Part shown: positions 1-64,000 of the stretch, piece by piece | How the letters are laid out: each line of letters starts with the position of its first letter | Position numbering within the stretch: the first letter of the stretch is position 1 | Assembly (NCBI GenBank): GCA_043802485.1 | Contig: JAZDKZ010000006.1 | Location: 2,670 to 66,669, forward strand | Direction: 5' to 3' | Length of the DNA stretch: 64,000 nt | From: Candidatus Aenigmatarchaeota archaeon | Lineage (GTDB): Archaea > Aenigmatarchaeota > Aenigmatarchaeia > Aenigmatarchaeales > Aenigmatarchaeaceae | Position numbers and translations under genes: made by a program | Notes under the pieces: generated by a model | The model's database searches: none | Told to the model about the DNA's origin: nothing | Seen by the model: the letters and a program-made list of their open reading frames with translations, nothing else

Positions 1-62
1 TGATGCTCTGAGAGAGCTGACAAGCGAAAATGTCAAGAAAAGATTAAAAAAGAAATAGGAAA

Positions 63-698
63 TTATTCTGCACATTCGCCGATTTCCCAATAGTCCACGT
101 CGTCAGAGCATGCCCCACACTTGTTGCCGTATGTCTGGGAAGTTCCATCAATCTTGAAACCACATACAGGAGCGTATTCCATGGTGCATATCTCTGCCTG
201 CTTCTCCTCTTCTGTGCAAGTGTGCCTTGTAATTGTCTTTGATACAGCGTTTCCATTGTCTACCAGAACGGTTATCATATCCCTGTCTTCTCCCTGTTCC
301 AACAAAACTTTCAAACATCCTTCACAATCGCCTGGCTCGACTTGTATTATTGTTGTGGCGTACTTCCAACCTACATAATCAACTGCTGTTGTTGCTGTAC
401 TTTTCTGCTCTTCGTCAAGCTCCCATTCTCTAACACATGCACTCACATCTTCATTCCAAGTGTAGCCTGCCGGGCCTAGGCATCCGTTTTCATCCCTGTC
501 CCCACCTATCGGTTCCTCGATTTCCTCTACAAAGTGTTTCCCATCAGGCGTATTGCACTGCCTCGGATAGCTTTCCAATGCGGGATAGCCTGCGTTTATA
601 CAGTCCTCAAAGCTGTTTATCTGTGAATCTGCTATACAACCAGAGACTATTGCTATTGGGAGAACCAATGCGGCCAAAAAAAGCATTTTCTTGTTCAT
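63..698 (-). CDS. Secreted or lipid-anchored Cys-rich protein with C-terminal Kazal-like domain
   Basis: Signal peptide ending in lipobox-like SGC; several Cys modules; C-terminal CTMEYAPVCG...TYGNKC Kazal pattern. Confidence 0.75.
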   Translation of the reverse strand: MNKKMLFLAALVLPIAIVSGCIADSQINSFEDCINAGYPALESYPRQCNTPDGKHFVEEIEEPIGGDRDENGCLGPAGYTWNEDVSACVREWELDEEQKSTATTAVDYVGWKYATTIIQVEPGDCEGCLKVLLEQGEDRDMITVLVDNGNAVSKTITRHTCTEEEKQAEICTMEYAPVCGFKIDGTSQTYGNKCGACSDDVDYWEIGECAE

Positions 699-777
699 AA
701 TAAAGATTTGACAAGTCCTTGACTTAAAAATACCCGTTTTTGATAGGTTTTGGCCGAAACAAGCGGCAGTGATAACG

Positions 778-785
778 TTTAAATA
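778..785 (+). promoter_or_regulatory. Putative TATA box of the 23S rRNA transcript
   Basis: TTTAAATA about 350 nt upstream of the 23S processing stem. Confidence 0.45.
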
Positions 786-1132
786 CTTTTTGAAATTAAT
801 AACTTCTTACGTGATAACATGTCAAGTTCAATGTAACATTGGAAATCTTGCTGATTAGGCGACTAGATGAGGCTTCTTATGACATAATATGTTGTCCGTG
901 TTGACCAAACCATCAGGCTTGGTTATGCCATATGACTTCGATACAGCTAATTTTGAGCCCTGAACAGGCTATGAAAACCCCCTGGGTAGATGATGGCGAA
1001 ATACGATGCTCATTGCGAAATTTTTCGCGGTGTAAGGGTTGAGGACTGTGAATGTTTTCGAACACCTATTGATGCGCAAGCAGATGAGAACAAGACGGTA
1101 AAACGAGTCCATAGATCAATCATGATCAATGA

Positions 1133-1163
1133 TACCGGCAGAGGTAGAAGGTAGGGTCTGAGC
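1133..1163 (+). other. 5' strand of the pre-23S BHB processing stem (partner 4298-4328)
   Basis: TACCGGCAGAGGTA-GAAG-GTA-GGGTCTGAGC pairs with GCTCAGACCC-CTTC-AAT-TACCTCTGCCGGTA: a 4-bp helix flanked by two 3-nt bulges. Confidence 0.9.
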
Positions 1164-4100
1164 ATATTCAAACCACCAGGAGGATAGCTCAGCTCTCGAG
1201 AACGACGAAGATCCTAGCAAGTTGGGATAAGCCTGGGGTAGGCGCAAGCGGCCTTTGAACCCAGGATTGTTGAATGCGACATCGCACCAGTTTCGACTGG
1301 TAGCCCGAAAGGGCGGTGAACCCGCTGAATTGAAGCATCTAAGTAAGCGGAGGAAGAGAAAACAATTGTGATTCCGTGATTAACGGCGAGCGAAAACGGA
1401 ACAGAGCAAACCGAATTGCCGCAGAAATGCGGTTAAGATGTGGTACCCGGTACAACTTAACTGGTTGACTCGAAGTCGCCTGGAAAGGCGCGCCATAGAC
1501 TGTGATAGCCAGGTAGAGGAAGACCAGAAAGCTGATTCGGGAAAAGACTACCATTCCTCGGATATGGAGTGGGAAGACGGCTGGCATCAACGGCTAACTC
1601 TAAACATCTCGAGAGTCTGATAGCGGATAAGTAAGGCAACTGAAAGCTGAAAAGTATTCTTAACAGAAGGTGAAAAGATCTTGAAACCTGTTGGTGATAG
1701 TTATCCATGGCCTGAAAGGTGCTCTTGCGAAGGAAGACTGAGTGATCAGTGTATACGAGCAGGAGCTTACAGGGTTGTGGAGTCCGTTTCGAAACACGGG
1801 ACGGGGAGTTTGTTTCTGTGGCGAGCATAACTGCTTACGGCAGGCATGCGTAGCGAAAGCGAAATGTGCGTAGCGCAAGTCTGGCACTGGGTCTGAAAGG
1901 GCCTGCAGTCACAGCGACAAGACCAGAAAGCACTTGATCTAACCCCAATCAGGATGAAGCGTAGCGAAAGCTGCGTGGAGGTCCGAACTAGTACTGAGCT
2001 GCAAATCGTTTAGATGAATTGGGGTTAGGGGTGAAAAGCCAAACGAACGTGCTGATAGCTGGTTCCTTCCAAAATGTGCCTTAGTACAGCTCTGTCTGAG
2101 ATAGTTAGTAGGGTAAAGCACTGATTGGGGAGTCAAGGGAAGAAATTCCCAGCTTCCCTGTCAAACTAATAATCTATTAACGTCTGAGAAGACAGGAGTG
2201 AGAATACCGGGGTAAGCTCGGTATTCGAAAAGGGAACAACCTTGCCTGAGGTTAAGGTCCCCAATGCTTGACTAATTCATAAAGTTTGTTTCGATCCCAA
2301 GACAGGAGGGGCGTAGGCTCAGAAGTAGCCATCGCATAATCAACGTGTAATAACGGACCTCTCTAGGATCGGAGCGGCGAAAATGGACGGGAGTAAGTCA
2401 AGAACCGATACCTCAGATTGCGAAAGCAATAGTGTAGGAAGGCATTCTGCTTGGATAGAAGCATCTGCTTGAGCAGGTGTGGACCGGGCAGAATAGAAAA
2501 TCCCGCCGGTAGTAGCAGCAAAGAAAGGTTAGAATCCTTTCCGCCTTAAGGATAAGGTTTTCACGACAACATTTATTGGTCGTGATTTAGTCAGTCCTAA
2601 CCCAACCCTTAACTGACGTTGGGGAAGGAAAATCTGTTAATAATCAGATACCACAGACATACGTGCGGCAACGCTAGCCTGATTGTAGACATTTTGGGAT
2701 ATGCTGACGCAAGTTAAGTAGTGAAGACCGGGAAGTTCAGTCATTGAGAGAACCGGTTGAAGCTGCGAATAGCTCTGCTGTATAGCGGAGTTCAGCAAAT
2801 TTCCAGAGTCCGTGAAAATACAATTGGGAAGGATTGTTTGTGACTGTACTGAGAACCGATACAGGTATCCTTGCTGAGAAGGCAATGGCGTGTCGAGATA
2901 TGCCAGTCTAGGGAAATCGGCAAAATAGAGTCGTATGTTTGCTATAGGACTTGCCTATGCAGAGATGCATAGGTCGCAGTGACAAGGAGGAAGCGACTGT
3001 TTAATAAAAACATAGCTGACTGCTAAGGAGAAATCCTTTGTATAGTCAGTGAGGCCTGCCCAGTGCGAGTGTGTTAAAGTTGGTTTCAACCGACCTAAGC
3101 CCTCGTTAACGGCGGCGGTAACTCTGACCGTCTTAAGGTAGCGTAGTCCCTTGTCGATTAAATGTCGACCTGCATGAAGGGCTTAACGACTTCCTCACTG
3201 TCCCAGACTGGAGCTCGGCGAAGCTACTATTGTGGTGAGTAGGCCACAGACCCTCAGGGGGAAGAGAAGACCCCGTGGATCTTTGCGGTAGCCTGTTGTT
3301 GTTATATGGCTACAATTGCATAGTGTAGGCAGTAGTCGCCATGCTATTGGTTTTGGCCAATAGATAGACGCCGATGTAACACTGCCCTTTTGTAAACATA
3401 TGACTAACCCCATTGTGGGGACACCGATTGGTGGACCGCTTGGCTGGGGCGGTACACTCTTGAAAAGGTATCAAGAGTGCCCAAAGCAATCCTCATCTCC
3501 GTCAGAAATGGAGAGTAGAGTGTAAGCACAAATGGATTGTTTATTGGATTCAACACAGTAATGAATCCAATTGTGAAAGCATGGGCTAACGATCTGCCGA
3601 GCGTTATTGATGAATATCGGTTGTTTCAGAAAAGTTACCCCGGGGATAATGGAGTCGTGGCGGGTGAGAGCTCACATCGACCCCGCGCGTTGCTCCATCG
3701 CTGTCGGCTTCCCCTCTCCTGGCCGTGCAGTAGCGGCCAAGGGTACAGGTGTTCACTGGTTAAAAGGGGACATTAGCTGGGTTTAGTACGTCGTGATCTG
3801 ATATGGGTTTAACTCTTCTCTTTGGTAATTAGCATGATTAGCTTTAGCAATAGCGCTAGCGATGACTTCATGTGACCACGTCTGGAATGGGCGATGATTG
3901 CACCGCCCCATTTAGAATATCTATATGATAATTCGGGTGTAACTTATGAGTCCAATTTTAATCGGTGGTATGTCTGGCCCTTGGGCCTATTGCATGCCAT
4001 CGGTATCTATGTCAGACGATAAAGACAGTACGGTCTCTAACTACTGAGGGTGTTGTTACCTGACTCTAAGGAAGAATGAGTACGAAAGGAACGTTCTTCC

Positions 4101-4307
4101 GCGGCCTCTAGTTAACCAGTTATCGAAAGGTAACGCTGGGTAGCCACGCCGTAACATTTAACAGCTGAAAGCATCTAAGCTGGAAATTGCGGGGAAAAAT
4201 AGGTAACTGGCACAGATAGACTATCTGTTTGATGGGGCAGGGATGTAAGCACGAAGCTTCGGCGACGTGTTCAGTTCACTGCTCCCAACAGCCTTTAGCT
4301 CAGACCC
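1154..4307 (+). rRNA. rrl: 23S rRNA (archaeal, unlinked from 16S and 5S; intron at 3796-4022)
   Basis: Universal LSU motifs (GAATTGAAGCATCTAAGTA, TAAGGTAGCG, CTGGGGCGGTAC, GGGGATAA, AGTACGAAAGGAAC sarcin-ricin loop, GCTGAAAGCATCTAAG); termini approximated from the processing stem. Confidence 0.97.
3796..4022 (+). other. 227-nt BHB-type rRNA intron between E. coli-equivalent G2597 and A2598
   Basis: GTCG-TG|A-TCTGATAT...ATGTCAGA-CGAT-AA|A; removal restores GTCGTGAGACAG of helix 93. Confidence 0.9.
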
Positions 4308-4392
4308 CTTCAATTACCTCTGCCGGTAAATTCTCATTGGTTTTCAATGAACTAGCGTCAGCTATTTAAAATTTTAGGAACTATCTTTAGTT

Positions 4393-4692
4393 ATGAACAT
4401 TCAGGGCGAGTATTTAATTCTAGATACTGGAGAAAAGCTAAAGATATGGAAAGAGCCTACACACGAAGAAGAAGTTAAGATGGCAACAGATGGAGCATTG
4501 ACAATATGTTTGAAGCATATGGCCCGTTCTAGGGGTATAATGCCTCCTGAAGACGGAAAAGCCGCGTCAGACTATACACAAATCGGTATGGTAAAAGAAG
4601 TAGAACATGCTTTGGGTGATTATTTAATTCTACCTGAAGACAGGCCACAGATAATTGAAAGGGTCAAGAAAGAGTTTAGCTATAAAAGTTAG
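4393..4692 (+). CDS. Hypothetical protein
   Basis: 99-aa ORF with TATA-like TATTTAAA about 25-30 nt upstream. Confidence 0.6.
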   Translation: MNIQGEYLILDTGEKLKIWKEPTHEEEVKMATDGALTICLKHMARSRGIMPPEDGKAASDYTQIGMVKEVEHALGDYLILPEDRPQIIERVKKEFSYKS

Positions 4693-4724
4693 CTATTTAA
4701 AGCTTAACTTTTAACTATTATGAA

Positions 4725-4949
4725 GTGATAAATATGGTTGATGGACTTATACCAAATTACAAGGAAAGAATACCAATACTCGCAAAGGGAATAATGTATG
4801 AAGTTGTGGCACGAACACTCGAAGATGCTAAAACTCCTACAGAAGGACTCAAAACAGCTAATGAAATTCTATCAAAAGTTAGTCGTGGGACAAGAAAAGA
4901 GATAAAAAGAGATGTTTTGAAACCATACGAACAAAGACATTCCCTTTGA
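4725..4949 (+). CDS. Hypothetical protein
   Basis: ORF with the same AGCTATTTAAA upstream motif as the previous gene; true start may be ATG 4734. Confidence 0.55.
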   Translation: MINMVDGLIPNYKERIPILAKGIMYEVVARTLEDAKTPTEGLKTANEILSKVSRGTRKEIKRDVLKPYEQRHSL

Positions 4950-5030
4950 TCGAATTAATTTAAAATTGTTTTATTTTTCATATTTTTTTGATTAGACATT
5001 TTTATAAAATTCCTGCCCACAATTAGTGTT

Positions 5031-5099
5031 ATGTGTTGCTGCTGCGGTTGTAAGGACAAGAAAGCCAAGAAGAAGACAACAAAGAAAAAGAAGAAATAA
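5031..5099 (+). CDS. 22-aa Cys/Lys-rich microprotein MCCCCGCKDKKAKKKTTKKKKK
   Basis: ATG..TAA frame, TTTATAAA about 25 nt upstream (leaderless layout), biased composition. Confidence 0.6.
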   Translation: MCCCCGCKDKKAKKKTTKKKKK

Positions 5100-5143
5100 T
5101 TCAGACTTAAATAATTTTCTTTCTTATTTTGTTTAGTGATAAC

Positions 5144-5497
5144 ATGCCTGACAGAATTATAACTCCTAACCAATTCGATATCGATAAAGCGGAATACTAT
5201 TTAAAAAACTCGTTATTGAATGTGCCCGTAATTTTGGTTTACGAGGCAGGACCTAAAAATGGTTGTGTCAGGGAATTCAAGCTGTATTTGAAAAGACTCG
5301 GAGAAAATCTCGGAGAGCCTATCAAGGGCTATTTAACATATGCTAGGGGTTCTAAAAACAAAAACGAGGAATATGTGAGTAAAGTAAAACAAATTCTAAA
5401 CAGAGCCAAAAAGTATGAAGAAGAAATAAATAAGAAAAACGAGGAGATTAGGAGACGTAATCAGCACTCAGGCAATACTTTGATCGCTTCTCGTTGA
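5144..5497 (+). CDS. Hypothetical protein
   Basis: ORF track 5129-5497; GTGA ribosome-binding-like motif before ATG 5144. Confidence 0.55.
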   Translation: MPDRIITPNQFDIDKAEYYLKNSLLNVPVILVYEAGPKNGCVREFKLYLKRLGENLGEPIKGYLTYARGSKNKNEEYVSKVKQILNRAKKYEEEINKKNEEIRRRNQHSGNTLIASR

Positions 5498-5538
5498 TAT
5501 ATAGTAACTTTTTAAATTATCGCCTTCAATTCTTTAGA

Positions 5539-5808
5539 GTGGGCTGGGTAGACAACTGCCCCTGAAAAGGGAGGAATTTCCATCCACCATCAACCTACGG
5601 GTTTGCCGTCCTTCGGGATTAGGCCGAAAGGTTTAGGTAGTCCAATAGGGCCACATGTTCGATTTGGATAATACCGGCAAGGTGCAAGACCAGACAGCTC
5701 TGATGACGAAAGAGGAGCGGGTAGGTCGCATAGACGAATGTTGTCGCAATACAGGGGTGAACGCGCCTGCAGGACCTGTTTACAGAAGATGGGATATGCC
5801 CAGCACAC
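5539..5808 (+). ncRNA. rnpB: RNase P RNA (compact archaeal type)
   Basis: P1 GGGCTGGGTA/TGCCCAGCAC; CR-I GAGGAATTTCCATC pairing with CR-V ACAGAAGATGG; GGTGCAAGACC; K-turn-like CTGATGA. Confidence 0.88.
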
Positions 5809-6005
5809 AAATCATTTTGTTATGCGTGCAGGCATTTAATTAGCTGTTGGTTTAATCGTTATATAGATTTTGCCATTAGGATACAATTTCTGTTATTCTA
5901 TCGTTTGAGTATAGATATTAGAACTTAAAACTACACATATATCAAAACATCTAGTATACGTTATATGACCCACTTGATCAAAGCAAAATATTTAGGTAAT
6001 ACAGA

Positions 6006-6542
6006 ATGGCTTTTAAAATAAAAATACAGAACATTGTTGCATGCGCTTCTTTAGGTATTAAGATAAATCTTGATAAAGTTACGTCTCTTATTGACAACAC
6101 TGAGTATGAACCAAACCAGTTTCCCGGTCTGGTCATGAGATTAAAACAACCAAAGGCAGCTGCTTTGATTTTTTCTTCAGGTAAAATAGTTTGCACAGGA
6201 ACTAAATCTCCAAAAGAGGCAAAAATAGCTATAGCAAAGGTTGTTAAAAAGATTAGAGGAATAGGATTCAAAGCTCCTGAAAACTATAAAGTCAATTTAG
6301 TAAATATTGTTGTTTCAACGAAGCTTGATTTGAAAATAAATTTGAATCAAATAGCATTTAGTTTAGAGAATACGGAATACGAACCCAATCAATTCCCAGG
6401 TTTGGTTTATAGAATGAGAGACCCCAAGGTTACATTCTTGTTGTTCGGCAGTGGCAGTATTATTTGTACAGGAGCTAAAAATGTTGCAGATGTGAAAAGG
6501 AGTATAGAAAAACTTTATAAGAATTTAAAGGAAGTAGAGTGA
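6006..6542 (+). CDS. tbp: TATA-box-binding protein
   Basis: Two direct repeats of EYEPNQFPGLV.R...PK..L.F.SG.I.CTG.K. Confidence 0.97.
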   Translation: MAFKIKIQNIVACASLGIKINLDKVTSLIDNTEYEPNQFPGLVMRLKQPKAAALIFSSGKIVCTGTKSPKEAKIAIAKVVKKIRGIGFKAPENYKVNLVNIVVSTKLDLKINLNQIAFSLENTEYEPNQFPGLVYRMRDPKVTFLLFGSGSIICTGAKNVADVKRSIEKLYKNLKEVE

Positions 6543-6710
6543 TTAAATCTCTTTATTTTTTAGATACTCATAAATTGTTACGATTTATGTCTACACACAG
6601 AATGTAGTGCTTTAATTATGCCCATCACCGCCAATTTCAAATAATTTTCAATAGGTTTGAATGTCAAGCATACAATTACTTTTTTATATTTTCGCTTCTA
6701 ATATTCTTTC

Positions 6711-6770
6711 ATGGCAAAGGGATTTATTACAAAAAACAATCTGTTATCCCTAGAGCTACTTCTGTTATAG
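6711..6770 (+). CDS. Leu-rich leader peptide (MAKGFITKNNLLSLELLLL) upstream of leuA
   Basis: 19-codon ORF with 7 Leu in the last 9 codons; TTTTTATA about 25 nt upstream; ends 76 nt before leuA. Confidence 0.75.
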   Translation: MAKGFITKNNLLSLELLLL

Positions 6771-6843
6771 TCTAGTCCGTATTTTCTGGGCTAGGAATTG
6801 TTGATCGTATAGATCCAATTCTATCCCAGATTGATTATAGCAG
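6762..6843 (+). promoter_or_regulatory. Putative attenuator RNA structure
   Basis: CTGTTATAGTC (6762-6772) pairs with GATTATAGCAG (6833-6843), enclosing hairpin TCTGGG..GAATTG..GATC/GATC..CAATTC..CCCAGA (6785-6830). Confidence 0.6.
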
Positions 6844-6846
6844 TAA

Positions 6847-8418
6847 ATGGTGTTGAGAATGAGAAGAGAAAAAATACTAATATTTGACACGACCCTGAGA
6901 GACGGCGAGCAGGCAAGCGGCTTCCATATGTATCCTGAGCAGAAGCTGGAGATAGCAAAGGACCTTGCCAGCATGGGCGTTGACATAATGGAGGTGGGAA
7001 ATCCCATATCCTCTCCAGGCGATTACAAGGCTGTAAGAAGAATCTGTGAGCATGTAAAAGGGCCTACAATAGCAGCCCTTGCAAGATGCGTTGATGCTGA
7101 CATAGAGTCTGCATGCACTGCTCTGGAACCAGCCATCCGAAGAGGTAAAGGAAGAGTCCATGTCTACATTGCAACCAGCAACATACACACAGAGAAGAAG
7201 CTGAGAAAAAGCAGGGAAAATGTAATGGACATGGTGCACAAGAACGTCAGCAAGGCCAGAGAGTTTACAGACGACATCCAATTCTCTCCAGAGGACTTTA
7301 CCAGAAGCGAACATAGATACACGGTTGATGTGATAAGCAGGGCAATAGAAGCAGGAGCCAAGACAATAAACCTTCCTGATACTGTTGGCTACAGCATAAT
7401 GTCTGAGACAAGAGGAAAGGTTCAGAGAACAATAGATGATGTAAAGGACAAGACAGGAAGAGATGACATCGTCTACAGCATACACTGTCACAATGACATT
7501 GGTCTTGCAACAGCCAACACAATAGAGGCCATTCTTGGCGGTGCTAGGCAGCTTGAGGTGACTGTAAACGGTATTGGCGAAAGGGCAGGCAATGCTGCAT
7601 TGGAGGAATGTGTTGCAATAATCAGGGAGAGACCTGATTATTTTGAGAAAGAGCTTGGGTACAACGTCTACACCAACATAGAAACTAAAAAAATATTTGG
7701 CATAAGCAGAAAGGTAGCTAGCTTTACAAACTCCAATCCTCAAAGGAACAAGGCAATAGTTGGGAACAATGCCTTTTCACATGAGGCAGGCGTTCACCAA
7801 GACGGCATGACCAAGGATTCTAGAACATACGAATGGATAAACCCAAAGGATTATGGAGCAAGGAGCAAGCTTACCTTTGGTCCAAGGTCAGGAAGAAAGG
7901 GATTAATGGAAGCTTACAGAAAGATGGGAATCAAATTAAATAACGGCGACTTGTTCAACAATGTCTTTGAAAGGTTCACTGCTATTGCAGATAGGGAGAA
8001 GGAGATAGACCACTATCACCTTGCAAATGCTTTGTCAGGAAAAGCTATGATACCTTACTATAAACTGGTGTCAGCGAAAACATGGTCTGACAATAGTGGG
8101 GGAAGTGCTAGAATAGTTCTTAGTATCGATGGAAGACATCAAGTCAGGTCATCCTCAGGCAGCGGAATGATAGACGCGTCAGTAAAGGCAATAAACTCAA
8201 TAACAGGCTACAGGACAGATATCATCGATTACAAGTCCATATCAGCAGCAATTGGATCCAAATCAAAGGGTGTGGAAACAGTTGTTGTGAGAAACAACGG
8301 CTTTGAGGTAGGTGGTCACGGCTGCGACAGCGATGTTGTAATGGGATCGATAAAGGCTTATGTTGATGCTGTCAATAAAATCAGATATGTTTCAGATACA
8401 TTCAAAGAATACTTTTAA
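6847..8418 (+). CDS. leuA: 2-isopropylmalate synthase
   Basis: FDTTLRDGEQ, HCHNDIG, NGIGERAGN, HEAGVHQDG motifs plus C-terminal regulatory domain; start may be ATG 6859. Confidence 0.9.
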   Translation: MVLRMRREKILIFDTTLRDGEQASGFHMYPEQKLEIAKDLASMGVDIMEVGNPISSPGDYKAVRRICEHVKGPTIAALARCVDADIESACTALEPAIRRGKGRVHVYIATSNIHTEKKLRKSRENVMDMVHKNVSKAREFTDDIQFSPEDFTRSEHRYTVDVISRAIEAGAKTINLPDTVGYSIMSETRGKVQRTIDDVKDKTGRDDIVYSIHCHNDIGLATANTIEAILGGARQLEVTVNGIGERAGNAALEECVAIIRERPDYFEKELGYNVYTNIETKKIFGISRKVASFTNSNPQRNKAIVGNNAFSHEAGVHQDGMTKDSRTYEWINPKDYGARSKLTFGPRSGRKGLMEAYRKMGIKLNNGDLFNNVFERFTAIADREKEIDHYHLANALSGKAMIPYYKLVSAKTWSDNSGGSARIVLSIDGRHQVRSSSGSGMIDASVKAINSITGYRTDIIDYKSISAAIGSKSKGVETVVVRNNGFEVGGHGCDSDVVMGSIKAYVDAVNKIRYVSDTFKEYF

Positions 8419-8450
8419 ATCCTTTGAAGAATCTCTATATATTGATACTT

Positions 8451-8615
8451 ATGGCACACAAGCAGCAGATGAGGCAGCCCAGCTCGATGGCAGGTCTGGT
8501 TAAATACGACGATGACGAAAAGAGCCTGGTCAAGATAAAGCCCATTCATGTTGTGGGCATAGGTGTCGGCCTGATAGTGATGGAACTGGTACTTTTCTTG
8601 GCAATGCCGATTTAG
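8451..8615 (+). CDS. secG: Preprotein translocase subunit Sec61beta
   Basis: SMAGLVKYDDDE..KIKP.HV motif followed by a single transmembrane helix. Confidence 0.85.
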   Translation: MAHKQQMRQPSSMAGLVKYDDDEKSLVKIKPIHVVGIGVGLIVMELVLFLAMPI

Positions 8616-8673
8616 AAAAACATACACTTTCTGTAAATAAAACAGTTTTATAAGCGGAAAACAAATATTCTTT

Positions 8674-9282
8674 ATGATTGACTTCAAGCTCTGGAAGGAC
8701 GCCCTGCTAAAGCCGAAGCAAACCTTCAAGAAACAGAAGCCCAAGGCAGACCTGGGCGTTGCCATGAAGAATGTTGCAATCGCCGGGCTGATAACAGGCA
8801 TCATTATGGGCCTGGTCGAGTTGAACCTTCTGAGCTTTGCTTTCAACATAGTTTTCTATCCCATAGTCATGGTTGTCTCGCTTCTGCTAAACTCCCTTCT
8901 GTATCATGTTTTTGCCCGCCTTCTGGGAGGCAAGGGAAACTATAACACGCAGACCTATCTGATAGCTCTTTACAGCGCACCCATGTCTATCATGAGTTCG
9001 ATAGTATCTATTCCCCTTTTGTCCATGACAGAAGAAAATCTCTTTAACAACTTGCCTGTGTTGGTTCTAGTCGTAATTGCAAGCATGGTAGTTGGCATCT
9101 ATTCGCTTTACCTTCTGATTCAGAGCCTGAAGGAGACCCATTCTATAAGCACTGGCAGGGCTTTCCTGACAGCCATCGTCCCGGCGCTGTTGTTAATGTT
9201 GTTGATAATAGCAGGCGTCTTGGTCTACTACGGTCTTTTCATGCCTGCGGCATACGAGATAGCGCTGCCTTCTACTGTTTAA
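8674..9282 (+). CDS. Yip1-family membrane protein
   Basis: N-terminal LLKPKQTF, ARLLGGKG motif, about 5 transmembrane helices. Confidence 0.8.
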   Translation: MIDFKLWKDALLKPKQTFKKQKPKADLGVAMKNVAIAGLITGIIMGLVELNLLSFAFNIVFYPIVMVVSLLLNSLLYHVFARLLGGKGNYNTQTYLIALYSAPMSIMSSIVSIPLLSMTEENLFNNLPVLVLVVIASMVVGIYSLYLLIQSLKETHSISTGRAFLTAIVPALLLMLLIIAGVLVYYGLFMPAAYEIALPSTV

Positions 9283-9322
9283 AATATATAAGCCGGACAG
9301 GCCAATTAATTAGTGATAAGCG

Positions 9323-9916
9323 ATGTGTTTCAAAACTCTAAAATCAATCCTGACAAACCCTGCTGAAGCTATCAGCAAGGCGAAAAAGTCAAAGAATGTT
9401 TCTGAGACATTATGGATACTTTTCCTGTCGTTTGTCATGATAGGAGCAGGGCTTTCCATAGTTTCCCTTGGTATGTTCACTGCCGTGGTGTCAGCAGCTG
9501 TCGGGATAACCATACTTTTGTTGGGTTCGCTGTTCAGCGCCTTTTTAGGCTACCTGCTTTCGATTGTGATGAACATTCTGGGAGGCAAAGGCAAGGTTAA
9601 AGACGGTCTTGCAGTAGTGTCGTACAGCATATTTCCGATATCGATTGCTGTTTTGGTGACTGCTCTGCTATCAATGATACATCCAACCATAGGTTTTTTG
9701 GGCTTTATTTTGATGGCAGTTCAGACAGCTTTAGGATTCTCAATCTACTTTAGAGCAGTCAAAGAATTGTTCAAGACGGACATGGTAAGGGTCCTGATAG
9801 GCTTTTTGATAATGATTTACGTCATCATGATATCCGCTTACCTTACGCTTGCCATATCGTCTAGCACTGTCCTGCCCTTCTTCAGCGAGATGATGATGCC
9901 TTTGGGTCTTGCCTGA
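9323..9916 (+). CDS. Yip1-family membrane protein (tandem paralog)
   Basis: ILTNPAEAI, ILGGKG motif, about 5 transmembrane helices. Confidence 0.8.
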   Translation: MCFKTLKSILTNPAEAISKAKKSKNVSETLWILFLSFVMIGAGLSIVSLGMFTAVVSAAVGITILLLGSLFSAFLGYLLSIVMNILGGKGKVKDGLAVVSYSIFPISIAVLVTALLSMIHPTIGFLGFILMAVQTALGFSIYFRAVKELFKTDMVRVLIGFLIMIYVIMISAYLTLAISSSTVLPFFSEMMMPLGLA

Positions 9917-10318
9917 TTAAATTTTTGAAATCTTCTATTACAAGGCCTTCTGCTATGTCAATGCTGTCCATCTCGTCGATACCGAAAAATTCCCATTTAC
10001 TGTGCTCTTTTGACAGTTTTATTTCGCCTTCTGTTCTGCATCTGAATATCAGTCTTATCAGAAAGGCTGCGCCTACTTCAGGGAAATCCACTGTAGAAGT
10101 CAAGTAGCCCACGAGACTGGATGAAATCATGTCTAGGTATGTCTCCTCCTTCACTCCCTTTTCAGGGCTTCCAGAGGCTCCTCGCCGTATTCAATCTTGC
10201 CCTCTGTGAATTGCCATCTTTTCTTGTTCGTCCTGTTGACCTCGCTCCTTTTGAGCATGAGGAACTTGTTGTCTTTCTCTATTATGGCAGTCACTATTGG
10301 TATGACTCTTTTTTCCAT
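9882..10318 (-). pseudogene. NUDIX hydrolase, frameshifted within the Nudix box
   Basis: MEKRVIPIVTAII...GKIEYGEEPLEALKRE then TGA; continues VKEET in another frame (one G missing near 10154). Confidence 0.75.
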
Positions 10319-10426
10319 TCTAATAATCTGGGAAAGCTTTGATTTAATCTTTTTTATGACATCATACTGTTGCCTACCTGAAGTGGTAAGTCTTCTATAT
10401 TGTGACTCTGGTATCTAATATCCTTC

Positions 10427-10900
10427 ATGGCAGAGAAAAGGGTGCTGTTCGTTCCGCATTGCATTCTCAATCCTGATGTCAACGACAATTCAAAATCCAC
10501 AAACGAGATTGTAAGGATGATTACCGAGTCGGGCGTTGGCATAGTGCAGCTGCCCTGTCCTATGATAGAGTACAACAGGAAGCTAGTTAGAGAGACCCGC
10601 AAGTCCAAGAGATACGGCGAATACTGCAGGCAGCTCTCGATAAAGATACTGAGCGACATAAAGAAATATCTGGACGCTGACTACAAGGTTCTCGGTGTCA
10701 TGGGCATAGAGTTCTCTGTCTCTTGCGGCGTGCACCACACCAGAAAGAGCAACAGAAAGGTTCTTGGAAAGGGCTTGCTCATTGACGAGCTTGAGAAGGG
10801 AATGCAGCAGAGGAACTTTCAGGTTCCCATCCTGTCGGCAAACTTTGAGAACGTCTTTTCAACGCTGAAGAAAATAGACTTGCTGATTAAAAACAATTGA
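10427..10900 (+). CDS. TudS/DUF523-related putative Fe-S protein
   Basis: HCILN, QLPCP, G.EFSVSCGV Cys triad; paralog at 24787-25293. Confidence 0.7.
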   Translation: MAEKRVLFVPHCILNPDVNDNSKSTNEIVRMITESGVGIVQLPCPMIEYNRKLVRETRKSKRYGEYCRQLSIKILSDIKKYLDADYKVLGVMGIEFSVSCGVHHTRKSNRKVLGKGLLIDELEKGMQQRNFQVPILSANFENVFSTLKKIDLLIKNN

Positions 10901-10909
10901 GGTGATGTT

Positions 10910-11113
10910 ATGAGTGAATATGTGATGAAGGATTCGGTAGGATATTCGCAAAAGGCGTACATGGCGCCGACCGTGTCCTACTTTGGTGGCAACCTTGAGG
11001 CAGGAGAAAACACTGTCTCAGCCCTTGCCAAGACAGCGGCTGCTGTTGCCCTAGCCCTCGTGGCTCTGGCAGCAACTGCGGCAAGAGGTTCGGAGAGCCC
11101 GCTAGAGGAGTGA
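10910..11113 (+). CDS. Putative RiPP precursor peptide
   Basis: GAGGTGA ribosome-binding site; YMAPTVSYFG leader motif; Ala-rich core; directly upstream of radical SAM and PqqD genes. Confidence 0.75.
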   Translation: MSEYVMKDSVGYSQKAYMAPTVSYFGGNLEAGENTVSALAKTAAAVALALVALAATAARGSESPLEE

Positions 11114-11117
11114 TGGC

Positions 11118-12203
11118 TTGTTCGATTTCCAGCAGCTGGTTTCGGATCTTAGTGAGGAAAGACTGTTGCCGTCGGTTCCCTCAAAGCCTGACCGGGTGGG
11201 GCTGCTAAGGACCACTGACAGTTTTTTCAAGGATATGGAAAGCAGGCGGATATATCCCAAGGAGCTGGACAGCCCGCTGGGCTGCCAGCTGGAGCTGACG
11301 CACAGATGCAATTTGAAATGCAAGCAGTGCTACAACATGTCCGGCTGCTCCAAGCCGGACATTTCAATCAAGAGGTGGATGGATGTTGCCAAGCAGCTGG
11401 TGGACATGAACATGTTCGAGTGCGTTATATCTGGGGGCGAGCCGCTGCTCCTCGGGGACAAGCTGTACGAACTGATGGATGTCCTGCATGACAGCGGAAT
11501 GAGGTTCGTGCTCGTCACCAACGGGATGCTTATGGATGAAAAGGTCATTGACAAGCTGAGCAAGTACGACTACTACTGGGTCCAGGTGAGCATTGACGGC
11601 TCAAAGCCCCAGATACATGATAGTATAAGGGGTGTGAAGGGAAGCTGGAAAAAGGCTGTCAATGCAGCAAAGCTGGTGTCCCAGTCAGGGATGCCTTTGG
11701 TCATTTCCCATGTGTTACAGAGGGAGAATGTAGACCATATCGATGAGATGATTGAGACGTCGTATGTTCTTGGCGCTAGGAGGCTGATAACAGGCAAGTT
11801 CACGTTTTCCGGCAGGGCGATAACCAACAAGGATGACATAGGAATCGACGAGAAGAAACTGAAAAAAGCCTTTAGTCTATTGAAGACCAGGCACGACCAA
11901 TACACGGGAAGCATGGAGATAGTCACTTCGACAGACCCTGCATTCTATCTCAGGTACAGGATACTCGAGCCTTGCAATGTTCTGTTGGTAAGGCCGAACG
12001 GAGACGTCAAGCTGGACTGCATACTACCCTTCAAGATAGGCAATGTGAAGAATGAGAGCATCTCCAGTATGTGGAACAAAGTTGGAAAGTCTGCCTGGAG
12101 AAACGAGCAGGTGATAAGGTACATAAGCTCGATAAAGGAGGAGAGTGATATGTTGAAGGTCCGACCAAGGCCTTACATAGACGAGGACATTCTGATAAGG
12201 TGA
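11118..12203 (+). CDS. Radical SAM peptide maturase-like enzyme with reduced SPASM/Twitch domain
   Basis: CNLKCKQC, SGGEPLL, TNG, VSIDG, HD.IRG motifs; C-terminal PC..LLVRPNGDV..C...IGNV. Confidence 0.9.
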   Translation: MFDFQQLVSDLSEERLLPSVPSKPDRVGLLRTTDSFFKDMESRRIYPKELDSPLGCQLELTHRCNLKCKQCYNMSGCSKPDISIKRWMDVAKQLVDMNMFECVISGGEPLLLGDKLYELMDVLHDSGMRFVLVTNGMLMDEKVIDKLSKYDYYWVQVSIDGSKPQIHDSIRGVKGSWKKAVNAAKLVSQSGMPLVISHVLQRENVDHIDEMIETSYVLGARRLITGKFTFSGRAITNKDDIGIDEKKLKKAFSLLKTRHDQYTGSMEIVTSTDPAFYLRYRILEPCNVLLVRPNGDVKLDCILPFKIGNVKNESISSMWNKVGKSAWRNEQVIRYISSIKEESDMLKVRPRPYIDEDILIR

Positions 12204-12496
12204 TAAAGATGGAAGACTATGTCATAGATGTCATGAGATCGGCTGTGCTAGAAAAGCCTAAAGTCCAGAAGGTGAGGAAGGATGGCGAATTCTTGGTTGT
12301 CAGGGACAACAACAAGAAAATAGTTATTCTTAACTCAACAGCAAGGGAAATATATGACATTTGCGATGGTCTGACTGTTGGCGAGCTCATAGAAAGAATG
12401 AAATCAGAGTACGACGTCGGCAGGAAGAAGCTTTCTGTTGACGTCCTGAACTTCCTCAGGGACATGGAGAAAAAGGGTCTGGTTGCTCTGAAATGA
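12200..12496 (+). CDS. PqqD-family RiPP recognition element
   Basis: LNSTAREIYDICDG.TV.E......EYDV....L..DV..FL..M...GLV pattern; overlaps the radical SAM stop codon. Confidence 0.88.
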   Translation: MIKMEDYVIDVMRSAVLEKPKVQKVRKDGEFLVVRDNNKKIVILNSTAREIYDICDGLTVGELIERMKSEYDVGRKKLSVDVLNFLRDMEKKGLVALK

Positions 12497-12540
12497 AAGA
12501 AGCGGCGCTGGAATGGTTCAAAAACAAAAAATAGAAAAAA

Positions 12541-13152
12541 CTAAGAGTAGGACCCTGTTATTGTGCCAGCTGTGGTGAAGATGTTCGAAGATTCTGGCGG
12601 AATCGCATAGCTTATGACCACTGCGGCGCTGTATGCGTCTCCAACCGTTTTCGGTGTCCATCCAGATGCCGGCGTGCAGCCAACCATGAAAGACTTCCCT
12701 GGTTCGATTGTCCAAGCCGGATTACAGCTCACAGAAGTCGCGTCTACGGTATATTCTATGTTTTTTATCTCTAATATCTGGTCAATCCTGTTTTCCAAGT
12801 TCATTGTTATCTGCCCATTGCTTGCGTCAATGACCCACGGGTTTAGCACCTGTACCTCTTCGAACCCTACGGCTGTTTGTGCTGTTGGTCCCAAGAAGCT
12901 AGACGGCGAGTAAAATCCATAATACATCAGAACCATAGGCACTATGACTAACGAAGGCAGTATTGTTATCACGATACCAATGATTAGCAGGTTTCTGGCC
13001 ATCTTCCTGTTGTCTTCCTTGACAACCAGGTAGCCAACCAATCCGCCTATCAGGCCAAAGAAAAGAGGGACCAGGTACCATGCTCTGCTCGGCTTTTTCT
13101 TTTCTTTAGGAGTTTCAGTCGCGTCCTTTGAGTAATAATAATCATCTTTCAT
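12541..13152 (-). CDS. Membrane protein with a pilin-like C-terminal domain
   Basis: Extra N-terminal transmembrane segment, then SPSSFLGPTA..QVLNPW..TAGTITGSYS shared with the adjacent pilin. Confidence 0.7.
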   Translation of the reverse strand: MKDDYYYSKDATETPKEKKKPSRAWYLVPLFFGLIGGLVGYLVVKEDNRKMARNLLIIGIVITILPSLVIVPMVLMYYGFYSPSSFLGPTAQTAVGFEEVQVLNPWVIDASNGQITMNLENRIDQILEIKNIEYTVDATSVSCNPAWTIEPGKSFMVGCTPASGWTPKTVGDAYSAAVVISYAIPPESSNIFTTAGTITGSYS

Positions 13153-13253
13153 GAGAAAATAATCTATTTTTTGCTATAAATAAGCTATAGGAGCGCCTCT
13201 GCATGTGTTCAAAAATAAAAGAAAAAGAAATTAAATTAAAAAATCGGAAAAAA

Positions 13254-13736
13254 CTACGAGTAAGTTCCGGTTATGGTACCTGCTGTGCTAAAATCTACAG
13301 TTGATGCAGTTGAAGGATACCTGTAATTTATGACAAGTGTTGCGGTGTAAGCGTCTCCTGCTTCTGCAGTTGCTGGTATTACAGGTGCTATTGTACAACT
13401 AAATGTTGCGTCGTCACCTGAAGCAATGTACAAATCTCCTAAAACCGGAGTACATGTATATCCTGAGACATCATCTATAGTTGCACTAATCGTGGTTATG
13501 TTAACTGCCCCACCGACTCTGTTGGCTAGGTTTAAGGTCATCGTATCAACTGTTGCTGAAACTGCCCATGGGTTCAAGACTTGAATCTGACCGAATCCTC
13601 TTGCCGTTGGTCCCAAAAAGCTAGACGGTGAGAATATGCCATAGTACGCCAGAACACCAGCTACAATCAAAATTATCAAGATGGCCCATCCATATGTCAT
13701 TAGGTACTCTATTGCTGTTTGTCCTTTCATTTTCAT
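13254..13736 (-). CDS. Type IV pilin (probable major pilin)
   Basis: Class III signal peptide MKMKG|QTAIEYLMTYGWAIL. Confidence 0.88.
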   Translation of the reverse strand: MKMKGQTAIEYLMTYGWAILIILIVAGVLAYYGIFSPSSFLGPTARGFGQIQVLNPWAVSATVDTMTLNLANRVGGAVNITTISATIDDVSGYTCTPVLGDLYIASGDDATFSCTIAPVIPATAEAGDAYTATLVINYRYPSTASTVDFSTAGTITGTYS

Positions 13737-13785
13737 ACCTCCTATTTAGTTAATTTTATTTTGTTAACCCGATACTTAAACTTTA

Positions 13786-14811
13786 CTATATCTGGAAAAA
13801 ACTGCCGAAAAAGAACTGTATCATAAGGTGGGACAGGAAGAAGACTGCCAAGGCCCCCAGCATGAAGAGCGGTATGAACTTTACGCCGTTCTTCTCAGTT
13901 CCTGTCTGTATCAGGCCTGTTATCAAAGCCCCGAAGAACGTGGTTGTTGATATTGATGCTATGGCAAACCAGAAGAGCTGGTCAGGCGTTATCTGCGGCG
14001 CCCCTGCCTTGGCCAGAAGCCCGCCACCCATACCACCGCTAGACAGTTCTATGCCGCCCAGGATTTCAGGCGACCATAGAGTGGTCATGACCTCGATGAA
14101 GAACAGGCTGAGCGAATAGAGCATGGGCGCGCCCAGGACTGCTGCGAAAACTATGAATATCGAATAGGTTGTGACAGATGCCTTTATCTCCTTCTTCACT
14201 GACTGCGTAACCCTGATGTTGTTGGCTGTCTCCTCCAGTAAATTGGCCAGCTCGCCTCCAGACTCTATGCCCTCTATCAGCAATCTCACCGCCTTGTCCA
14301 GAATGTCTGACTTTATCTTTTCTCTTATCTCTAAAAGGGCCATTTTTATCGACTTGCCGCCTACAGTCTTTGCCCCGACCCTTCTTATCTCCTCCTCGAA
14401 TATGCCGAACTCTGGCCTTGCTGCAAGCCATATGGCCCTGTCGACTGTCATGCCTGCCCTTATGTTGGCTGACATGAGCTGCAAAGCATCAGGCAGGACC
14501 TTCTCCACTTCTGCTGCCCTAGAGTCTGCTATCAGTATGATCAGCACCTGGATGATCACCAGAGCGAGCGCCCCTGAGCCAAGCCCCAGCGCTATGCCGC
14601 TCAACCCCCAGCCTATCATGTAAAGGTCGAAGGCGATTACCACCCCTAGAAGCACTGAAAAGAAGAAGGTGAACCCTATGAACCTCTCTATTATCTTCTC
14701 GTTCACGCCAGCATACACAAGTTCCTTTTTCAGCTTCTGCTTGTACTTTATTGGTGTAAAGTAGAACAGCCTTTCCCTTATCCTGCCGACATTTATTTTT
14801 TTCAGCTTCAT
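13786..14811 (-). CDS. Type IV pilus platform protein (TadC/GspF family)
   Basis: LPDALQLMSANIRAG, EGIESGGEL motifs; multiple transmembrane helices. Confidence 0.88.
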   Translation of the reverse strand: MKLKKINVGRIRERLFYFTPIKYKQKLKKELVYAGVNEKIIERFIGFTFFFSVLLGVVIAFDLYMIGWGLSGIALGLGSGALALVIIQVLIILIADSRAAEVEKVLPDALQLMSANIRAGMTVDRAIWLAARPEFGIFEEEIRRVGAKTVGGKSIKMALLEIREKIKSDILDKAVRLLIEGIESGGELANLLEETANNIRVTQSVKKEIKASVTTYSIFIVFAAVLGAPMLYSLSLFFIEVMTTLWSPEILGGIELSSGGMGGGLLAKAGAPQITPDQLFWFAIASISTTTFFGALITGLIQTGTEKNGVKFIPLFMLGALAVFFLSHLMIQFFFGSFFQI

Positions 14812-15684
14812 CTATTTCACCATCATAGGCCTCTTGGTCTTTATCACGCCCATGTAAAAATACTGGAACACGGACAATACCACGATTATCATGGGGAATA
14901 TCATAAGCGGAATCTCCAGGCCGGAGAACGAAGTGAGTATTATCAGGAAGGTTGTGCCCAGCGTGGGCATTATCACGGCAACAAGCATGTACATAAGCGT
15001 GTAGGGCCCCAGCTCCTGCCCGTACTTTCTTATGCCTATCAGCTGCTCCTTTGTCAGGTTCTTGACGATTGATTGCAATGTCACGGCGACATCGCTTCCA
15101 GACTTCATGGAATTGGTGAGCTGCCATATGGCCCTTCTGAAATGTAGCGAGGGATTCCTCAGAGACGCCTTTTCAAAGGCCTTGATCATTGACAGGCCTG
15201 CGTTTATCTCCATGAGTATGGTCTTGAACTCCTGGCTTATCTCGCCGTATCCATCACTGACGCTAATTATTGAATTGAAAAGCGGGACGCCAGACTTTAT
15301 TTCTATGAGTATGTGGTCCAGGGAGTTCAAAAGGTCTGCCTCTAGCTTCTTCATCCTTCTGGCAGCCATCAGCTTTGGAAACCTAAGCAGGTAGTTGAAA
15401 ACAAATATGGAAAAAACAGAGCCTATCCCCAGAGGAAGAAGCAGCTCAGGCCTTCCTACTATAAGCCCTACCAGAAATATGAGGAGCGTCAAGACGCAGA
15501 AATAGAAGAAAGACGTCAAAGCGACTATGGACGCATAAACCTTGGGATGTATGTTGATCTCTGCCTGATAGAGGTCTAATTTCAATGATGGGTGGGACTT
15601 CCAGATGACATTGCCTGCCCTATCGAATATCTTTGCTTCTTTCATGGCCTTCCTTATAGGGAATGGCACGAATGGTATTATCAT
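14812..15684 (-). CDS. Type IV pilus platform protein (TadB/GspF family)
   Basis: IKSGVPL..YGEISQEF..SMKSGSDV motifs. Confidence 0.88.
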   Translation of the reverse strand: MIIPFVPFPIRKAMKEAKIFDRAGNVIWKSHPSLKLDLYQAEINIHPKVYASIVALTSFFYFCVLTLLIFLVGLIVGRPELLLPLGIGSVFSIFVFNYLLRFPKLMAARRMKKLEADLLNSLDHILIEIKSGVPLFNSIISVSDGYGEISQEFKTILMEINAGLSMIKAFEKASLRNPSLHFRRAIWQLTNSMKSGSDVAVTLQSIVKNLTKEQLIGIRKYGQELGPYTLMYMLVAVIMPTLGTTFLIILTSFSGLEIPLMIFPMIIVVLSVFQYFYMGVIKTKRPMMVK

Positions 15685-15685
15685 T

Positions 15686-17236
15686 TCAATCAGCTTTTTC
15701 TTTCAGTTCGCTCATCAAATTTTTTCCTACTAACAGCTCCGCGTTGCCGTTGGAGTTGACCACTTTCATTACCTTTTCCCTGTCATGGTAGTATTCTGCC
15801 ACCACCTTACCCACAGTGTTGACAGTCATTATTCTCTTCTCCAACATCCATTGCAATATCTTTTCCTTCTCCTTCAGGTCGTCCTTCATATCGTCGTCGG
15901 TCATACCTGTGTGCAGCCTTATCTCGTTCAGCAGACGGACGCTGTTCCTCACCTTTTCTATTGTGTCTGTTGCAGGCCTCCACCTGTATAGCAACTCCAG
16001 TCTTGATGAGAATATGGTCCTGCCAGCTTCCCCTGGGATGAACTCGGCTACTTCCAGAGTTCTCCTTATGCCGTATTTCCTGTGCCTGTATTGTACAATA
16101 ACCAGGTGCAATGATTCAAGCAAGCTCTCGGGCAGGTTTATGGGCGGGTTTGTCAATCTTCGGACAACCTGCTCTGCCCTATCAGCGTGCAGTGTAGCAT
16201 AAACGCTGTGACCGGTGTGCATAGCCTCGAATAGAACTTCAGCCTCGCTTTGCCTTCTGATTTCTCCTACTACAATCCTGTCAGGTCTCATTCTCAGCGA
16301 GTTCACTAACAAATCAAGCATTGACACCTCTCCCTTTCCCTCAGGGTTGGCCTCTCTTGTTGTCAAGGGAATCCAATGTAAAAAGTCTGGTAGCCTCAGT
16401 TCCCTCGTGTCCTCTATTGATATTAGCCTCTGGTTCGGCGGCATGAACGCCATTAGCGCGTTGAGTATGGAAGTCTTTCCAGAGGCTGTTCCTCCTGCGA
16501 CCAGAATGTTCAGCTCGTACTGTATGCACAGCCAGAGCAAGGCAGCGACTTCTGGCGAGATGGTCTTGGTCTTCGGGTCTATGAAATGAATTATAGTCCA
16601 TGGATCTCTCCTGAACTTTCTTATCGTTATGGTGTTTCCTTTTGTGGATATGGGAAACAGCGTAGCATTGACTCTGTCCCCTGTTGTCAGGTGGGCGTCC
16701 ATCAGGGGATTAAGATTGGTTATCTGCCTGCCCACCTTCCTTCCGATCAGGCTGGCATAGTTGTATATCTGCTCCTCTGTGGGGACTGACAGGTTGGTCT
16801 TAAGCCAGCCGAGTTCCTTGTGGAAGACCCAGACAGTTTCAGAGGAGTTGTTGATGACAAGCTCCTCCAGATTTGCATCCATCAAAAGGATCTCCAGTCT
16901 TCCTAGGCCGAGCATCTCGTGGACAAGATGACCTGCCAAGATGTTCTTCTGGTTCTCTGAAAGCGCCGGAAGCTCCAATGATATGGCCTCCCTTGCGCTG
17001 TCGATGAACCTTTCCTTTATGCCCTCGGCTGCCTTGGGGTCCAGAATCTCAGAAATCTTGATCTTGACAACCTCAACCAGCCTCTCCTTTATGGAATCGA
17101 GAATAGCCTGGGTTGCCGGCTCTATGGTCGGGAACTTTACGTCGTAGATTGGTGTGTATTCGTCAGGCTTTTTGATTATTGTTACCTCTCCAGGAACATT
17201 CTCAGCAATTACAGTATAGCTTCCTATTACTTCCAT
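15686..17236 (-). CDS. Type IV pilus assembly ATPase (CpaF/VirB11 family)
   Basis: Walker A GGTASGKT, SIEDTREL, LRMRPDRIVVGEIR, MHTGH. Confidence 0.95.
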   Translation of the reverse strand: MEVIGSYTVIAENVPGEVTIIKKPDEYTPIYDVKFPTIEPATQAILDSIKERLVEVVKIKISEILDPKAAEGIKERFIDSAREAISLELPALSENQKNILAGHLVHEMLGLGRLEILLMDANLEELVINNSSETVWVFHKELGWLKTNLSVPTEEQIYNYASLIGRKVGRQITNLNPLMDAHLTTGDRVNATLFPISTKGNTITIRKFRRDPWTIIHFIDPKTKTISPEVAALLWLCIQYELNILVAGGTASGKTSILNALMAFMPPNQRLISIEDTRELRLPDFLHWIPLTTREANPEGKGEVSMLDLLVNSLRMRPDRIVVGEIRRQSEAEVLFEAMHTGHSVYATLHADRAEQVVRRLTNPPINLPESLLESLHLVIVQYRHRKYGIRRTLEVAEFIPGEAGRTIFSSRLELLYRWRPATDTIEKVRNSVRLLNEIRLHTGMTDDDMKDDLKEKEKILQWMLEKRIMTVNTVGKVVAEYYHDREKVMKVVNSNGNAELLVGKNLMSELKEKAD

Positions 17237-17246
17237 CAGTACACCA

Positions 17247-18092
17247 CTATTTTACAAGGTTCAAAAAAAGTTTTGCTTCCTTCTTCTCCACATGCTCTTT
17301 CTGCTGCTTTATCTTCTTTTCTATTTTCTTCGCCTTCTTGTGCATGTCATTCTTTTTTACTTTTATTTTCCTGGTCCTTTTCTCGTGCTTTCCGAAAATA
17401 TTCTTCAGGCTGAAACCAGAAGCATGCTTTTTTGAAAACGACTTTAATAACTTGGCCTCATTGTCAAGCTCCTTTATCTCGTTCTCTATCTCCTTCTTGG
17501 TTTTGTCAAGGTTCTCTATATTGACTTCATGCTTCTCAATCATCTTTATCTGCTTCTCTATCTTGCTTTCCATCTCATTGATGTTCGACTTTATTTCTTC
17601 AATGTCCTTGCCTACAGAGTCTGCCATTACCTTGAGCTTGATAGATTCTTCTACCATGTCCTGCTTTTTCTTCTCGACCGAATCAAGGTTCTTTAGGTTC
17701 TTGTCAAGGTCGCTCATCTTTTTGTGCAGCTCCTTTTCCAAAGAGCTAAAGTCTTTGTATTTCTCTTTGTTTTCCTTCTCTGTTTTTTCGACCTTTACCT
17801 CGAACTTTTCAGCCTTTTGTTCAATCCTTTCCCTTTTCTTGTCAAGCTTCTTTGCGCTCTTCTTCATATTCTTCTCCCCTGCCTCTTTCAGAATTATCTG
17901 GGGCTGGCCTAATGCAGGGTATATCAGCTCTACAAAGCCGTGCTCCTCGAGAATCTTGACCCATCTCTCCACCTTTGAGGTTTCCACGTTCAGGAGGGAC
18001 GAAGCCTCTGTTAGCGATATCTTGTTCCTTTCCTGCAGCAGATTTATGAGCAGGTCTATAGGAGTTTCTATTTTGTTCTCTTTTTTGGCCAT
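17247..18092 (-). CDS. Winged-helix plus coiled-coil protein in the pilus operon
   Basis: N-terminal HTH-like segment followed by long K/E heptad repeats. Confidence 0.7.
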   Translation of the reverse strand: MAKKENKIETPIDLLINLLQERNKISLTEASSLLNVETSKVERWVKILEEHGFVELIYPALGQPQIILKEAGEKNMKKSAKKLDKKRERIEQKAEKFEVKVEKTEKENKEKYKDFSSLEKELHKKMSDLDKNLKNLDSVEKKKQDMVEESIKLKVMADSVGKDIEEIKSNINEMESKIEKQIKMIEKHEVNIENLDKTKKEIENEIKELDNEAKLLKSFSKKHASGFSLKNIFGKHEKRTRKIKVKKNDMHKKAKKIEKKIKQQKEHVEKKEAKLFLNLVK

Positions 18093-18165
18093 GAATCTTC
18101 CCTATTAATTATCAAATCCGGTCCATATTAAGTCTTATTATTTTATATTGAGATAAAATAATTAT

Positions 18166-18708
18166 ATGGAAAAACGGTATATAATGATTATACTAGCGTT
18201 GTCGATTCTAGTAATCGCGGCGATTCTCTATTTTTTGACGCCTTCCAGAGTCTTATCTGAAATAATCACAGGAGACATTCAAACAGAGGAGAACGAAAGC
18301 GAAAGAGCCGCTCGCATTAGCCAGAATGTCACAGGCAACGAGACCGGTGCGGTGTCCGAAGGAGGCGGGGGCACTGGCGGGACCGGCGGTTCAGAGGACT
18401 ATACCGTTGAAAAGGTCAACTACACCATCAGCGTCGACTCTCAACCAGAGGGCCTTGGGATACTTGTGAACTATTCCATGAACAGCAATTATTCTACCAT
18501 CAGAAAGTATGCTCCATATTCTGTTGAAGCAGAGTCTGGTACTGAGGCGTGCGTCCTGTTGACAACCAGCGTCAAGGGAGGCAGTGTTGTCACATGGGAT
18601 ATTGACGGCGAAGATTGCGTGCCTTCTATTTGCGCAGGCTTTATGGGCTGTAGCATTTTCATGGACATGCACCATACGGCCATAGTGTATTACAGCACGC
18701 CCGGCTAG
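18166..18708 (+). CDS. Membrane-anchored hypothetical protein
   Basis: N-terminal transmembrane helix, Gly-rich linker, beta-rich domain. Confidence 0.7.
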   Translation: MEKRYIMIILALSILVIAAILYFLTPSRVLSEIITGDIQTEENESERAARISQNVTGNETGAVSEGGGGTGGTGGSEDYTVEKVNYTISVDSQPEGLGILVNYSMNSNYSTIRKYAPYSVEAESGTEACVLLTTSVKGGSVVTWDIDGEDCVPSICAGFMGCSIFMDMHHTAIVYYSTPG

Positions 18709-19916
18709 ACTAGGTCTGATATTCCATATTCTACTGCGCTTGTTGCATCTATCTTGAACCATGTGTATATGGGGTCATAGTTGTTGTTTCTTATTTCACT
18801 GCCCGCAACGCCGTTCCAATATCTATAATCAACACAACTGGCGTCGTTGTCCACACCCACGCCAGCGCTGGTGATGTCTGGAAGATAAACAAAAGTTTCA
18901 AGGCCGAATGCGTACTCTGGCGACAAAGCGGTGTTGCCCTCCAGCCTGTCCAAGAAGCTTGCTCCATAAAGCGAGCTGTGATAGTATTCGCTCTTTATAT
19001 CCGAGGTGAGGTTTCCCAGGTCCCAGACTTTTTTCGTGTCATGGTCAAGGTATATCTTTGTTCCGTTCGCTATTGCCTGTCTTGCTCCTGCTGCGCCTGT
19101 TATTGCCTTGCCCCATATCCCAGGTGGAATCAAAGCATCGCTTTCTGACACAACACCTTTGAAAACCGAGGCTATGGACTCTTTGCCTGCTATGCTGTCT
19201 GTGACAAGTACCTTGTCAGAATATCCTGTGGTAAGTTCGGACGAGTCTATCACAAACGCCTCACCTGTCACGTAGCCTGAGGCATTGGTTCCTTCCACCA
19301 AGTAATGAGTTTCCTTGCTAGCATTGGACTGCCTTATGAACCTCACTACACGGCCGTAAGTATTAAGCGGGAATGTCGGATCCTCGACGCCCTCTATTGA
19401 GACCTGGACATCAGTAGATATACTCTTCAGGACGCCCATGACCTCTATCTTGTCAGAGATGTTGATGGAGATGTTGACGCTGAACAGAAGGTTGAAGCTG
19501 TCGCTCTGGTTTACGTAAATCTGAATGTTGTCGAACTCGACAAAGAAGCCGGACCTGTCAGCTATCTCGTTTATTCTTTCCTGCCAGAAGACTAGGTTGC
19601 TCTCGTCAACCAAAGGCGACGGCTCGCCATATAGCGTCCCGTTTATCATCATTTCCCCCAGTCTTAGCTGCGCGTCGTCCAGCCCTGTGCCGTTGACAAC
19701 TATCTTTGAGACAGCTGATATCAATGCCCTCTTGCCATTTATCTCTATGAATCTTTCCAGGTCCCTTTCTATGCTCTTGGAAAAATATTCCAGCTCATTC
19801 GCCCTGATGTCAGTGTCAATGTCCCTGATCTGGGACGACTGGGAATAGAATATTACCAAGGCCAGTATAGGTATCATCATCAGTGATATCATCGTACTGT
19901 AAAGTATGCCTTTCAT
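18705..19916 (-). CDS. Large pilin-like protein
   Basis: MKG|ILYS class III-like signal plus hydrophobic helix; co-oriented with other pilin-like genes. Confidence 0.7.
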   Translation of the reverse strand: MKGILYSTMISLMMIPILALVIFYSQSSQIRDIDTDIRANELEYFSKSIERDLERFIEINGKRALISAVSKIVVNGTGLDDAQLRLGEMMINGTLYGEPSPLVDESNLVFWQERINEIADRSGFFVEFDNIQIYVNQSDSFNLLFSVNISINISDKIEVMGVLKSISTDVQVSIEGVEDPTFPLNTYGRVVRFIRQSNASKETHYLVEGTNASGYVTGEAFVIDSSELTTGYSDKVLVTDSIAGKESIASVFKGVVSESDALIPPGIWGKAITGAAGARQAIANGTKIYLDHDTKKVWDLGNLTSDIKSEYYHSSLYGASFLDRLEGNTALSPEYAFGLETFVYLPDITSAGVGVDNDASCVDYRYWNGVAGSEIRNNNYDPIYTWFKIDATSAVEYGISDLV

Positions 19917-19917
19917 G

Positions 19918-21837
19918 TTAAACCCACATATTTAGTTTTATCTGCGCAGGCCCCCACATATAGGGAACTCCTGCAACGCTTACCGACTCGACGATTATGT
20001 CTATCGTTGAAACGTCCTCGCCCAACAAATCTTCTAATCTTTGGACAGCATCGTCTACAGCTTCTGCCTGCGTCTCGAATATTTCCCCATAGCTGATCGA
20101 TGCTGGTATCAAAAAGGTGGTATGGCCAAGCGAGTACTCTGGATTGATGGCATAGCCATCAGAAAAATTAAGCTCGAATTTGTTGTCGCCTGCTATCAGT
20201 ATACCGTCCGGGTTGGTGTCATGACCGAACCTGACGAACTCTATTATCAGAGGGTTGCTTGACGGATTGCTAGGATCATGATGATAAAGGACTTGATCGT
20301 TTGACAATGCCAGCTGCTCGGGGTCAGAACCGCTAAAGTAGAGCCAGGCCAGCTGCCATTTTGACAAGAGAGGTATTTTATTGGTAAGATTATAGTCCCA
20401 TCTCACATACCTGTAGAAACCGTAAAGATCCGGATTGGCGACAGAATAGTCTTCCATAGTCCTTGTAAGGTCTATAAAGTTGTAGATGTTCTCATCGTCT
20501 GAATAATTCAAACTCACGTAGGAATCCTCGCCTTCAATATATCTTTCATAGTCCGTGAGCTCTGCTCTGTGATATTCGTCCACATCCATCGAGAACCAAA
20601 AGTACCTTCCGCTCAGTTCGCCATAAGATATGCCATGATAGCTCAGGTTATTCTTCAATTCCTCATCGCTCCATTCGACTACGCCGTCCACAGGGGCTTT
20701 GGTGCTAAGGTCATACGAGCGCCCGTTAAGTAAAAATCTTAGCGTTACTTCCTCGACTTGCGTCTCGTCTGTGAGGTTTATATGGACGCTCATGTTGTAC
20801 AAGTCACCGACAATGAATATTGGTTTTTTGTACCTGATCGAGGCTTCTGACACGACAGTCTGGAAATATTGCCTGTCAAACTGCTCCAAGGTAGTGAGCT
20901 GTGTTGTGTTGTAGTGAACAACAAAATGGGTTGCCCCGTCATCGCCGCCTTCACAGCCTCCGCCTGCGTTCTCATCAGGATTCCCCCACCTGTATTCCAC
21001 ATTTCCCACGTTCCTTCCAGTGTGAAGGCTGTCTCTCAGATCATCATAAGTAAGCAGGGACCTTCCGCCATCAAGGGGATTACCAGTACTTTCAAAAAGA
21101 AAGTCTCCGTTTAGGAATATCTTGAATTTGTCGTCTGCCCAAGAAGATTCCACGAACCAGTAAGCGTCAGTGATGTTGGCACCGATCGGCACGTCTATAA
21201 TATAGCTGATGTTGACCCTGTTTCCGTTGCTACCCTTGCATCTGGTAATCTCGTCTGTTTTGGAGATGCTGCTGTATATGACATCCCCCATGACAATCAA
21301 GGTGTTGCTCTTCTCAACGCTCTTTGCAAGGGCCCTTGCAACATAGCCTTCTGTCGCTTTGTACTTTTCATAGCCTGATGCTATCCTGTTAGACGAGATG
21401 GCTATGGTAGAATCCTCGAATCTGGGCCTTGGCGTGTCTGACGAATTGTAGACCTCATCGTTGTCTATCAACAGGCCATAACCCAGGTTCTGGGGCACAA
21501 AGCTGTCCAGTATGTCCTTTGTGATGTTGGCTGCCTCGTCAGCCCTTCCTGCAGACCATAGCGCGCCTATAATGTCTATGGTCTTCTTGTCAACGTCAGT
21601 CTCGTTCAGAACGCCGATTGAGATATAGTAACTTAGAAGAGATGGCGAAGCGACCTCGCTTATCTTGGATTCGCTGAACACTGTGAGCACGTCCTCTGAC
21701 ATGGAATGCAGCTGCTGCGCTGCCAAATATGGGGAACTGGTCTCTATCCTGAAGAACAATAGGAAAGACAATACGAAAATCATCATGCCGAATGCTATTA
21801 TGGAATCCAGCGTGAAGACTATCCCTTTCAGCCCCAA
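19918..21837 (-). CDS. Large pilin-like or adhesin protein
   Basis: LKG|IVFTLDSII class III-like signal; 639 aa. Confidence 0.72.
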   Translation of the reverse strand: MGLKGIVFTLDSIIAFGMMIFVLSFLLFFRIETSSPYLAAQQLHSMSEDVLTVFSESKISEVASPSLLSYYISIGVLNETDVDKKTIDIIGALWSAGRADEAANITKDILDSFVPQNLGYGLLIDNDEVYNSSDTPRPRFEDSTIAISSNRIASGYEKYKATEGYVARALAKSVEKSNTLIVMGDVIYSSISKTDEITRCKGSNGNRVNISYIIDVPIGANITDAYWFVESSWADDKFKIFLNGDFLFESTGNPLDGGRSLLTYDDLRDSLHTGRNVGNVEYRWGNPDENAGGGCEGGDDGATHFVVHYNTTQLTTLEQFDRQYFQTVVSEASIRYKKPIFIVGDLYNMSVHINLTDETQVEEVTLRFLLNGRSYDLSTKAPVDGVVEWSDEELKNNLSYHGISYGELSGRYFWFSMDVDEYHRAELTDYERYIEGEDSYVSLNYSDDENIYNFIDLTRTMEDYSVANPDLYGFYRYVRWDYNLTNKIPLLSKWQLAWLYFSGSDPEQLALSNDQVLYHHDPSNPSSNPLIIEFVRFGHDTNPDGILIAGDNKFELNFSDGYAINPEYSLGHTTFLIPASISYGEIFETQAEAVDDAVQRLEDLLGEDVSTIDIIVESVSVAGVPYMWGPAQIKLNMWV

Positions 21838-22325
21838 AGTATTACCTCCAGTATTACTTTCTTGTTGGCAGAAGTAATGTCAGCTATGCCGAGCCTCTTT
21901 ATCGAGACAACGTTTTTTGTATTGACAAGCGGCAGACCGAAAGAGTAGACCTCACCGCCTTCATCTATTGTTGCTCCGGTCTCGTTTTTCAGGCTTATGT
22001 TGAGATTATAGACACCTGTCCCAAGCATTACTTTGACGTCCTGGTGGTCAAGCTTTTTCAGCTCAAGGAACTTTGTCAGGTTGATTTTACCAGCGTCATG
22101 AAGGCCTATTACATTGACGCTTGTGGCGTCCCAATACTCTGGGTTGCCGCTGCTTGTGGCGAGAAGGTCTGACACGCTTATGGCTTTCCTTTGCATGTCG
22201 TTCAGCAGGTAGCTCTGATATATGTCGTTCTGCATGTTGTTGTAATAGAATATCAGTATCAATAGGACGGAAAGGAACAATATAATGCTTGTTATGAAAT
22301 CAGTGGAGAAGAGTTCAGCTTTCAA
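21828..22325 (-). CDS. Minor pilin-like protein
   Basis: MKA|ELFSTDF plus hydrophobic helix. Confidence 0.72.
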   Translation of the reverse strand: MKAELFSTDFITSIILFLSVLLILIFYYNNMQNDIYQSYLLNDMQRKAISVSDLLATSSGNPEYWDATSVNVIGLHDAGKINLTKFLELKKLDHQDVKVMLGTGVYNLNISLKNETGATIDEGGEVYSFGLPLVNTKNVVSIKRLGIADITSANKKVILEVILWG

Positions 22326-22719
22326 CCACTATCACCCCCGCGTTGTTCGATATCCTGTTAAGGCCTGGAACCATCGCCCCGCTTATGTTCTCGGTCACTA
22401 GGGTTGACATGACATTGTTCACGCCCCAACTAATCTCAACCATCCTGATATCCTTGTGGAATATTATGGAATATACATCGCCGTTGACCAGCTTTTGCGG
22501 CAGGCGGAACTCCCTGTAGTAGCCGTCGAACCTTGCTGCTATGCCGATTTCGTCCGATATCTTGTCCGCGATGCTCTGCGCATTGCTGTAAAGAGTTGCC
22601 TGGTTTATCTCCTTTGTCTTGCCGCCTATTATGGCAAAGAAGAACACGAAAAAAGTTAGAAGAATGCCTATAAACACCAAGAACTCTATGGAGATCTCAC
22701 CCTTTCGTGATGTTGACAT
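22315..22719 (-). CDS. Minor pilin
   Basis: RKG|EISIEFL class III signal. Confidence 0.8.
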   Translation of the reverse strand: MSTSRKGEISIEFLVFIGILLTFFVFFFAIIGGKTKEINQATLYSNAQSIADKISDEIGIAARFDGYYREFRLPQKLVNGDVYSIIFHKDIRMVEISWGVNNVMSTLVTENISGAMVPGLNRISNNAGVIVVES

Positions 22720-23101
22720 AGTTCTCCTCTGCTATGACCTTTATCTTTTTCATGCCAGAATCCGAAGAGATGTCTCCTTGCAGCGGGGCCTTTGACGTTG
22801 CGATGATGTCGCTTATGCTGGAGCTAATCATCACCTTTATCACTATTGTGTTGCCGACGAATTCTACCGAGCTCACCTTCTCAGGAATGTATACTGACAG
22901 TGTTATCTGCGACGGCTTGCCCTGCGTGTAGACTATGTTGGAGGCGTCCACTATCTTGTTGACAGCCATTATTGCATTGGCCACTATCATGTCGTCCCTG
23001 TTCCTTTCAGTCATTTGCTGCGAGTACCAGACAAGGATTCCTAGAAGCAGAAGGGCTATGGAAAAAAGTATCAAATACTCGAAAGCAGCTTGGCCACGCA
23101 T
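22697..23101 (-). CDS. Minor pilin
   Basis: MRG|QAAFEYL class III signal. Confidence 0.82.
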   Translation of the reverse strand: MRGQAAFEYLILFSIALLLLGILVWYSQQMTERNRDDMIVANAIMAVNKIVDASNIVYTQGKPSQITLSVYIPEKVSSVEFVGNTIVIKVMISSSISDIIATSKAPLQGDISSDSGMKKIKVIAEENYVNITKG

Positions 23102-23136
23102 AATTATATATAATTTGTTCTTATATAAGAAAAACT

Positions 23137-24786
23137 ATGGCAAACATCTGGAATTCTTTGAAATTTGAGATAGCAGATGTTCTTGAAGTTAATGTTGAGG
23201 AGATAGAGGAGCCTGATAAGTATGGCGACCTTGCCTATCCGTGTTTCAGTCTTTCAAAGAAGCTGAAGAAGAATCCTAACGAGATAGCAAAGGACTTGGC
23301 TGGAAAGCTGAAAATAAAGTTTATCAAAAAGATAGAAGCGATAGGGCCTTATATAAATTTTTTTGTGGACTGGGATGAATTCGGGAACGCGCTTCTGGAA
23401 AGTATCGATGAAGAATACGGTTCGTCTGAAGAAGGAGGAACTGTGATTATGGACGTTTTCCAGGCAAACCCTTTCAAAGCCTTCCACATAGGTCATGTCA
23501 AGAACGCGGCTACAGGCGAGGCGATAAGAAGGATGCTAGAAAAGACTGGTATGAAGACTATCACTGTCAATTATAATGGCGATGTTGGCATACATGTGGC
23601 CAGGTGGCTGCTCTACTACAACAGGTTCTGCAATGGACAAGTTCCTGAAGACTTTACAAGATTCTCGGGCGAGATATATGCAAAGTCGTCGCAGTTGTCC
23701 AAGGAAGACCCCAAATTCGAGGAGGATGCCCAGGAGCTTAATAGAAAAATAGACCAAAGAGACCCTTCTATAGTTGGGCAGTGGAAAAAGCTCAGGGACC
23801 TATGCTACAGGGACATTGAGAGAATAAGGAAAGACTTGAATGTCAAAGTGGATGTGATGATACCTGAGAGCGAATGCGAGGAACCTGGCAAAAATATCGT
23901 GATGGAGCTCTTCAAAAAAGGAAAGCTTGCCAAGAGCGAGGGCGCGCTGGGCATAGACATGGAAAAACACGGCTTGGGATTCTTCATAATGTTAAAGTCT
24001 GACGGAACAGCAATATACGCCACAAAGGACGTCGGTTTGTTGCATCTGAAGCAGGAGAAGTTCGAGTTCGACCGTATGATATACGTAGTAGGGTCTGAAC
24101 AGAACTTCTATTTCAAGCAGCTCTTCAAGGCGTTCGATTCCCTTGGCTTATATCCTCTTGAGAAAAGTAAGCATGTGTCTCACGGGGTTGTGACGCTAAA
24201 GGATGGCAAGATGGCCTCAAGGCTCGGCAACGTGATAACCTACGAAGACCTCAGGGACATAATGATAAAGAGGGTTCTTGAGGAGATAGAAGCTAAGAAT
24301 CCTGACATGGAAAACAAAGATGATACTGCTAAGAAAATAGCATTGGGCGCTATAATGTTCCAGATGCTTGACATGGAAAACAACAAATCGATAAAATTCG
24401 ACTGGGAGCAGGCGCTTGACATCCAGGGGAGATCAGGGCCGTATTTGCAGTATTCGCTTGTCAGGGCCCTTAACATAATCAAAAAGGACTCGGTCGGTAG
24501 CTATGATGCCTCGATGCTGAAGGAGGAAGCTGAAATTAATTTGATGAAGAAAATAGCAAAGTTTCCTGATATTGTAAAGAATGCTACTGACAATTATGCT
24601 CCCAATACCATAGCCAACTATCTTTTCGAGCTGTCTCAAAACTTTAATTCTTTCTACCAGTCAGTGCAGGTCCTTAAAGCAGAAGAAGACTTGAAGAATG
24701 CTAGGCTGAAGCTTGTAGAAGCTTTCGCCATAGTTATGAAATCTGGTATTTACCTTCTCAATATACCTTTCTTAGAAAAGATGTGA
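23137..24786 (+). CDS. argS: Arginyl-tRNA synthetase
   Basis: GPYINF, HIGH, KMASRLGN, GPYLQY motifs. Confidence 0.96.
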   Translation: MANIWNSLKFEIADVLEVNVEEIEEPDKYGDLAYPCFSLSKKLKKNPNEIAKDLAGKLKIKFIKKIEAIGPYINFFVDWDEFGNALLESIDEEYGSSEEGGTVIMDVFQANPFKAFHIGHVKNAATGEAIRRMLEKTGMKTITVNYNGDVGIHVARWLLYYNRFCNGQVPEDFTRFSGEIYAKSSQLSKEDPKFEEDAQELNRKIDQRDPSIVGQWKKLRDLCYRDIERIRKDLNVKVDVMIPESECEEPGKNIVMELFKKGKLAKSEGALGIDMEKHGLGFFIMLKSDGTAIYATKDVGLLHLKQEKFEFDRMIYVVGSEQNFYFKQLFKAFDSLGLYPLEKSKHVSHGVVTLKDGKMASRLGNVITYEDLRDIMIKRVLEEIEAKNPDMENKDDTAKKIALGAIMFQMLDMENNKSIKFDWEQALDIQGRSGPYLQYSLVRALNIIKKDSVGSYDASMLKEEAEINLMKKIAKFPDIVKNATDNYAPNTIANYLFELSQNFNSFYQSVQVLKAEEDLKNARLKLVEAFAIVMKSGIYLLNIPFLEKM

Positions 24787-25293
24787 TTATGTGAATTTCA
24801 GCAAAGACTGTATCTTGTCTATCGAGCTGTAGACGTTGTTAAGGTTCACGCCTATCATGGGGACTTGGAAGTTCTTTTTCTGCATCTCAAGCTCCAGTTC
24901 TTCCATGAAAATGCCCTTTCCCGGGGTGCTCCTTCTGCCGTTTCTCACCTGATGGACGCCGCATGTTTTCGAGAACTCTACGCCTATAATGCCCAAGACC
25001 TTGTAGTCCTTTTTCATGTAGGTCTCTATCCTTTCCAATACTTGGGAAGACATCTTCTGGCAGTTCTGCTTAAAGCCGTTGTTTTCGTACGAACCCTTTG
25101 TGGCAGGTCTTCTATCCAAACCGTTGTTAAACTCCATCTGCGGGCATTCCAGCTGTACTATACCTACACCTGATTCTGCAAAAAGCTCCAAAAGATCTTT
25201 GACAGAACCGGCAAAACTAGCCTTGCCTACTGGCATTGTGTTCTGATTTAGAAGGCAGTGTGATACAAATACAATTTTCTTTCCCCGTTTCAT
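24787..25293 (-). CDS. TudS/DUF523-related putative Fe-S protein
   Basis: SHCLLNQN, QLECP, GVEFSKTCGV. Confidence 0.72.
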   Translation of the reverse strand: MKRGKKIVFVSHCLLNQNTMPVGKASFAGSVKDLLELFAESGVGIVQLECPQMEFNNGLDRRPATKGSYENNGFKQNCQKMSSQVLERIETYMKKDYKVLGIIGVEFSKTCGVHQVRNGRRSTPGKGIFMEELELEMQKKNFQVPMIGVNLNNVYSSIDKIQSLLKFT

Positions 25294-25445
25294 GTATTAG
25301 AGTATTGATACCTATGTCTTATAAACTTACTCATAACAAGTAGTAAAAGTAAAGGCGAAGACGTCAATCAACGAGTCAAGTCGTAATTTTAAATATTTTG
25401 AGGACTTAAATGTTATTCTAGGCTTATTTTTAGACTCTGTTATTT

Positions 25446-25460
25446 TATACTTTTAGTATA
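25446..25460. promoter_or_regulatory. Palindromic operator TATACT-TTT-AGTATA next to a TATA box
   Basis: Perfect inverted repeat abutting TTTTTAAA; resembles TACT-N3-AGTA TrmB sites; TrmB-family gene nearby. Confidence 0.5.
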
Positions 25461-25494
25461 GATTTTTAAAGCTTTAGAAATCAGTATTCACTAC

Positions 25495-26245
25495 TTGAAA
25501 GGTGAAAAAAATATGTTTAAAAAAGAGCCCACTTTAGAAGGCACCATAAAATATTTCATAAATAATGTCAATTGGACTAACAAAATAGGGAAAGGTATTG
25601 GGTTTTTGAACTCATTAGATATACCTTATGAAATTGTGAATAAAAGAAGACAGATAGAAGAATTTACTTACTTGCCGCTTTTTCAAATGAAAGAGGATGA
25701 TTATCACCTGTCCAAGGGAGGAGACCGTGATGACATCAATGAGAAAAAAAAAATATGATTTCATAGGCGGGGAGGAAAGAAAGAAGGCCTTTAGAACAGC
25801 TGCAGAGAATGGGGCTTTACTAAAGGCTATTACCGAATACAAAGGCGTTGCCAAGGGCGGCCAGGTTGCCAGAAACATTAACGACCTTTTGAAAGTGGGC
25901 TTTAAAGTCAGATGCTTGGATTATCCTCTTTACGGAGCCCTTAATTGCATAGACAAGGAAAAATCCATATGTGTTTGGAACAGTTTTCTGTTAGATCAAA
26001 ACTATAAAAGGGTGGACGGCTTTCCCCAAGATCCTAGTAAAATGAGATATGAGGGTATGATATTAGATGGTAAGACCCCTGAGCATACACCATTTATTAA
26101 ACGTTTTGAGAAAATCTTTACAGACATGTGGGACAAGGCCGTTCCTGCGCAAAAGGTTTTGGATGATTTAGAAGAAAAAAGAAACAATTACCGCAATTTT
26201 AAACCTAAAGATAACGCAATCAGTGAATTATACAGAATGGAATAG
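25495..26245 (+). pseudogene. Hypothetical protein split by a frameshift in an A10 run (25744-25753)
   Basis: Removing one A joins ...DINEKKK to YDFIGGEE... as one ORF. Confidence 0.55.
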
Positions 26246-27055
26246 TCACTTTAGCTTTTCCCACCAAAAGTTAAAGTTTTCTTTCAACGTCTCAACCAAG
26301 ATGTTGTTGTTGGAGGTTATGAGCTCGTACTCATCTCTCGAATCAGAACTAGGCTTGCCGTATGAATCTATGCCAGTGTCGTTTGTGCTGGTTTTTATGG
26401 CTATAGAGATTAGTTTTCCGTCTACTATGTGCCCCCTTAACAAGCCGTTGTAACCACTTCTTACAGAAATTCCGATTTTTTTGGCAAGATTTATGTTTTT
26501 TTCCAACAACTTGTTTTTGGGATTGCCGGCAATAGCCTTTATCTTAATACCACTTTTAATTATGTATTTTATCGCATTGATGTTTTCTGATAGCCATGAC
26601 AAATCACCGGAAAAAATCAGAACCTCGTCCTTTGCCATTCCCTTCTGCTCGTCTAGAATGTTGCGTATGTTAGACCTCTTTTCTGTGAACCATACCTCCT
26701 TTTTCTTTTCTCTCATGATTTCCGGAGATATTTCTGAAAGCAAGCTTATTATTTTTTTACTATCAGTCTTCATTTCTTTGATGTTTTTATCAAAATTGTT
26801 TTTTTTCAATTCGATGAGATTATTTATTGCCTTCTGCGGTTTTTGGGGCCTGAACTTTTTGGGCCTGCCCTTGCTTATCAGAACAAACCCCTTCTTCTGT
26901 AGTTCTGTCAAAGTGTCATAAACTCTGGGCAGCGGTATGTTTCCCAAAGACGAAATCTGATCAGCTGTAGCTATTCCTAGCTTTAGTAGACTGATGTATG
27001 CCTTTATCTCATATTCTGTCAGACCAAAGTCCCTCAGTATCTTTTCGTCTTCCAT
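26246..27055 (-). CDS. TrmB-family transcriptional regulator
   Basis: FGLTEYEIKAY...IPLPRVYDTL..L.KKGFV....GRPKKF. Confidence 0.92.
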   Translation of the reverse strand: MEDEKILRDFGLTEYEIKAYISLLKLGIATADQISSLGNIPLPRVYDTLTELQKKGFVLISKGRPKKFRPQKPQKAINNLIELKKNNFDKNIKEMKTDSKKIISLLSEISPEIMREKKKEVWFTEKRSNIRNILDEQKGMAKDEVLIFSGDLSWLSENINAIKYIIKSGIKIKAIAGNPKNKLLEKNINLAKKIGISVRSGYNGLLRGHIVDGKLISIAIKTSTNDTGIDSYGKPSSDSRDEYELITSNNNILVETLKENFNFWWEKLK

Positions 27056-27185
27056 TTAATCATCATTGAATTTAACTCTTAGAGAGTAAAAAGTAGTAAT
27101 CCCCTGAACTATTTAAAAGTTTGTTTATTTTTGGTACAAATACTGTACAAAATTGTTTTATAAAAAATAAAATTAATTCTCTATT

Positions 27186-27602
27186 ATGAAGTTCAGGTTT
27201 TTGGAGGATATGGCAAAGGCTGATGTGGCCTTCGAAGCTTTTGGCAAGACCTTGGAGGAGGCTTTTGGCAACGCTGCTCTGGCCATGTTCGAGGTGCAGA
27301 CGGACGTGGAAAAGGTCAAGCCTTCCATTTCTAATAATATTGAATTGGTTTCTGAGAACAAGGAATCTCTATTGTTCGACTGGCTTTCCGAGCTAATCTA
27401 TCTGAGAGACACAAAGAGCATGTTCTTCAGCAAGTTTGAGATTAAGATAGAAAGGAATGAAAAGTTCAAATTAACTGGCAAGATTTTTGGAGACAAGATT
27501 GAAGGCTATGAGCTGAGGACAGAGGTGAAAGGCGTTTCTTATCAGATGATGAAGATAGATGAAGAGCCAGAGTTCAAAATCAGAGTCATTCTGGACGTGT
27601 GA
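27186..27602 (+). CDS. Archease
   Basis: ADVAFEAFGKTLEEAF.NAA, EVKGVSY, C-terminal LDV. Confidence 0.93.
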   Translation: MKFRFLEDMAKADVAFEAFGKTLEEAFGNAALAMFEVQTDVEKVKPSISNNIELVSENKESLLFDWLSELIYLRDTKSMFFSKFEIKIERNEKFKLTGKIFGDKIEGYELRTEVKGVSYQMMKIDEEPEFKIRVILDV

Positions 27603-27650
27603 AATCACTACTGTTCAGTATTTAAAGTTTATCATTTAAATCTTGTTAAG

Positions 27651-27935
27651 TTGATTTGTATGACAGGATTCGATAAAGCTATGAGGGTTTCATTGGACAG
27701 CCTAAAGTTCCATCTGAGACAAGAAGACATGTCTCGGGACGAAATATGCATAAAGACAAAGGCTGATATGCTGCTTGACCTTGTTAAGAAAAGAAAGAGG
27801 ACTGTCCCTGAACTGTGCAGCATACTTGATGTTGAAGAGAGGACTATAAGAAACTGGATAGATGCGCTTGAAATGAAGAACCTTCTCAAAGTCGAGACCT
27901 CCTTGCTTGGCGACTGGTTTATTGTTGGTTGCTAA
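27651..27935 (+). CDS. Small winged-helix protein
   Basis: HTH pattern similar to the N-terminus of 17247-18092. Confidence 0.6.
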   Translation: MICMTGFDKAMRVSLDSLKFHLRQEDMSRDEICIKTKADMLLDLVKKRKRTVPELCSILDVEERTIRNWIDALEMKNLLKVETSLLGDWFIVGC

Positions 27936-27973
27936 ACTTTCATAATATTCTAATAGAAAACTAATCCGTAATG

Positions 27974-28001
27974 TGCGGAGGGCAGGATTTGAACCTGCGA
28001 A
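27974..28001 (-). other. Isolated 3' fragment of a tRNA (Leu-like; T arm plus acceptor strand)
   Basis: Minus strand TTC-GCAGG-TTCAAAT-CCTGC-CCTCCGC-A immediately after the rtcB stop codon; no 5' half nearby. Confidence 0.75.
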
Positions 28002-29435
28002 TTAACCTTTGACAACACCCAAAGGCTTCAATCTACAGACAATCTTGCTTACGCCTGCCTTCTCACATGTCTCGACGACTTCTGAAACGTTCTTGTAGGC
28101 AAAGTCAGCTTCCTCTGCTAACGTCTTCCAGCCAGCGCTCATAATAGAAATTCCTCTTTTTTCCAGGTCATTCTTCACATCTTCCCCTCTTTGCTTCTGG
28201 CGTGCCGCGTGCCTTGACATCACCCTGCCAGCTCCGTGAGCAGTGCTGAAAAAAGTGTCCTTTCCTGTTTCAGCCCCCACGAGCAAGTATGAACATGTTC
28301 CCATTGAACCGCCTATTATGACAGGTTGGCCAATCTTCTTGTAAATAGACGGCAGAGCCTGATGGCCTGGTGGGAAGCCTCTTGTGGAGCCTTTCCTATG
28401 TATCCATACATTTGACTTTTTCCCGTCGATTTCATGCTCTTCCAACTTTATTATGTTGTGGCTGACGTCATAGATTAACCCCAAGTCCAACTCTTCTGCG
28501 CTTCTTCTGAAAACCTCTGCAAAGCTTTCCCTTACCCAGTGAAGTATCATCTGCCTGTTGGCAAGGGCGAAATTGACAGCACAGCAGGCAGCCTTGAAAT
28601 AGTTCTGGCCCTCGTTGCTCTGGGCTGGCGCGCATGCCAGCTCCCTGTCAGGAATGTCTATCTTGTACTTCCTCATAGCCCCTTCCATGACTCTAATATA
28701 ATCGGTGGCAACCTGATGGCCTAACCCTCTTGAGCCGCAATGAATCATGGCAGTTATCTGCCCCTCTTTCTCTATTCCCATTGCCTTTGCAACCTCGGGA
28801 AGGAATATCTTGTCCACCCTCTGCACTTCCAGATAGTGGTTGCCAGAACCCAGGCTCCCAAGCTGTGGCATGCCCCTCTGCTTTGCCTTGTCCGAGACCT
28901 TTGATGGGTTTGCGTCCCTCATGCTTCCATTGTCTTCCATGCATTCCAGATCCTTTTTCCAGCCATAGCCGTTCTTTACAGCCCACTCGGCTCCTGAATT
29001 TAAAACAGAATCCAGTTGATTATAGTTTAGCCTTATCTTGCCCTTTGATCCCAGACCGCTTGGAACGTTCCTGAAAATCTTTTCTATCAGTTCCTTTATT
29101 TTCGGCTTGAGGTCCTTTTCATCAAGATTGGTTCTGAGCATCCTGACCCCACATGATATGTCATAGCCGCAAAACCCTGGTGAAATTATGCCTTTGTTAA
29201 AGTCGAAAGCGCCCACAGCTCCGATAGGAGCACCGTAGCCTTCGTGTGCGTCTGGTAGTAAGGCAATGTGCTTCAGAACTCCTGGAAGGCTGGCGCAGTT
29301 CACTGCCTGACCTACTGTCCTGTCCCCTTCGATGCTCTTCATCATCTGTTCAGAAGCATGAAGCCTGACAGGAACCAGCATCTTGCCGGTTTTGGGTATC
29401 TCCCAAGTAACGTCGTTTATCCTTTTCATCTGCAT
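28002..29435 (-). CDS. rtcB: tRNA-splicing ligase RtcB
   Basis: PDAHEGYG, GYDISCGVR, GSGNHY, HCGSRG, HRKG, STAHGAGR. Confidence 0.97.
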   Translation of the reverse strand: MQMKRINDVTWEIPKTGKMLVPVRLHASEQMMKSIEGDRTVGQAVNCASLPGVLKHIALLPDAHEGYGAPIGAVGAFDFNKGIISPGFCGYDISCGVRMLRTNLDEKDLKPKIKELIEKIFRNVPSGLGSKGKIRLNYNQLDSVLNSGAEWAVKNGYGWKKDLECMEDNGSMRDANPSKVSDKAKQRGMPQLGSLGSGNHYLEVQRVDKIFLPEVAKAMGIEKEGQITAMIHCGSRGLGHQVATDYIRVMEGAMRKYKIDIPDRELACAPAQSNEGQNYFKAACCAVNFALANRQMILHWVRESFAEVFRRSAEELDLGLIYDVSHNIIKLEEHEIDGKKSNVWIHRKGSTRGFPPGHQALPSIYKKIGQPVIIGGSMGTCSYLLVGAETGKDTFFSTAHGAGRVMSRHAARQKQRGEDVKNDLEKRGISIMSAGWKTLAEEADFAYKNVSEVVETCEKAGVSKIVCRLKPLGVVKG

Positions 29436-29502
29436 TGTATCACTAGTAATAATGTTCCTCAAACTTAATATTATTTATAAAGGTCTGATTACAATAACTC
29501 TT

Positions 29503-29787
29503 ATGCCAGTAAGTACAGCGCCATACAAGAGAGAATACGCCCACACAAAGGGAAGGGGCAGGGAAGGGATGGTAAGGTGCGGTTTCTGCGGCAAGAGCTG
29601 TCCTAGATGGAAGGCTTTCATAAAGTACAAGGGCTTTAGGATAACGGATCCTGTTTTAAGGAAGCAGATACCAAGGTACAACATACACACATTCCAGCAG
29701 AAGATATATGTATGTCCAAGCTGTGCAAGATTCAGGCATATTGTCCAACCTGGCAAAAGTGTCAGGAAGAAACATCTCAAGACTTAA
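29503..29787 (+). CDS. rps26e: 30S ribosomal protein eS26-like
   Basis: KGRGR..VRCGFCG...PR.KA ... YVCPSCAR...IV zinc-binding pattern. Confidence 0.75.
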   Translation: MPVSTAPYKREYAHTKGRGREGMVRCGFCGKSCPRWKAFIKYKGFRITDPVLRKQIPRYNIHTFQQKIYVCPSCARFRHIVQPGKSVRKKHLKT

Positions 29788-29820
29788 AAGCTTAGATTTC
29801 TATATAATTAAAGTGATTTT

Positions 29821-30150
29821 ATGAACGTAATCGATATAAAACCAGTCGGGATGCCAGAAGCAAAGGTTATAATGTCTAGCATTGAGAAGGACAGGGAGTT
29901 GACATACGAACAGAAGCTGGCTTTGGAGCATTTGAACAAATTCACTATTTTAGCGCCTGCAGAGGCAAAAAAACTTTTAGAGGAAATTTCAGGCGTTCTA
30001 AGAATGTCTGATGAGACCAAAATACAAATTCTGAATCTCTTGCCAAAGAACCCAGATGAGCTTAGAATGATATTTACAAGAGAGAACTTTAGCCTAAAAG
30101 AGAACGAGATCAAGAAGATTCTGGAGATAATCAAAAAGTATCTCAGGTGA
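29821..30150 (+). CDS. rpoF: RNA polymerase subunit Rpo4 (F)
   Basis: ELTYEQKLALEHL, LLPKNPDELRMIF; conserved adjacency to DUF655. Confidence 0.92.
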   Translation: MNVIDIKPVGMPEAKVIMSSIEKDRELTYEQKLALEHLNKFTILAPAEAKKLLEEISGVLRMSDETKIQILNLLPKNPDELRMIFTRENFSLKENEIKKILEIIKKYLR

Positions 30151-30716
30151 TAACCATGCCATTTCTACGAGACGAGAACGTCATAGTATTAGATTTCCTT
30201 TCAAGGGGGCATGCCACAGGTAGGCAGGAGCCAATAGCTCAGGTCATAGGCAACAAGTACTTTTCCTTGTTAGAGGTGGTTGTGAAAAAGGACGTTATCC
30301 TGAAGACAGGTGATGTTGTCTACATAGGCGAGTCTAAAAGGGACAAGATAGACCACATAAAGAGAAGGATAACTGTAAGGGACCTTACAACATTCGCAAA
30401 GTCGGAGCTCCCCTTTGTGGTCGAGAAGGTTGTTGTCGAGAACGAGATAATATTTGTCGAGTTCTTCAACAAGGCGCAGTCAATCTCCACCAGGCTTCAT
30501 CAGTTGGAGCTGATACCTGGCGTTGGCAAGAAGCACATGTGGGACATCATAAAGGAGAGAAAGAGCGGTCCCTTTGCAAACTTTGCTGACATAAAGAAGA
30601 GGATAAAGCTCATGCCCGACCCAAAGAGTTCTGTGATCAAGAGAATAATGGAAGAGCTTGATGATGACAACATCAGGTACAGGCTGTTTGTTGCAGGCCC
30701 GGTCAGAAGATTCTGA
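30147..30716 (+). CDS. DUF655 family nucleic-acid-binding protein
   Basis: VLDFL..G, STRLHQLELIPGVGKK HhH motif. Confidence 0.9.
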   Translation: MITMPFLRDENVIVLDFLSRGHATGRQEPIAQVIGNKYFSLLEVVVKKDVILKTGDVVYIGESKRDKIDHIKRRITVRDLTTFAKSELPFVVEKVVVENEIIFVEFFNKAQSISTRLHQLELIPGVGKKHMWDIIKERKSGPFANFADIKKRIKLMPDPKSSVIKRIMEELDDDNIRYRLFVAGPVRRF

Positions 30717-31006
30717 TGGACGAATTAGAAGAGATGCAAAAACTTCTTTTGAAAATACCAAAGGGTAGGGTCGTTTCTTACAAGGAACTTGCCAGGAAGC
30801 TCGGCATCCATCCAAGGACTGCTGCTAGGCTTTTGAGCAGGAATCCATTTCCTGACAGATATCCCTGTTACAAGGTAGTCTGTTCTGACGGCAGACTCGG
30901 TGGCTATTCTGGGGGTCTGAAAGAGAAGAAAAAAAGGCTTGAGAAGGACGGAATAGATATTAGAAATGGTGGGATCGATATCAAGCGCTTTTATCACTTT
31001 TCTTAG
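30716..31006 (+). CDS. ogt: Single-domain methylated-DNA-protein-cysteine methyltransferase
   Basis: IPKGRVVSYKELA, NP....YPCYKVV, LGGYSGG. Confidence 0.85.
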   Translation: MDELEEMQKLLLKIPKGRVVSYKELARKLGIHPRTAARLLSRNPFPDRYPCYKVVCSDGRLGGYSGGLKEKKKRLEKDGIDIRNGGIDIKRFYHFS

Positions 31007-31346
31007 ACCTTATTAGATATTTGCTTTTGGTGGGAAGCTTGGGTAAAATTATTTCGCTCACAGGCTCCTTTTTTCTGTTGTGTTTATCACATCCCCTATG
31101 CAAGAAAAATGAATAATCCATATGAGTAATAACAAAGTCATAGTTAGGAGAAAGGCTGATATTAGAATCATCGGTAATGATAGAGGCACCAAGACCTGTC
31201 AATACAGTCTCTAAATTCTTTACCTTTGCCCCTAATTCGTACATTTTTAGCTTGCCATGTGCCTTAAGCAGTCTGACAGTGTAATGATTTTCAGAGCCTT
31301 TGACTAGGCATTTCAAAAATATACGTTCTTTATTCACTTCTTCCAT
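30981..31346 (-). CDS. Hypothetical protein
   Basis: 121-aa AT-rich ORF, no recognised motif. Confidence 0.5.
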   Translation of the reverse strand: MEEVNKERIFLKCLVKGSENHYTVRLLKAHGKLKMYELGAKVKNLETVLTGLGASIITDDSNISLSPNYDFVITHMDYSFFLHRGCDKHNRKKEPVSEIILPKLPTKSKYLIRSKKSDKSA

Positions 31347-31447
31347 TCAACATATTGCTGAATAAAGCTTTATATTATTACTGTCCAGTGATAGTTTTAT
31401 ATATGACCTATACCTTAATATTATTACGGCTAAGTGATAAAGGTGTT

Positions 31448-31648
31448 ATGGTGATACAGTTCAGAAACGGTGACTATATGTTCAGGAAAATAAAACCCAA
31501 AAGACCTGTTGTGATAAGAAACGGCAACACGGTTAAAGTTTGCTATTACTATCAGGGCACTAAAACGTGTCTGGGTCCTATGTGCTATTGGCTCAAGATA
31601 GGCCATTGTCCCATATGTAAAAGGATAAAGACCAGAAACGCAAAGTAA
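31448..31648 (+). CDS. Small Cys-rich hypothetical protein
   Basis: GGTG ribosome-binding-like motifs; C-terminal Cys cluster with CPIC; start uncertain. Confidence 0.5.
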   Translation: MVIQFRNGDYMFRKIKPKRPVVIRNGNTVKVCYYYQGTKTCLGPMCYWLKIGHCPICKRIKTRNAK

Positions 31649-31658
31649 GGTGTAAAAT

Positions 31659-31892
31659 ATGGTCGAATATTGTAAACATTATGAAAGAGAGGGAGATTGT
31701 CCCACTATGACAGCTGCTAGAAACCTAATTAATCACCACTCAGATGAAGCCCGCGTTTTTTATATATCTCCCACAAGTGGTACTAGAGCTAGTTCAAATG
31801 TTATAGCGCACGATGCTTTTTTAGAAATATATTGTAGAAAAGGTGGTGCGGGTTGTGCTGTTAAACGCCATCTTGATAGTTGTACAACATGA
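31659..31892 (+). CDS. Small Cys-containing hypothetical protein
   Basis: AGGTG ribosome-binding site; 77 aa. Confidence 0.55.
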   Translation: MVEYCKHYEREGDCPTMTAARNLINHHSDEARVFYISPTSGTRASSNVIAHDAFLEIYCRKGGAGCAVKRHLDSCTT

Positions 31893-31910
31893 TAAATCTT
31901 TCATGAAATC

Positions 31911-33020
31911 TTAAAATTTTAATAATTTTTTAAAAGATTTGAAATCAGCATCAGTCTTTATTGCCGTAAGGCAGAAATGTGTTCTGGACGCTTTGAAGCC
32001 TTTTTTCCTCAGTTTTTTCAGCAAGACTTCTGTTTTGGGTATTGTGAAGCCTTTTGCTTTGGCTAAGCAGTGTATATCATAATAGAAAGGCGGCATGCCT
32101 GCTTCCGCTATCAACATATCCAGCAACTTCTCTTCCTTTTTTGCTAAAGCGAATTTCCTTTCTTTTAAATCTTCCAAGACCTTTTTGCAGAACGTCTTGT
32201 TGTTTATCTCTCCCAAGTACAGAGGGCCTGTTATCTGGAAGTCCTTGCCGCAGGAGCACTTCTCCTTTATCTTTCCGAAAACTCTGTTGCCGCATGAGCA
32301 GTGCATTACATAGCCGAACTCGTTGACAAGGTCATTTATCTTGCCCAAGCTTTCTATCCTTCCTATTGTTCTGAAATAATGCCTGTCAGAATGCGTTATC
32401 ATTGGTATGAACGCCCTTTCCCTCTTCGATAGAGCCAGTATTATGTTAGTTAATAGTATCCTGATTCCAAGCTCTGCATAGTATTCTGTCTTCATTGACT
32501 TCAGTCCGTATTTCTTCAGGCATTTCAGGGGATAGGTTCCTGAAAGCGGAGCCTGGTCAGTTGCTGTTACACATAACAGACCTTTGTGATGAATAGACCT
32601 TGCAGCAGAGTCGAGAAAGTTGACAGGCGAGCCGAAAGGATCAATGTCAATGACAACGAAAACGTTTTGATGTAGAAGCACGTTGGCGTCGCTCTTGCTT
32701 GTCTTGCATTTTTTCGTGAGCTTATTCTCCTTTATATTTTTCTTTATGAGTCTAACTGCGACAGGATTATTGTCATTCAGCACAACCTCTTTGGCATTCT
32801 TTATTTCCTTGGCATACCTCAGGCCTCTTGCGCCTGTTCCTGACAGTGCGTCGCATATGCTTATCTTGTCATCAAAATCTTTCTGAAAGACTTGTATAGC
32901 TGATATTGACAAATCCCTTAGCAATTCTGCTTCTGGGTTGTAGAATACAGAAGCTTTATGCTTGTCTTCCATGGGTATCCAGATTTTTGCCTTTCCTTCC
33001 TTGATTTTCTTTAGTTTCAT
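31911..33020 (-). CDS. trm1: tRNA (guanine26-N2)-dimethyltransferase
   Basis: VFYNP, DALSGTGARGLRY, DIDPFGSP, VTATD, SRTHF. Confidence 0.95.
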   Translation of the reverse strand: MKLKKIKEGKAKIWIPMEDKHKASVFYNPEAELLRDLSISAIQVFQKDFDDKISICDALSGTGARGLRYAKEIKNAKEVVLNDNNPVAVRLIKKNIKENKLTKKCKTSKSDANVLLHQNVFVVIDIDPFGSPVNFLDSAARSIHHKGLLCVTATDQAPLSGTYPLKCLKKYGLKSMKTEYYAELGIRILLTNIILALSKRERAFIPMITHSDRHYFRTIGRIESLGKINDLVNEFGYVMHCSCGNRVFGKIKEKCSCGKDFQITGPLYLGEINNKTFCKKVLEDLKERKFALAKKEEKLLDMLIAEAGMPPFYYDIHCLAKAKGFTIPKTEVLLKKLRKKGFKASRTHFCLTAIKTDADFKSFKKLLKF

Positions 33021-33144
33021 AAGAAAAGAATTGGTCTCTGTTGTATTTCTTATTTTCTATGTCTTCGACCTTTGACGAAACAATCAAATGTCGTGGTTAG
33101 TTTTATAAACTTTTCAGCGGTATCTTTTTAGATAAGGTGATAAG

Positions 33145-34218
33145 ATGGGTATCGATATTAAGAAATTCTTGTTGGAGAAGAAGCCCACAATCGACAAGCT
33201 GGTCGAGAAGTGGATACCAAAAGAATTTGACAAGGACTATATGGACTTTGTTTTCGGCAATACGAAATACGAGTACAACATAGATGTTGTAAACAAGACC
33301 ATCACCAAGCTCATCTGGGAGTTCCTTGGTCGCGGCGGAAAAAGATGGAGGCCTGCTCTGTTTCTTCTTGTTGTAGAGGCTCTTGGAGGGGATAAAGAAA
33401 AGTTCTTTGACTTTGTGATAATACCCGAGATCATCCACAACGGCACCCTGTTCGTCGACGACATAGAGGACAGGAGCGAGTTGAGGAGGGGCAAGCCGTG
33501 CATGCATCTGCTTTACGGAGTTGATGTTGCTATCAACACGGGAAACATGATGTACTATCTGCCCTTGTTGCCCTTGTTGAAGAACAGGGAAAATATCGAT
33601 TCTCAGATACTTATCAATGTTTACGAGACATATGTTCAGGAAATGATAAACCTGAGCCTTGGTCAGGCAATGGACATAGCATGGCATAATGGCATGTGCA
33701 ATTCGGACAACCTTTCCGAGAAAGAGTACCTGCAGATGTGTGCTTTCAAGACCGGGACCTTGGCAAGGATGTCAGCCAAGATAGCCGCCATACTTTCCGG
33801 TGCTAGCAAAGACTTGACAGAAAAAATCGGTAGCTATGCGGAAACGATAGGGGTGGCCTTCCAGATACAGGACGATGTTCTGAACCTTGTAGAGGGAGAG
33901 TTCACCGAGAAAAAAGGTTTGGGAGAGGATATAACAGAGGGAAAGAGAAGCCTTTTGGTTATACACACCCTTAAAGAGGCAAGTCCTGAGGACAGGAAGA
34001 GGCTGCTGGAACTTCTTGAGATGCATACCTCTGACCAGAAACTGAGGGACGAGGCAATAGCGATAATCAAAAAATACGGTTCCATCGAATACTCAAAAGA
34101 TGTTGCCAGGAATATGATTCTTGATGCATGGAACGATATCGATAAGCTGATTCCAGATTCTGACGCCAAAAAGAAGTTGAAAGCATTTGCTGACTATCTG
34201 GTTGAGAGAAAGATATGA
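33145..34218 (+). CDS. idsA: Polyprenyl (geranylgeranyl) diphosphate synthase
   Basis: GGKRWRP, DDIED..RRG, GQAMD, KTG, FQIQDD, EDITEGK. Confidence 0.92.
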   Translation: MGIDIKKFLLEKKPTIDKLVEKWIPKEFDKDYMDFVFGNTKYEYNIDVVNKTITKLIWEFLGRGGKRWRPALFLLVVEALGGDKEKFFDFVIIPEIIHNGTLFVDDIEDRSELRRGKPCMHLLYGVDVAINTGNMMYYLPLLPLLKNRENIDSQILINVYETYVQEMINLSLGQAMDIAWHNGMCNSDNLSEKEYLQMCAFKTGTLARMSAKIAAILSGASKDLTEKIGSYAETIGVAFQIQDDVLNLVEGEFTEKKGLGEDITEGKRSLLVIHTLKEASPEDRKRLLELLEMHTSDQKLRDEAIAIIKKYGSIEYSKDVARNMILDAWNDIDKLIPDSDAKKKLKAFADYLVERKI

Positions 34219-35006
34219 AGGACACCATAATACTGAAAATAGGCGGTTCTGTAATAACAGACAAGTTCAGTGATACGCCTAAGGTTGACTTGAAAAATCT
34301 CAAAAGAATCTCAAAGGAGGTTGCTTCTTCATACGATAGAGATAAGATGTCTTTGGTTATCGTTCACGGCGTCGGCTCTTACGGGCATGTTATCGTGAAA
34401 AAGACTGGAATACACAAGGGAATAGAAAGAAATGAACAATTGAATGATTTTGCGGAAACGCAGAGGCTCCAGAACGAGCTGAACTGCATAGTCACCAAAT
34501 ATCTTATAGAGGCTGGTCTTCCTGCTTTCCCCTGTCAGGCTTCTGCTTTTGCTGTGATGGATTCTGGCAGGCTTGTTAAAATGGATACTTCTGCGATAGA
34601 GGGACTTGTCAGTATGGGAATGATACCAGTCCTTTACGGCGTTCCTGCTTACGACAGGAAGCAGAAATGCTCGATACTTTCTGGGGACCAGATAGCTCCC
34701 TTTTTGGCCGTCAGGCTCAAAGCCAAGAAGATAATACACGGCACCAATGTGGACGGTGTTTTCACGTCAGACCCTAACAAGAATCACGATTCCAAAATAA
34801 TACCTAGAATAAACTCTGGCAATATAGATAAGGTGAAGGAGTGGTTGACAGGTTCAACGGCCACTGATGTTACCGGGGGCATGTTCGGGAAGATAAACGA
34901 GCTCTTGAACATAGGTGTCAAGTCGCAGATAGTAAACGCCCTTGTCGAGAACAACATTGTTAGGGTCATGAACGGCGAGGAGATAGGCACAATAATAGAG
35001 ATGTGA
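34215..35006 (+). CDS. ipk: Isopentenyl phosphate kinase
   Basis: LKIGGSVITDK, HGVGSYGH, SGDQI, DVTGGM. Confidence 0.92.
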   Translation: MKDTIILKIGGSVITDKFSDTPKVDLKNLKRISKEVASSYDRDKMSLVIVHGVGSYGHVIVKKTGIHKGIERNEQLNDFAETQRLQNELNCIVTKYLIEAGLPAFPCQASAFAVMDSGRLVKMDTSAIEGLVSMGMIPVLYGVPAYDRKQKCSILSGDQIAPFLAVRLKAKKIIHGTNVDGVFTSDPNKNHDSKIIPRINSGNIDKVKEWLTGSTATDVTGGMFGKINELLNIGVKSQIVNALVENNIVRVMNGEEIGTIIEM

Positions 35007-35090
35007 TTTTTCTATAGAAAAAAAGAAAAAACAAACACTTGACTATTTGTCTGGAGAACGACAAGGCTTGGTTCGAGAAACCTACTTTCT

Positions 35091-35285
35091 TTATTTCTTA
35101 GTAACATAGTAGATTTTGTTTGGGTTTTCAATGACCCTGTAGATTCTATCTACTGTTTTTCTCCCTTTCCCAAGAGAATAACCTGCAATTTTAATATTAG
35201 AGTCAGAATTTATTATTCTGTTAAATTCCCCTTTGCTCACTCTTACTACTTCTCCTGTTCTTCCCGCGTCTTTAAATCTTCTCAT
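35091..35285 (-). CDS. Small hypothetical protein (paralog of the next gene)
   Basis: GGAGAGG ribosome-binding site; TGEVV.VS..E.N.II motif shared with neighbour. Confidence 0.6.
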   Translation of the reverse strand: MRRFKDAGRTGEVVRVSKGEFNRIINSDSNIKIAGYSLGKGRKTVDRIYRVIENPNKIYYVTKK

Positions 35286-35314
35286 TTTATTAGCCTCTCC
35301 TTTAGGTCAAGGTT

Positions 35315-35491
35315 CTATTCATCTGGGGAATAGCGGCCTACTAACTTTCCTTTATTAAAGACCTCTGTCACACCAGTCGGTCCGTCGTAAATCATTTCAT
35401 GAGCATTTTTGATTATTTTGTTGAGCTCTTTCTGACTAACACTTACTACTTCTCCTGTTTCAACTTCTTTTTTTCTTTTGTAAAATCTCAT
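35315..35491 (-). CDS. Small hypothetical protein
   Basis: AGGTGA ribosome-binding site before MRFYKRKK; TGEVVSVS motif. Confidence 0.6.
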   Translation of the reverse strand: MRFYKRKKEVETGEVVSVSQKELNKIIKNAHEMIYDGPTGVTEVFNKGKLVGRYSPDE

Positions 35492-35535
35492 GTAATCACC
35501 TTTTTCACTTACGATGCTACGCCATAATAAATTGT

Positions 35536-35985
35536 TCAAAATTTAGAAGCGTAGTTGTATGCTTTAAGTTTATTATCAACTTCAATTGTTACTTCTTCTA
35601 CTTTTCTTTTGCCCCTGAAAATGTCTAATACAGAACCCACAGGGTTTGCCTCAAGATATAGATTATAATTATTTATTTCTGTCTTACCGTCCGTATCAAT
35701 GCCTAATGGTTCTGCTCTGGTTTTTATTCTATAACGCTTACTTTGATTTCTTTTATTGTAAGCATCAATGAAGTATGTTTTGGAGCATTTATCATTGTCT
35801 TCTATAGAAACAACAAGGAATTCATAATCATCTGTTTGGTGTCCCGAGAATAAACCTACTCTCTTACCCTTTTCAAGTATCTTGAATTTAGTACCACCCT
35901 CTGGCAGCATTATAATTCCTACATCGTTTACTTTCTTGATGCGACAATTAATTATTGACTTTGTTGTTATGGACATATTTATCAT
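35536..35985 (-). CDS. Hypothetical protein
   Basis: 149-aa AT-rich ORF. Confidence 0.6.
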   Translation of the reverse strand: MINMSITTKSIINCRIKKVNDVGIIMLPEGGTKFKILEKGKRVGLFSGHQTDDYEFLVVSIEDNDKCSKTYFIDAYNKRNQSKRYRIKTRAEPLGIDTDGKTEINNYNLYLEANPVGSVLDIFRGKRKVEEVTIEVDNKLKAYNYASKF

Positions 35986-36323
35986 CTTTGAACTCTATCA
36001 GCAGTAGCTACTTTTAGTGCTGTATAAACAGGTGGTCCGAATGTTAAAGCATATGCTGCTCCAGAAATGAGAAATTCAACAGGATCTTTAGGATAATCCA
36101 TACTATCTTTAATTTTTAAAACATAAACTGGAACAGCTTCTCTAAGAAAATCTAATACTACACCTGTTGCCAAAGCCCCTGTGATGTGTTTTTTCAATCC
36201 CATGTTCATCATCTTTTTAGAGGTCAAAACATACCTCTTTTCATAACTACTATTATGTGATAAATATACAAATTTCTCCTTTACCAGAATCTCCGGTGAG
36301 GAAGCTTTAAAAGCAAAAACCAT
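35982..36323 (-). CDS. Hypothetical membrane-associated protein (true start probably near 36210)
   Basis: ORF with two moderately hydrophobic segments. Confidence 0.5.
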   Translation of the reverse strand: MVFAFKASSPEILVKEKFVYLSHNSSYEKRYVLTSKKMMNMGLKKHITGALATGVVLDFLREAVPVYVLKIKDSMDYPKDPVEFLISGAAYALTFGPPVYTALKVATADRVQR

Positions 36324-36360
36324 AAAGCTTTTTAAAGCTTTGTGGTTTAACTATTAGGAA

Positions 36361-37182
36361 GTGGTAAATATGATAGTCGAAGGTATGCTCGTTGATGGGA
36401 ATAACACAATTTTTCCTAAAAATTATGTTTTAAATGCTGTCAAAGAAGTTGACAAGGATCACCCTGGTATATACAAAGACGCGATAGATATCCTCTCTAA
36501 AGGTGAAGATAGAGATAAGGCCGTTTCAAAGGCATATAGTCTTTTCAACAAATATGGAATAACAGACGTCGAATATTATCTTGCTAACAAGAGAGTTATG
36601 GGTGAAACAGAAATTGCGGAACCTTTCAAGAAAGTGGTGAGAGAAAATCCATATCTAAAAATGATAGGTGTGCTCACTCATTCAGACTTCATATCTACTT
36701 TTGCTAACATATACGAACATCTGGATCCCTTGACCCCGGCAAAAATATTGCCTTTTACTACTGGAATCGAGATGGATAAGTATGGTGTAATAAAGAAACA
36801 TCCGACAGACATAATAGATTCTTCTGCCAGAGCCGAGATAGCAGAGGGGCTGAGTAAAATAATCAAAGTTGTGGGTATCGGTGACAAGGACTGGGGCATA
36901 AACCTTGATTTTGTGGGGAAATGTCATGCCGGGATTGAAATCGACAACCAAATGAATGATTATAAGAGGAAAAAAGGTAAAGATGCTGTTTTTGTCGGTG
37001 GGATTTCAGACTTGCCCAACATGTTCAAAGAGATATACAAACTACCTGATCCTAAAATTAACAATAAAAAACCTTTGGAATACTATTTTCAAAAAATTTT
37101 GGATAATCTGGAACCTGGCGAACCAATACCGCGTTTTTTGGATAAGCCAGAGTTTAATTCCGAGTTATCGATTATGGTGTGA
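36361..37182 (+). CDS. Hypothetical protein, possible HAD-like fold
   Basis: LVDGNNTI N-terminal motif and VGIGD motif. Confidence 0.55.
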   Translation: MVNMIVEGMLVDGNNTIFPKNYVLNAVKEVDKDHPGIYKDAIDILSKGEDRDKAVSKAYSLFNKYGITDVEYYLANKRVMGETEIAEPFKKVVRENPYLKMIGVLTHSDFISTFANIYEHLDPLTPAKILPFTTGIEMDKYGVIKKHPTDIIDSSARAEIAEGLSKIIKVVGIGDKDWGINLDFVGKCHAGIEIDNQMNDYKRKKGKDAVFVGGISDLPNMFKEIYKLPDPKINNKKPLEYYFQKILDNLEPGEPIPRFLDKPEFNSELSIMV

Positions 37183-37185
37183 ATT

Positions 37186-37947
37186 ATGAACGAAAAACTA
37201 CTAAATGATTTGATTGAATTTGGACTTACAGAGTACGAGGCCAAAGTATATCTGAAGCTGGTCACAAGAGGGCCTCTGACAACTTCCGAGATAAGCAAGC
37301 TTGCAAAGATTCCCCAGACCAAGGTCTATGAGATAATAAAGAAGCTCAGTATGAGGACGATAATAGAAGAATCTTCTGAGAATGGTCACAAGAAGTTCAA
37401 GTCGGTTGGGCCCGAACATGCCATAAACAAGATAATAGCAAATAGGGAAGATGAAGTTAACAATATGAAAAGTATAGGTAGGGAAATCCTCAAACAGATT
37501 GAGGAAAAGACAATCCCGTTTGATGGCAAGAAAGGCATATGGTTGTCTGAGGGCAAGAGGGAATTCCTGGAAAAATCTTCTCTGATGATAAAAAGGTCAA
37601 AGAAATATGCTTACGGAATAACAAGAGAGTTTTCCAGAATCTCTGATTTGGATGAGGAGATTTTATCTGCTTCAAAGAGGGGCGTTAAGGTGAAACTTCT
37701 AGGTATAGGGGAATTCGGTGCTTTGAATAAGGAAAGGGCCAAATGGTATTCTTCTAACAACGTTGAGATAAGAATGATAAAACTAGGTGTACAGCCTAGG
37801 ATTTGCCTTGTCGACAACAAGGAAGTGTGCATAAGGATAGACAACGAGCATAATTCAGAGTTCATGTGGTCGGACAACGAGGCCATGACGAATCTCGTGA
37901 AATCTTATTTCGAAGTTCTCTGGCAGAACGCACAAAAGTACAATTGA
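37186..37947 (+). CDS. TrmB-family transcriptional regulator
   Basis: FGLTEYEAKVY...IPQTKVYEII. Confidence 0.92.
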   Translation: MNEKLLNDLIEFGLTEYEAKVYLKLVTRGPLTTSEISKLAKIPQTKVYEIIKKLSMRTIIEESSENGHKKFKSVGPEHAINKIIANREDEVNNMKSIGREILKQIEEKTIPFDGKKGIWLSEGKREFLEKSSLMIKRSKKYAYGITREFSRISDLDEEILSASKRGVKVKLLGIGEFGALNKERAKWYSSNNVEIRMIKLGVQPRICLVDNKEVCIRIDNEHNSEFMWSDNEAMTNLVKSYFEVLWQNAQKYN

Positions 37948-38034
37948 AATTTCGTCTATTGCCTGATATGGCAAAAGTCGAGGTTAGGTATATATCCTGC
38001 CTTCTATAAAGAAAGGGAATAGTTTGGTGATGAG

Positions 38035-39450
38035 ATGGCAAAGATTGTTGGTATTGATGATATAGCGACATATGTTCCAAGAACATTTCTTGAACTTGTG
38101 CCAGAAGAAAAATCAAATGGAAGATATCTAGAAACCGAGTTTTCTAAGAGTAGAGAACTGCAACCTTCTTATCTTGCAGAAGGCCTGGGAACCTACCAGT
38201 TCGGTTGGCCTGATGGACATCAGGACCCAATCACGATGGGTGTAATGTCCTTAAAAAAACTAATAGAGAACAACGACCTTGAACTTTCTGAAATTGGTAG
38301 GGTTTATGTTGGGACGGAGAGTTCTGTTGACCATTCCAAACCTAATGCCATGTACATCGTAGGCGCTATTGAGAGACTAAAAGGCAGGAAAGGTGAAATG
38401 AAGAACTGTACTCCTGTTGATGTGAAATTTGCCTGTGCTGGTGGAACAGTCCCTGTCGAATTTTCGGCCGAATGGATAGAGACGGGAAAAAATAATGGAA
38501 AGTGTGCTGTAGTAATCACAACCGATGTTTCTTCTTATAATCTTTTTAGTCCTGAAGAGGTCACGCAGGGTGCTGGTTCGGTTGCCATGTTAATCAAAGA
38601 AAATCCGAGACTGTTGGCACTTGAAAACGGTATGAATGTAGAGATTGCGTCGACCATCAGCAGAGATGAGAGAGATTTTTTCAGGCCGGCTGACAAGCAT
38701 TTTGCAGTCGTGGACGGTCCTCTTTCTGTAGGTTGCTATCTTGATACATGCAAGGCAGCTTTTTTGGAATATAGAAATCGAGCAAAAAAGCAAGGACTTA
38801 TCAATGATGGAGAATGTCTTACAGACAAGACGGATAGAATACTACTCCACCTTCCTTTCAATAAAATGGGGGAGAAAGCGTCAGCCGAACTATTTAATCA
38901 CGAAAGAAGAGGCAAGTCTGTGTGGCAAGATATTACAAATGAGATAGGACAGGAACCGAGTAAGGAAGATTACAAGGCGAGTAAGTTATTCATGAAAAAA
39001 CTTAAGAAGACTCAACAATTCAGAAATTTCTTTGATGAAAAACTAAAAAGCGGAACAATTGCTTCGAAAAGAACAGGTAACACTTATACAGGTTCTCTTT
39101 ACAACGCCTTTTGCAGTATGCTTGAGGCGGATTCACAAAAAGGAATCGATTTAGCTGGGAAGAGAATAGCTTTTGGTTCTTATGGTAGTGGTGCTATTTT
39201 CAAAGCATTTACTGGGGTCATACAGCCGGATTACAAGGAAGTCGTATTGAACCTCGACCTGCTAAAGCAGTTGGACCAGAGAGAAAAAAACAAAAAAGGA
39301 TCACTCTCTCTAAAGAATTATGAAAGACTTCACGAAAAAAAGATGGGGATAGAGGAATCTGTTATTGAGCCTGAGAATGAATTCATTCTCGCTAGAATTG
39401 GCGACACACCTCTCGATAGGGGCTATAGATATTACGAGTTTGCTGGTTAG
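38035..39450 (+). CDS. mvaS: Hydroxymethylglutaryl-CoA synthase (bacterial/haloarchaeal type)
   Basis: VGTESSVDHSK, KFACAGG, TQGAGSVAML, DFFRP, HLPF, GNTYTGSLY, SYGSG. Confidence 0.92.
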   Translation: MAKIVGIDDIATYVPRTFLELVPEEKSNGRYLETEFSKSRELQPSYLAEGLGTYQFGWPDGHQDPITMGVMSLKKLIENNDLELSEIGRVYVGTESSVDHSKPNAMYIVGAIERLKGRKGEMKNCTPVDVKFACAGGTVPVEFSAEWIETGKNNGKCAVVITTDVSSYNLFSPEEVTQGAGSVAMLIKENPRLLALENGMNVEIASTISRDERDFFRPADKHFAVVDGPLSVGCYLDTCKAAFLEYRNRAKKQGLINDGECLTDKTDRILLHLPFNKMGEKASAELFNHERRGKSVWQDITNEIGQEPSKEDYKASKLFMKKLKKTQQFRNFFDEKLKSGTIASKRTGNTYTGSLYNAFCSMLEADSQKGIDLAGKRIAFGSYGSGAIFKAFTGVIQPDYKEVVLNLDLLKQLDQREKNKKGSLSLKNYERLHEKKMGIEESVIEPENEFILARIGDTPLDRGYRYYEFAG

Positions 39451-39497
39451 CAAGCTGAAAACTTTTAAGCTTCTAAAATCAACTATTCTTGATTGAT

Positions 39498-41213
39498 ATG
39501 ATTAGGCAGCCTATTGTTGTGACCATCGGTCATGTTGACCACGGGAAGACCACTTTGCTAGACAAGATTAGAAAGACTGCCGTGCAATCCAAGGAAGTCG
39601 GGGGCATAACGCAGGCAATAGGCGCCACCGAAATCCCGCTGGATGTTGTGAAGAACATATGCGGGGACCTTCTGCAGAAGATGAAGATAGAGATCAAGAT
39701 TCCTGGCTTGTTGTTCATAGACACGCCAGGACATGAGGCGTTCACATCAATAAGGAAGAGGGGTTCCTCGTTAGCGGATTTGGCGATTCTTGTCATCGAC
39801 ATCAACGAGGGCATCCAGCCCCAGACTGACGAGTCTATACAGATATTGAAGGAATTCAAGACTCCATTCCTTGTTGCCGCCACAAAGATAGACAGGATGG
39901 AGGGATGGATAAGGAGCGAGGGCTCATGTTTTTTCGAGAGCTATCAGAAGCAGCCTGACTGGGTGAAGGAAAGGTTTGAGGAAAAGTTCTACAGGTTGGT
40001 CGGTCAGCTGTCAGAAAGGGGCTTCCAGTCCGAGAGGTATGATAGGGTTGACGATTTCAAGAAAACAGTATCCATAGTTCCCTGCTCAGGCGTAACAGGC
40101 GAGGGCATACCAGAGCTGTTGATGTTTCTTGCCGGTCTGGCGCAGAGTTTCTTGAAGGACGAGCTGGAGGTTTCACAGGGAGTCGGCAGAGGTTCTATAC
40201 TCGAGGTAAAGGAGCTTAGAGGATTAGGAACCACATTGGACGTCATATTGTATGATGGTGAGATAAACAAGGGAGACTGGATGATTATCGGAGGAAGAGA
40301 ACCTGTGGTCACAAAGATAAAGACCCTGATGAAGCCAAGGCCAATGAAGGAAATAAGAGTCGAGAAGCAGTTCGAAAACATCACACATGCGTCCGCAGCC
40401 TCAGGAGTGAAGATTTCAGCGCCTGGTCTTGATAATATAATCGCAGGAAGTCCTGTTGCCTTTGTTTCTGACGAGAGCCAGATAGATGAGATAAAGAAAG
40501 AGCTACAGAGCGGCATTGAGGACATTGAGTTCGAAAAACCCATAGACGGCATAATGCTAAAGGCCGACAATCTAGGCAGCCTTGAGGCTTTGATTGGCAT
40601 GTTCGAGAAGAAGGTTCCTGTAAACAAGGCCAGCATAGGAAGCGTGTTAAAGAAGGATGTCATAACAGCCGACGCGGTCAGCAACCCTTTGATGAAAGTA
40701 ATAATTGCGTTCAATTCCCATGTAGATGAGTCTGTGCTAAGCTATGCGAATGACAATAATATCAAGATTATCAAAAGCAACATAATATACAAGCTGATGG
40801 ATGAATATGAGGAGTTCGTGGAGGAGACCAAGGAAAGGATAAAGCAGGAGAAGCTGAAAACCATAACCCTGCCTGCAAAGATAAAGCTGATACCTGGTCA
40901 TGTGTTCCGTGCGAACAACCCGGCCATTGTCGGTGTTGAGGTTCTTGCCGGAAAGATAAAGGCAGGCTACAAGCTGCAGAAGGACGGCAAGGAGATAGGT
41001 TTTATAAAAACCATACAGTCTGAAAGCAAGACTCTGGAGGAGGCCAAACTAGGCGACAAGGTTGCTCTTTCGATTGACGGTCCCACTGTGGGCAGGCACA
41101 TAAGGGAGGGTGACGAACTGGCGACTCTGATTACAAAGAAGGACCTCAAGGTCCTGGAAGAGCTGAACATGAAAGAAGAGATTGCTCTAGCAAGGGATAT
41201 TTTAGGAAAATAA
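39498..41213 (+). CDS. infB: Translation initiation factor aIF5B (IF-2)
   Basis: RQPIV..GHVDHGKT, GGITQAIGA, DTPGHEAF. Confidence 0.97.
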   Translation: MIRQPIVVTIGHVDHGKTTLLDKIRKTAVQSKEVGGITQAIGATEIPLDVVKNICGDLLQKMKIEIKIPGLLFIDTPGHEAFTSIRKRGSSLADLAILVIDINEGIQPQTDESIQILKEFKTPFLVAATKIDRMEGWIRSEGSCFFESYQKQPDWVKERFEEKFYRLVGQLSERGFQSERYDRVDDFKKTVSIVPCSGVTGEGIPELLMFLAGLAQSFLKDELEVSQGVGRGSILEVKELRGLGTTLDVILYDGEINKGDWMIIGGREPVVTKIKTLMKPRPMKEIRVEKQFENITHASAASGVKISAPGLDNIIAGSPVAFVSDESQIDEIKKELQSGIEDIEFEKPIDGIMLKADNLGSLEALIGMFEKKVPVNKASIGSVLKKDVITADAVSNPLMKVIIAFNSHVDESVLSYANDNNIKIIKSNIIYKLMDEYEEFVEETKERIKQEKLKTITLPAKIKLIPGHVFRANNPAIVGVEVLAGKIKAGYKLQKDGKEIGFIKTIQSESKTLEEAKLGDKVALSIDGPTVGRHIREGDELATLITKKDLKVLEELNMKEEIALARDILGK

Positions 41214-41214
41214 A

Positions 41215-41694
41215 TTATTTCATGTGATATTCGAATGATTTTCTGTTGAATTCCTCAGAATCGTATACAGTTAGACCTTCTTCATGTAAAAGAACAAATT
41301 CTTCTATCCCACTCCTCAAAACTAATACACTGCACCTAGTACATGAAGGTTTTCCAGACGGTTTTATTTCTCCTTCCTTTACCTTTATATGATACATCCT
41401 CGAACCCTTCAAACTGTTATATCTTTCCAGTGCATCTAAAATTGCTTCTTCTTCGGCGTGATAAGCGGGGCATTTATCTTTATTTCTTTTGTCCTTCGGC
41501 CTTTCCAATGCACACGGCGGTTCACAAAGCTCCTCCATAACGGTGTTATTGTTGCCTCTTCCGATAATCTTCCCGTCCTTGACAATGACCACACCTCTTT
41601 GAGACTTTCTGCAAGTTGAATTCTTTGCCACCTCTGCTGCTTGGAGAATGAATTTCATGGCTTCTTCGGCTTCTTTTCCTTTCAAGTACCTCAT
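41215..41694 (-). CDS. dCMP/cytidine deaminase family protein
   Basis: HAEEEAI and PSCTRC zinc motifs. Confidence 0.85.
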   Translation of the reverse strand: MRYLKGKEAEEAMKFILQAAEVAKNSTCRKSQRGVVIVKDGKIIGRGNNNTVMEELCEPPCALERPKDKRNKDKCPAYHAEEEAILDALERYNSLKGSRMYHIKVKEGEIKPSGKPSCTRCSVLVLRSGIEEFVLLHEEGLTVYDSEEFNRKSFEYHMK

Positions 41695-41732
41695 AACACT
41701 TTATTTCTTCGGTAAAAATTTAAAACAGTTCA

Positions 41733-42449
41733 TCAAATGAAAAAGGGAACACTTTTTTTGTAAGCCCTGTATTTTATGAATTGCTTTGAAACTTCGTTTT
41801 CCTCTTTTCTGCAGACATCCAGGTACTTGTAGACAAGTATGGGCGTGAAAACCAGGGTTATCAGTGTAGGCCAAGCCACGAACCAGCCCCATGTCATTAG
41901 TATGAAGCCTAGGTATTGTGGGTGTCTTGAATACGAATAAATGCCTCGTGTTACAAGGCCTTTCTTGACGTTTTTGTACAACGTAATCCAGCCTGTAATT
42001 ATTAGAAGCATCCCGACAACTATTAGGGCTGCTCCGTATACCATGCCTATGTCCATGCCGAAGCCCACACCAAAGATTTCGAAGCCTGTTAGAACCCCAG
42101 GCGTCTGGGCGCCCGGGTTAAAGAAATAGCTTGATGTTAGAAGTATCGTGAGCGGTATGCCGTACATCTCTATGAAAAGCGATACGAAAAACGCCCCCGC
42201 AAGGCCGTACTCGCCCCAGTTTGCCTTTCTCCTGTAGGACAGCGGTATCATGAAGGCCATGAAAAGCGCTATGCTGATCAGCACCACATGCCACTGTTGG
42301 CTTATGACTTCCCTGATTATGTTGCCGCTGAGGTATGATGCAAAGTGCTCATAGAAGCCTGGAACGTTTAGCAGGGGCAGGAGCAAAAGCACTATGAAAA
42401 ACGCCTTGAACAAAATACCCTTAACCATGTCTATATGTTGTTTTCTCAA
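41733..42449 (-). CDS. Isoprenylcysteine carboxyl methyltransferase/PEMT family membrane protein
   Basis: LVTRGIYSYSRHPQYLG, EE...Y..Y...VP.F. Confidence 0.85.
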   Translation of the reverse strand: MRKQHIDMVKGILFKAFFIVLLLLPLLNVPGFYEHFASYLSGNIIREVISQQWHVVLISIALFMAFMIPLSYRRKANWGEYGLAGAFFVSLFIEMYGIPLTILLTSSYFFNPGAQTPGVLTGFEIFGVGFGMDIGMVYGAALIVVGMLLIITGWITLYKNVKKGLVTRGIYSYSRHPQYLGFILMTWGWFVAWPTLITLVFTPILVYKYLDVCRKEENEVSKQFIKYRAYKKSVPFFI

Positions 42450-42606
42450 TCTTTAAAATATTAGAATAAAATTGAATTATACAGATTTGTTTGAAAGAAT
42501 GAACAAAGAAGTTAGTGGCGAGGTTTAAGTTTTAAATACTTTTATTATAATTAATAAACAACCCGGATATGTGCCTAGATAAGCAAAAACTGGGAGGTAA
42601 TTGATT

Positions 42607-43164
42607 ATGGCATTCAAAATCGTAATAAGCGAACCAAAAAGCAAAAAGGCTTGGCAAATAGAAAAGGAAGTTCCATTTCTGAACGGCAAAAAGATTGGCG
42701 AGAGCTTTGACGGATCTCTGATAGGTCTTTCTGGCTTCATGATGCAGGTAACAGGCGGAAGCGACAAGGATGGAGTTCCCATGAGGCCTGATTCAGAAGG
42801 TTCTCAGAGGAGAAAGGCGCTCCTAACAAAGGGTGTGGGTTTCAGAGGCATCAAGAAAATAAGGAAGAAAAAGTTCAAGAGAGAGGGCATGAAGAAGAGA
42901 AAGCTCATAAGAGGCAACACCATTTCCGAGGACATCATGCAGGTCAACTGCAAGATAGTCAGCGGCGAGGGCGATATCCCGAAGCTCTTGGGAATAGCAC
43001 CTAAGGAAGAAGCGCCAAAAGAGGGAGAAGCACCCAAACAGGAACATCCTAAAGCAGAAGAGAAGAAGGAAGAACCAAAAGCCGAAGCTCCTAAAGAGGA
43101 GCCAAAGGTAGAAGAAAAGCCCAAAGAAGAAGCAAAGCCTGAAGAGAAGAAAGATGGTGAGTAA
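42607..43164 (+). CDS. rps6e: 30S ribosomal protein eS6 with E/K/P-rich tail
   Basis: FKIVISEP, TGGSDKDGVPMRPD, RKLIRGN..QVNCK. Confidence 0.93.
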   Translation: MAFKIVISEPKSKKAWQIEKEVPFLNGKKIGESFDGSLIGLSGFMMQVTGGSDKDGVPMRPDSEGSQRRKALLTKGVGFRGIKKIRKKKFKREGMKKRKLIRGNTISEDIMQVNCKIVSGEGDIPKLLGIAPKEEAPKEGEAPKQEHPKAEEKKEEPKAEAPKEEPKVEEKPKEEAKPEEKKDGE

Positions 43165-44353
43165 ATTCAAGAAAATAGACGAGAAGCTGATTCCAGAAGT
43201 CAATATCGGTACTCTGGGTCATGTTGATCACGGCAAGTCTACTCTGGTTCAAGCGATTTCTGGCAAGTGGCCGGCAACCCATTCTGAAGAGCTGAAAAGA
43301 GGAATCACTATCAAGCTTGGCTATGCTGATGCAACCATATACAAGTGCAAGAAATGCGATATTTTCTGCTCTACGGAAAAATGCCCCAAGTGTTCTGAAA
43401 AGGCTGAGGTTGAAAGGACAGTCTCGTTCGTTGACGCTCCAGGTCACGAGACGCTCATGGCAACGGTTCTGGCAGGCGCCAGCCTGATGGACGGTATCAT
43501 GTTCATAATAGCTGCGAACGAAAAGTGCCCGCAGCCGCAAACGAAAGAACATCTGATGGTTCTGAACATTGTCGGGATAAAGAATATTGTCATTGTCCAG
43601 ACAAAGGTGGACCTGGTCTCCAAGGAAAAGGCGCTTGAAAACTATAACCAAATCAAAGAATTTGTCAAGGGTACGGTAGCCGAAGGCGCTCCCATAATAC
43701 CTGTCTCTGCGCAGAAGAAGATTAACATGGAAGTCCTTCTAGAAACTATTCAAGAAAAAATGCCCACGCCGGCAAAGGATGCCAGCAAGCCGCCGAAAAT
43801 GCTGGTTGTCAGAACATTCGACATAAACAAGCCTGGCACTGAGATAGAAAAGCTGTGCGGAGGTGTTCTTGGCGGAGGGCTTGTGCAGGGAGAGCTGAAG
43901 GTCGGTGAGGAGATCGAGATAAGGCCTGGTATAAAGATCAAGGACCAGTGGAATCCCATCAAGACAAAGGTAATCGGCTTGCAAAAGGCTGGCAAGAACT
44001 TGGAAAAGGCTGATGTCGGTGGCTTGCTTGGGGTTCTTACAGAGCTTGACCCTGCTCTGGTAAAGACAGACTTTCTTTCAGGCTCGGTTGCTGGCAGGGA
44101 GCTGCCCCCTGTGCTTGACAAAGTGACATTCAAACCCAACCTTTTCGAGGATTCGGACCCGCTAAGGGATGGGGAAAAGCTCATGATAAACGCTGGGACA
44201 GCAAGGACGGTCGGCGTGATAAAGAATCTCAAGAACAATGTCTGCGATGTTGACCTGCTGCTTCCAATATGCGCTGCCAAGGGCGACAGGCTGGTCATAT
44301 CAAGACGAATCGCAGAAAGATGGCGACTCACCGGCTGGAGCCTTATCGAATAA
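43154..44353 (+). CDS. eif2g: Translation initiation factor aIF2 gamma
   Basis: EVNIG..GHVDHGK, HSEELKRGITIKLGY, DAPGHETLMA, PQPQT.EHL. Confidence 0.97.
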   Translation: MVSKFKKIDEKLIPEVNIGTLGHVDHGKSTLVQAISGKWPATHSEELKRGITIKLGYADATIYKCKKCDIFCSTEKCPKCSEKAEVERTVSFVDAPGHETLMATVLAGASLMDGIMFIIAANEKCPQPQTKEHLMVLNIVGIKNIVIVQTKVDLVSKEKALENYNQIKEFVKGTVAEGAPIIPVSAQKKINMEVLLETIQEKMPTPAKDASKPPKMLVVRTFDINKPGTEIEKLCGGVLGGGLVQGELKVGEEIEIRPGIKIKDQWNPIKTKVIGLQKAGKNLEKADVGGLLGVLTELDPALVKTDFLSGSVAGRELPPVLDKVTFKPNLFEDSDPLRDGEKLMINAGTARTVGVIKNLKNNVCDVDLLLPICAAKGDRLVISRRIAERWRLTGWSLIE

Positions 44354-44388
44354 CAAATTATTTAAGCTTAAATGCACAAATGATTCTT

Positions 44389-45786
44389 ATGAAAAAGTTA
44401 TTTTTATCTTTTCTAGCCATAACCCTTGTCTTGTCCCAGGTGGCTTTTGCACAGGATTTCAGCATGACAATAGAACCAACGGACATTGTGAAGCACGAGT
44501 TCCTCGCGACTCACACAGAATACATAAAACTTACTATCGAGAACCCTCTTTTCGAGAGCTGGTTCACTGTTTCTGTTGTCGGCTTTCCACAGGAATGGGT
44601 AACGGCCAAGGAATCCCTGATAAGGGTTCCCGCCTATTCGAAAGGCGAGGTCCTGATAGAGGTCAACCTGCCAAAGGACGCGCTTCCTAATATTTACGAG
44701 TACTTTTTGAAGGTCACCAGGACTAACACAGGTTCTGTGTCGGAAAGGTCCTTGTTAATTAATGTCAAGCAGGTTACTTCTGCGATACTGAGGGACATTT
44801 ACCTGAGCTGCGGCACATGCACAGACGAGGTGCTGATATCTGGCAATGTCTACAATGTCGGCTCCAAACTATTGAACAATCTGGTTATAGTTGCCAATGT
44901 GGGCAACCAGCAGAAGACGTTCCCGATAGAGCGATTGGGAGTCTTGGAGAGCAAGGAGTTCACCATGGCCTTTGACTTGGACGGCAAGAGCCCGGGTTCA
45001 TATGATGTTGATTTCGAACTGGTGGACGATATTGGCAGGATATTCTACACAGAGCAAAAGTCCTTCAAGATACCGTCCATAGAGAACATTGTCTATGACA
45101 ACGATGTTTCGTCAACGCCTTTCGGAAGCTCTGTCACCCTGACTGCGACCAACACAGGGAACATTGACGCAGAGGCAGACCTGAGTTCTGTTTCCCCAGA
45201 AGGCTGGTATTATTTTTACTCTGGTCCTAACCCGACAGGCATGATACTTGGCAAGTACTATTGGAAGACTACCATTGCTCCGGGCGAGAGCAGCAGCGTA
45301 ACCTATTCGGAGATTTACTGGCCAACTTATGTCCTGATAATCGCGGCAGTTCTTGCCGGAGTTTTCATATATTGGCAGTCCACCGCTTTGACGTTCTCAA
45401 AGAGGCTGATCACCAAAACAGACGGACACGCCTCTGTCTCGCTCCATCTGAGAAGCAGGAAGAAAGGGGTTGACGGAGTGTTTGTAAAGGACACTGTCCC
45501 TTCCCAGTTCTCCATAATGAGCAATTTCGAGTCTGTCAAGCCCATAATAAAGAAGATTGCTGACGGCGTCGAGCTGCACTGGAGGCTTGGCAAGATGGGC
45601 TCGAAAGAGGAAAGGGTCCTTCACTATACCATAAAGCCTGCCGAGAACATGGTAGGTGACGTGAAGCTGCCTGCGGCAAAGGCAAAGGGCAAGAGGCACA
45701 AGGCGCCCATCTACAAGAGGTCCAACAGGGTCTCTGTGCGCGCTGGCGGCAAGAAGAGGACTTTTTCAGTCGCTGTGAACGAGTAG
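44389..45786 (+). CDS. Secreted Ig-like-domain single-pass membrane protein
   Basis: Signal peptide, beta-sandwich-like segments, transmembrane helix YWPTYVLII..., cytoplasmic domain. Confidence 0.7.
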   Translation: MKKLFLSFLAITLVLSQVAFAQDFSMTIEPTDIVKHEFLATHTEYIKLTIENPLFESWFTVSVVGFPQEWVTAKESLIRVPAYSKGEVLIEVNLPKDALPNIYEYFLKVTRTNTGSVSERSLLINVKQVTSAILRDIYLSCGTCTDEVLISGNVYNVGSKLLNNLVIVANVGNQQKTFPIERLGVLESKEFTMAFDLDGKSPGSYDVDFELVDDIGRIFYTEQKSFKIPSIENIVYDNDVSSTPFGSSVTLTATNTGNIDAEADLSSVSPEGWYYFYSGPNPTGMILGKYYWKTTIAPGESSSVTYSEIYWPTYVLIIAAVLAGVFIYWQSTALTFSKRLITKTDGHASVSLHLRSRKKGVDGVFVKDTVPSQFSIMSNFESVKPIIKKIADGVELHWRLGKMGSKEERVLHYTIKPAENMVGDVKLPAAKAKGKRHKAPIYKRSNRVSVRAGGKKRTFSVAVNE

Positions 45787-45827
45787 CTTTTCTGAAGCAA
45801 TTTAAAGCTTTCTGACAAATATAGGAC

Positions 45828-46118
45828 ATGCCTGATGCAAAGTGCTTTACAAAAAGAGATGAGCTAGATATATGCTATCTGATAGTCGAGAAAGCAAAAG
45901 AAATGTCTGCTCATGGCGGCGCCACTAAAAACGACATGGCAAGACATGCAAAAATAAACATCACAAACCAACTTAATGACTATTTGTCGCGTCTTTTGAG
46001 TGGGAATATTCTTGAAAAGAAGGATAAGAGATACGTAGCTACTGCAGGCGGGTTGAAATTCGTAGAAACTTGCAACAAGTTGGATAACCTGTTTCCTTTG
46101 TCTCAAAGAACCGCTTGA
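45828..46118 (+). CDS. Winged-helix transcription regulator
   Basis: KRDELDI...ATK..M...A.I....YLS.L....ILEK....Y..T..G pattern. Confidence 0.7.
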   Translation: MPDAKCFTKRDELDICYLIVEKAKEMSAHGGATKNDMARHAKINITNQLNDYLSRLLSGNILEKKDKRYVATAGGLKFVETCNKLDNLFPLSQRTA

Positions 46119-46156
46119 ATAAAGTTATAAATACTTCTCCAAATAATTTTGATTAG

Positions 46157-46286
46157 CCCCAGGTAGCTCAATGGCAGAGCGATCGGCTGTAGACGAGTAC
46201 TGTAGTGCTTGTCGCTTAGCAGTCGCTCGGCAATCACCGATTACATAAGTCGGTAAAGGTTGGGGGTTCAAATCCCTCCCTGGGGA
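46157..46286 (+). tRNA. tRNA-Tyr(GTA) with two introns (46193-46235 at 37/38; 46242-46256 at 43/44)
   Basis: CCCCAGG/CCTGGGG acceptor stem (C1-G72), ATCGG/CCGAT anticodon stem, GGTTCAAATCC; both inserts have BHB-like junctions. Confidence 0.88.
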
Positions 46287-46346
46287 CTTTCTTTTTTCAA
46301 TTCCAGAATCCTTAAATTTTTATGCTGAAATTTCTAAATTAGAATT

Positions 46347-46967
46347 ATGAAATTTTACTTATCCTCGTATAGCTTAGGGAACAAAGTCCAGAAGCTGAAA
46401 AAAATGCTTTCAAAGAATAAAAAGACGGCTTTCATATCAAATGCGATGGACTATGTTGATGATATGAACAAAAGAAAACAGAAGGATCTAAGCGGTATGG
46501 AAGAACTGAGAAAGGTCGGCATGAAGCCGGAGCTTTTGGACTTGCGTGATTATTTTAATAAAAGAGAAAAGCTCAAGAGAAAGGTCAAGGAGTTCGGTGC
46601 TTTCTGGGTGACAGGCGGCAATGTCTTCGTTCTTAGGCACGCCATGAAGTTGAGTGGCTTTGATTCTATTTTGGTTGGTATGAAAAACAGAGATGATATC
46701 TTGTACGGAGGCTACAGTGCCGGCGTATGTGTGCTGGCGCCAACCCTTAGAGGTATGAATCTCATGGATTACACTGGCTTCAAACTATATAGTAAAGAAC
46801 CCGTACTGATTTGGGAAGGTCTCGGCATTCTGGATTATTCTGTTGTTCCTCACTACAAATCGGATCACCCGGAATCGAAACTGGCAGACAAAGTCGTGGA
46901 ATATATGATAGAAAATAAACTGCCGTTCAGGCCACTCAGAAACGGAGAAGTTATAATCATAGAGTGA
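46347..46967 (+). CDS. Peptidase E (S51) family protein
   Basis: VTGGNVF, YGGYSAG, VVPHY motifs. Confidence 0.85.
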   Translation: MKFYLSSYSLGNKVQKLKKMLSKNKKTAFISNAMDYVDDMNKRKQKDLSGMEELRKVGMKPELLDLRDYFNKREKLKRKVKEFGAFWVTGGNVFVLRHAMKLSGFDSILVGMKNRDDILYGGYSAGVCVLAPTLRGMNLMDYTGFKLYSKEPVLIWEGLGILDYSVVPHYKSDHPESKLADKVVEYMIENKLPFRPLRNGEVIIIE

Positions 46968-47013
46968 TATCAATATTCAGACTTGTATGGGATTTGAACT
47001 TTTGGGTTAACCT

Positions 47014-47028
47014 CTCCCTGGGGACTTT
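47014..47028 (+). repeat. 15-bp direct repeat of the tRNA-Tyr 3' end (att-like)
   Basis: CTCCCTGGGGACTTT at both 46276-46290 and 47014-47028. Confidence 0.7.
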
Positions 47029-47064
47029 TATTCTTATCAAACCACATATAGGATAGGTTACAAA

Positions 47065-47757
47065 ATGTACGAATATTTCATCTTTTCGCTGATACTGCTT
47101 GGCATATGGCTTGCCATATACATAGTGAAAAAGTCCCTGAGAAGGGAGATGCTTATAGTTAGCTGGTTCACTGCTCCAGTTGGACTAACACAACCGCTTT
47201 TTCTTGGTGTCTACTGGAATCCTTCTTCTCTGTTCAACCTCAACAATATCATAGGCTTCGACATAGAGAGCATCATGTTCTCCTTTGCGATAGGAGGAAT
47301 TGTGGCAGTTCTATACGAGTCCATGCTAAGGATAGAACACGTCAAGGTAGGCAAAGGAACCTACGACAGAGGAGGGTTTTTCCACAAGGTTGCCATAGTC
47401 TCGCCGATATTAATATTCTTCCCACTATATTTTCTGACGGACACAAACCCGATATTTTCCACTGTTTTCGCCCTGTTCATTGGCGGAGTACTTACCATAA
47501 TATGCAGACGCGATTTAGCGAAAAATACTGTAGTGGGAGGGGTACTGTTCACTGTATTATATCTGGTTTTCTTTCTGTTCGTTAACCTTGCCGATCCCAA
47601 CTTTGTGAACTATTGGAACCTGTCAGAGATAACTGGGGTGCTTGTTTTTGGTATACCTCTAGAAGAGCTCTTATTTGCTTTCGCCTTTGGTATGATGTGG
47701 TCAAGCGTCTACGAGCACACCTTCGGTTACATGATAAAGGCAAAGAGCAGAAAATAA
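47065..47757 (+). CDS. Lycopene cyclase domain-containing membrane protein
   Basis: Two internal repeats, GIPLEELLF motif, multiple transmembrane helices. Confidence 0.7.
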   Translation: MYEYFIFSLILLGIWLAIYIVKKSLRREMLIVSWFTAPVGLTQPLFLGVYWNPSSLFNLNNIIGFDIESIMFSFAIGGIVAVLYESMLRIEHVKVGKGTYDRGGFFHKVAIVSPILIFFPLYFLTDTNPIFSTVFALFIGGVLTIICRRDLAKNTVVGGVLFTVLYLVFFLFVNLADPNFVNYWNLSEITGVLVFGIPLEELLFAFAFGMMWSSVYEHTFGYMIKAKSRK

Positions 47758-47807
47758 AGCTGTCTGAAGACTGCTAATTTTATATTTCTGTTTTTTAAAG
47801 AAATAAT

Positions 47808-48119
47808 ATGGTAATCAAGAGAGTCAAGCGTCACTGGGGCATACACATGGACTACTTCAAGCTACATCTGAGGAACAGGCGCAAGGTTGCCAGATGCCCG
47901 ATATGCGAGAAGAATATCAACGAGATAAAGACCCTCATATTCTGCAGAAAGTGCGACGCAAAGTTCTCCAGATACACAGAGAAAAGGAAGAAGAATGTAA
48001 TCAACAAGATGACATCAATTCATAGCAATAAAAAGTGCTTCCTGTGCAAAGAGGAAGTGACAAAGTCAGAGAATAGGATGTTCTACTGCGCTCATTGTGA
48101 CATCTCCTTTCATCTATAA
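47808..48119 (+). CDS. Double zinc-ribbon protein
   Basis: Four CxxC motifs. Confidence 0.7.
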   Translation: MVIKRVKRHWGIHMDYFKLHLRNRRKVARCPICEKNINEIKTLIFCRKCDAKFSRYTEKRKKNVINKMTSIHSNKKCFLCKEEVTKSENRMFYCAHCDISFHL

Positions 48120-48163
48120 AAATAAACTTAAATATTTAATCAGTTCATTAAATTCTAGATTTT

Positions 48164-48505
48164 ATGACAATATTCAAAGACGTTAATTCAGAAGCATTGA
48201 AATTCTTGAGAGATAGGAAAGGTATGGTAGAATATTTTGGCACGGAGATGGATAATCCTGTCAGAAACAGTCTGATAGAGTCCGTTCTTTATGTTGGCGA
48301 TGTTCTGCAGAAGGGTTCGGGAGATATCAGCATGCTAGAGAACTATGCTCAACTTTTGCTGGATTCTGGAATAATCCAAGAAAAGGACGGAAAGATTGCC
48401 ATGTCCGAGGAAGGCAAAAAAACTTTCAGAGACCTGTATAATGCATATACAATAAGTAGGATAAAGGCTCTTTACCCTGTCCTTGAAGACCTCAAGAATT
48501 CCTGA
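48164..48505 (+). CDS. Hypothetical protein
   Basis: 113-aa ORF with TATA-like sequence upstream. Confidence 0.6.
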   Translation: MTIFKDVNSEALKFLRDRKGMVEYFGTEMDNPVRNSLIESVLYVGDVLQKGSGDISMLENYAQLLLDSGIIQEKDGKIAMSEEGKKTFRDLYNAYTISRIKALYPVLEDLKNS

Positions 48506-48626
48506 TGGGTCTTTAAATACATAATCAGCTCAATCTATAAAGTCCCAAAGGGACAGGTCAGATTCGGTTTATGAAGCTCGAAAAAAGAGATGGTTCTGAA
48601 AAAGACCAAAGAGTTGTGAATTCTTT

Positions 48627-48896
48627 ATGTATGATTTCCAAAGCCTAAACAATATATCTAAAAAGATTAAAAATGCCAAAGGTAATGGCAAGCAGCTTCT
48701 GGACACGTTTGATGGTGATTCGGAGGACCCGCCCGATTCTATTGAAGAAAAGGAAGATGTTGAAGACAAGAAAAGTGGGGTCGTCTACAAGTTGAAGACC
48801 ATTGAACCAGAGGAGATTGATTATGAGATATACAAAAGCATCTCCTACGAGCAGTTCACTTTCGACTGGGAATCTTTAAATACTTTTATAAGATAA
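48627..48896 (+). CDS. Hypothetical acidic protein
   Basis: 89-aa ORF; start uncertain. Confidence 0.4.
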   Translation: MYDFQSLNNISKKIKNAKGNGKQLLDTFDGDSEDPPDSIEEKEDVEDKKSGVVYKLKTIEPEEIDYEIYKSISYEQFTFDWESLNTFIR

Positions 48897-48903
48897 TAAG
48901 GAA

Positions 48904-49022
48904 TGGTTGCCGGCCAAAGAGTGTAGGCAAGATCCGTTCCCATCCCGAACACGGTAATGAATCTACACTTCGTTTTCGGTTGTACTATAGAAAATATGGG
49001 AAGCCGAGGGCGCTGGTTACCA
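48904..49022 (+). rRNA. rrf: 5S rRNA
   Basis: CCGTTCCCATCCCGAACACGG loop C motif; terminal helix TGGTTGCCGGC/GCTGGTTACCA; about 119 nt. Confidence 0.92.
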
Positions 49023-49321
49023 CTTTTTTTCATCTCTATAAATATTTTGGGACCTATAATTCTATTAGGTAATATGACAGTTCCAGAGGGTCTCGATAGA
49101 TGCCAGTTTGGAGCGTTTTTTGTTTCTTTAGACTCGGTTCAATATAAGCAGACTGAGAAAGAATATGCCGCAAGGGGTATCGCGAGACGGAGACGCATGA
49201 GAATTGATAGTGTTAGAAATGTGTATCTTATCAACCTTTGTAAAACCATTAGCAAGACCGTGTAGCGGTTTTCTTCAAAGAAAAGATATTTAAATAATCT
49301 TCTAAATAAAAGAATAGATAT

Positions 49322-49393
49322 GCCTCGGTAGTATAGCGGTTAGTATATGGGCCTGTCGAGTCCGTGACCTGGGTTCGAATCCCAGCCGAGGCG
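49322..49393 (+). tRNA. tRNA-Asp(GTC)
   Basis: GCCTCGG/CCGAGGC acceptor stem, CTGTCGA anticodon loop, GGTTCGAATCC. Confidence 0.95.
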
Positions 49394-49404
49394 CAGTGAT
49401 TTTT

Positions 49405-49665
49405 ATGTCGGTCACACTAAAATTGGACAAGGGGATGATAGAGAGACTTGTCGAGTGGACCGACATAGGACCTGACGATTCGAGGAACCTGACAGGCAAG
49501 GAGCTGACCCTGGAGCTGAATGACAGGGAGGTTCTGATAGAGCTGCACAAGAAGGACAGGACTATGGAAATATCTGACCTAAACGGCAGCTTTGGTATCT
49601 GGTTCAAGATCACGGACGAAAAGGTCGAGAAGTTTAAAAAGATAATTGAATTCATGGGCCCGTAA
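49405..49665 (+). CDS. Hypothetical protein
   Basis: ORF between two tRNAs; stop overlaps the first bases of tRNA-Lys. Confidence 0.6.
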   Translation: MSVTLKLDKGMIERLVEWTDIGPDDSRNLTGKELTLELNDREVLIELHKKDRTMEISDLNGSFGIWFKITDEKVEKFKKIIEFMGP

Positions 49666-49777
49666 CTCAGTCGGTAGAGTGCCAGGCTTTTATCTGTTAG
49701 ATAAAAGCATGTGTAACGCGAAAGCGTGATGACAGGAAGAAACCTGGAAGTCGTGGGTTCGAACCCCGCCGGGCCCA
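49656..49777 (+). tRNA. tRNA-Lys(TTT) with 49-nt intron (49693-49741, 37/38)
   Basis: GGGCCCG/CGGGCCC, CCAGG/CCTGG, BHB central helix CTTT/GAAG. Confidence 0.92.
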
Positions 49778-49809
49778 CTTTTTTATACACGTGTTCTAAT
49801 AATTCTATT

Positions 49810-50190
49810 ATGAAATTCCAGAAGGAGTTCTATTATTGCTTTGCCGGAGTTATTGCCCTTCTTTTAGTTTATCTTCTCTTCTCCTTCACACTCAATCTCA
49901 AGCTACAGCTGTTGTTCTCCTTCCTTTCTATAATAACTGGTTCGGTGATGGTCGTGCTCGGCTTTTGGGGGTCTGACTTTGCCTTTGCCATTGCCCTGAA
50001 GCAGCTGGATCAGAGCAGGGCTAGGGGCAAGTTCAAGGGTAAGAAGAGGATGGTCTTCGTCCCGTTCATGGGCAACTACACGCCTTTGGAATGGTGGAAC
50101 ATCAACTGGTTCGTGACTCTGATGGGTGTTTTCCTTGTCGTCTTGGGCTCACTTGTTCTCGGGATAATGGTTGGTGTGTATGTTTTTTAA
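49810..50190 (+). CDS. Hypothetical membrane protein
   Basis: Three hydrophobic segments. Confidence 0.65.
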   Translation: MKFQKEFYYCFAGVIALLLVYLLFSFTLNLKLQLLFSFLSIITGSVMVVLGFWGSDFAFAIALKQLDQSRARGKFKGKKRMVFVPFMGNYTPLEWWNINWFVTLMGVFLVVLGSLVLGIMVGVYVF

Positions 50191-50216
50191 TTGTTGGGCA
50201 CAATAAAAAGTATAAC

Positions 50217-50328
50217 GTCGAGATAGCTCAGCCTGGTTAGAGCGCCGGTCTCATAAAATCATTATGAGATTTGACATCCAAGATGATATGGAATCCGGAG
50301 GTCGTGGGTTCAAATCCCATTCTCGACA
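50217..50328 (+). tRNA. tRNA(CAT), probably elongator Met, with 37-nt intron (best BHB at 38/39, 50257-50293)
   Basis: GTCGAGA/TCTCGAC acceptor stem, spliced CCGGT-CTCATAA-TCCGG, central helix TCAT/ATGG. Confidence 0.88.
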
Positions 50329-50387
50329 TTCTTTGAAATCTTTAAATAGATTTACGGCACCAATACTGGTTCTAGAGGTGATAAAAA

Positions 50388-50492
50388 ATGAAAAATGACA
50401 AGATAGAAAACGGGCTTCCTGAAATTGAAAAAAAGAAAGAAGGCGTTTATAAGAACAAACTCGAAGAATCTTGGTACTTTATACATTCCTGA
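50388..50492 (+). CDS. 34-aa small protein
   Basis: TTTAAATA box and GAGGTGA ribosome-binding site upstream. Confidence 0.45.
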   Translation: MKNDKIENGLPEIEKKKEGVYKNKLEESWYFIHS

Positions 50493-50500
50493 AAATAATT

Positions 50501-51169
50501 CTACCAGTATGTGTTCTGCTTCTTACCCAACCTCAACCTGATAAAGTTGAGCAGGTAGAACTTGAAGGCCTTTCTGTGGAAAGAGTCCTCGAACCTTCTT
50601 GCTGAGATGGGCATGTAGAGCTCTCGGAAGAATCTTACTCTTCCATATTTCCTTATTCTTGTGCTTAGTTCGAAATCCTCGAGGAAATTGACCTTGAACG
50701 GGTGCTTTAGCAGTTTGCTTCTCTTGAAGGCGCAATTGGAGCCGCAGATGCACGGATACTTGAAGGCCGATGTGGCTTCAAGGAAAAGGTCGCCCCACAC
50801 CTTGAGGCCTATCTTGGTTTTGGTGTTGGCATCATAGGGAATTATGGGTCCGTAGACGCCGATGTTGTTGTCTATCAGCTTCTCTATATTTTCCACCCAG
50901 TTCTCTGGGGGTCTGGAGTCTGCGTCGCAATAAGCCACTATGTCGCCTTTTGCTGACTTGCAGCCGAGGTTCCTCGCGTCTGCTATGCCCTTCTTATTGT
51001 CCTTGATAATCCTGTCCGCGTACTTTTTTGCTATCTTTATTGTCTTGTCTTTGGAGTGGCCGTCGACAACAATTATCTCCGGTTTCACTGTCTGATTCTT
51101 TAGGCACTCTAGGCACTTTTTGATGTACCTTTCCTCGTTCTTGGTGCAGACAACTACAGAGACTGACAT
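50501..51169 (-). CDS. Glycosyltransferase family 2
   Basis: SVVV...NEE, VVDGHSKD, ARNLG, DAD, ED motifs. Confidence 0.92.
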   Translation of the reverse strand: MSVSVVVCTKNEERYIKKCLECLKNQTVKPEIIVVDGHSKDKTIKIAKKYADRIIKDNKKGIADARNLGCKSAKGDIVAYCDADSRPPENWVENIEKLIDNNIGVYGPIIPYDANTKTKIGLKVWGDLFLEATSAFKYPCICGSNCAFKRSKLLKHPFKVNFLEDFELSTRIRKYGRVRFFRELYMPISARRFEDSFHRKAFKFYLLNFIRLRLGKKQNTYW

Positions 51170-51210
51170 AAGAAAGATATTTAAAATATGTCAATATATA
51201 ATTGATTTAT

Positions 51211-51284
51211 GCCTCGATAACTCAGTTGGTTAGAGTGCCTCACTTGTAATGAGGATGTCGGGGGTTCGAGTCCCTCTCGAGGCT
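51211..51284 (+). tRNA. tRNA-Thr(TGT)
   Basis: GCCTCGA/TCGAGGC, CCTCA-CTTGTAA-TGAGG, GGTTCGAGTCC. Confidence 0.95.
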
Positions 51285-51331
51285 TTTTAATTTCAGAAAG
51301 CCTTTTAAACCAGTCTTTGCAATATAGAATT

Positions 51332-51595
51332 ATGAAAATGGTATTGACAATGATATTAACTGTTATACTTTTTGTCATAGGAATAGCTCTTGTGGTGATG
51401 AACCCTTTGAACGCCTTGGCGATAACATTCGGTATGTTCCTTGTGGCGGTTTCGATACTGAATGTTGCTATACAGGTGTACTTTCCTTCTCAACCGTTGA
51501 GCACAGTTGAATTGAGGGTCGTCCAGCCGGAGAAAAAAGCCAAGAAAAAACCTGTCAAAAGGGTCGCAAAAGGGAAAAAGAGCAGGAAAAGATAA
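51332..51595 (+). CDS. Small membrane protein with basic tail
   Basis: Two transmembrane helices and K/R-rich C-terminus. Confidence 0.65.
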   Translation: MKMVLTMILTVILFVIGIALVVMNPLNALAITFGMFLVAVSILNVAIQVYFPSQPLSTVELRVVQPEKKAKKKPVKRVAKGKKSRKR

Positions 51596-51695
51596 ACATT
51601 CGACAAATAGTAAACTTTATAAGCATTAAAAATCTATAAATGAAATACCTTTTAAGGTTTTACTCTATTTTTAGAGTAATCTATATGGTGATGAA

Positions 51696-51947
51696 TTGGA
51701 AAAGGAGTATAGTGTTCTAAAGCACGTGTTAGTTCCGAAACATACTATTCTTAATGATGAAGAAAAAAAGGAACTTTTTGACAAAATGAAGATAAAATCC
51801 AGAAACCTGCCCAAGATATCCAACACAGATCCTGTCGTAAAGGAGCTTGGTGCGAAAGAGGGCGATGTTCTAATGATAGACAGAAAGTCTCCAGTTTCCA
51901 AAAGCACAACCTACTACAGGGTTGTTGTCAAGAAAAAGAGAGCGTGA
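51696..51947 (+). CDS. rpoH: RNA polymerase subunit Rpo5 (H)
   Basis: HVLVPKH..LPKI...DPV...GDV..I.RKS.....YYRVV. Confidence 0.96.
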   Translation: MEKEYSVLKHVLVPKHTILNDEEKKELFDKMKIKSRNLPKISNTDPVVKELGAKEGDVLMIDRKSPVSKSTTYYRVVVKKKRA

Positions 51948-51951
51948 TTTT

Positions 51952-54900
51952 ATGAATGATGTTTTAAACGCCTTCAAAAAAGATGTCGGTTTTGTCAGAT
52001 TCCAGATTAACAGCTACAACAACTTTGTTGACAACCGTCTGCAGAAGATAATCGAAGAGATTGGGGAGATAAGACCAGAGGTTCCCGAGATTGGGGAACT
52101 GGTGATAAAATTCGGCAAAGTCTCCATCGGCAGGCCTTGCGTCAAGGAGGCAGAGGGAGGTATCAGGGAGATAATGCCTACTGAGGCAAGGTTAAGGGAC
52201 TTTTCCTATACTGCCCCGGTTTACCTTGAGGCAACGCCTATTGTCAACAAGGTGGAGCAGGAGCCTGTGAGCGTTCTTCTGGCTGAAATACCGATCATGG
52301 TCAAATCCAAATTATGCCCGTTGAGCAAGATGAACAGCCAGGAGCTGGAGGAAATCGGAGAGGACCCAGACGATACTGGGGGCTATTTTATCATCAACGG
52401 AACAGAAAGAGTGCTTGTCCTGATAGAGGAGATAGCGCCCAACAGGATGATTCTTGAGAAGCAGAAAGTGAGCAACTATACCGAGATGATAAGGATAAAC
52501 TCGGAGAGGAACGGCTTTATCCAGAGGCATACGATAGACAGGAAGAACGACGGTTCTATTTACATTTCATTCGCAAACATAAGGAGACTGCCGATTGTTG
52601 TTCTGCTAAAGCTTCTTGGCCTGGAAAAGGACAAGGAGATAATCGATGGGCTGGAAGACGAAAAGATAATCAACGAGTTTTATGTTAATTTGTACGAGAC
52701 TGACGTGCAGACAAAGGCCGATGCCATGGAGTTTGTGGGCAAGCACCTGAAGATTGTCCAGAAGGAATACAGAAAGCAGAGGGTCGAGCAGATAATAAGC
52801 AAGTACCTGCTGCCTCATCTGGGACAGGACGCAAAGAACAAGATTGACAAGGCAAACTACTTGTTAAAGGCGATAAGGAAGATTATTGACTTTTCTCTGG
52901 GGAACATACCAGAAGACGATTTGGATCATTATGGTAACAAGAGGATTAAATTGTCAGGTGACTTGCTTGAATTATTGTTCAGGTCAATCCTTGTCGGAAG
53001 ATGGGGTTTGATTGCAAGGATAAAGTACAACTATCAGAAGATGGCCAAAAGAGGCAAGCTGCCTCCTGTTCAAACAATAGTCGAGGCTAATGTTGTTACA
53101 AACCAGCTGGCGTCTGCAATGGCAACTGGTGCATGGATTGGCGGAAGGACAGGCGTCTCGCAGAGGCTGGAAAGGAAAAATTATATTGATACGCTTTCTC
53201 ACTTGAGATTGGTTCTCTCTCCTCTGACATCAACACAGGAGCACTTTGAGGCAAGAGAGCTGCACCCGACACACTGGCAGAGGTTCTGCCCGGCAGAAAC
53301 TCCAGAAGGTCCGACAATCGGTCTGAGAAAGCACCTTGCCTTGTTTGCAGAGGTGACAAAGGGTCTGAACGATGTTGAGAAGAAGAAAGTGATAGCATCC
53401 ATAAAGCTTGATGAAGCCGGTGTTGATGTTTATCTGGACGGTGTTCCTATAGGTTATTCATCGAATCATGAAAAGTTCCTTGCTGACCTGAGAGAAAAGA
53501 GAAGGAGCGGTAAGATATCCAACGAAGTCAACTTTGTGTTCCATCCAAAACTTGACGAGATAAGGATAAACACAGATTCTGGAAGATTGAGAAGGCCTTT
53601 GATAATCCTTGAAGACAGCAGGCCCAAGCTGACAGACGAGATAATGCAGAAGCTGAAGAACAGCGAGATAAAGTGGAAGGATCTTACAAAGCTCGGCTGC
53701 ATAGAGTATCTTGACGCAGAAGAGGAGGACTCTGTTCTTGTTGCATTGAAGGACAAGGACATAACCACTGCCCATACTCACTTGGAGATGTCCACCATTG
53801 CCATATTCGGTTTGACAGCAAGCCTGATAACTTTCCCCGAGCACAACAGGGGAGACAGGGTATGCTACGGAGCAAAGATGATAAACCAATCCATAGGTTT
53901 CTACCAGTCAAACTTTTTGCTGAGAAGCGACACAAAGTCTAACATTTTAATCTATCCTCAGGTTCCTTTGGTCGAGACTGACACTGTCAGCGCCTCTGGT
54001 TTAGATCACCATCCTGCAGGCCAGAACGTTGTGGTAGCAATAGCATGCCACAAGGGCTACAACATGTTTGACTCGGCAGTTTTCAACAAATCCTCCATAG
54101 AGAGGGGAATGTTCAGGTCCATGTTCTACAGGGTCTATCCTGCAGAGGAGAAGAGGTACTGGGGAGGTCAGGAGGACGAGATGAGGGTACCTGACAAGGA
54201 TGTGAGAGGCTACAGGAGCGAGGAAGAGTATGCCAGGTTGGCAGACGACGGAATCCTGTCGCCAGAGACTCAGGTAAAAAGCGATGACGTTCTCATCGGC
54301 AGGGTGTCGCCGTTAAGATTCCTTTCCGCAAACGAGCTGATGACAGGCATCGCGAACACCAGGGAAAGCTCGATAACAATGAGGCATGGAGAGATAGGCG
54401 TTGTCGACAGAGTCCTGCTATCAGAGACAACGAACGGCAACAAGTATGTCAAGATATCCATAAGAGACTTGAGAGTTCCAGAGCTTGGTGACAAGTTCGC
54501 CTCAAGGCACGGACAAAAATCTGTCGTGGGTTTGATACAGACTCATGACAACATGCCCTTTACATCAACAGGCGTAGTTCCTGATGTCATTCTTAACCCG
54601 CATTCCATTCCATCAAGGCAGACCATCGGGCAGCTGTTGGAGATTATAGCTGGCAAGACCGCTGCTATGAGCGGCAAAAAGTCGAATTCTTCTGCCTTTG
54701 AAAGCGAGAACGAGTATGATCTGAGAAAGAAGCTTGGTGAGCTTGGCCTCAGGTCTGACGGAAAGGAAGTCATGTACAACGGCATAACCGGAGAGAAATT
54801 CGATGTGGAGATATTCACAGGAGTTCTCTATTACCAGAAGCTGGACCACATGGTTGCCAACAAGATACAGGCAAGGTCAAGAGGGCCTGTCACGCTTTTG

Positions 54901-57687
54901 ACAAGGCAGCCTACAGAGGGAAAGGCCAAGGAAGGTGGTTTGAGGTTGGGAGAGATGGAAAAGGACTGTTTGATTGCTCATGGCGCTGTGCTGACATTGA
55001 AGGAAAGGTTTGATTCTGACAAGGTTGTGATTCCGTTCTGCAAGAAATGTGGCTTGGTTGCCTTGTGGAGCAAGGTACAGGAAAAGAACGTTTGCCCTGC
55101 GTGCAAAGGCGATGATGTTGCTGATGTCGAGATGTCTTATGCTTTCAAGCTTCTGTTGGACGAGTTAAAGTCCATGCTGATGTACCCGAAGATCGGCATA
55201 AAGGGCAGTCTGATAGATTCTGTGGGTTTCAATCTCATGTCGCCGCAGATGGTAAAGAAGATGGCTGTGGCAGAGATAACCAAACCAGAGTTGTATGACA
55301 ACGACGGCTTCCCGTTAGAGGGCGGTGTGATGGATCCAAGGTTGGGTGTCATCGACCCAGGTCTCAAATGTAGGACCTGTGGCAAGGGAATGAGTTCGGA
55401 TTTCGGCCACTTTGGTTACATCGAATTGACAAAGCCAGTCATTAATGTTCTATACTCAAAGCTGATTTACAAGGTGTTGAAGGTTCTTTGCAAGTCTTGT
55501 GGAAGAGTTACGTCCGTGTCAAAGACATCAACGCCAAAGAAATGCCCGCATTGCGGCGAGGAAGTCGAGCCAGTAAAGTTCCAAAAGCCTTACAGCTTCA
55601 TGGAAGGGGAAAGATATCTCACTTCTCTTGAAGTCAGGGAGAGACTGGAGAAGATAACCGAAGAGGACTTGGAGCTATTGGGCATAAGGGGCGGAAGGCC
55701 AGAATGGCTGATCATAACCCTGCTGCCCGTGTCGCCTGTCACAATGAGACCTTCAATAACCCTGGAGACAGGAGAGAGAAGCGAGGACGACCTGACACAT
55801 AAGCTGGTTGACATCATAAGAATTAATCAGAGGCTAAAGGAAAACATAGAGATAGGCGCGCCAGACTTTATCATAGGCGACCTATGGGAGCTATTACAGT
55901 ATCATGTTGCAACATTCCTGGACAACAGCCTTTCAGGAATACCTGCTGCAAGACACAGGTCTGGCAGACCTTTGAAGACTCTGTCCAGTAGGTTAAAGTC
56001 AAAGGAAGGAAGATTCAGGCAGAACCTGACCGGCAAGAGAGTTAACTTTTCCGCAAGAACTGTCATATCGCCTGATCCGTGCATAAGCATCAACGAGGTC
56101 GGCGTTCCAATTGTCATAGCAAAGGAGCTGACAATACCGATGACAGTCACAGAGGGTAATATTGACGACATAAAGGAAATGATAGAGAGGTCGCCCATGT
56201 GGCCTTCTGTCAACTACATATTCAGGCCTGACGGCAAGAGGAAGAAGGTATCTGACGAGACAAAGGCAGAGATTATAGAGGAACTTGCTCCTGGCTACAT
56301 AGTCGAGAGGCACCTTAGAAACGGCGACATTGTCCTTTTCAACAGGCAGCCTTCTCTTCACAGAATGTCCATAATGGCTCACAAGGTAAAGGTGACTCCT
56401 TGGAGAACCTTTACCCTGAACTTGTGCACATGCCCTCCTTACAATGCTGATTTCGACGGCGACGAGATGAACCTCCATGTCCTTCAGACAGAGGAGGCGC
56501 AGACCGAGGCAAAGCTCTTGATGAGCGTGCAGAACCATATCAGGTCGCCAAGGTTCGGAGGTCCTATCATAGGATGCAGAGAGGACCACATATCAGGATG
56601 CTACATGCTTACTCACAAGGACACTGTGATGAGCAGGGAGGATGCGTTCAAACTGCTTTCCGATGTCGGTGTGTTTGCCGACCTTCCAAAGAAGAAGACG
56701 TTTACAGGCAAGGAAGTATTCAGTTATCTTCTGCCAAAGGATTTGTATGTGGAATTCAAGTCAAAGGCATGCGGCTGTGACGATTGTGTCAAGGGAACAT
56801 GTCCGAATGATGGTTATGTTGTTATCAAAGGAGGAAACCTGAAAAGAGGCCTGATAGACTCCAAGGCAATAAGCTCAGAGCACGGCAAGCTTATCGATGT
56901 CATTGAAAAAGAATTCGGCTGCGATGTTGCGCATGAGTTCATAGACAGGGTCTCTTCAATAGGTATAAAGTACTTGGACAGGACTGGTTTCACAATCGGT
57001 CTTGATGATATCGATTTGAAAAAAGATGTAACAGAAAAAATAGCCAAGTATATTGAAAAGGCAAAGATGGAAGTTAACGAGTTGATTGAAATGTACAGGC
57101 AGGGAAAGATAGAATTGCTGCCAGGGAGCGATGCCAAGGAGAGTCTGGAAGCGCACATACTCATGACGCTCTCAAAGCCGACAGAGGCTGCTGAAAAGTT
57201 AATAAAGGAATCAATAGGGGACAACTGCGCTATTGCCATGGCAAAGTCTGGAGCAAGAGCATCCATAACACACATGATACAGCTCTCGGCTTTCACTGGT
57301 CAGGCTAGGATACTAGGAGAGAGAGTCCACAGAGGTTTCAGGGACAGGACGCTGCCTCACTTTATGGTCGGAGACCTTTCCCCAAGAGCTCACGGTTTTT
57401 CGTCAAACAGCTTCAAATCAGGTTTAAATCCTTTCGAGTTCTTCTTTGATGTAGTGTCGGGAAGGGAATCGCTTATGGACAAATCTTTGAGGACAAGGCA
57501 TAGCGGTTACTTGGAAAGAAGGCTCATGAACGCCTTGCAGGACCTGGTAGTCGATTATAATTATGTAGTCAAGGACAACCATAACATAATAATCCAGTTC
57601 ACTGCAGGAGAGGACAAGATAGACCCTGCAAAGTCTGACTGGGGAACCCTTGACATAAAGTCAATCATACAGTCCGTGATTAGGTGA
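51952..57687 (+). CDS. rpoB-rpoA1: Fused RNA polymerase subunits Rpo2 (B) and Rpo1N (A')
   Basis: B motifs ([30 protein letters not shown]) continue in frame into A' motifs ([27 protein letters not shown]). Confidence 0.93.
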
Positions 57688-57691
57688 TAAT

Positions 57692-58828
57692 GTGAAATTG
57701 AAAGAAGCAGAAGCAATACTACCCCTGAAGATTATTGACGACTTGGATAGAAACTTCAAGGAGTTCAAGCTTACTAGCGCTCAGAAGGAAAAGGTTATCA
57801 AGAAAACTGTAGAGCTGTACAAGCAGAGCTGCTACGACCCTGGCGAGGCTATTGGAGTTGTCGCAGCCCAGTCCATTTCTGAGCCAGCAACGCAGATGAC
57901 CATGAGGACTTTCCACATAGCAGGGGCTGCAGAGATTAAAGTGACACTTGGTCTGCCAAGGCTTGTGGAGATATTTGATGCAAGAAGAGTCCCAAAGACA
58001 CCTACCATGACAGTCTACATGAACAGCAGACATAACACGATGGAAAAGGCCCAAAAGGTCGCGTTCGACATACAGGAAACGCTTCTCGAGGATATTGCCA
58101 TTGAGCCTGCTGTTGATTTGTTGAACATGAGGATTGAGATTCAGCTTGATGAGAAGATGCTAAAGGAAAAGAAGCTGACAGTAAAGAAAGTCGCAGAGAA
58201 CCTGATGGAGAACACGAGGGTGAAGAAGATAAAGCTGAGCACAGGAAAGGACAGCCTTTTGATAAAGTCGGAGGATGAAGACATCACAATCAAAAAGTTG
58301 CAAAAGATAAAGTCAAAGGTTCTGAAAACCCACATAAAGGGCGTCAAGAAGGTTACCGAGGTGAGGGTTTCCAACAAGGATGGCATGTGGGTTATAACAA
58401 CTCTGGGCAGCAACCTTGCCGATGTACTGGAAGTGGAAGGAGTTGACACCACCAGGACAACATGCAACAACATACATGAGATAATAAAGGTCCTTGGCGT
58501 AGAGGCTACAAGGCAGTCCATAGTAGACAATGTGATGGAAACCATGGAGGAAGGTGGATTGGATGTTGATGTTCGCCATGTTTTGTTGGTGGCAGACATG
58601 ATGACATCGACAGGAACGATAAAGGCCATAGGCAGGTATGGAATTGCCGGTGCCAAGGGTTCTGTGCTGGCAAGGGCCAATTTCGAGGAGACCATGAAGC
58701 ACCTGACAAAGGCTGCGGTAAGCGCCGAGGTCGACAATCTGGATTCTATAATAGAAAACGTCATGATAAACCAGGTCGTGCCCGTAGGCACGGGCATGTT
58801 CGATCTGGTATTCAAACCTAAAAAGTGA
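57692..58828 (+). CDS. rpoA2: RNA polymerase subunit Rpo1C (A'')
   Basis: [40 protein letters not shown]. Confidence 0.96.
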
Positions 58829-58832
58829 TTTT

Positions 58833-59087
58833 ATGAAAGAACTGAAAGATGCATTGAAAGAGAAAAAGGTCATCATGGGCACTGAGAGGACTGTGAAATG
58901 CCTAAAGTCTGGTGACGCAAGGGTCGTCGTGGTCGCAAGCAATTGTCCGGACGACGTGAAAAGCGACCTGGAAAAGTACACAAAACTTTCTGGCGTAAAA
59001 CTAGAGAACTTTGACGGAACAGCAAAGCAGTTGGGCGTGTTCTGCGGTAAACCGTTTTCAATAGCAAGCCTAGCAATAGTGAAATAA
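58833..59087 (+). CDS. rpl30e: 50S ribosomal protein eL30
   Basis: G...T.K.LK.G.A..VV.ASNCP, LG..CGKPF; conserved operon position. Confidence 0.93.
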   Translation: MKELKDALKEKKVIMGTERTVKCLKSGDARVVVVASNCPDDVKSDLEKYTKLSGVKLENFDGTAKQLGVFCGKPFSIASLAIVK

Positions 59088-59486
59088 ATGAGAAACTTCG
59101 ACAACAGCACCATACAACTGATAACAGCTTTTGAGAACATAGCCCAAACCGAGGTCAGGGACTGTGTCTGTTCTGATACTATCTATTTTCTTGTGAATCC
59201 TGGCAAGATGGCCAGGACCATAGGCAAGAACGGCTACAACATAAAGAGTGCCGAGAAGATGCTCGGCAGGCAGATAAAGGTCTTTGAGTGGAGCGAGGAC
59301 GAGAACCAGTTCATAAAGAACCTGATACCAAAGGTCCAGAAGGTTGAGATAAAGGACGGCAAGTGTACTGTCTCCCTTAGTTCTGAGAACCGCGGCTCCA
59401 TAATAGGCAAGAAGGGCTCGAACATAAAGGTGCTTAGAATCCTTCTTGAAAGAAACAGCTCGATAAAGGATTTGAAGGTTCTATAA
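59088..59486 (+). CDS. nusA: Archaeal NusA
   Basis: Two KH GxxG motifs (IGKNG, IGKKG); conserved operon position. Confidence 0.92.
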   Translation: MRNFDNSTIQLITAFENIAQTEVRDCVCSDTIYFLVNPGKMARTIGKNGYNIKSAEKMLGRQIKVFEWSEDENQFIKNLIPKVQKVEIKDGKCTVSLSSENRGSIIGKKGSNIKVLRILLERNSSIKDLKVL

Positions 59487-60668
59487 CAAAGGCCCTACAA
59501 AAGTAAATACAATGACCGCCAGTATGGCCAAGGTTATGGCGATTGTTATTCTTCCGCCCCATTTCTTCTTGAATACCTTCTCAGCCAGTGTCTGAACGAT
59601 CAAGCCTCCGTCCAGCGGGTATATCGGAAGTATGTTGAATATGCCCACCATTATGCTAAGAGACGCTATCATGCCCAGCAGCGGGAACAGCACAGAGAAA
59701 AGACCAATGTCGCTTGTGTTGGCCCTTGACTCTATGCCCATGTAAGGAAAGCCTTTCAGCTTGGGATGCTCTGCCAGTTCGATGTCATAGTAATTCCCGT
59801 CAACTTTCAGTTCCACGACATCTCCTGGTTTGTATTGGGAAAGGCTCCCCAAGAGGATATAACTGGACATTGTCTGGGTCATGCTTTCTGTGTTGGACTT
59901 TTCTACTGTCAGCACAATGAAAGCGTAATCATTGAAGGACATGGTTGACTCTCTGCCGCCTATGCTCTGCAGGACCATGCCAGGCTCCAGGCCTAATTGC
60001 CCTGCTGGTGACGTCTCGTTGACACCTGTTATCAGGACGCCGCTCACATTGGGAGACCATACAAGGGCTTGGACAAGTATCAGAACCAGAACACCTATCG
60101 ATATGTTGATGAAGCTGCCCGCGGAGAATATCCTCAGCTTTGTCATGAGCTTTGATTTCTTTATCTGCTTCTCGTCCGGCTCGACGAATGCTCCTGGGAA
60201 TATTGCCAGCAGCAAGAGGCCTACATCCTTCAGCCTTATACCTTCTGCCCTTGCTATTATGCCGTGCATCGCCTCGTGGGGAATCAATATTATCGCTATC
60301 GCGATTATCCAGAACCAGAAAGGTATGCCGATGAAACCCGGGCCGACTACCATCTGCTCCGAAGGTATGGGCAGGGCTATTGACAGAGCTGGCTGTTCTA
60401 TGACCCCGCTGTAAACAAGATAAGCGATATTGACCATGTTCCATGTCCCATATAACATGAAGAACAGGCACACTAGGAAAGCCAGGGTCCCTATAATCTT
60501 CCAGAAGCCTATTGATTTCTTGGCTATCCTGTCAAGGACGTCCCTGAACTTCTTGGTCCTTCTCATTATCAGTATGTATTTGAAGTCGATGTTCTTCCTG
60601 TCCCTGTATATCACTATTCCCAGAAGACCGAAGAACACCAAAACTGACGCCGTGTAAAGGTCAATCAT
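59481..60668 (-). CDS. Site-2 (M50) membrane metalloprotease with PDZ domain
   Basis: HEAMH, GAFVEP, NILPIYPLDGG. Confidence 0.93.
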   Translation of the reverse strand: MIDLYTASVLVFFGLLGIVIYRDRKNIDFKYILIMRRTKKFRDVLDRIAKKSIGFWKIIGTLAFLVCLFFMLYGTWNMVNIAYLVYSGVIEQPALSIALPIPSEQMVVGPGFIGIPFWFWIIAIAIILIPHEAMHGIIARAEGIRLKDVGLLLLAIFPGAFVEPDEKQIKKSKLMTKLRIFSAGSFINISIGVLVLILVQALVWSPNVSGVLITGVNETSPAGQLGLEPGMVLQSIGGRESTMSFNDYAFIVLTVEKSNTESMTQTMSSYILLGSLSQYKPGDVVELKVDGNYYDIELAEHPKLKGFPYMGIESRANTSDIGLFSVLFPLLGMIASLSIMVGIFNILPIYPLDGGLIVQTLAEKVFKKKWGGRITIAITLAILAVIVFTFVGPLL

Positions 60669-60719
60669 ATGTTCTTTTTATTTGTTGTAGTATAAATAAT
60701 TTTAATATCAGTGATTTTC

Positions 60720-62360
60720 ATGAACGATATTTTTTGGTCAGACGAGATAGCAAGCCTCATGATCAATAGGAAAAAATACAATCATATTGACAAGAGGATT
60801 GAACCTTCAAAGAGCTTTGCTATAAAGAGCTCCACTTCCATATCCGGAGTTCCGCACATAGGCAATGCTTCTGATGTCATAAGGCATGATGCGGTCGTCA
60901 GGTCCTTGAAAGAAAAGGGGATGGATGTAAGGTTCATCTGGGTGGCTGAGGATATGGATGCTTTGAGAAAGGTTCCGGCAGGAATACCTGCCAACTTCGA
61001 GAAATACCTGGGCATGCCTGTTGCGGATGTGCCATGTCCTGAAGGCTGCCACAAGACCTACAGCGAGCATTTCTGCTCAAAGTTTGTTGACAGCCTGAAA
61101 GAGTTCGGGACGTATCCAGAGTACCTGTCGACCTCGAAAGAATACAGAGCAGGCAACTTTTCTAAATGGATAAAGACGGTTTTCGAGAACCTGGATGAGG
61201 TAAGAAGCATTCTCAACAAAGGCAGGAAGATCCCTCTCCCGGATGATTGGAATCCTTGGAAGCCTGTCTGCCAGAACTGTGGCAAATTAATGACGACAAA
61301 GGTGATTGGGGTTGACGGCAACAGCGTAAGATACTCTTGCGATGACTACCAGTTCAAGCCGTACGGCGAGAAGGCCTACACAAAGCTCACAGGTTGCGGT
61401 CACAAGGGAGAGAGCGACATGAAGAACGGCAAATTGCTATGGCGTGTCGAATGGGGGATGCTCTGGGCTCACTGGAAAATAAACTTGGAAGGCGCTGGCA
61501 AGGAGCATTTCATGCCGAGCGGTTCGTTCTGGAGTGCTGGCGAGGTCGCTGAAAAGATATTCGGCTGGCCGGAGCCTTATCCTGGAAAGAACTACATACA
61601 GCCTTACGAGTATCTGACGATATCAGGCAAGAAGATGTCTGCTTCTGTTGGCAATGTCGTTTCCACATGGGAATGGCCAACGTTCGCTCCGGCGCAGATA
61701 CTCAGGATGATATTTCTGAAAAAGCCGAATCGTGTGAGGGACTTTTCATATGAATATATTCCAAAGTACATGGACGAGTTCTACAGACTGCAGAGGATAT
61801 ATTTCGGCAAGGAGGAGGACGACAGGGAGGAATTCTCCAAGAGGCTCTATATGATGAGCGAGGTTTATGTGCCTGATAAGATGCCTGCGCAGATACCTTT
61901 TGAATATGCTGCCATGGTATCTCAAATGGTTCCTGAGAAAAATTCTTTAGAAAAGGCTGTGCAGTTATTCAGGGCTACAGGTCATCTTGGCCAGGATTAT
62001 GACGAAGCCAGAATCAAGAAGATTCTGAGCATGGCAAAGAACTGGTCTGACAGGTACGGAGGCGACAGCTACAAGATAAAACTTATGGAAGAGCCGTCAA
62101 GGGAATTTTTGGAAAATTTGAGCAGCGACCAGAAGAAAGCGATAAAGATGCTGGCCGAAGCGCTTGCCGAAGACTTTTCAGAGAAAGAACTTTATAATAA
62201 GATTTTTGACATAATCAAGGAGACTGGCATAAAATCAAAGGAGTTCTTTGGAGCAGTTTACAGCATCCTCTTAGGCAAGCCTTGGGGTCCCAGGCTAACT
62301 CCTTTCATATTGATAATCGGAAGAGAAAGAGTAAAAAATATTCTGGACAAGGTTCAATAG
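60720..62360 (+). CDS. lysS: Class I lysyl-tRNA synthetase
   Basis: SGVPHIGN, LRKVP, GKL.WRVEW, KMSAS.GN, GPRL. Confidence 0.96.
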   Translation: MNDIFWSDEIASLMINRKKYNHIDKRIEPSKSFAIKSSTSISGVPHIGNASDVIRHDAVVRSLKEKGMDVRFIWVAEDMDALRKVPAGIPANFEKYLGMPVADVPCPEGCHKTYSEHFCSKFVDSLKEFGTYPEYLSTSKEYRAGNFSKWIKTVFENLDEVRSILNKGRKIPLPDDWNPWKPVCQNCGKLMTTKVIGVDGNSVRYSCDDYQFKPYGEKAYTKLTGCGHKGESDMKNGKLLWRVEWGMLWAHWKINLEGAGKEHFMPSGSFWSAGEVAEKIFGWPEPYPGKNYIQPYEYLTISGKKMSASVGNVVSTWEWPTFAPAQILRMIFLKKPNRVRDFSYEYIPKYMDEFYRLQRIYFGKEEDDREEFSKRLYMMSEVYVPDKMPAQIPFEYAAMVSQMVPEKNSLEKAVQLFRATGHLGQDYDEARIKKILSMAKNWSDRYGGDSYKIKLMEEPSREFLENLSSDQKKAIKMLAEALAEDFSEKELYNKIFDIIKETGIKSKEFFGAVYSILLGKPWGPRLTPFILIIGRERVKNILDKVQ

Positions 62361-63079
62361 CCGAACCTTCTCTGCCGTCTGCTGTACTCTTTGACGCATC
62401 TTATGAGGTCCCTTTTGGTAAAGTCTGGCCAGCATTTTTTCATGACTATGAGCTCTGCGTAAGCGACCTGCCATGGCATGAAGCCGGATATCCTCTTCTC
62501 GCCTCCGGTCCTTATCAGCAGGTCTATGTCGTCCTTCACCAGCAGGTTGTCCTTTATCGTTTTTTCAGTGACTGTGACAACGCCTGTCTCCAAAGCTTTC
62601 TTGGCTATCTTCTTTACAGCCTGCGTGAGCTCGAACTTGCCGCCGTAGGCAACAAGAATATTGAAGACCCTTCTGTTGTACTTTTCAGTCTTTTTCATTA
62701 TCTTGCCCATCACTTTTCTCAAACCCAAGGGCAGTTTTGTCAGGTCTCCGACAAACCGCATTCTTATCTCATACTTGTCCAGAAAGCTCTTCTTCTCGTT
62801 CTCTAGCTTTTCTAGCTCTTTCTGGAAAAGACCTAGAAGGGCATTGACCTCCATTTTGGACCTGTTCAGGTTTTCAGTTGATAGGGCGAAAACAGAGACT
62901 TTGGGTATCTTCAAATCGACGCACCACTCGAACAATTGCTCCAGCTTCTCAGCTCCGAAAGAATGCCCTTGCCAGGGCTTTAGGCTGTGCTTAAGGGCCC
63001 ATCGTCTGTTAATGGGGTTTTACTAAACCTTTCCATCCAGGATGACGCCCAAGTGACTAGGTATTGCTGTTGCCTTCAA
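62354..63079 (-). CDS. uppS: cis-prenyltransferase (undecaprenyl diphosphate synthase family); exons 63079-63031 and 63009-62354
   Basis: IPSHLGVILDG|NRRWA after removal of 21 nt; FALSTEN, AYGG, DLLIRTGGEKRISGF, WPDF, RRFG; TTG start with GGGTGGT ribosome-binding site. Confidence 0.92.
63010..63030 (-). other. 21-nt BHB intron in uppS mRNA
   Basis: Minus strand ATGG-AA|A-GGTTT-AGTA-AAACC-CCAT-TA|A; unspliced frame contains TAG TAA. Confidence 0.85.
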
Positions 63080-63965
63080 ATAAATACCACCCTATTTTTG
63101 TTCTTTTCATTATGCCAGATTTGACTAATATGTGCAAATAAAGCAATATAGTGTTTCTGTGCATTTTAACATTATATTTTTTCTCTATATAAGTTTTCAA
63201 CTCCCTGAAATTCAGATTTTCAGGATACGAACCTCTTAATTTGCTATAAAGCTCTTTCAAAATTGGCGCTTTGGCGTTAGCCCTTACAGGGAACAACTTA
63301 ATTAGTTCTTCTATATCTGTTTTTCTATTTCCCCTGATTATTTCCAGTTTAGTCTTTTTAGGACCTTCAAGATTCTTCAAGAAGAAACCAAAAGATTTGC
63401 TATAGAAACCGTACTTCCATCTTTTCGACCATCTTTCGAACTTTCTTTTGAAAAGCTTAACTCTGAGTTTGTTTTCCTTTAGAATATAGACCATTTGATC
63501 CCTTAGCTTCTTACTTATCGATGTAAATTCTATTGTTCCGTCCAACTTCACAGAGCCGTCAAAAATCAATGCTGATGAAACAAATGATATCTTGTATTTA
63601 TTGCCTCCCTTCATGATTTCTTCTGGTATTCTGACTATGCTCCCTTTCTTTCCATAGGGAAACCCTAGGCTGTGAAGGTATGGTATCAGATGTTTATTGC
63701 CTATTCTGAACCTAAAACCTCCCTTTAGAGGTTTTATTGAGCCTTTCTTACCTGTTATCTCCTTTACCCATTCCGAGATCAACTTTACATTCTCAAACCA
63801 TTCATCCGTCAATTCGAAATAACTAGAATAATAGTGGTGACCATTCCACATCTTTTTCTGCCTGTAAATAGTGCCGTCTGTGGCAAGGGCGCCGCACAGC
63901 TTGCATATCGTAATTCCTATATTTCCTTCATGGATTTTAGAATTTGTAAGGGAAAAACCTTCCAT
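63057..63965 (-). CDS. Free-standing double-motif LAGLIDADG endonuclease-like protein with C-terminal winged helix
   Basis: LCGALATDGTI and FVSSALIFDGSV motifs, intervening LGFPYGKK..IPEEI; overlaps the uppS start. Confidence 0.8.
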   Translation of the reverse strand: MEGFSLTNSKIHEGNIGITICKLCGALATDGTIYRQKKMWNGHHYYSSYFELTDEWFENVKLISEWVKEITGKKGSIKPLKGGFRFRIGNKHLIPYLHSLGFPYGKKGSIVRIPEEIMKGGNKYKISFVSSALIFDGSVKLDGTIEFTSISKKLRDQMVYILKENKLRVKLFKRKFERWSKRWKYGFYSKSFGFFLKNLEGPKKTKLEIIRGNRKTDIEELIKLFPVRANAKAPILKELYSKLRGSYPENLNFRELKTYIEKKYNVKMHRNTILLYLHILVKSGIMKRTKIGWYLFEGNSNT

Positions 63966-64000
63966 GAGAACTTTATTACATTCTCTGCTTAAATCTGTTT

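Follow-up and report, generated by a model that had tools for sequence, protein, structure and literature searches.

A short, leucine-rich open reading frame (uORF) precedes leuA in the analysed window, a 64,000-nucleotide stretch of an archaeal contig. Comparison with other archaeal loci strongly supports a role for this uORF, predicted to be leaderless, as a ribosome-based leucine sensor for leuA. In the reading that we favour, to which we assign a probability of about 55%, the leader and leuA would form one leaderless unit, in which the ribosome senses leucine at a Leu tract and leuA is controlled by translational attenuation. We infer translation of the uORF, stalling within it and, above all, the conversion of stalling into more LeuA. 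A preliminary description of this DNA had already proposed leucine attenuation. Its sensor is well supported by the in-frame conservation of the uORF, its occurrence at 18 loci and a switch to isoleucine codons before a related enzyme, whereas its output step, in which stalling opens an 11-bp stem and permits leuA initiation, is only plausible from predicted folds.

The leader ORF and leuA in the source genome

The uORF (6711–6770, forward strand) starts at ATG 6711, comprises 19 sense codons encoding MAKGFITKNNLLSLELLLL, and ends with the stop codon TAG (6768–6770). It lies within the 304 nt that separate the TBP gene from leuA, in the same orientation as leuA, and its end is 88 nt from the leuA start codon at 6859. 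The leader promoter, previously placed near 6681–6688, is represented by the TATA-like box TTTTTATATT (6681–6690, forward strand), which presents TATA-like hexamers at −29, −28 and −27 from the uORF ATG. This spacing matches the genome-wide leaderless peak. Across the 548 crude genes of the source genome that we used for promoter and SD position statistics, the commonest positions of TATA-like hexamers are −31 to −28 relative to the ATG (31, 45, 52 and 37 matches, against a background of ∼5), and leaderless starts are thus the norm in this genome.

The Leu tract (6741–6767, forward strand), which is the presumed stalling site, has leucine at seven of nine codons (CTG, TTA, tcc, CTA, gag, CTA, CTT, CTG and TTA). 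As in the preliminary description, these seven are the Leu codons of the uORF and are of four kinds, with CTG, TTA and CTA used twice each and CTT once. TTA (8%) and CTA (9%) are the rarest Leu codons in the long ORFs of the genome and account for four of the seven. We counted 9223 short ORFs (ATG start, 10–35 codons, six frames) in the entire 769-kb assembly, of which 45 contain an LLLL run and a single one, the leuA uORF, has at least six Leu in its last nine codons. It also ranks first for its hydrophobic tract among the 277 short ORFs with leaderless geometry. In the metatranscriptome (run X6, 5% of sampled words), contigs left the leader uncovered, and the sole contig from an RNA run that was identical to the source organism covers 7099–7234, inside leuA, where DNA carry-over is possible.

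The leuA gene (6859–8418, forward strand) encodes a 2-isopropylmalate synthase with the LeuA allosteric domain. The protein, 519 amino acids in its recorded form, scores 552.6 bits against the NCBIfam model NF002086 (cut-off 532) and contains the Pfam domains PF00682, PF22617 and PF08502. The gene caller of the protein database prefers ATG 6859 to the alternative start ATG 6847, and the SD geometry agrees, with an SD-like GGTG (6849–6852, forward strand) residing at −10 from ATG 6859 and SD-like tetramers in the source genome peaking at −12 to −9. A motif ATTATA at 6834–6839 is a possible weak second promoter.

The host is an archaeon, with TBP and PCNA genes and TATA promoters. No Iso_dh, Aconitase, Aconitase_C, Aminotran_4 or ILVD_EDD gene was found in the source genome, and, as far as this 89%-complete assembly shows, it has no leuBCD. 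LeuA is present in only 2 of 41 genomes of the same genus, family and order, which left no close synteny comparison. The locus raises the puzzle of genome-reduced archaea that keep a regulated LeuA and CimA without the remaining pathway.

Predicted RNA structure and the proposed mechanism

Minimum-free-energy folds of the leader (all elements on the forward strand) contain a helix within the uORF, P1 (6712–6758), formed by pairing of 6712–6715 with 6755–6758 and of 6718–6723 with 6746–6751, which brings the beginning of the Leu tract to the predicted 5′ end of the mRNA. Downstream, the last two Leu codons, the stop codon and the following two nucleotides (6762–6772) make up the 5′ strand of a basal stem, and pair with a 3′ strand (6833–6843) that ends 5 nt before the leuA SD. 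The stem therefore excludes the leuA SD and start codon. Its 11 bp enclose an apical hairpin (6785–6830) that starts 14 nt after the uORF stop. The hairpin and the 11-bp pairing had both been pointed out in the preliminary description and are recovered here, the former at −18.8 kcal/mol (z = −3.18, for a 63-nt window against dinucleotide shuffles) and the latter as a pairing of the tract with the 40 nt ahead of leuA that is stronger than in 98% of dinucleotide shuffles (p = 0.02). For the whole leader the advantage over shuffles is modest (z = −1.99), with 8 of 200 shuffles reaching an equally good fold. As had been observed before, the hairpin is not followed by a U-tract; neither is the basal stem, and the arrangement of hairpin and U-tract before the gene that marks a terminator/antiterminator system was not found at this leader.

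The mechanism that we propose would begin with a single transcription unit in the gap between the TBP gene and leuA, where the TATA box would drive a leaderless mRNA. The first 60 nt of this mRNA would be the 19-codon leader ORF ending in its Leu-rich tract, with leuA following under its own SD. Ribosomes translating the leader would gauge how much charged tRNA-Leu is available. Under Leu shortage, a ribosome would stall in the tract and sit on the 5′ strand of the 11-bp stem. Left unblocked, this stem would close a large stem-loop whose end lies 5 nt before the leuA SD. With the stem strand occupied, the RNA leading up to the leuA ribosome-binding site would stay unpaired, and leuA initiation would increase. 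Under ample Leu, the ribosome would finish the leader quickly, the tract would re-pair as P1 and the basal stem, and leuA would be translated less.

Folding with and without a ribosome footprint, which the preliminary description had suggested as a check of this scheme, went against it at the source locus. The predicted accessibility of the leuA SD is 0.51 for the free RNA, 0.44 with a ribosome stalled on the tract and 0.55 with a ribosome at the stop codon, so stalling does not raise it.

Leucine and isoleucine leaders in other archaea

Conservation of the Leu run in the leuA upstream regions of relatives was the other check that had been suggested, and here the earlier proposal fared well. 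At 18 archaeal loci, LeuA is preceded by a short ORF with a terminal Leu(/Val) run. In a second phylum, from which 401 genomes were sampled, the leader is found at 14 of the 16 LeuA-bearing genomes, counting the unpublished genome of L158 among the 14; one of the two misses is 5′-truncated. Some of the leaders are kin and not independent (L160/L161, L154/L157, L158/L159, and the source locus with L142). At 22 loci, 23 of the 65 short ORFs within 330 nt upstream of leuA were scored as Leu ORFs, against 3 of 1661 short ORFs elsewhere in the same loci on both strands, an association with leuA of ∼200-fold per nucleotide. The survey covered loci other than those of the closest LeuA homologues, P0002 (78%), P0003 (72%), P0004 (65%) and P0005 (56%), whose upstream regions are not in it. 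A related-locus search with the source LeuA returned a single match, which was bacterial and 37% identical, whereas a search with P0004 returned 56 distant loci, mainly bacterial, and a metagenome scan yielded LeuA loci of at most 48% identity.

All 18 Leu leaders read the tract, which is rich in pyrimidines, in the Leu frame from the start codon, with the stop 0–2 codons after the run, and in 16 of them an in-frame ATG is preceded by a TATA-like hexamer at −33 to −27. The CimA-type paralogue of the source genome is itself preceded by an Ile-rich uORF, MKTAIIPTFFETTRRIIIQ, and in the second phylum uORFs ending in Ile runs are found at seven of seven CimA-type loci. The amino acid of the tract tracks the enzyme, Leu with LeuA and Ile with CimA, and there is no overlap between the two: the last nine codons of the Leu leaders hold 4–8 Leu and 0–1 Ile, and those of the Ile leaders 3–7 Ile and 0–2 Leu. 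Four genomes have both kinds of leader. Conservation of the Leu frame, together with the switch between Leu and Ile, argues that the signal lies in translating the leader.

To examine structure in the uORFs we aligned 15 of the 18 with MAFFT, leaving out L147, L149 and L164 as too long or atypical. The tract core aligned but the 5′ strand of P1 was missed, and we therefore compared cognate with non-cognate duplexes in place of column-wise covariation. Duplexes between the 5′ end and the tract average −11.8 kcal/mol for cognate and −10.5 kcal/mol for non-cognate pairs (permutation p = 0.027), and most leaders have P1-like helices that join the 5′ end to where the tract begins. Pairing of the tract with the region around the SD is less regular. 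Only 2 of 18 Leu and 1 of 8 Ile leaders show stronger pairing than their shuffles (mean z ∼ −0.5), partition-function folds predict such pairing in 8 of 18 Leu leaders, and with a simulated ribosome footprint a clear opening of the SD is seen only in L142, L158, L164 and L163. From these predictions, the family-wide features are a leaderless start, a 3′-terminal tract and a hairpin abutting the stop codon. P1 and this stop-adjacent hairpin are general features that SD access does not explain.

Several of these observations would suit an alternative in which the sensor is unchanged and the output is the amount of full-length mRNA, not access to the SD. Transcription could terminate prematurely or pause at or past the stop-adjacent hairpin, through oligo-U or factor-dependent archaeal termination, or the 5′ end could be shielded from 5′-to-3′ decay, with the stalled ribosome set against P1. 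What recurs across the family lies at the end of the uORF and not at the SD, since most leaders (16 of 18 for Leu, 7 of 8 for Ile) have a hairpin that starts at most 3 nt from the stop codon; in several leaders (L154, L172, L174 and L176) hairpin loops are U5–U6 runs. P1 also connects the 5′ end of the mRNA with the tract, while tract-to-SD pairing is not general. In three of five genomes checked, a LeuC-family (Aconitase) gene follows the leader-bearing leuA by 2–3 kb on the same strand, joined in one of the three by a LeuB-family (Iso_dh) gene, so that the leader heads a leu gene cluster in which control of the transcript would be economical. Against this, U-tracts do not consistently follow the hairpins of the other leaders and none does at the source leader, and in simple kinetic schemes stalling lowers read-through, the opposite of what a biosynthetic gene would need. 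We consider control of mRNA amount possible, if on balance unlikely. A U-tract terminator was considered separately and rejected, as U-tracts are absent after the hairpins.

The closest comparisons bear on both the frame and the stem. A relative that is ∼93% identical, recovered from two other studies (runs X4 and X5), shares homology from 6679 onwards, that is, from the TATA-like box. Its 60-nt uORF carries one substitution, 6741 C>A, which changes Leu to Met, and there are none in P1 or in the strands of the basal stem, compared with at least 11 in the next 170 nt of coding sequence. An additional A at 6844 directly follows the 3′ stem strand. The apical hairpin has five substitutions, of which two break a predicted pair, one makes a G-U pair and two are unpaired. 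The basal stem, for which the preliminary description had suggested a covariation check, is unchanged in this relative, and the hairpin substitutions are not compensatory. At L142, the orthologous locus of another family (LeuA 65% identical, higher G+C), the homologous uORF encodes MAEGFRDRNTGISLGLLLLLLQ and differs from MAKGFITKNNLLSLELLLL by in-frame indels of 3 nt and 9 nt. Its promoter has TTTTTAT 30 nt before the uORF ATG, its predicted fold contains the P1 helix as in the source leader, and the two share the hairpin motif TTTCTGGGCTAG. In L142 the tract itself closes the base of a large stem-loop, with CUUCU pairing with GGAAG of the leuA SD.

If the leader were instead a structured RNA or DNA site for a regulatory protein or ligand, its reading frame would not be sensed. 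The tract does contain a nucleotide core, TTGCTAGYTYTGCTTCTG, whose conservation between two phyla goes further than the encoded amino acids require, conserved helices are present, and the authors of the actinobacterial LEU element, in the accessible part of their article, thought classical attenuation unlikely there and proposed a protein (PMC1262725). The frame is nevertheless read from start to stop in all 18 Leu leaders with varied synonymous codons (up to six for Leu, or three for Ile), the indels between the source leader and L142 are multiples of three, and the tract amino acid follows the enzyme. No Rfam family matches either: a cmscan of 6400–7000 gave four chance-level matches (E up to 10), none of them a leader family, and at the gathering threshold the 18 related loci gave only archaeal SRP RNA, located elsewhere in two of them. 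We judge such a site improbable. It is more improbable still that the uORF is a chance ORF, or codes for a hydrophobic micropeptide that has its own role unrelated to leuA control, with leuA under its own promoter. In favour of this, the peptides are short, with a basic N-terminus and a hydrophobic C-terminus, and ATTATA at 6834–6839 is TATA-like. Against it, the hydrophobic run of 5–13 residues is too short to span a membrane, the peptides show little conservation outside the tract, the association with leuA is ∼200-fold, the Leu/Ile switch with the enzyme would be unexpected of a generic micropeptide, and upstream of leuA there is an SD at −10, with the −31 to −28 peak lacking a TATA hexamer.

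Significance and comparison with known systems

Beyond the source locus, we tentatively suggest, at somewhat less than even odds, that small-genome (DPANN-type) archaea of at least two phyla have a family of ribosome-sensed leader ORFs, each specific for one amino acid (Leu before leuA, Ile before cimA) and carried on a leaderless mRNA, perhaps working by an archaeal mechanism unlike terminator/antiterminator switching. The helix between the 5′ end and the tract and the hairpin abutting the leader stop codon may be the hallmarks of this family. If true, Archaea would have their first described regulatory system of the attenuation type. It would mean that reduced genomes control LeuA and CimA enzymes whose remaining pathways are lost, hinting that a symbiont adjusts its output of pathway intermediates to its own tRNA charging. 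The leuA locus offers a concrete, testable case with a natural specificity control (Leu/LeuA versus Ile/CimA), about 30 related leaders are usable for mutational design, and the leaderless architecture suits archaeal model organisms. It also gives a handle on the coupling of translation to transcription and on the control of leaderless initiation in archaea.

Attenuation by leader peptides is a textbook bacterial mechanism that needs coupled transcription and translation, and the classical bacterial attenuators (leu, ilv, thr, trp and his) act on bacterial RNA polymerase through a terminator hairpin and U-tract. To our knowledge, archaeal ribosomes are undocumented as amino-acid sensors of the attenuation type, and we found no archaeal example in the full-text literature searched, a body that most subscription journals fall outside. 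The archaeal leaders resemble the classical attenuators in having a short leader ORF, rich in codons for the end product, before the first biosynthetic gene, separate cognate leaders for each pathway and alternative RNA helices. Many of the bacterial LeuA loci that we examined have leaders of this kind, such as peptides ending QLLLLRLLP. The archaeal leaders differ from them in the lack of a consistent U-tract after the hairpin, the predicted leaderless mRNA and a tract that is always 3′-terminal, beside the stop codon.

Actinobacterial LeuA is of the long form, in contrast with the LeuA of the source genome, which matches the short bacterial-type model NF002086. The actinobacterial LEU element is a uORF with Leu codons before leuA (Seliverstov et al. 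2005, PMC1262725). As far as the accessible text of that article describes it, the element is likewise a compact structure in which a base stem joins the Leu-codon run to the SD region with no obvious terminator. It is defined by a pseudoknot conserved in Actinobacteria, and the likeness is architectural only, with no sequence similarity detected between the archaeal leader and the element. Its authors, in the same text, doubted that leader translation was the signal, whereas frame conservation and the Leu/Ile switch favour translation in the archaeal leaders.

A further parallel is Ms5788A, a leaderless poly-Cys sORF of mycobacteria that acts as a cysteine-responsive translational attenuator, validated as such, and in which the tract at the 3′ end pairs with the region of the next gene's SD (bioRxiv 10.1101/834739). 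Ms5788A is bacterial and senses cysteine, while the present leader, with its TATA-box promoter, belongs to an archaeon. The stem of the source leader ends 5 nt ahead of the SD, tract-to-SD pairing is not family-wide, and the P1 helix and stop-abutting hairpin of the archaeal leaders are not reported for Ms5788A in the accessible text of that preprint. Within the same text, the two systems agree in a leaderless sORF as first cistron (predicted here), a cognate tract at the 3′ end of the sORF, no terminator, and a highly stable duplex in the leader (also predicted here) that involves the tract and sequence ahead of the next SD. They would also agree in output, which lies at translation initiation, as shown for Ms5788A and as proposed here for leuA.

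The leuA locus and its leader

The leader lies within a 304-nt gap between the gene for the TATA-box-binding protein (6006–6542, + strand) and leuA (6847/6859–8418, + strand), which encodes a LeuA-type 2-isopropylmalate synthase carrying the LeuA allosteric domain (552.6 bits against NF002086, cut-off 532). The assembly comprises 769 kb in 7 contigs with 43% G+C and an estimated completeness of 89%; this size, together with the genes for TATA-box-binding protein and LeuA, identifies the organism as an archaeon whose genome is very small. Among named LeuA homologues, the nearest comes from an Aenigmatarchaeota MAG. Every element of the preliminary description was located within the gap, all on the + strand: a TATA-like box (TTTTTATATT, 6681–6690), a 19-codon uORF reading MAKGFITKNNLLSLELLLL and then stop (6711–6770), an apical hairpin in the predicted fold (6785–6830), and a predicted 11-bp stem pairing 6762–6772 with 6833–6843, with no U-tract after either hairpin or stem. 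The seven Leu codons of the uORF (CTG, TTA, CTA, CTA, CTT, CTG and TTA) are of the four kinds originally described.

The most likely start of leuA is ATG 6859, with GGTG at −10, giving the 519-residue form of the database entry. ATG 6847 is a possible alternative start; a 78%-identical homologue is on record with an identical MVLRM extension. The gene is followed by tandem Yip1-domain membrane proteins (8674–9282 and 9323–9916, + strand), a TudS-related putative desulfidase (10427–10900) and a radical SAM/SPASM protein (11118–12203); because no leu genes are among these neighbours, we consider leuA monocistronic here. A type IV pilus- or archaellum-like assembly system is encoded at 13786–17236 (− strand), where the gene for a T2SSE/PilB-type ATPase clusters with two for T2SSF-family membrane proteins.

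The uORF is exceptional in its genome. Among 9223 short ORFs of the whole assembly (ATG, 10–35 codons, six frames), it alone has at least six Leu in its last nine codons, with an LLLL run present in 45. Across 548 crudely called genes, TATA-like hexamers peak at −31 to −28 from the ATG (31, 45, 52 and 37, against a background of ∼5), indicating that leaderless mRNAs are the norm, and SD-like tetramers peak at −12 to −9. The TATA hexamers of the uORF fall at −29 to −27 from its ATG; for leuA, the SD lies at −10 and the peak position lacks a TATA. The genome has 277 short ORFs with leaderless geometry, and the hydrophobic single-residue tail of the uORF is the strongest among them. Four of the seven Leu codons in the uORF are TTA or CTA, the two least used for Leu in this genome (8% and 9%). 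Compared with shuffled sequences, the fold of the whole leader is modest (z = −1.99), the apical hairpin alone is strong (z = −3.18), and the duplex between the tract (the Leu-rich end of the uORF, 6741–6767) and the 3′ strand is better than 98% of shuffles. Two Lys-rich short ORFs were also seen: one with leaderless promoter geometry at 5031–5099 (+ strand; C6:7700–7768 of the assembly), where MCCCCGCKDKKAKKKTTKKKKK presents four Cys and then a Lys-rich tail, and MATKKKKTAKSKKKAKKKGKKKKK at C6:224411–224485, outside the window.

Leu leaders in near and distant relatives

LeuA is rare among relatives, occurring in 2 of 41 genomes sampled across the genus, family and order and in 5 of 371 genomes of the phylum. 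The one close ortholog reached (locus L142 of genome G322, LeuA 65% identical) belongs to another family and has a much higher G+C. It carries a homologous uORF, MAEGFRDRNTGISLGLLLLLLQ and then stop, with TTTTTAT starting exactly 30 nt before the ATG, as in the window; the indels between the two uORFs are 3 and 9 nt long and so preserve the frame. At both loci, the predicted fold pairs the start of the tract (AUCCCUAG.GC) with the mRNA 5′ end (GGCA.AGGGAU) in a helix we call P1, TTTCTGGGCTAG follows the uORF, and a large stem-loop is closed by the end of the tract. At the base of the L142 stem-loop, CUUCU of the tract is paired with GGAAG of a strong leuA SD.

A ∼93%-identical relative, represented by contigs from two other studies (runs X4 and X5), covers 6679–7049, with homology to the window beginning at the TATA box. 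Its 60-nt uORF has a single substitution (6741 C>A, Leu11 to Met), P1 and the two strands of the 11-bp stem are free of substitutions, one A is inserted after 6844, and the next 170 nt of leuA carry at least 11 substitutions. Another five lie in the apical hairpin: two disrupt a predicted pair, one results in G-U, and the other two are at unpaired positions. This pattern shows constraint on the leader, not covariation: the stem strands are unchanged, and the hairpin changes do not compensate one another.

Through L146, a locus in a Nanoarchaeota MAG (G371), we reached a second phylum, in which LeuA is present in 16 of 401 sampled genomes. At 14 of these 16 loci (13 of 15 without L158, from the unpublished genome G617), a short upstream ORF has a Leu or Leu/Val run ending 0–2 codons before the stop; of the two negatives, L162 has a 5′-truncated gene and L151 has only ∼250 nt of upstream sequence. 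Adding the window, L142, L147 and L061 gives 18 archaeal LeuA loci with a Leu-run uORF, and the predicted conservation of the run is thus borne out. L158 is included in this total and in the per-leader tallies of folds, promoters and duplexes, each of which holds without it. L061, an archaeal metagenome contig with PCNA adjoining and a 48%-identical LeuA, has the uORF MVSTTINNKKQFQLALVLLLL and then stop, TTTTTAT at −30, and a hairpin overlapping the stop codon. In 16 of the 18, the ATG is in frame and is preceded at −33 to −27 by a TATA-like hexamer; of the remaining two, L149 has an SD-led uORF and a second, TATA-led Leu uORF further upstream, and L164 lacks clear geometry. No Leu uORF was found at the archaeal LeuA-like loci L062, L143, L144 and L151.

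At least six Leu in the last nine codons were found in 23 of 65 short ORFs within 330 nt upstream of leuA (22 loci, nested starts counted), compared with 3 of 1661 everywhere else in those loci (both strands, 179,520 nt), two of the three being nested starts of one L147 ORF just further upstream of leuA. A nucleotide core at the tract start, TTGCTAGYTYTGCTTCTG, is common to the leaders (alignment of 15 of the 18), and a search of 171 loci allowing up to three mismatches returned exact matches only in these leaders. No Rfam family matches the window leader or its relatives.

Several loci have further features. L146 (∼2430–2510) is a compound leader, in which a further ORF of 20 codons, led by an SD, has its stop overlapping the start region of leuA, and tandem pairs of Leu-rich uORFs lie upstream of leuA in L147 (122–185 and 248–379) and L149. 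The leader–leuA unit is immediately preceded by an archaeal SRP RNA gene in L155 (957–1231, + strand) and L164 (3986–4256, − strand), both of the second phylum. Classic Leu leaders were seen at many of the bacterial loci examined, and in L109 (2810–2896), a bacterial-looking soil metagenome contig, the leader before a 39%-identical LeuA has the nonapeptide LLSLELLLL, identical to that of the window uORF.

Ile leaders before the CimA-type paralogue and pathway context

Contig C1 of the window's genome encodes a LeuA paralogue (30% identical, 507 residues, L003:1477–3000, − strand) whose best NCBIfam match is (R)-citramalate synthase CimA, at 469.6 bits against a model cut-off of 950 and a next match of 319.9. 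In isoleucine synthesis from pyruvate, citramalate synthase catalyses the first step. A leaderless-looking, Ile/Thr-rich uORF, MKTAIIPTFFETTRRIIIQ and then stop, with AATAAATA at −30 to −23 (L003 2990–3130, − strand), sits 36 nt before the SD-led start of the paralogue. Six of 371 genomes of the phylum have the paralogue; four of the other five loci have in common a small frame that contains a K(I/V)II(I) run (starting with ATG twice, GTG once, and once with ATA in the start position) and the fifth has none. The second phylum has it in 7 of 401 genomes; each of these seven loci shows a TATA-like box at ∼−33 and a uORF that finishes in an Ile run adjoining the stop codon (such as MIAAQKITAIISRIIIPAIIIH and then stop).

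The tails of the 18 Leu leaders contain 4–8 Leu and 0–1 Ile, and those of eight Ile leaders (the window's genome and the seven of the second phylum) 3–7 Ile and 0–2 Leu. Several synonymous codons are used in the tracts, so it is the amino acid, not a nucleotide word, that is kept. Four genomes have both kinds of leader, and in one the genes are adjacent, each with its own. We regard this match of Leu or Ile to the enzyme as the strongest evidence that ribosomes read these frames as amino-acid sensors.

No gene of the Iso_dh (LeuB), Aconitase (LeuC), Aconitase_C (LeuD), Aminotran_4 (IlvE) or ILVD_EDD (IlvD) families was found in the window's genome by searches positive in 13 or 14 of 14 control genomes, and with the assembly 89% complete their absence from the genome is likely; Iso_dh was not found in G322, G422, G639 and G737 either. 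LeuA and CimA are thus apparent orphans in the window's genome, two putatively regulated first-step enzymes without the rest of the branched-chain pathways. In three genomes (G408, G447 and G490), the leader-bearing leuA is followed at 2–3 kb by a LeuC-family gene in the same orientation, and in G490 a LeuB-family gene comes next. Genuine leu clusters are thus headed by the leader in larger genomes, and in the most reduced ones it is still present before orphan LeuA and CimA.

Proposed mechanism and comparison with known systems

From the leader anatomy, we infer the sensing step: ribosomes would translate the leaderless uORF and stall in the tract whenever charged tRNA-Leu runs short. For output at the window locus, the best available model is the stem opening originally proposed, in which a ribosome on the tract would block formation of the 11-bp stem, leaving open the approach to the leuA ribosome-binding site; by our estimate, this site would reach to about −20 (∼6839) and so overlap the 3′ strand of the stem. 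The leuA SD itself lies outside the stem, and folding with and without a ribosome footprint did not give the expected opening, with a predicted SD accessibility of 0.51 free, 0.44 with the ribosome stalled on the tract and 0.55 with the footprint at the stop. Of the 18 Leu leaders, 8 have a predicted pairing of the tract with the region around the SD; such pairing outperforms shuffles in only two of the 18 and in one of eight Ile leaders.

The features found family-wide are others. P1 is general (cognate duplexes average −11.8 kcal/mol vs −10.5 for non-cognate, p = 0.027, with kin among the leaders non-independent), and 16 of 18 Leu and seven of eight Ile leaders have a stable hairpin that begins no more than 3 nt from the stop codon, several with U-rich loops. 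A ribosome at the stop would have to melt this hairpin, and an early stall in the tract would leave it intact, so that it looks like the real switch point. We derived no scheme of the right sign from this switch point, and the hairpins are not followed by any consistent terminator; output at the level of transcription or mRNA stability, instead of SD access, is therefore kept as a serious rival. Oligo-U is an archaeal termination signal, and U5–U6 runs form the loops of stop-adjacent hairpins in L172, L174 and L176 (after the Ile uORF stop) and L154, where the oligo-U is inside the hairpin loop.

The preliminary description held such control to be poorly documented in archaea. In full-text literature covering few subscription journals, neither leader-peptide nor uORF-based attenuation by amino acids turned up for archaea, nor did any account of how LeuA is regulated in DPANN archaea. 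A term search of a review of archaeal transcription–translation coupling (PMC8116511) gave no hit for attenuation, attenuator or leader peptide. The archaeal leader matches none of the curated RNA families and lacks the terminator that defines the classical attenuator family. It would work like bacterial leader-peptide attenuators, the closest being the translational, terminator-less kind. The output model for the window locus matches the architecture of the actinobacterial LEU element (PMC1262725) and the validated mycobacterial poly-Cys leaderless sORF (bioRxiv 10.1101/834739).

What the first reader, a model, noticed from the sequence alone, without database searches (positions are those of the whole stretch)
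10427..12496. Archaeal RiPP-like operon: precursor, radical SAM enzyme and PqqD/RRE with a Cys-free, aromatic-free core
Seen: four tightly coupled genes. The 67-aa peptide has YMAPTVSYFG, resembling the YxxPxLxxxG RRE-binding motif of lasso-type leaders, then GG and an Ala/Leu/Val/Thr-rich helix (TVSALAKTAAAVALALVALAATAAR) with an acidic tail. The radical SAM protein has only two Cys in its C-terminal domain. Established: stand-alone PqqD/RRE proteins deliver precursors to radical SAM maturases. Inference: with no Cys or aromatic residue in the core, sactipeptide, ranthipeptide and cyclophane chemistry are unlikely; epimerisation or another aliphatic C-H modification of a membrane-active peptide is plausible. 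No dedicated protease or exporter lies in the operon.
Basis: partly seen in the sequence, partly recalled or inferred. Interest (0 to 1): 0.8.

Follow-up and report, generated by a model that had tools for sequence, protein, structure and literature searches.

The report
Uncharacterised radical-SAM peptide maturation module
A tiny-genome archaeon carries a conserved set of a small hydrophobic peptide, a radical-SAM enzyme and a peptide-binding chaperone that belongs to a widespread but unstudied family, also found in many gut and rumen bacteria, whose chemistry is still unknown.

Summary
Four tightly spaced + strand genes lie at 10427-12496: a TudS-related protein, a 67-aa peptide, a 361-aa radical SAM (rSAM) enzyme and a 98-aa PqqD/RRE.

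The core is three genes, not four. Peptide, rSAM and PqqD recur together in 5 of 41 related DPANN (Aenigmarchaeota) genomes. Among the 45 best public loci holding an rSAM relative, 41 have a PqqD and 37 have one to three homologous peptides; most of these loci are bacterial. The TudS-related gene is a paralogue of a near-universal gene and is probably only a neighbour.

The peptide family has no Pfam or NCBIfam model. It has an invariant N-terminal Y-x-x-P, usually a second Pro, an Ala/Gly/Val-rich helix that could span a membrane, and a variable tail.

The rSAM belongs to the SPASM/twitch lineage (closest: SkfB, PqqE). In 115 family members only the CX3CX2C cysteines and one further Cys (C301) are invariant, so a conserved auxiliary cluster is unlikely.

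Best reading: leader-guided rSAM modification, most likely redox-neutral epimerisation with C301 as H-donor. This is inferred, at about 0.3. GG and an aromatic-free core are not family traits. No publication on the family was found. It is a new variant of a known kind.

The parts
10427..10900 (+). TudS-related (DUF523-like) putative Fe-S protein, 157 aa. It is co-oriented with the peptide gene and ends 9 nt before it. It is probably a neighbour rather than a core part.
   Evidence: NCBIfam TudS_rel_CD3072 scores 5.5e-27, 94.3 bits, below the cut-off of 130. Relatives occur in 36 of 41 related genomes. The gene is adjacent to the module only in genus g1 (G000-G003). G013, G019 and G020 have a 50%-identical paralogue without the module. 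G017 has the module without it on that contig.
10910..11113 (+). 67-aa precursor-like peptide
   Evidence: ORF. RBS-like GGTGAT upstream. Purifying selection. Orthologues lie next to the rSAM in L002, L003, L013 (two copies) and L014. It is the sole window hit of a bacteria-only peptide profile. No Pfam or NCBIfam family matches.
10958..10987 (+). Presumed recognition motif Y17-M-A-P20-T-V-S-Y-F-G26
   Evidence: Y17 and P20 are invariant in 20 of 20 aligned family peptides. YxxP is a characterised RRE recognition sequence of lasso leaders (PMC12710340, passages read). Binding here is inferred, not shown.
10991..11086 (+). Ala/Leu/Val/Thr-rich helix (residues 28-59), hydrophobic enough to span a membrane
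   Evidence: The AlphaFold2 model has a helix at 28-59, but confidence is low (mean pLDDT 62.8). The Kyte-Doolittle 19-residue maximum is 2.03 at residues 36-54.
11118..12203 (+). Radical SAM enzyme of the SPASM/twitch lineage, without conserved auxiliary-cluster cysteines
   Evidence: PF04055 at 1e-24; SPASM below its cut-off. The best NCBIfam match, PqqE, scores 137 bits against a cut-off of 381. AF2 model pLDDT 94.5. Nearest structures are SkfB, SuiB, CteB and PqqE.
11307..11330 (+). CX3CX2C radical SAM cluster motif (C64, C68, C71)
   Evidence: Invariant in 115 of 115 family members.
12018..12020 (+). C301, the only invariant Cys outside the radical SAM motif; candidate catalytic thiol
   Evidence: Conserved in 115 of 115 members. 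No other C-terminal Cys exceeds 28%. 41 of 115 members have only this one Cys after position 240. It aligns within one residue of a Cys of the SkfB twitch-domain hairpin (alignment).
12200..12496 (+). Stand-alone PqqD-type RRE, 98 aa; its start overlaps the rSAM stop by 4 nt
   Evidence: PF05402 at 3.2e-13, 50.2 bits against a cut-off of 23.4. Orthologues are found only in the 5 genomes that have the rSAM orthologue. A natural rSAM-PqqD fusion exists: P0038, 517 aa.

Best explanation
Genes 10910-12496 form a leader-guided peptide maturation module of an uncharacterised family.

Proposed mechanism, step by step (every step is inferred unless marked shown):
1. The PqqD protein binds the N-terminal Y-x-x-P-x-V segment of the 67-aa peptide and presents it to the radical SAM enzyme.
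2. The enzyme has the usual SAM-binding [4Fe-4S] site but has lost the cysteines of the SPASM/twitch auxiliary clusters (the cysteine pattern is shown; the absence of a cluster is inferred).
3. It abstracts a hydrogen atom from the Ala/Val/Leu/Gly-rich part of the peptide.
4. Without a built-in electron acceptor, the most likely outcome is a redox-neutral reaction. I favour C-alpha epimerisation (L to D), with the invariant Cys301 returning the hydrogen atom, as in PoyD and EpeE/YydG.
5. The product would be a short, helix-forming, membrane-inserting peptide.

The upstream TudS-related gene is probably not part of the system.

Likelihoods: about 0.8 that the peptide is the enzyme's substrate and is delivered by PqqD; about 0.3 that the reaction is epimerisation.
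For: Module conservation:
- rSAM orthologues (71-82% identity), PqqD orthologues and the peptide occur together in G000-G003 and G017, which is 5 of 41 related genomes. They were not found with these queries in the other 36.
- Among the 45 best public loci (L013-L057), 41 have a PqqD, 37 have one to three family peptides and 36 have both.
- None of 35 loci with more distant rSAMs, and none of 7 loci with paralogous rSAMs, has such a peptide.
- A natural rSAM-PqqD fusion exists (P0038).

Peptide family:
- 123 library representatives match at E<=1e-3. 122 of them are 54-96 aa long and 122 carry Y..P in the first 40 residues.
- Y17 and P20 are invariant.
- YxxP is a known RRE recognition sequence (PMC12710340, passages).

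Enzyme:
- Only C64, C68, C71 and C301 are invariant in 115 members.
- SPASM scores below its Pfam cut-off.

Precedent: the review PMC8326336 (passages) says PoyD homologues share a single strictly conserved Cys, proposed as the H-atom donor, and that EpeE/YydG likewise uses a Cys.

Peptide cores lack any conserved Cys, which argues against thioether chemistry.
Against: - No experiment or expression data exist for this locus.
- By sequence and fold the enzyme is closest to cross-linking maturases (SkfB 2.4e-39, PqqE 3.6e-31). It is only weakly similar to the epimerase YydG (1.2e-8, core motif region only).
- No PoyD sequence was at hand, so homology to proteusin epimerases was not tested.
- The invariant Tyr/Pro could be the reaction site rather than a recognition site.
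- In 26 of the 45 loci a CxxCxxCC Cys-rich protein is coupled to the rSAM and could supply a cluster in trans. That would re-open oxidative chemistry.
- The local HMM counts are partly circular, because the profiles were built from the loci they were then run on.
Confidence: 0.3

Rival explanations
1. The same module (peptide delivered by PqqD to the rSAM) performs a different, not yet predictable modification of the hydrophobic helix or the variable C-terminal tail. Examples are side-chain C-H functionalisation or backbone rearrangement. C301 would then be a relic cluster ligand or a catalytic residue of another kind. In bacteria an external Fe-S partner (the CxxCxxCC protein) would take the role of the lost auxiliary cluster.
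For: The enzyme descends from the SPASM/twitch cross-linkers. C301 sits at the position of a twitch/SPASM hairpin Cys (alignment). A roughly 90-aa CxxCxxCC protein lies next to the rSAM in 26 of 45 loci, and in L016 its gene overlaps the rSAM start. All 25 CxxCxxCC-linked rSAMs placed on the tree fall in one well-supported bacterial clade. Tails are conserved within subgroups, for example the LPSL, LEP and PKTLQ types.
Against: No CxxCxxCC gene was found in this genome; the control rang in 11 of 14 genomes and the assembly is 89% complete. No core residue is conserved across the family to mark a side-chain target.
Confidence: 0.25
2. PQQ-like or mycofactocin-like chemistry centred on the invariant Tyr17. 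The Y-x-x-P segment would be the reaction site, for example a Tyr cross-link or Tyr-derived product, rather than only a recognition motif.
For: Tyr17 is the only invariant reactive side chain. The best NCBIfam matches are PqqE and the mycofactocin maturase. A Glu about 10 residues after P20 recurs in the archaeal peptides and many bacterial ones. From recall, PqqA also has an aromatic-x-x-P start.
Against: Scores are far below the PqqE and MftC cut-offs (137 against 381 bits; 115 against 265). Those enzymes need auxiliary clusters, and their cysteines are missing here. Hypervariable cores and 1-3 paralogous peptides per locus suit a natural product better than a cofactor. No partner residue is invariant.
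Confidence: 0.12
3. The 67-aa protein is an ordinary small membrane protein that the enzyme does not modify. The rSAM/PqqD pair would act on another substrate, such as a pilin encoded next door or a peptide encoded elsewhere.
For: The peptide could span a membrane. No protease or exporter lies in this locus. A type IV pilus-like cluster lies directly downstream on the other strand.
Against: The peptide family tracks the rSAM family across unrelated genomic contexts and phyla: 37 of 45 loci, against 0 of 42 control loci. The neighbourhoods are otherwise unconserved among the 91 of 141 neighbouring genes scanned. The peptide's invariant YxxP fits a known RRE recognition motif.
Confidence: 0.1
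4. All four genes work together. The TudS-related [4Fe-4S] protein would deliver or remove sulfur, or electrons, for the rSAM reaction (for example C-H thiolation).
For: There is a 9-nt gap to the peptide gene. The arrangement is kept in G000-G003. The copy next to the module is a distinct paralogue of the widespread one; the second copy lies at window 24796-25281.
Against: The adjacency is confined to one genus. G017 has the module without it on its contig. G013, G019 and G020 have the closer paralogue without the module. No TudS-like gene was identified among the scanned neighbours of the bacterial loci (91 of 141 scanned).
Confidence: 0.05

Closest known systems
PQQ biosynthesis core (PqqA peptide, PqqD chaperone, PqqE radical SAM)
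   Same: Three-part logic: a small peptide, a stand-alone PqqD and a SPASM-lineage rSAM. PqqE is the best NCBIfam match (6.6e-40) and PqqE 6c8v is the second-best match among solved structures.
   Different: The score is far below the equivalog cut-off (137 against 381 bits). The auxiliary-cluster cysteines are not conserved. The peptide is three times longer and has a hypervariable hydrophobic core. There are 1-3 paralogues per locus. The search for PqqC in the genome was uninformative because its control was silent.
SkfB (sporulation killing factor thioether synthase, twitch domain)
   Same: Closest solved relative by sequence (2.4e-39) and by fold (Foldseek 5e-21, TM 0.65). C301 aligns within one residue of a Cys in the SkfB C-terminal hairpin.
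   Different: SkfB carries its RRE fused at the N-terminus and, from recall, binds an auxiliary [2Fe-2S] cluster. It links a Cys to a Met. Here the RRE is a separate protein, the other ligand cysteines are absent and the peptide has no Cys.
Radical SAM peptide epimerases (PoyD of proteusins; EpeE/YydG of epipeptides)
   Same: A single strictly conserved extra Cys, as described for PoyD homologues. The substrates are aliphatic and membrane-active (review PMC8326336, passages). The reaction is redox-neutral, which fits an enzyme without an auxiliary cluster.
   Different: No NHLP or Nif11 leader family matched the peptide. Similarity to YydG is weak (1.2e-8, residues 55-151 only). The resemblance is one of working principle, not demonstrated homology.
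Lasso peptide leader recognition by the B1 (PqqD-like) RRE
   Same: An invariant Y-x-x-P in the peptide N-terminus and a stand-alone PqqD. The window PqqD matches the lasso PqqD model weakly (4.5e-6, below cut-off).
   Different: No Asn-synthase-like lasso cyclase was found in the genome; the control rang in 11 of 14 genomes. No B2 protease lies in the locus. The partner enzyme is an rSAM.
Mycofactocin (MftA/MftB/MftC)
   Same: A peptide, an RRE protein and a SPASM-lineage rSAM. MftC is the second-best NCBIfam match (3.9e-33).
   Different: 115 bits against a cut-off of 265. There is no C-terminal Val-Tyr in the peptide. The auxiliary-cluster cysteines are missing.

Membership tests
RRE-dependent radical SAM RiPP-like systems (general kind) | Radical SAM enzyme with CX3CX2C | tested here: met
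   PF04055 at 1e-24. C64, C68 and C71 are invariant in 115 of 115 members.
RRE-dependent radical SAM RiPP-like systems (general kind) | PqqD/RRE domain, fused or adjacent | tested here: met
   PF05402 scores 50.2 bits against a cut-off of 23.4. It co-occurs in 41 of 45 loci. A fused form exists, P0038.
RRE-dependent radical SAM RiPP-like systems (general kind) | Conserved small precursor gene next to the enzyme | tested here: met
   Present in 37 of 45 loci against 0 of 42 control loci. Leave-clade-out hit at E 1e-4. Purifying selection.
RRE-dependent radical SAM RiPP-like systems (general kind) | RRE binds the leader; the enzyme modifies the core | not testable with these tools
   This needs a binding assay and mass spectrometry. 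Only the YxxP motif analogy is available.
PQQ pathway | PqqE equivalog score | tested here: not met
   TIGR02109 scores 137.1 bits against a cut-off of 381.35.
PQQ pathway | PqqA-type peptide with Glu-x-x-x-Tyr | tested here: not met
   There is no Tyr four residues after E31 or E34 in the peptide. No PqqA model matched.
Mycofactocin | MftC equivalog score and a C-terminal Val-Tyr in the peptide | tested here: not met
   TIGR03962 scores 115.1 bits against a cut-off of 265. The peptide ends in SPLEE.
SPASM / twitch radical SAM subfamily (cluster-bearing) | Conserved Cys set for one or two auxiliary Fe-S clusters | tested here: not met
   PF13186 scores 18.9 bits, below its cut-off of 21.5. Only C301 is conserved after position 240, and 41 of 115 members have a single Cys there. 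The fold is still of this lineage.
Sactipeptides / ranthipeptides | Cys residues in the core as thioether donors | tested here: not met
   The window peptide has no Cys. 53 of 65 family peptides have none beyond the leader, and no Cys column is conserved.
Lasso peptides | Asn-synthase-like cyclase and a B2 protease | tested here: not met
   PF00733 was not found in G000, which is 89% complete; the control rang in 11 of 14 genomes. None lies in the locus.
Proteusin-type epimerase systems (PoyD) | NHLP/Nif11-type leader | tested here: not met
   No family matched the peptide in Pfam or NCBIfam.
Proteusin-type epimerase systems (PoyD) | Sequence homology of the enzyme to PoyD | not tested
Radical SAM epimerases (working principle) | One strictly conserved non-cluster Cys as H-atom donor | tested here: inconclusive
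   C301 is invariant in 115 of 115 members, which parallels PoyD Cys372 (PMC8326336). Its role was not tested.

The most novel reading that the evidence does not exclude
This would be a previously unrecognised class of ribosomal peptides shared by DPANN archaea, CPR bacteria and anaerobic gut, rumen and termite bacteria. A SPASM-lineage radical SAM enzyme that has shed its auxiliary clusters would use a single relic cysteine to install D-residues (or another cluster-independent modification) in a transmembrane-like Ala/Gly/Val helix. The result would be a self-inserting membrane peptide needing no dedicated protease or exporter. Ultra-small episymbionts might use it at the contact with their host's membrane. 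It would be the first radical-SAM-modified peptide system characterised in DPANN archaea.
Probability: 0.2. Interest if true: 0.85.

Novelty: new variant of a known kind. Interest (0 to 1): 0.6.

Why it matters
The kind of system (peptide, RRE and radical SAM enzyme) is well known. This family, however, has no curated model for either its peptide or its enzyme, and I found no paper on it.

It combines several unusual traits:
- a SPASM/twitch-lineage enzyme that keeps only one of its auxiliary-cluster cysteines;
- a substrate whose only invariant residues are Tyr and Pro in the leader;
- a core that looks like a transmembrane helix;
- 1-3 paralogous peptides per locus;
- no conserved protease or exporter;
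- a host range that includes genomes under 1 Mb (DPANN, CPR), where accessory genes are few.

Working out the chemistry would show what a SPASM-type enzyme does once its clusters are gone. It could also reveal a new membrane-active peptide class in gut and rumen anaerobes.

Tried and rejected
- Complex prediction of PqqD (A2) with the peptide (A3): verdict 'no answer' (score 0.31 against a mark of 0.32; all three controls 0.00). It counts neither for nor against binding.
- Sequencing runs: no RNA holder is listed. The DNA holders are groundwater and biofilm metagenomes. This is no evidence on expression.
- Sigma-70 promoter and terminator scan: not meaningful for an archaeon. The one terminator-like site is on the opposite strand, inside the peptide gene.
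- ESM Atlas: the rSAM returns only unnamed 'radical SAM' and 'Fe-S oxidoreductase' clusters. The peptide returns no usable hit.
- NCBIfam at E<=10 on all 20 peptides of A3: nine unrelated single-member chance hits and no shared family.
- AlphaFold2 of the peptide alone: low confidence (pLDDT 62.8). Only a helix at residues 28-59 is suggested.
- PqqC search in the genome: the control genomes were silent, so the result is uninformative.
- Literature: nine full-text searches combined radical SAM, RiPP and PqqD with Phascolarctobacterium, Aenigmarchaeota, alanine-rich, CxxCxxCC, YkgJ, epimerase, SPASM/auxiliary and co-occurrence. None found a description of this family.
  - These searches cover only the open library.
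  - Subscription papers and supplementary tables of radical-SAM RiPP atlases could not be seen and may list it.
- Rejected ideas:
  - GG as a cleavage site: not conserved.
  - A class III (pilin-type) signal in the peptide: no K/R-G motif.
  - TudS as a core member: see the rival explanations.
  - The tree is the quick version, because the careful search did not finish. I use it only for the two well-supported groupings.
Full report
**1. What is in the window**

Searches confirm four co-oriented, tightly packed ORFs:

| Coordinates | Product | Start |
|---|---|---|
| 10427-10900 | 157 aa | ATG |
| 10910-11113 | 67 aa | ATG, GGTGAT 5 nt upstream |
| 11118-12203 | 361 aa | TTG |
| 12200-12496 | 98 aa | GTG, overlapping the preceding stop |

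- The 361-aa protein is a radical SAM enzyme (PF04055, 1e-24). Its SPASM match is below Pfam's cut-off (18.9 against 21.5 bits).
- The 98-aa protein is a PqqD domain (50.2 bits against a cut-off of 23.4).
- The first protein matches NCBIfam's TudS-related CD3072 family below cut-off (94 against 130 bits).
- The 67-aa peptide matches nothing in Pfam or NCBIfam.

**2. The organism**

The window lies in a 0.77-Mb, seven-contig assembly that is 89% complete. The sources of the closest protein hits name them Candidatus Aenigmarchaeota, a DPANN lineage. Runs that hold the DNA are groundwater and biofilm metagenomes.

**3. The peptide is a real, conserved gene**

- The rSAM has full-length orthologues (71-82% identity) in four of 40 related genomes: G001-G003 of the same genus, and G017. 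All other matches there are 32% identical or less.
- PqqD orthologues occur in exactly the same genomes.
- Each of these loci has a homologous peptide directly upstream of the rSAM. One locus (L013, which is G001) has two in tandem.
- Between the window and L003, 30 codons differ synonymously and 4 non-synonymously. Changes by codon position are 7/2/33.

**4. The family reaches far beyond archaea**

- The protein search found 865 relatives among 2,690 scored candidates. Members at 38-50% identity are named by their sources as Bacillota, Alphaproteobacteria, Synergistales, Chloroflexota, Epulopiscium and Helarchaeota.
- A pattern scan of one genome per species found 567 confirmed relatives, and the best 80 were kept.
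- In the 45 loci with the closer enzymes (L013-L057), I called ORFs and picked small + strand ORFs by a loose motif ([YWF]..P.hydrophobic) plus a composition filter. This gave 72 candidates.
- I removed 7 candidates by eye. At least one of them (L024_5896) may be a degenerate true member. That left 65 peptides, the window's included.
- Local profiles then gave the counts below.

| Locus set | n | PqqD | Peptide | CxxCxxCC protein |
|---|---|---|---|---|
| Closer enzymes (L013-L057) | 45 | 41 | 37 | 26 |
| More distant rSAMs (L058-L092) | 35 | 14 | 0 | 0 |
| Aenigmarchaeal paralogous rSAMs (L006-L012) | 7 | 0 | 0 | not reported |

- Of the 45 closer loci, 36 have both a PqqD and a peptide. Peptides per locus: none in 8, one in 11, two in 20, three in 6.
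- The CxxCxxCC protein is about 90 aa. Its Pfam PF03692 match is weak (3.9e-4).
- These profiles were built from members of the same loci, so the positive counts are partly circular.
- As an independent check, a profile of the 59 bacterial peptides alone finds the window's ORF as the only hit among the window's 569 ORFs of at least 30 aa (E 1e-4; next best 6.1).
- A profile of 20 peptides (A3) finds 123 representatives in 1.84 billion clustered proteins. 122 of them are 54-96 aa long, and 122 have Y..P in the first 40 residues.
- In the 5.8-billion-sequence collection the same profile finds 40 clusters. Every one that a source names is called 'hypothetical protein', and none has a Pfam domain.

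**5. Anatomy of the peptides**

- A short, usually basic N-terminus carries the invariant Tyr and Pro (Y17 and P20 in the window). A branched hydrophobic residue usually follows two positions after the Pro.
- A variable linker of 8-15 residues follows. In the archaeal peptides and many Selenomonad ones it contains Leu-Glu.
- A second Pro follows in 55 of 65 peptides.
- Next comes an Ala/Gly/Val-rich hydrophobic stretch with small-xxx-small spacing, then one or more basic residues.
- The tail is conserved only within subgroups. In the archaeal group it is R-G-S-E-x-P-L-E.
- 53 of 65 peptides have no Cys beyond the leader. Only 9 of 65 lack an aromatic residue there, so the window's aromatic-free core is not a family trait.
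- GG is present in 3 of the 6 archaeal peptides only.
- The window peptide's hydrophobic stretch could span a membrane (Kyte-Doolittle 19-residue maximum 2.03). A low-confidence model (pLDDT 62.8) has a disordered N-terminus and a helix at residues 28-59.

**6. The enzyme**

- Its AlphaFold2 model is confident (pLDDT 94.5, pTM 0.92).
- The nearest solved relatives are peptide maturases of the SPASM/twitch group. By sequence they are SkfB (2.4e-39) and PqqE (3.6e-31). By fold they are SkfB, SuiB, CteB, PqqE and anSME.
- No NCBIfam equivalog comes near its cut-off. The best are PqqE (137 against 381 bits) and MftC (115 against 265).
- I aligned 115 full-length members, taken from the 120 listed hits after dropping 5 outside 320-400 aa. 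Cysteine is 100% conserved only at C64, C68, C71 and C301. C102 is 82% conserved, C56 39% and C286 28%. Forty-one members have a single Cys after position 240.
- A conserved auxiliary cluster therefore cannot be ligated by cysteines. This is an inference; other ligands are not excluded.
- C301 lies in the invariant R-P-N-G-D-x-x-x-D-C hairpin. It aligns within one residue of a Cys of the SkfB C-terminal hairpin. From recall, that Cys is a ligand of SkfB's auxiliary cluster.

**7. Which genes belong**

- The TudS-related protein has relatives in 36 of 41 related genomes. Genus g1 has two paralogues; the second lies at window 24796-25281.
- The paralogue nearest to the window's copy also occurs in G013, G019 and G020, which lack the module. 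G017 has the module without it on its contig. I therefore treat it as a neighbour, with a small residual chance of a role.
- In bacteria the CxxCxxCC protein is a frequent fourth member. On the quick tree all 25 CxxCxxCC-linked enzymes fall in one clade of 37 (SH-aLRT 99). The five archaeal enzymes form their own clade (99) outside it, beside Ezakiella and three long-branch sequences.
- The tree has 50 rows. L054 and L057 were left out as split genes, and L004 and L005 as duplicates.
- The window's genome has no PF03692 match; the control rang in 11 of 14 genomes.
- Downstream of PqqD, two archaeal loci (L002, L005/L014) have a translationally coupled alpha/beta hydrolase (S33/S9/S15-like), a candidate leader peptidase. 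L013 has a 124-aa membrane protein without a family. The window and L003 have nothing. The hydrolase was not found elsewhere in this genome.
- I scanned 91 of 141 neighbouring genes of the peptide-bearing loci. No protease or exporter recurs.
- Recurrent extras are DUF1232 (5 loci), an LRAT/NlpC-like protein (3 Synergistales loci) and SbmA/BacA (1 locus).
- The Ezakiella locus has a GntR regulator, an ABC-2 transporter and an Rce1-like protease, a set typical of bacteriocin immunity. That typicality is from my knowledge, not a tool result.
- Transposases flank two loci.
- The patchy spread across phyla and within Aenigmarchaeota fits an accessory, horizontally moving module (inference).

**8. 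How it most likely works**

- Shown: gene linkage, the peptide family, the invariant Y-x-x-P, and the loss of the auxiliary-cluster cysteines with one survivor.
- Established elsewhere: stand-alone PqqD proteins bind leader peptides, and YxxP is a characterised recognition sequence for lasso RREs (PMC12710340, passages). Radical SAM epimerases return a hydrogen atom from a protein Cys, and PoyD homologues have a single strictly conserved Cys (PMC8326336, passages).
- Inferred: PqqD binds residues around Y17-V22 and hands the peptide to the enzyme. With no internal electron acceptor, the enzyme performs a redox-neutral H-abstraction and H-return, that is epimerisation, on the aliphatic helix. 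The product inserts into membranes.
- I put about 0.8 on the peptide being the delivered substrate and about 0.3 on epimerisation.
- The main alternatives are: another chemistry, possibly with a trans Fe-S partner in bacteria (0.25); Tyr17-centred PQQ-like chemistry (0.12); the peptide not being the substrate (0.1); a four-gene system with sulfur chemistry (0.05).

**9. Comparison with what is known, and novelty**

- The system works like the PQQ and mycofactocin front ends and like RRE-dependent rSAM RiPPs in general. It fails the membership tests for PQQ, mycofactocin, sacti- and ranthipeptides, lasso peptides and proteusins (see the membership table).
- Nine full-text searches found no description of it.
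- Subscription journals and supplementary tables were not visible, so a listing in a genome-mining atlas cannot be excluded.
- I rate it a new variant of a known kind, with interest 0.6. New rSAM RiPP families are found regularly. Even so, the cluster-less SPASM-lineage enzyme, the membrane-helix-like substrate and the occurrence in DPANN and CPR genomes make it a good experimental target.

Noticed in passing
window 9882-10318 (- strand): A NUDIX hydrolase gene is split into two ORFs (10318..10151 and 10154..9882). The break falls inside the Nudix box, which reads ...EALKRE / VKEETYL. The sequence looks one base short in a G-rich run, so this is either a frameshifted gene or an assembly error.
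   Followed up: partly
window 24796-25281 (- strand): A second TudS/DUF523 paralogue, 44% identical to the copy at 10427-10900 (PF04463 below cut-off). This is the version that is widespread in the order.
   Followed up: partly
window 46157-46286, 49656-49777, 50217-50328 (+): Three Rfam tRNA matches are 112-130 nt long, against a 71-position model, and ARAGORN missed them. They are probably intron-containing archaeal tRNAs.
   Followed up: no
window 1155-4306, 5539-5808, 48906-49021 (+): The 23S rRNA gene has no adjacent 16S or 5S gene. The 5S gene lies 44 kb away, and archaeal RNase P RNA lies 1.2 kb after the 23S.
   Followed up: no
window 12541-15684 (- strand): A type IV pilus-like cluster lies directly downstream: two pilin-like proteins without a Pfam family and two T2SS-F/TadC-like membrane proteins. 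A pilin-like gene sits beside the module in L002, L003 and L013 too; the two membrane-protein genes also follow it in L013 (and a fragment of one in L003).
   Followed up: partly
window 8674-9916 (+): Two tandem Yip1-domain membrane proteins lie upstream of the NUDIX gene. A Yip1 protein also lies upstream of the module in L013.
   Followed up: no
L002 2879-3622; L005 about 2879-3190 (open end): An alpha/beta hydrolase (S33/S9/S15-like) overlaps the PqqD stop by 4 nt in two archaeal relatives. It is a candidate leader peptidase and is missing from this window and genome.
   Followed up: partly
L016 3687-3959 and 25 further bacterial loci: A Cys-rich protein of about 90 aa (CxxCxxCC, YkgJ-like) lies next to the rSAM (its gene overlaps the rSAM start in L016). 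It is confined to one clade of the enzyme tree. It may stand in for the lost auxiliary cluster.
   Followed up: partly
L013 997-1391: Two tandem, diverged precursor genes in one Aenigmarchaeota relative. The second carries the F-P motif typical of the bacterial peptides.
   Followed up: partly
L020 and L021: The module occurs in a CPR (Moraniibacteriota) contig and in Thiomargarita. In L021 an SbmA/BacA-like transporter lies beside it (PF05992, 9e-143).
   Followed up: no

What the first reader, a model, noticed from the sequence alone, without database searches (positions are those of the whole stretch)
62354..63965. Free-standing LAGLIDADG gene coupled to the intron-bearing uppS: possible collaborative homing unit
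Seen: a two-motif LAGLIDADG ORF with both acidic residues (ATDG, IFDG) overlaps the uppS start and ends under 30 nt from the mini-intron; it appears more AT-rich than uppS. Established: homing endonucleases target highly conserved codons, and in phages free-standing endonucleases co-spread with ORF-less introns that disrupt their site. Inference: the enzyme cuts intron-less uppS at the DGNRR codons and the 21-nt intron gives self-immunity, forming an endonuclease plus BHB micro-intron mobile system. Alternatives: a domesticated WhiA-like regulator (it has a C-terminal winged helix), or an enzyme acting on another site such as the 23S intron position.
Basis: inference. Interest (0 to 1): 0.8.

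Follow-up and report, generated by a model that had tools for sequence, protein, structure and literature searches.

The report
Homing-endonuclease cassette with spliced mini-intron in uppS
A selfish DNA-cutting-enzyme gene sits inside the start of an essential archaeal cell-envelope gene, bringing a spare copy of that gene's first 16 codons and a roughly 20-base intron of the type the cell's tRNA-splicing enzymes remove, which would be a rare case of an intron in an archaeal protein-coding gene and hints at how such introns spread.

Summary
A 302-aa two-motif LAGLIDADG protein with a winged helix (63057-63965, minus strand) overlaps the TTG start of uppS. uppS is broken between the Asp-Gly and Asn-Arg-Arg-Trp codons by 21 nt that carry TAG and TAA.

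The same layout occurs in all 9 distinct loci that could be read: endonuclease gene, then a Shine-Dalgarno sequence and a short uppS exon 1, then a 19-36 nt insert, then the rest of uppS. Four of the nine inserts are not multiples of three. All fold as a 4-bp helix between 3-nt bulges plus a hairpin whose sequence differs between loci but stays paired. Cutting in the bulges restores DGNRRW every time. EndA and RtcB are encoded in the genome.

The endonuclease N-termini are decayed copies of uppS exon 1. The cassette therefore sits at the intron site itself and uses the native uppS promoter and start codon.

Distribution is patchy: 4 of 371 genomes in the phylum, and sister genomes have neither part.

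Verdict: a mobile or recently mobile homing cassette coupled to a host-spliced mini-intron. This is a new variant of known kinds. Splicing and DNA cleavage have not been tested.

The parts
63986..63993 (-). TATA-like box (TTTAAGCA) 20 nt upstream of the endonuclease ATG. It corresponds in position to the box upstream of the uppS ATG in the same-genus genome G003.
   Evidence: The G000 and G003 intergenic-plus-promoter regions align with score 3, against -29.6 +/- 6.3 for shuffles. The -45..+45 sub-region scores -8, against -20.7 +/- 5.0, and 16 of 1000 shuffles reach it.
63057..63965 (-). LAGLIDADG homing-endonuclease gene, 302 aa, single chain with two motifs and a C-terminal winged helix.
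   Evidence: There are 17 full-length homologues at 50-66% identity. For the pair L056/L054, dN/dS is about 0.07-0.15.
63924..63965 (-). Codons 1-14 of the endonuclease ORF: the decayed remnant of the displaced uppS exon 1 (exon 1*). It ends in ..IHEG, which aligns with ..IPDG in other family members.
   Evidence: Alignment A2. An HMM of uppS N-termini hits the N-termini of family members P0015, P0004 and P0007 at 17.5, 12.8 and 10.9 bits, against 3.6 for the best of 1050 decoys. G000's own remnant gives no significant hit and is assigned from the alignment and from the promoter/ATG correspondence.
63873..63905 (-). LAGLIDADG motif 1 (residues 21-31, ending in D30-G31).
   Evidence: D30 and G31 invariant in 18 of 18. 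(end of helix 15-29).
63555..63590 (-). LAGLIDADG motif 2 (residues 126-137, ending in D136-G137).
   Evidence: D136 and G137 invariant in 18 of 18. (end of helix 122-136).
63075..63218 (-). C-terminal winged helix-turn-helix (about residues 250-297).
   Evidence: helices 253-264 and 270-282, strands 286-290 and 293-296. Only weak Pfam HTH hits.
63087..63091 (-). GGTGG Shine-Dalgarno-like sequence. It is formed by the conserved Gly-Trp codons of the endonuclease C-terminus and lies 7 nt upstream of the uppS TTG.
   Evidence: The same GG(G/T)TG(G/C)TA..(T/C)TG arrangement is present in all 9 loci.
63031..63079 (-). uppS exon 1' (functional copy): TTG start, 16 codons through Asp-Gly, plus the first base of the Asn codon.
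63010..63030 (-). 21-nt mini-intron of bulge-helix-bulge type. Helix H2 is AUGG/CCAU, bulge 1 is AAA, hairpin H3 is GGUUU-AGUA-AAACC, and bulge 2 is UAA.
62354..63009 (-). uppS exon 2 (Asn-Arg-Arg-Trp... through the stop codon). PF01255 E 6.9e-63, TIGR00055 E 3.3e-55.
   Evidence: The spliced ORF is 238 codons counted from the upstream stop.

Best explanation
This is a homing-endonuclease cassette inserted exactly between the Asp-Gly and Asn-Arg-Arg codons of the only uppS gene in the genome.

From 5' to 3' on the minus strand the order is:
- the native uppS promoter and ATG;
- a decayed native exon 1, now the first 14 codons of the endonuclease;
- the LAGLIDADG and winged-helix endonuclease;
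- a Shine-Dalgarno sequence and TTG start embedded in the endonuclease's last codons;
- a replacement exon 1;
- a 21-nt bulge-helix-bulge mini-intron;
- the rest of uppS.

Shown:
- the anatomy, and its conservation in 9 of 9 loci;
- the covarying RNA structure;
- the exact in-silico restoration of DGNRRW;
- the patchy distribution, with insert-free and endonuclease-free sister genomes;
- the intact active-site residues and purifying selection on the endonuclease.

Inferred:
- both genes are co-transcribed from the old uppS promoter;
- the host tRNA-splicing endonuclease EndA and ligase RtcB remove the mini-intron so that uppS can be translated from the TTG;
- the endonuclease cuts intron-less uppS DNA at the conserved DGNRR codons;
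- repair from a cassette-bearing donor copies the cassette, using exon 1 on the left and exon 2 on the right as homology;
- the mini-intron splits the re-formed target and so protects carriers.

The design ties expression of the selfish gene to an essential gene.
For: Anatomy:
- Searches show that G003 of the same genus has Zn-ribbon gene / uppS / LysRS with a roughly 70-nt spacer. G000 has the 909-nt ORF inserted there, plus the 21-nt insert.

Conservation:
- All 9 distinct readable loci share the layout: G000, L052, L053, L054, L055, L056 (=L057), L058, L060 and L061 (=L062).
- Inserts are 21, 19, 21, 20, 30, 20, 21, 36 and 19 nt. Removing them gives DGNRRW and ORFs of 238-248 codons in 6 complete loci. 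L061 gives 539 codons because its endonuclease ORF is in frame. L058 and L060 run to the contig ends.

RNA structure:
- On 8 aligned loci, 93.1% of cells pair, against 18-51% when the partners are slid. Six of 9 pairs carry changes on both sides, and 0 of 500 shuffles reach the covariation score.
- RNAalifold independently predicts the same two helices with the 3-nt bulge.

Splicing machinery:
- The genome encodes one EndA (182 aa) and RtcB.
- There is a single uppS match in the genome.

Cassette at the target site:
- The endonuclease N-termini resemble uppS exon 1.
- The G000 endonuclease ATG and promoter align with the G003 uppS ATG and promoter.

Mobility:
- Orthologues occur in 4 of 371 genomes of the phylum (family f1 0/20 besides G000, f12 2/23, f15 1/70).
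- On the uppS tree the 7 carrier alleles need 4 changes, at least 3 of them forced by well-supported branches. G000 is sister to intron-less G003, and L055 is sister to intron-less G006.
- The G000 endonuclease groups with that of L055 (support 89/79), although their uppS genes are distant.
- The endonuclease gene is 35.8% GC, against 43.6% for the genome.
- An intron-less uppS allele about 90% identical is present in the same runs X1-X3.

Activity:
- D30 and D136 are invariant in 18 of 18 members.
- The model matches the I-DmoI and PI-PfuI folds.
- For L056/L054, endonuclease dN is 0.09-0.12 and dS 0.63-1.75.

Second case in the genome:
- A paralogue in G000 is flanked by a duplicated gene end in the same manner.
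Against: - There is no RNA evidence. No RNA run holds the stretch, so splicing is inferred.
- No biochemical test of DNA cleavage or of the target site was possible.
- The exon-exon helix of the motif is weak and variable, and L058 has an A.G mismatch in the central helix. The motif is therefore relaxed, and the only EndA found is a short form of single-subunit length.
- The single-sequence fold is not significant.
- G000's own exon-1 remnant is too decayed to score. Its promoter/exon-1* alignment is only modestly significant (16 of 1000 shuffles).
- G000's replacement exon 1 looks like its own clade's type, not like that of L055. The donor is therefore unclear, and the tree incongruence has only moderate support (89/79).
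- Strong purifying selection would also fit a domesticated role.
- One carrier (L054) has a frameshifted endonuclease, so the arrangement can persist without the enzyme.
- No solo insert at the Asp-Gly|Asn site was found, although a purely 'collaborative' intron-only transfer would predict some.
Confidence: 0.65

Rival explanations
1. Immobile relic or domesticated protein. The cassette arose once in an ancestor and is now inherited vertically and lost repeatedly. The LAGLIDADG and winged-helix protein is kept for a host function, such as DNA binding or regulation, or because uppS translation is coupled to it. It no longer homes.
For: - dN/dS is low.
- The Shine-Dalgarno sequence and TTG of uppS are built into the endonuclease's last codons in all 9 loci. 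uppS expression therefore depends on the ORF.
- All carriers lie in one class.
- Foldseek also matches WhiA (E 1.7e-7).
- L054 keeps the insert although its endonuclease is frameshifted.
Against: - Both catalytic Asp are invariant in 18 of 18 members, whereas WhiA-type proteins have lost them (recalled, not tested here).
- Orthologues occur in 4 of 371 genomes, with sister genomes lacking both parts. That would need many precise losses, each restoring an intact DGNRR.
- Recombination between the two exon-1 copies should leave solo inserts at this site, and none was seen.
- The endonuclease gene is AT-rich relative to the genome.
- The endonuclease and uppS trees disagree, with moderate support.
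Confidence: 0.2
2. The endonuclease targets some other site, for example an rRNA position, and its position next to uppS is incidental. The mini-insert is then an unrelated intron.
For: - BHB-type mini-inserts can occur without this endonuclease. G125 has a 32-nt one at another uppS site and no orthologue.
- Archaeal LAGLIDADG enzymes are typically found in rRNA introns (fold matches).
Against: - The endonuclease gene is adjacent to this exact insert in 9 of 9 loci, across deeply divergent uppS lineages and with different upstream neighbours.
- Its N-terminus carries uppS exon-1 sequence ending at the very codons where the insert lies.
- The 23S match of 3152 nt against a 2987-position model leaves no room for an ORF-bearing intron.
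Confidence: 0.06
3. The insert is not spliced. Either uppS is a pseudogene or an assembly artefact, or the ribosome bypasses or recodes the insert.
For: - The unspliced frame stops after 22 codons.
- There are no RNA data.
- The small, host-dependent genome might tolerate loss of the gene.
Against: - The insert is present in independent contigs and in 9 loci, with compensatory base changes that preserve a splicing motif.
- Exon 2 is intact and conserved in 7 complete loci.
- uppS is found in 40 of 41 related genomes and is single-copy here.
- Insert lengths of 19, 20, 30 and 36 nt with in-frame stops rule out read-through.
- No landing codon matching the take-off codon is present for a hop (by inspection).
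Confidence: 0.05

Closest known systems
Mobile endonuclease ORFs (mORFs) with duplicated gene ends in fungal mitochondria: Allomyces macrogynus atp6; Glomus atp6, atp9, cox2 and nad3. Source: PMC3630166, abstract and passages of the introduction and of section 18 read.
   Same: A LAGLIDADG or GIY-YIG ORF inserts into a conserved gene together with a replacement copy of the gene's end. The native end is displaced and decays. The hybrid gene is expressed, and close relatives lack the element.
   Different: Here the 5' end of the gene is replaced rather than the 3' end. The displaced native end is recruited as the promoter, start codon and N-terminus of the endonuclease. The junction carries a host-spliced BHB mini-intron, which the fungal cases lack. 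The host is an archaeon. The G000 paralogue next to the GTPase gene does follow the 3'-end pattern.
Collaborative or trans homing of ORF-less introns by neighbouring free-standing endonucleases in phages: F-CphI with the psbA intron of cyanophage S-PM2, and T4 mobE with the I-TevIII intron. Sources: PMC6083498 and PMC2790892, seen only as search listings and abstract starts. The psbA details are recalled.
   Same: The endonuclease gene lies outside an ORF-less intron in the adjacent conserved gene. The intron is proposed to interrupt the enzyme's target, and the two are found together.
   Different: The intron here is not a self-splicing group I intron. It is a 19-36 nt BHB element that depends on host EndA and RtcB. 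The endonuclease is a LAGLIDADG enzyme fused to a displaced exon. No intron-only alleles were found at this site.
Archaeal rRNA-intron LAGLIDADG homing endonucleases (I-DmoI, I-Tsp061I) and intein endonucleases (PI-PfuI).
   Same: The fold matches, the enzyme is single-chain with two motifs and acidic residues, the host is an archaeon, and there is an association with a BHB intron.
   Different: Those enzymes are encoded inside the intron or intein and target rRNA or the intein-free allele. [quoted passage not shown]
The cbf5 pre-mRNA BHB intron of Crenarchaeota. Source: PMC2738675, abstract and passages read.
   Same: A short BHB intron (16-44 bp there) in an archaeal protein-coding gene, with lineage-specific presence.
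   Different: The gene and the phylum differ (a DPANN-type archaeon; the record title of L054 says Candidatus Aenigmatarchaeota). The cbf5 intron has no associated endonuclease. That paper notes it is too short to encode one and that, as of 2009, splicing had been confirmed for no other gene.
WhiA (bacterial LAGLIDADG plus HTH regulator).
   Same: Two LAGLIDADG-like domains followed by a C-terminal HTH. Foldseek match E 1.7e-7.
   Different: The catalytic Asp residues are retained here, the distribution is sporadic, and the gene sits at a fixed insertion site.

Membership tests
LAGLIDADG homing endonuclease (single chain, two motifs) | Two LAGLIDADG helices, each ending in an acidic residue | tested here: met
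   D30 and D136, each followed by Gly, are invariant in 18 of 18 members. They lie at the ends of helices 15-29 and 122-136.
LAGLIDADG homing endonuclease (single chain, two motifs) | Pseudo-dimeric alpha-beta-beta-alpha-beta-beta-alpha fold | tested here: met
   Model pLDDT 89.5. Foldseek matches PI-PfuI at E 8.5e-11 and I-DmoI at TM 0.77 (normalised to the target) with rmsd 2.8.
LAGLIDADG homing endonuclease (single chain, two motifs) | Match to a curated family profile above its cut-off | tested here: inconclusive
   LAGLIDADG_3 scores 17.1 bits against a cut-off of 22.5, and Endonuc_subdom 17.4 against 24.4. Relatives do pass: P0023 38.6 bits and P0033 35.9 bits, and P0004 has a precomputed PF14528 match.
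LAGLIDADG homing endonuclease (single chain, two motifs) | Site-specific double-strand cleavage of the element-free allele | not testable with these tools
   This needs purified protein and intron-less uppS DNA.
Archaeal bulge-helix-bulge (BHB) intron | 4-bp central helix flanked by two 3-nt bulges on opposite strands | tested here: met
   Helix H2 pairs in 96.9% of cells, and pair 17/54 covaries (CG 4, UA 3, UG 1). Bulge 1 is AAA in all 8 aligned loci. L058 has one A.G mismatch. G000 can also be drawn as a 5-bp helix with a 2-nt bulge.
Archaeal bulge-helix-bulge (BHB) intron | Outer helices h (exon-exon) and h' (inside the intron) | tested here: inconclusive
   For h', all 5 pairs carry changes on both sides and 90% of cells pair. 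For h, only hand inspection of A4 was done. It is 2-6 bp long and its register differs between loci, which makes this a relaxed motif.
Archaeal bulge-helix-bulge (BHB) intron | Cuts at symmetric bulge positions give a functional product | tested here: met
   Cutting after the second bulge base restores DGNRRW in 9 of 9 loci.
Archaeal bulge-helix-bulge (BHB) intron | Splicing endonuclease and RtcB ligase encoded in the genome | tested here: met
   EndA: PF01974 E 1.1e-27, a 182-aa ORF. RtcB: E 2.1e-173.
Archaeal bulge-helix-bulge (BHB) intron | Removal observed at the RNA level | not testable with these tools
   No RNA holder was listed.
Collaborative homing unit (free-standing endonuclease plus ORF-less intron) | Endonuclease gene outside the intron, next to the intron-bearing gene, and the two co-occurring | tested here: met
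   Both parts are present in 9 of 9 loci. All 30 inspected loci of relatives have neither.
Collaborative homing unit (free-standing endonuclease plus ORF-less intron) | The intron interrupts the endonuclease's recognition site | not testable with these tools
   The target site is unknown. The claim is inferred from the insertion point and from the exon-1 remnant.
Collaborative homing unit (free-standing endonuclease plus ORF-less intron) | Self-splicing (group I) intron | tested here: not met
   The inserts are 19-36 nt with a BHB motif, too short for a ribozyme. No Rfam intron family was reported at this place.
mORF with duplicated gene end | Endonuclease ORF flanked by two copies of the host gene's terminal segment, one functional and one displaced | tested here: met
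   Exon 1* lies at the endonuclease N-terminus and exon 1' lies downstream. The paralogue has a duplicate of the GTPase C-terminus, 20 of 29 aa identical.
mORF with duplicated gene end | The inserted copy is of foreign origin and the displaced copy is native | tested here: inconclusive
   The promoter and ATG upstream of exon 1* are native. The L055 remnant keeps the MTDDV start of its intron-less sister. However, G000's exon 1' also looks like its own clade's type.
WhiA-like regulator | Degenerate active site and broad housekeeping distribution | tested here: not met
   The Asp residues are invariant and orthologues occur in 4 of 371 genomes.
Intein | In-frame insertion with Hint splicing blocks | tested here: not met
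   There is no Hint or intein-splicing Pfam hit. Only the endonuclease subdomain is weakly matched. The ORF ends with its own stop codon before exon 1'.

The most novel reading that the evidence does not exclude
Archaeal BHB introns in protein-coding genes can be created and spread by homing endonucleases. This cassette invades an essential gene at its most conserved codons and takes over the gene's promoter and start codon for itself. It supplies a replacement first exon with its own ribosome-binding site. It leaves a roughly 20-nt host-spliced intron as the scar that both repairs the message and protects the carrier from re-cutting. If so, this is a first mechanistic route for the origin of archaeal mRNA introns, and a new way for a selfish gene to make itself hard to lose.
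Probability: 0.5. Interest if true: 0.9.

Novelty: new variant of a known kind. Interest (0 to 1): 0.85.

Why it matters
- In the literature I could search, pre-mRNA splicing in Archaea has been confirmed for one gene only, cbf5 (PMC2738675, passages read). Searches found no report of introns in uppS or in Aenigmatarchaeota protein-coding genes.
- How ORF-less BHB introns arise and move is an open question.
- This locus offers a compact system testable in vitro: one endonuclease, one roughly 20-nt intron and one essential target. Nine natural variants already supply covariation evidence.
- It matters for annotation. Gene callers truncate uppS in these genomes, or fuse its exon 1 to the endonuclease (P0013, L061).
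- It extends the 'replacement gene end' strategy of mitochondrial mobile ORFs to Archaea.

Tried and rejected
- Single-sequence folding of the G000 insert gave z = -1.62. This is not evidence by itself.
- RNA evidence: no RNA holder was listed, so expression and splicing could not be examined.
- A genome-wide search for further mRNA mini-introns in G000 was made.
  - The first script timed out.
  - A loose motif gave 9793 hits and 707 coding candidates, which is uninformative.
  - Requiring an AAA bulge gave 305 hits and 34 candidates, and recovered uppS.
  - I read 19 of the 34 by eye and found none convincing. Upstream peptides looked out of frame, or the unspliced frame was already continuous. 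The other 15 were not inspected.
- My first script for removing the inserts had an off-by-one error and gave wrong junctions. It was corrected.
- I looked for solo inserts at the Asp-Gly|Asn site.
  - The class-wide PF01255 search printed only 150 of 306 matches, all of them uninterrupted.
  - Ten low-scoring genomes were re-examined. G125 has an insert at a different site. G173 has a frameshift or deletion. Of the rest, four are cut by contig ends and four have complete matches.
  - G004 and G038, whose matches start at profile positions 3 and 4, were not inspected.
- The idea that the 5' end of the mini-intron is homologous to the first codons after the remnant in the endonuclease ORF was not supported when the loci were compared by eye.
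- Whether exon 1' comes from a donor or is native could not be decided.
- Intein, read-through and ribosome hopping were rejected (see the rival explanations and the membership tests).
- MAFFT misaligned the 30-nt insert of L055, so L055 was dropped from the pair count. Its pairs (AUGG/CCAU and UAUGAU/AUCAUA) were read by hand.

Full report
**Context**

The window is G000:C6:2670-66669 of a 768,849-bp archaeal genome in 7 contigs, 89% complete. It carries an archaeal 23S rRNA and archaeal RNase P RNA. It also has three Rfam tRNA matches of 112-130 nt that ARAGORN does not call, so these probably contain introns. One related locus bears the record title Candidatus Aenigmatarchaeota.

**The observation**

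On the minus strand, ORF 63057..63965 encodes 302 aa. Its Pfam matches are weak: LAGLIDADG_3 E 0.0066 and PI-PfuI endonuclease subdomain E 0.008, both below their cut-offs.

Directly downstream, the uppS frame reads ...LKATAIPSHLGVILDG-KV**NPI-NRRWALKH.... The part from NRRW onward matches PF01255 at E 6.9e-63 and TIGR00055 at E 3.3e-55.

- Both acidic residues are present.
- The endonuclease ORF overlaps the TTG at 63077-63079 by 23 nt.
- There are 26 nt between the endonuclease stop codon and the insert.
- GC is 35.8% for the endonuclease gene and 47.4% for uppS exon 2.

**The protein**

An AlphaFold model built on 18 sequences has pLDDT 89.5 and pTM 0.87. D30 and D136 cap the two LAGLIDADG helices, and there is a C-terminal winged helix.

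Foldseek against the PDB gives PI-PfuI (8.5e-11), the Tli VMA intein endonuclease, I-Tsp061I, I-DmoI (TM 0.77 normalised to the target) and also WhiA (1.7e-7).

The word-indexed search found 17 other proteins of 206-311 aa at 50-66% identity, among 1092 candidates. The exhaustive search found 142 proteins at E <= 1e-3, but only 5 at E <= 1e-30. The more distant relatives are 400-570-aa LAGLIDADG_3 plus HTH proteins.

D30, G31, D136 and G137 are invariant in 18 of 18 members.

**An insertion relative to the nearest genome**

G003 (same genus) has glycosyltransferase / 126-aa ORF / Zn-ribbon gene / uppS / LysRS. There are about 70 nt between the Zn-ribbon gene and an uninterrupted uppS.

G000 has the same neighbours, with the 909-nt ORF between the Zn-ribbon gene and uppS, plus the 21-nt insert.

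No orthologue of the ORF was found in 40 relatives. The best matches have 27-35% identity.

uppS was found in 39 of these 40 relatives, without internal stops in any best match. All 30 loci fetched, apart from G000's own, read DGNRR[W/F/L] uninterrupted.

**The same layout elsewhere**

Pattern scans confirmed 3 loci in species-representative genomes, out of 65 pattern hits. They confirmed 9 loci in metagenome contigs, out of 216 pattern hits.
- L057 repeats L056, and L062 repeats L061.
- L059 and L063 end before the junction.

In the remaining 8 loci and in G000, that is 9 of 9, the order is the same:
1. the endonuclease ORF;
2. a GG(G/T)TG(G/C) sequence and a TTG (CTG in L061) inside the endonuclease's last codons;
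3. 16-20 codons ending in ..DG;
4. an insert;
5. NRRW and the rest of uppS.

The inserts are 21, 19, 21, 20, 30, 20, 21, 36 and 19 nt. Removing them restores DGNRRW.
- The resulting ORFs are 238-248 codons in 6 loci.
- In L061 the ORF is 539 codons, because the endonuclease ORF is in frame with exon 1.
- L058 and L060 run off their contigs.
- Unspliced frames stop after 22-32 codons.

Four of the nine lengths are not multiples of three, so the insert cannot be translated through.

**RNA structure**

All inserts can be drawn in the same way:
- exon-1 bases A(U/C)GG pair with CC(A/G)U near the 3' end of the insert;
- a 3-nt AAA bulge follows;
- then a hairpin of 4-6 bp whose sequence differs from locus to locus;
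- then a second 3-nt bulge.

This is the arrangement of the archaeal bulge-helix-bulge splicing motif as I recall it.

On the 8-locus alignment A4 (L055 was left out because MAFFT misaligned it), one search gave:
- 93.1% of 72 cells form standard pairs, against 17.9-51.4% when partners are slid by 1-3 columns;
- 6 of 9 pairs carry changes on both sides;
- 0 of 500 shuffles reach the covariation score or the paired fraction.

The 'further pair types' measure was not above the shuffles (494 of 500 reach it). Relatedness of the sequences can inflate such tests.

RNAalifold, run without my structure, predicts the same helices.

The exon-exon helix is short and its register differs between loci (hand inspection), so the motif is a relaxed one.

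The genome encodes one EndA (182 aa) and RtcB. A paper on EndA types states that alpha4-type enzymes with an extra loop occur in several DPANN lineages that have many disrupted tRNA genes (PMC5829648, passages read). I did not test which type this EndA is.

**The endonuclease begins with a displaced uppS exon 1**

In alignment A2, several family members start with sequences such as ..IHVALIPDG, followed by the endonuclease core. P0013 runs in frame at its C-terminus into a second ..HVALIPDG.

An HMM of the 14 residues ending in DG, built from 28 intron-less relatives, was run against the endonuclease proteins.
- It scores the N-termini of P0015, P0004 and P0007 at 17.5, 12.8 and 10.9 bits, and P0002 at 3.1.
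- It also scores the C-terminal run-ons of P0013 and L061.
- The best of 1050 shuffled decoys scores 3.6.
- G000's own remnant does not score.

For G000, two lines of evidence apply. The spacer and promoter upstream of its endonuclease ATG are homologous to those upstream of the G003 uppS ATG. The same TTTAAGCA box lies 20 nt before the ATG in both genomes.

In L055 the remnant keeps the MTDDV start of its intron-less sister allele from G006.

The cassette therefore lies at the Asp-Gly|Asn site itself, and it uses the native uppS expression signals.

**Distribution and evolution**

The family profile finds orthologues (E <= 1e-25) in 4 of 371 genomes of the phylum. By family: f1 0/20 besides G000, f12 2/23, f15 1/70.

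The uppS exon-2 tree has 36 rows. Left out were the duplicates L057 and L062, the incomplete L058-L060, and relatives without a fetched locus. On this tree:
- the 7 carrier alleles need 4 changes of state, at least 3 of them forced by well-supported branches;
- G000 is sister to intron-less G003 (100/99);
- L055 is sister to intron-less G006, in a distant clade.

The endonuclease tree has 22 rows. P0015 was left out as truncated, and only the first fragment of L054 was used. On this tree G000 groups with L055 and P0002/P0004-P0007 at 89/79. That disagrees with the uppS tree, with moderate support only.

For the close pair L056/L054:
- endonuclease dN is 0.12 and 0.09, and dS 1.75 and 0.63, for the two parts;
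- uppS dN is 0.07 and dS 1.18.

The L054 gene is frameshifted into ORFs of 206 and 114 aa.

**Reads**

No RNA run holds the stretch.

Logan contigs of X1 and X2 cover 62912-64000 with no difference. X3, from another study, holds endonuclease pieces at 0 differences, but no listed piece crosses the insert.

In X1, X2 and X3 there is also a second uppS variant, with 61 differences over 629 nt in X3. It leaves the reference at 62986. Its loose end, read on the minus strand, encodes Asp-Gly-Asn-Arg-Arg-Trp without an insert. A potential recipient allele therefore co-occurs with the carrier.

**Mechanism**

Shown:
- the anatomy;
- the conservation across loci;
- the covariation;
- the restoration of the reading frame;
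- the patchiness of the distribution.

Inferred:
- co-transcription of both genes from the old uppS promoter;
- removal of the insert by EndA and RtcB;
- translation of uppS from the embedded Shine-Dalgarno sequence and TTG;
- cleavage of intron-less DGNRR DNA by the enzyme;
- repair that copies the cassette, using exon 1 and exon 2 as the homology arms;
- protection of carriers, because the insert splits the target.

**Comparison with known systems**

The closest known design is the mitochondrial mobile ORF that brings a replacement gene end and displaces the native one (PMC3630166, passages read). The next closest is phage collaborative homing (PMC2790892 and PMC6083498, listings only).

It differs from these in three ways:
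- it acts at the 5' end of the gene;
- it recruits the displaced exon for its own expression;
- it uses a host-spliced BHB mini-intron.

The only archaeal mRNA intron with confirmed splicing that I found in print is in cbf5. It has no endonuclease (PMC2738675, passages read; searches).

**Verdict**

The finding is confirmed and extended. I put about 0.9 on the insert being a spliced BHB-type intron. I put 0.65 on the whole being a mobile or recently mobile homing cassette that targets the DGNRR codons of uppS.

Noticed in passing
L072 (G125:C1), minus strand, about 2085-2150: uppS of another genome of the same class has a different 32-nt insert after ..GHKYGA. It has the same design: GUGC, an AAA bulge, a 9-bp hairpin, GCAC, and a second AAA bulge. 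The fold has z = -3.08. Removing the insert gives ..GAKKFEEFLNW in frame. The gene has its own promoter and ATG, and the genome has no orthologue of this endonuclease. It is therefore a solo mini-intron at a second uppS site.
   Followed up: partly
L002 (G000:C1:126584-130036): 967-1060 (-), 1522-2382 (+), 2371-3435 (-): A 286-aa paralogue of the endonuclease (32% identity) lies between an Obg/YchF-like GTPase gene and a displaced duplicate of that gene's last 29 codons. The duplicate is 20 of 29 aa identical, with local score 104 against a maximum of 44 in 500 shuffles. This is the same duplicated-gene-end signature, here at a 3' end and without an intron.
   Followed up: partly
L061/L062 and protein P0013: In these members the endonuclease ORF has no stop codon before uppS exon 1'. 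After removal of the insert, a single 539-codon endonuclease-UppS frame would result. Internal initiation at the CTG or TTG is the alternative.
   Followed up: no
L054 3001-3860: The endonuclease gene of this carrier is frameshifted into ORFs of 206 and 114 aa, while the mini-intron and uppS stay intact. The endonuclease fragment also has a long branch (0.41, against 0.11 for L056). This fits decay after fixation.
   Followed up: partly
G000:C5:33652-33921 (-): A weak match to the endonuclease (E 9.4e-4) lies inside a 1220-aa open frame. It may be an intein-borne LAGLIDADG domain.
   Followed up: no
window 46157-46286, 49656-49777, 50217-50328: Three Rfam tRNA matches of 112-130 nt are not called by ARAGORN, so they are probably intron-bearing tRNA genes. 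The 23S match spans 3152 nt for a 2987-position model.
   Followed up: no
window 62358-62986, as seen in runs X1-X3: A second uppS allele about 90% identical, with an uninterrupted DGNRRW, co-occurs with the carrier allele in three runs from two studies.
   Followed up: partly
L078 (G173:C22), minus strand, about 1430-1600: uppS there is split by a frameshift or deletion after ..YGGQQELVDA. No helix-bulge motif was seen, so it may be an assembly error or a pseudogene.
   Followed up: partly
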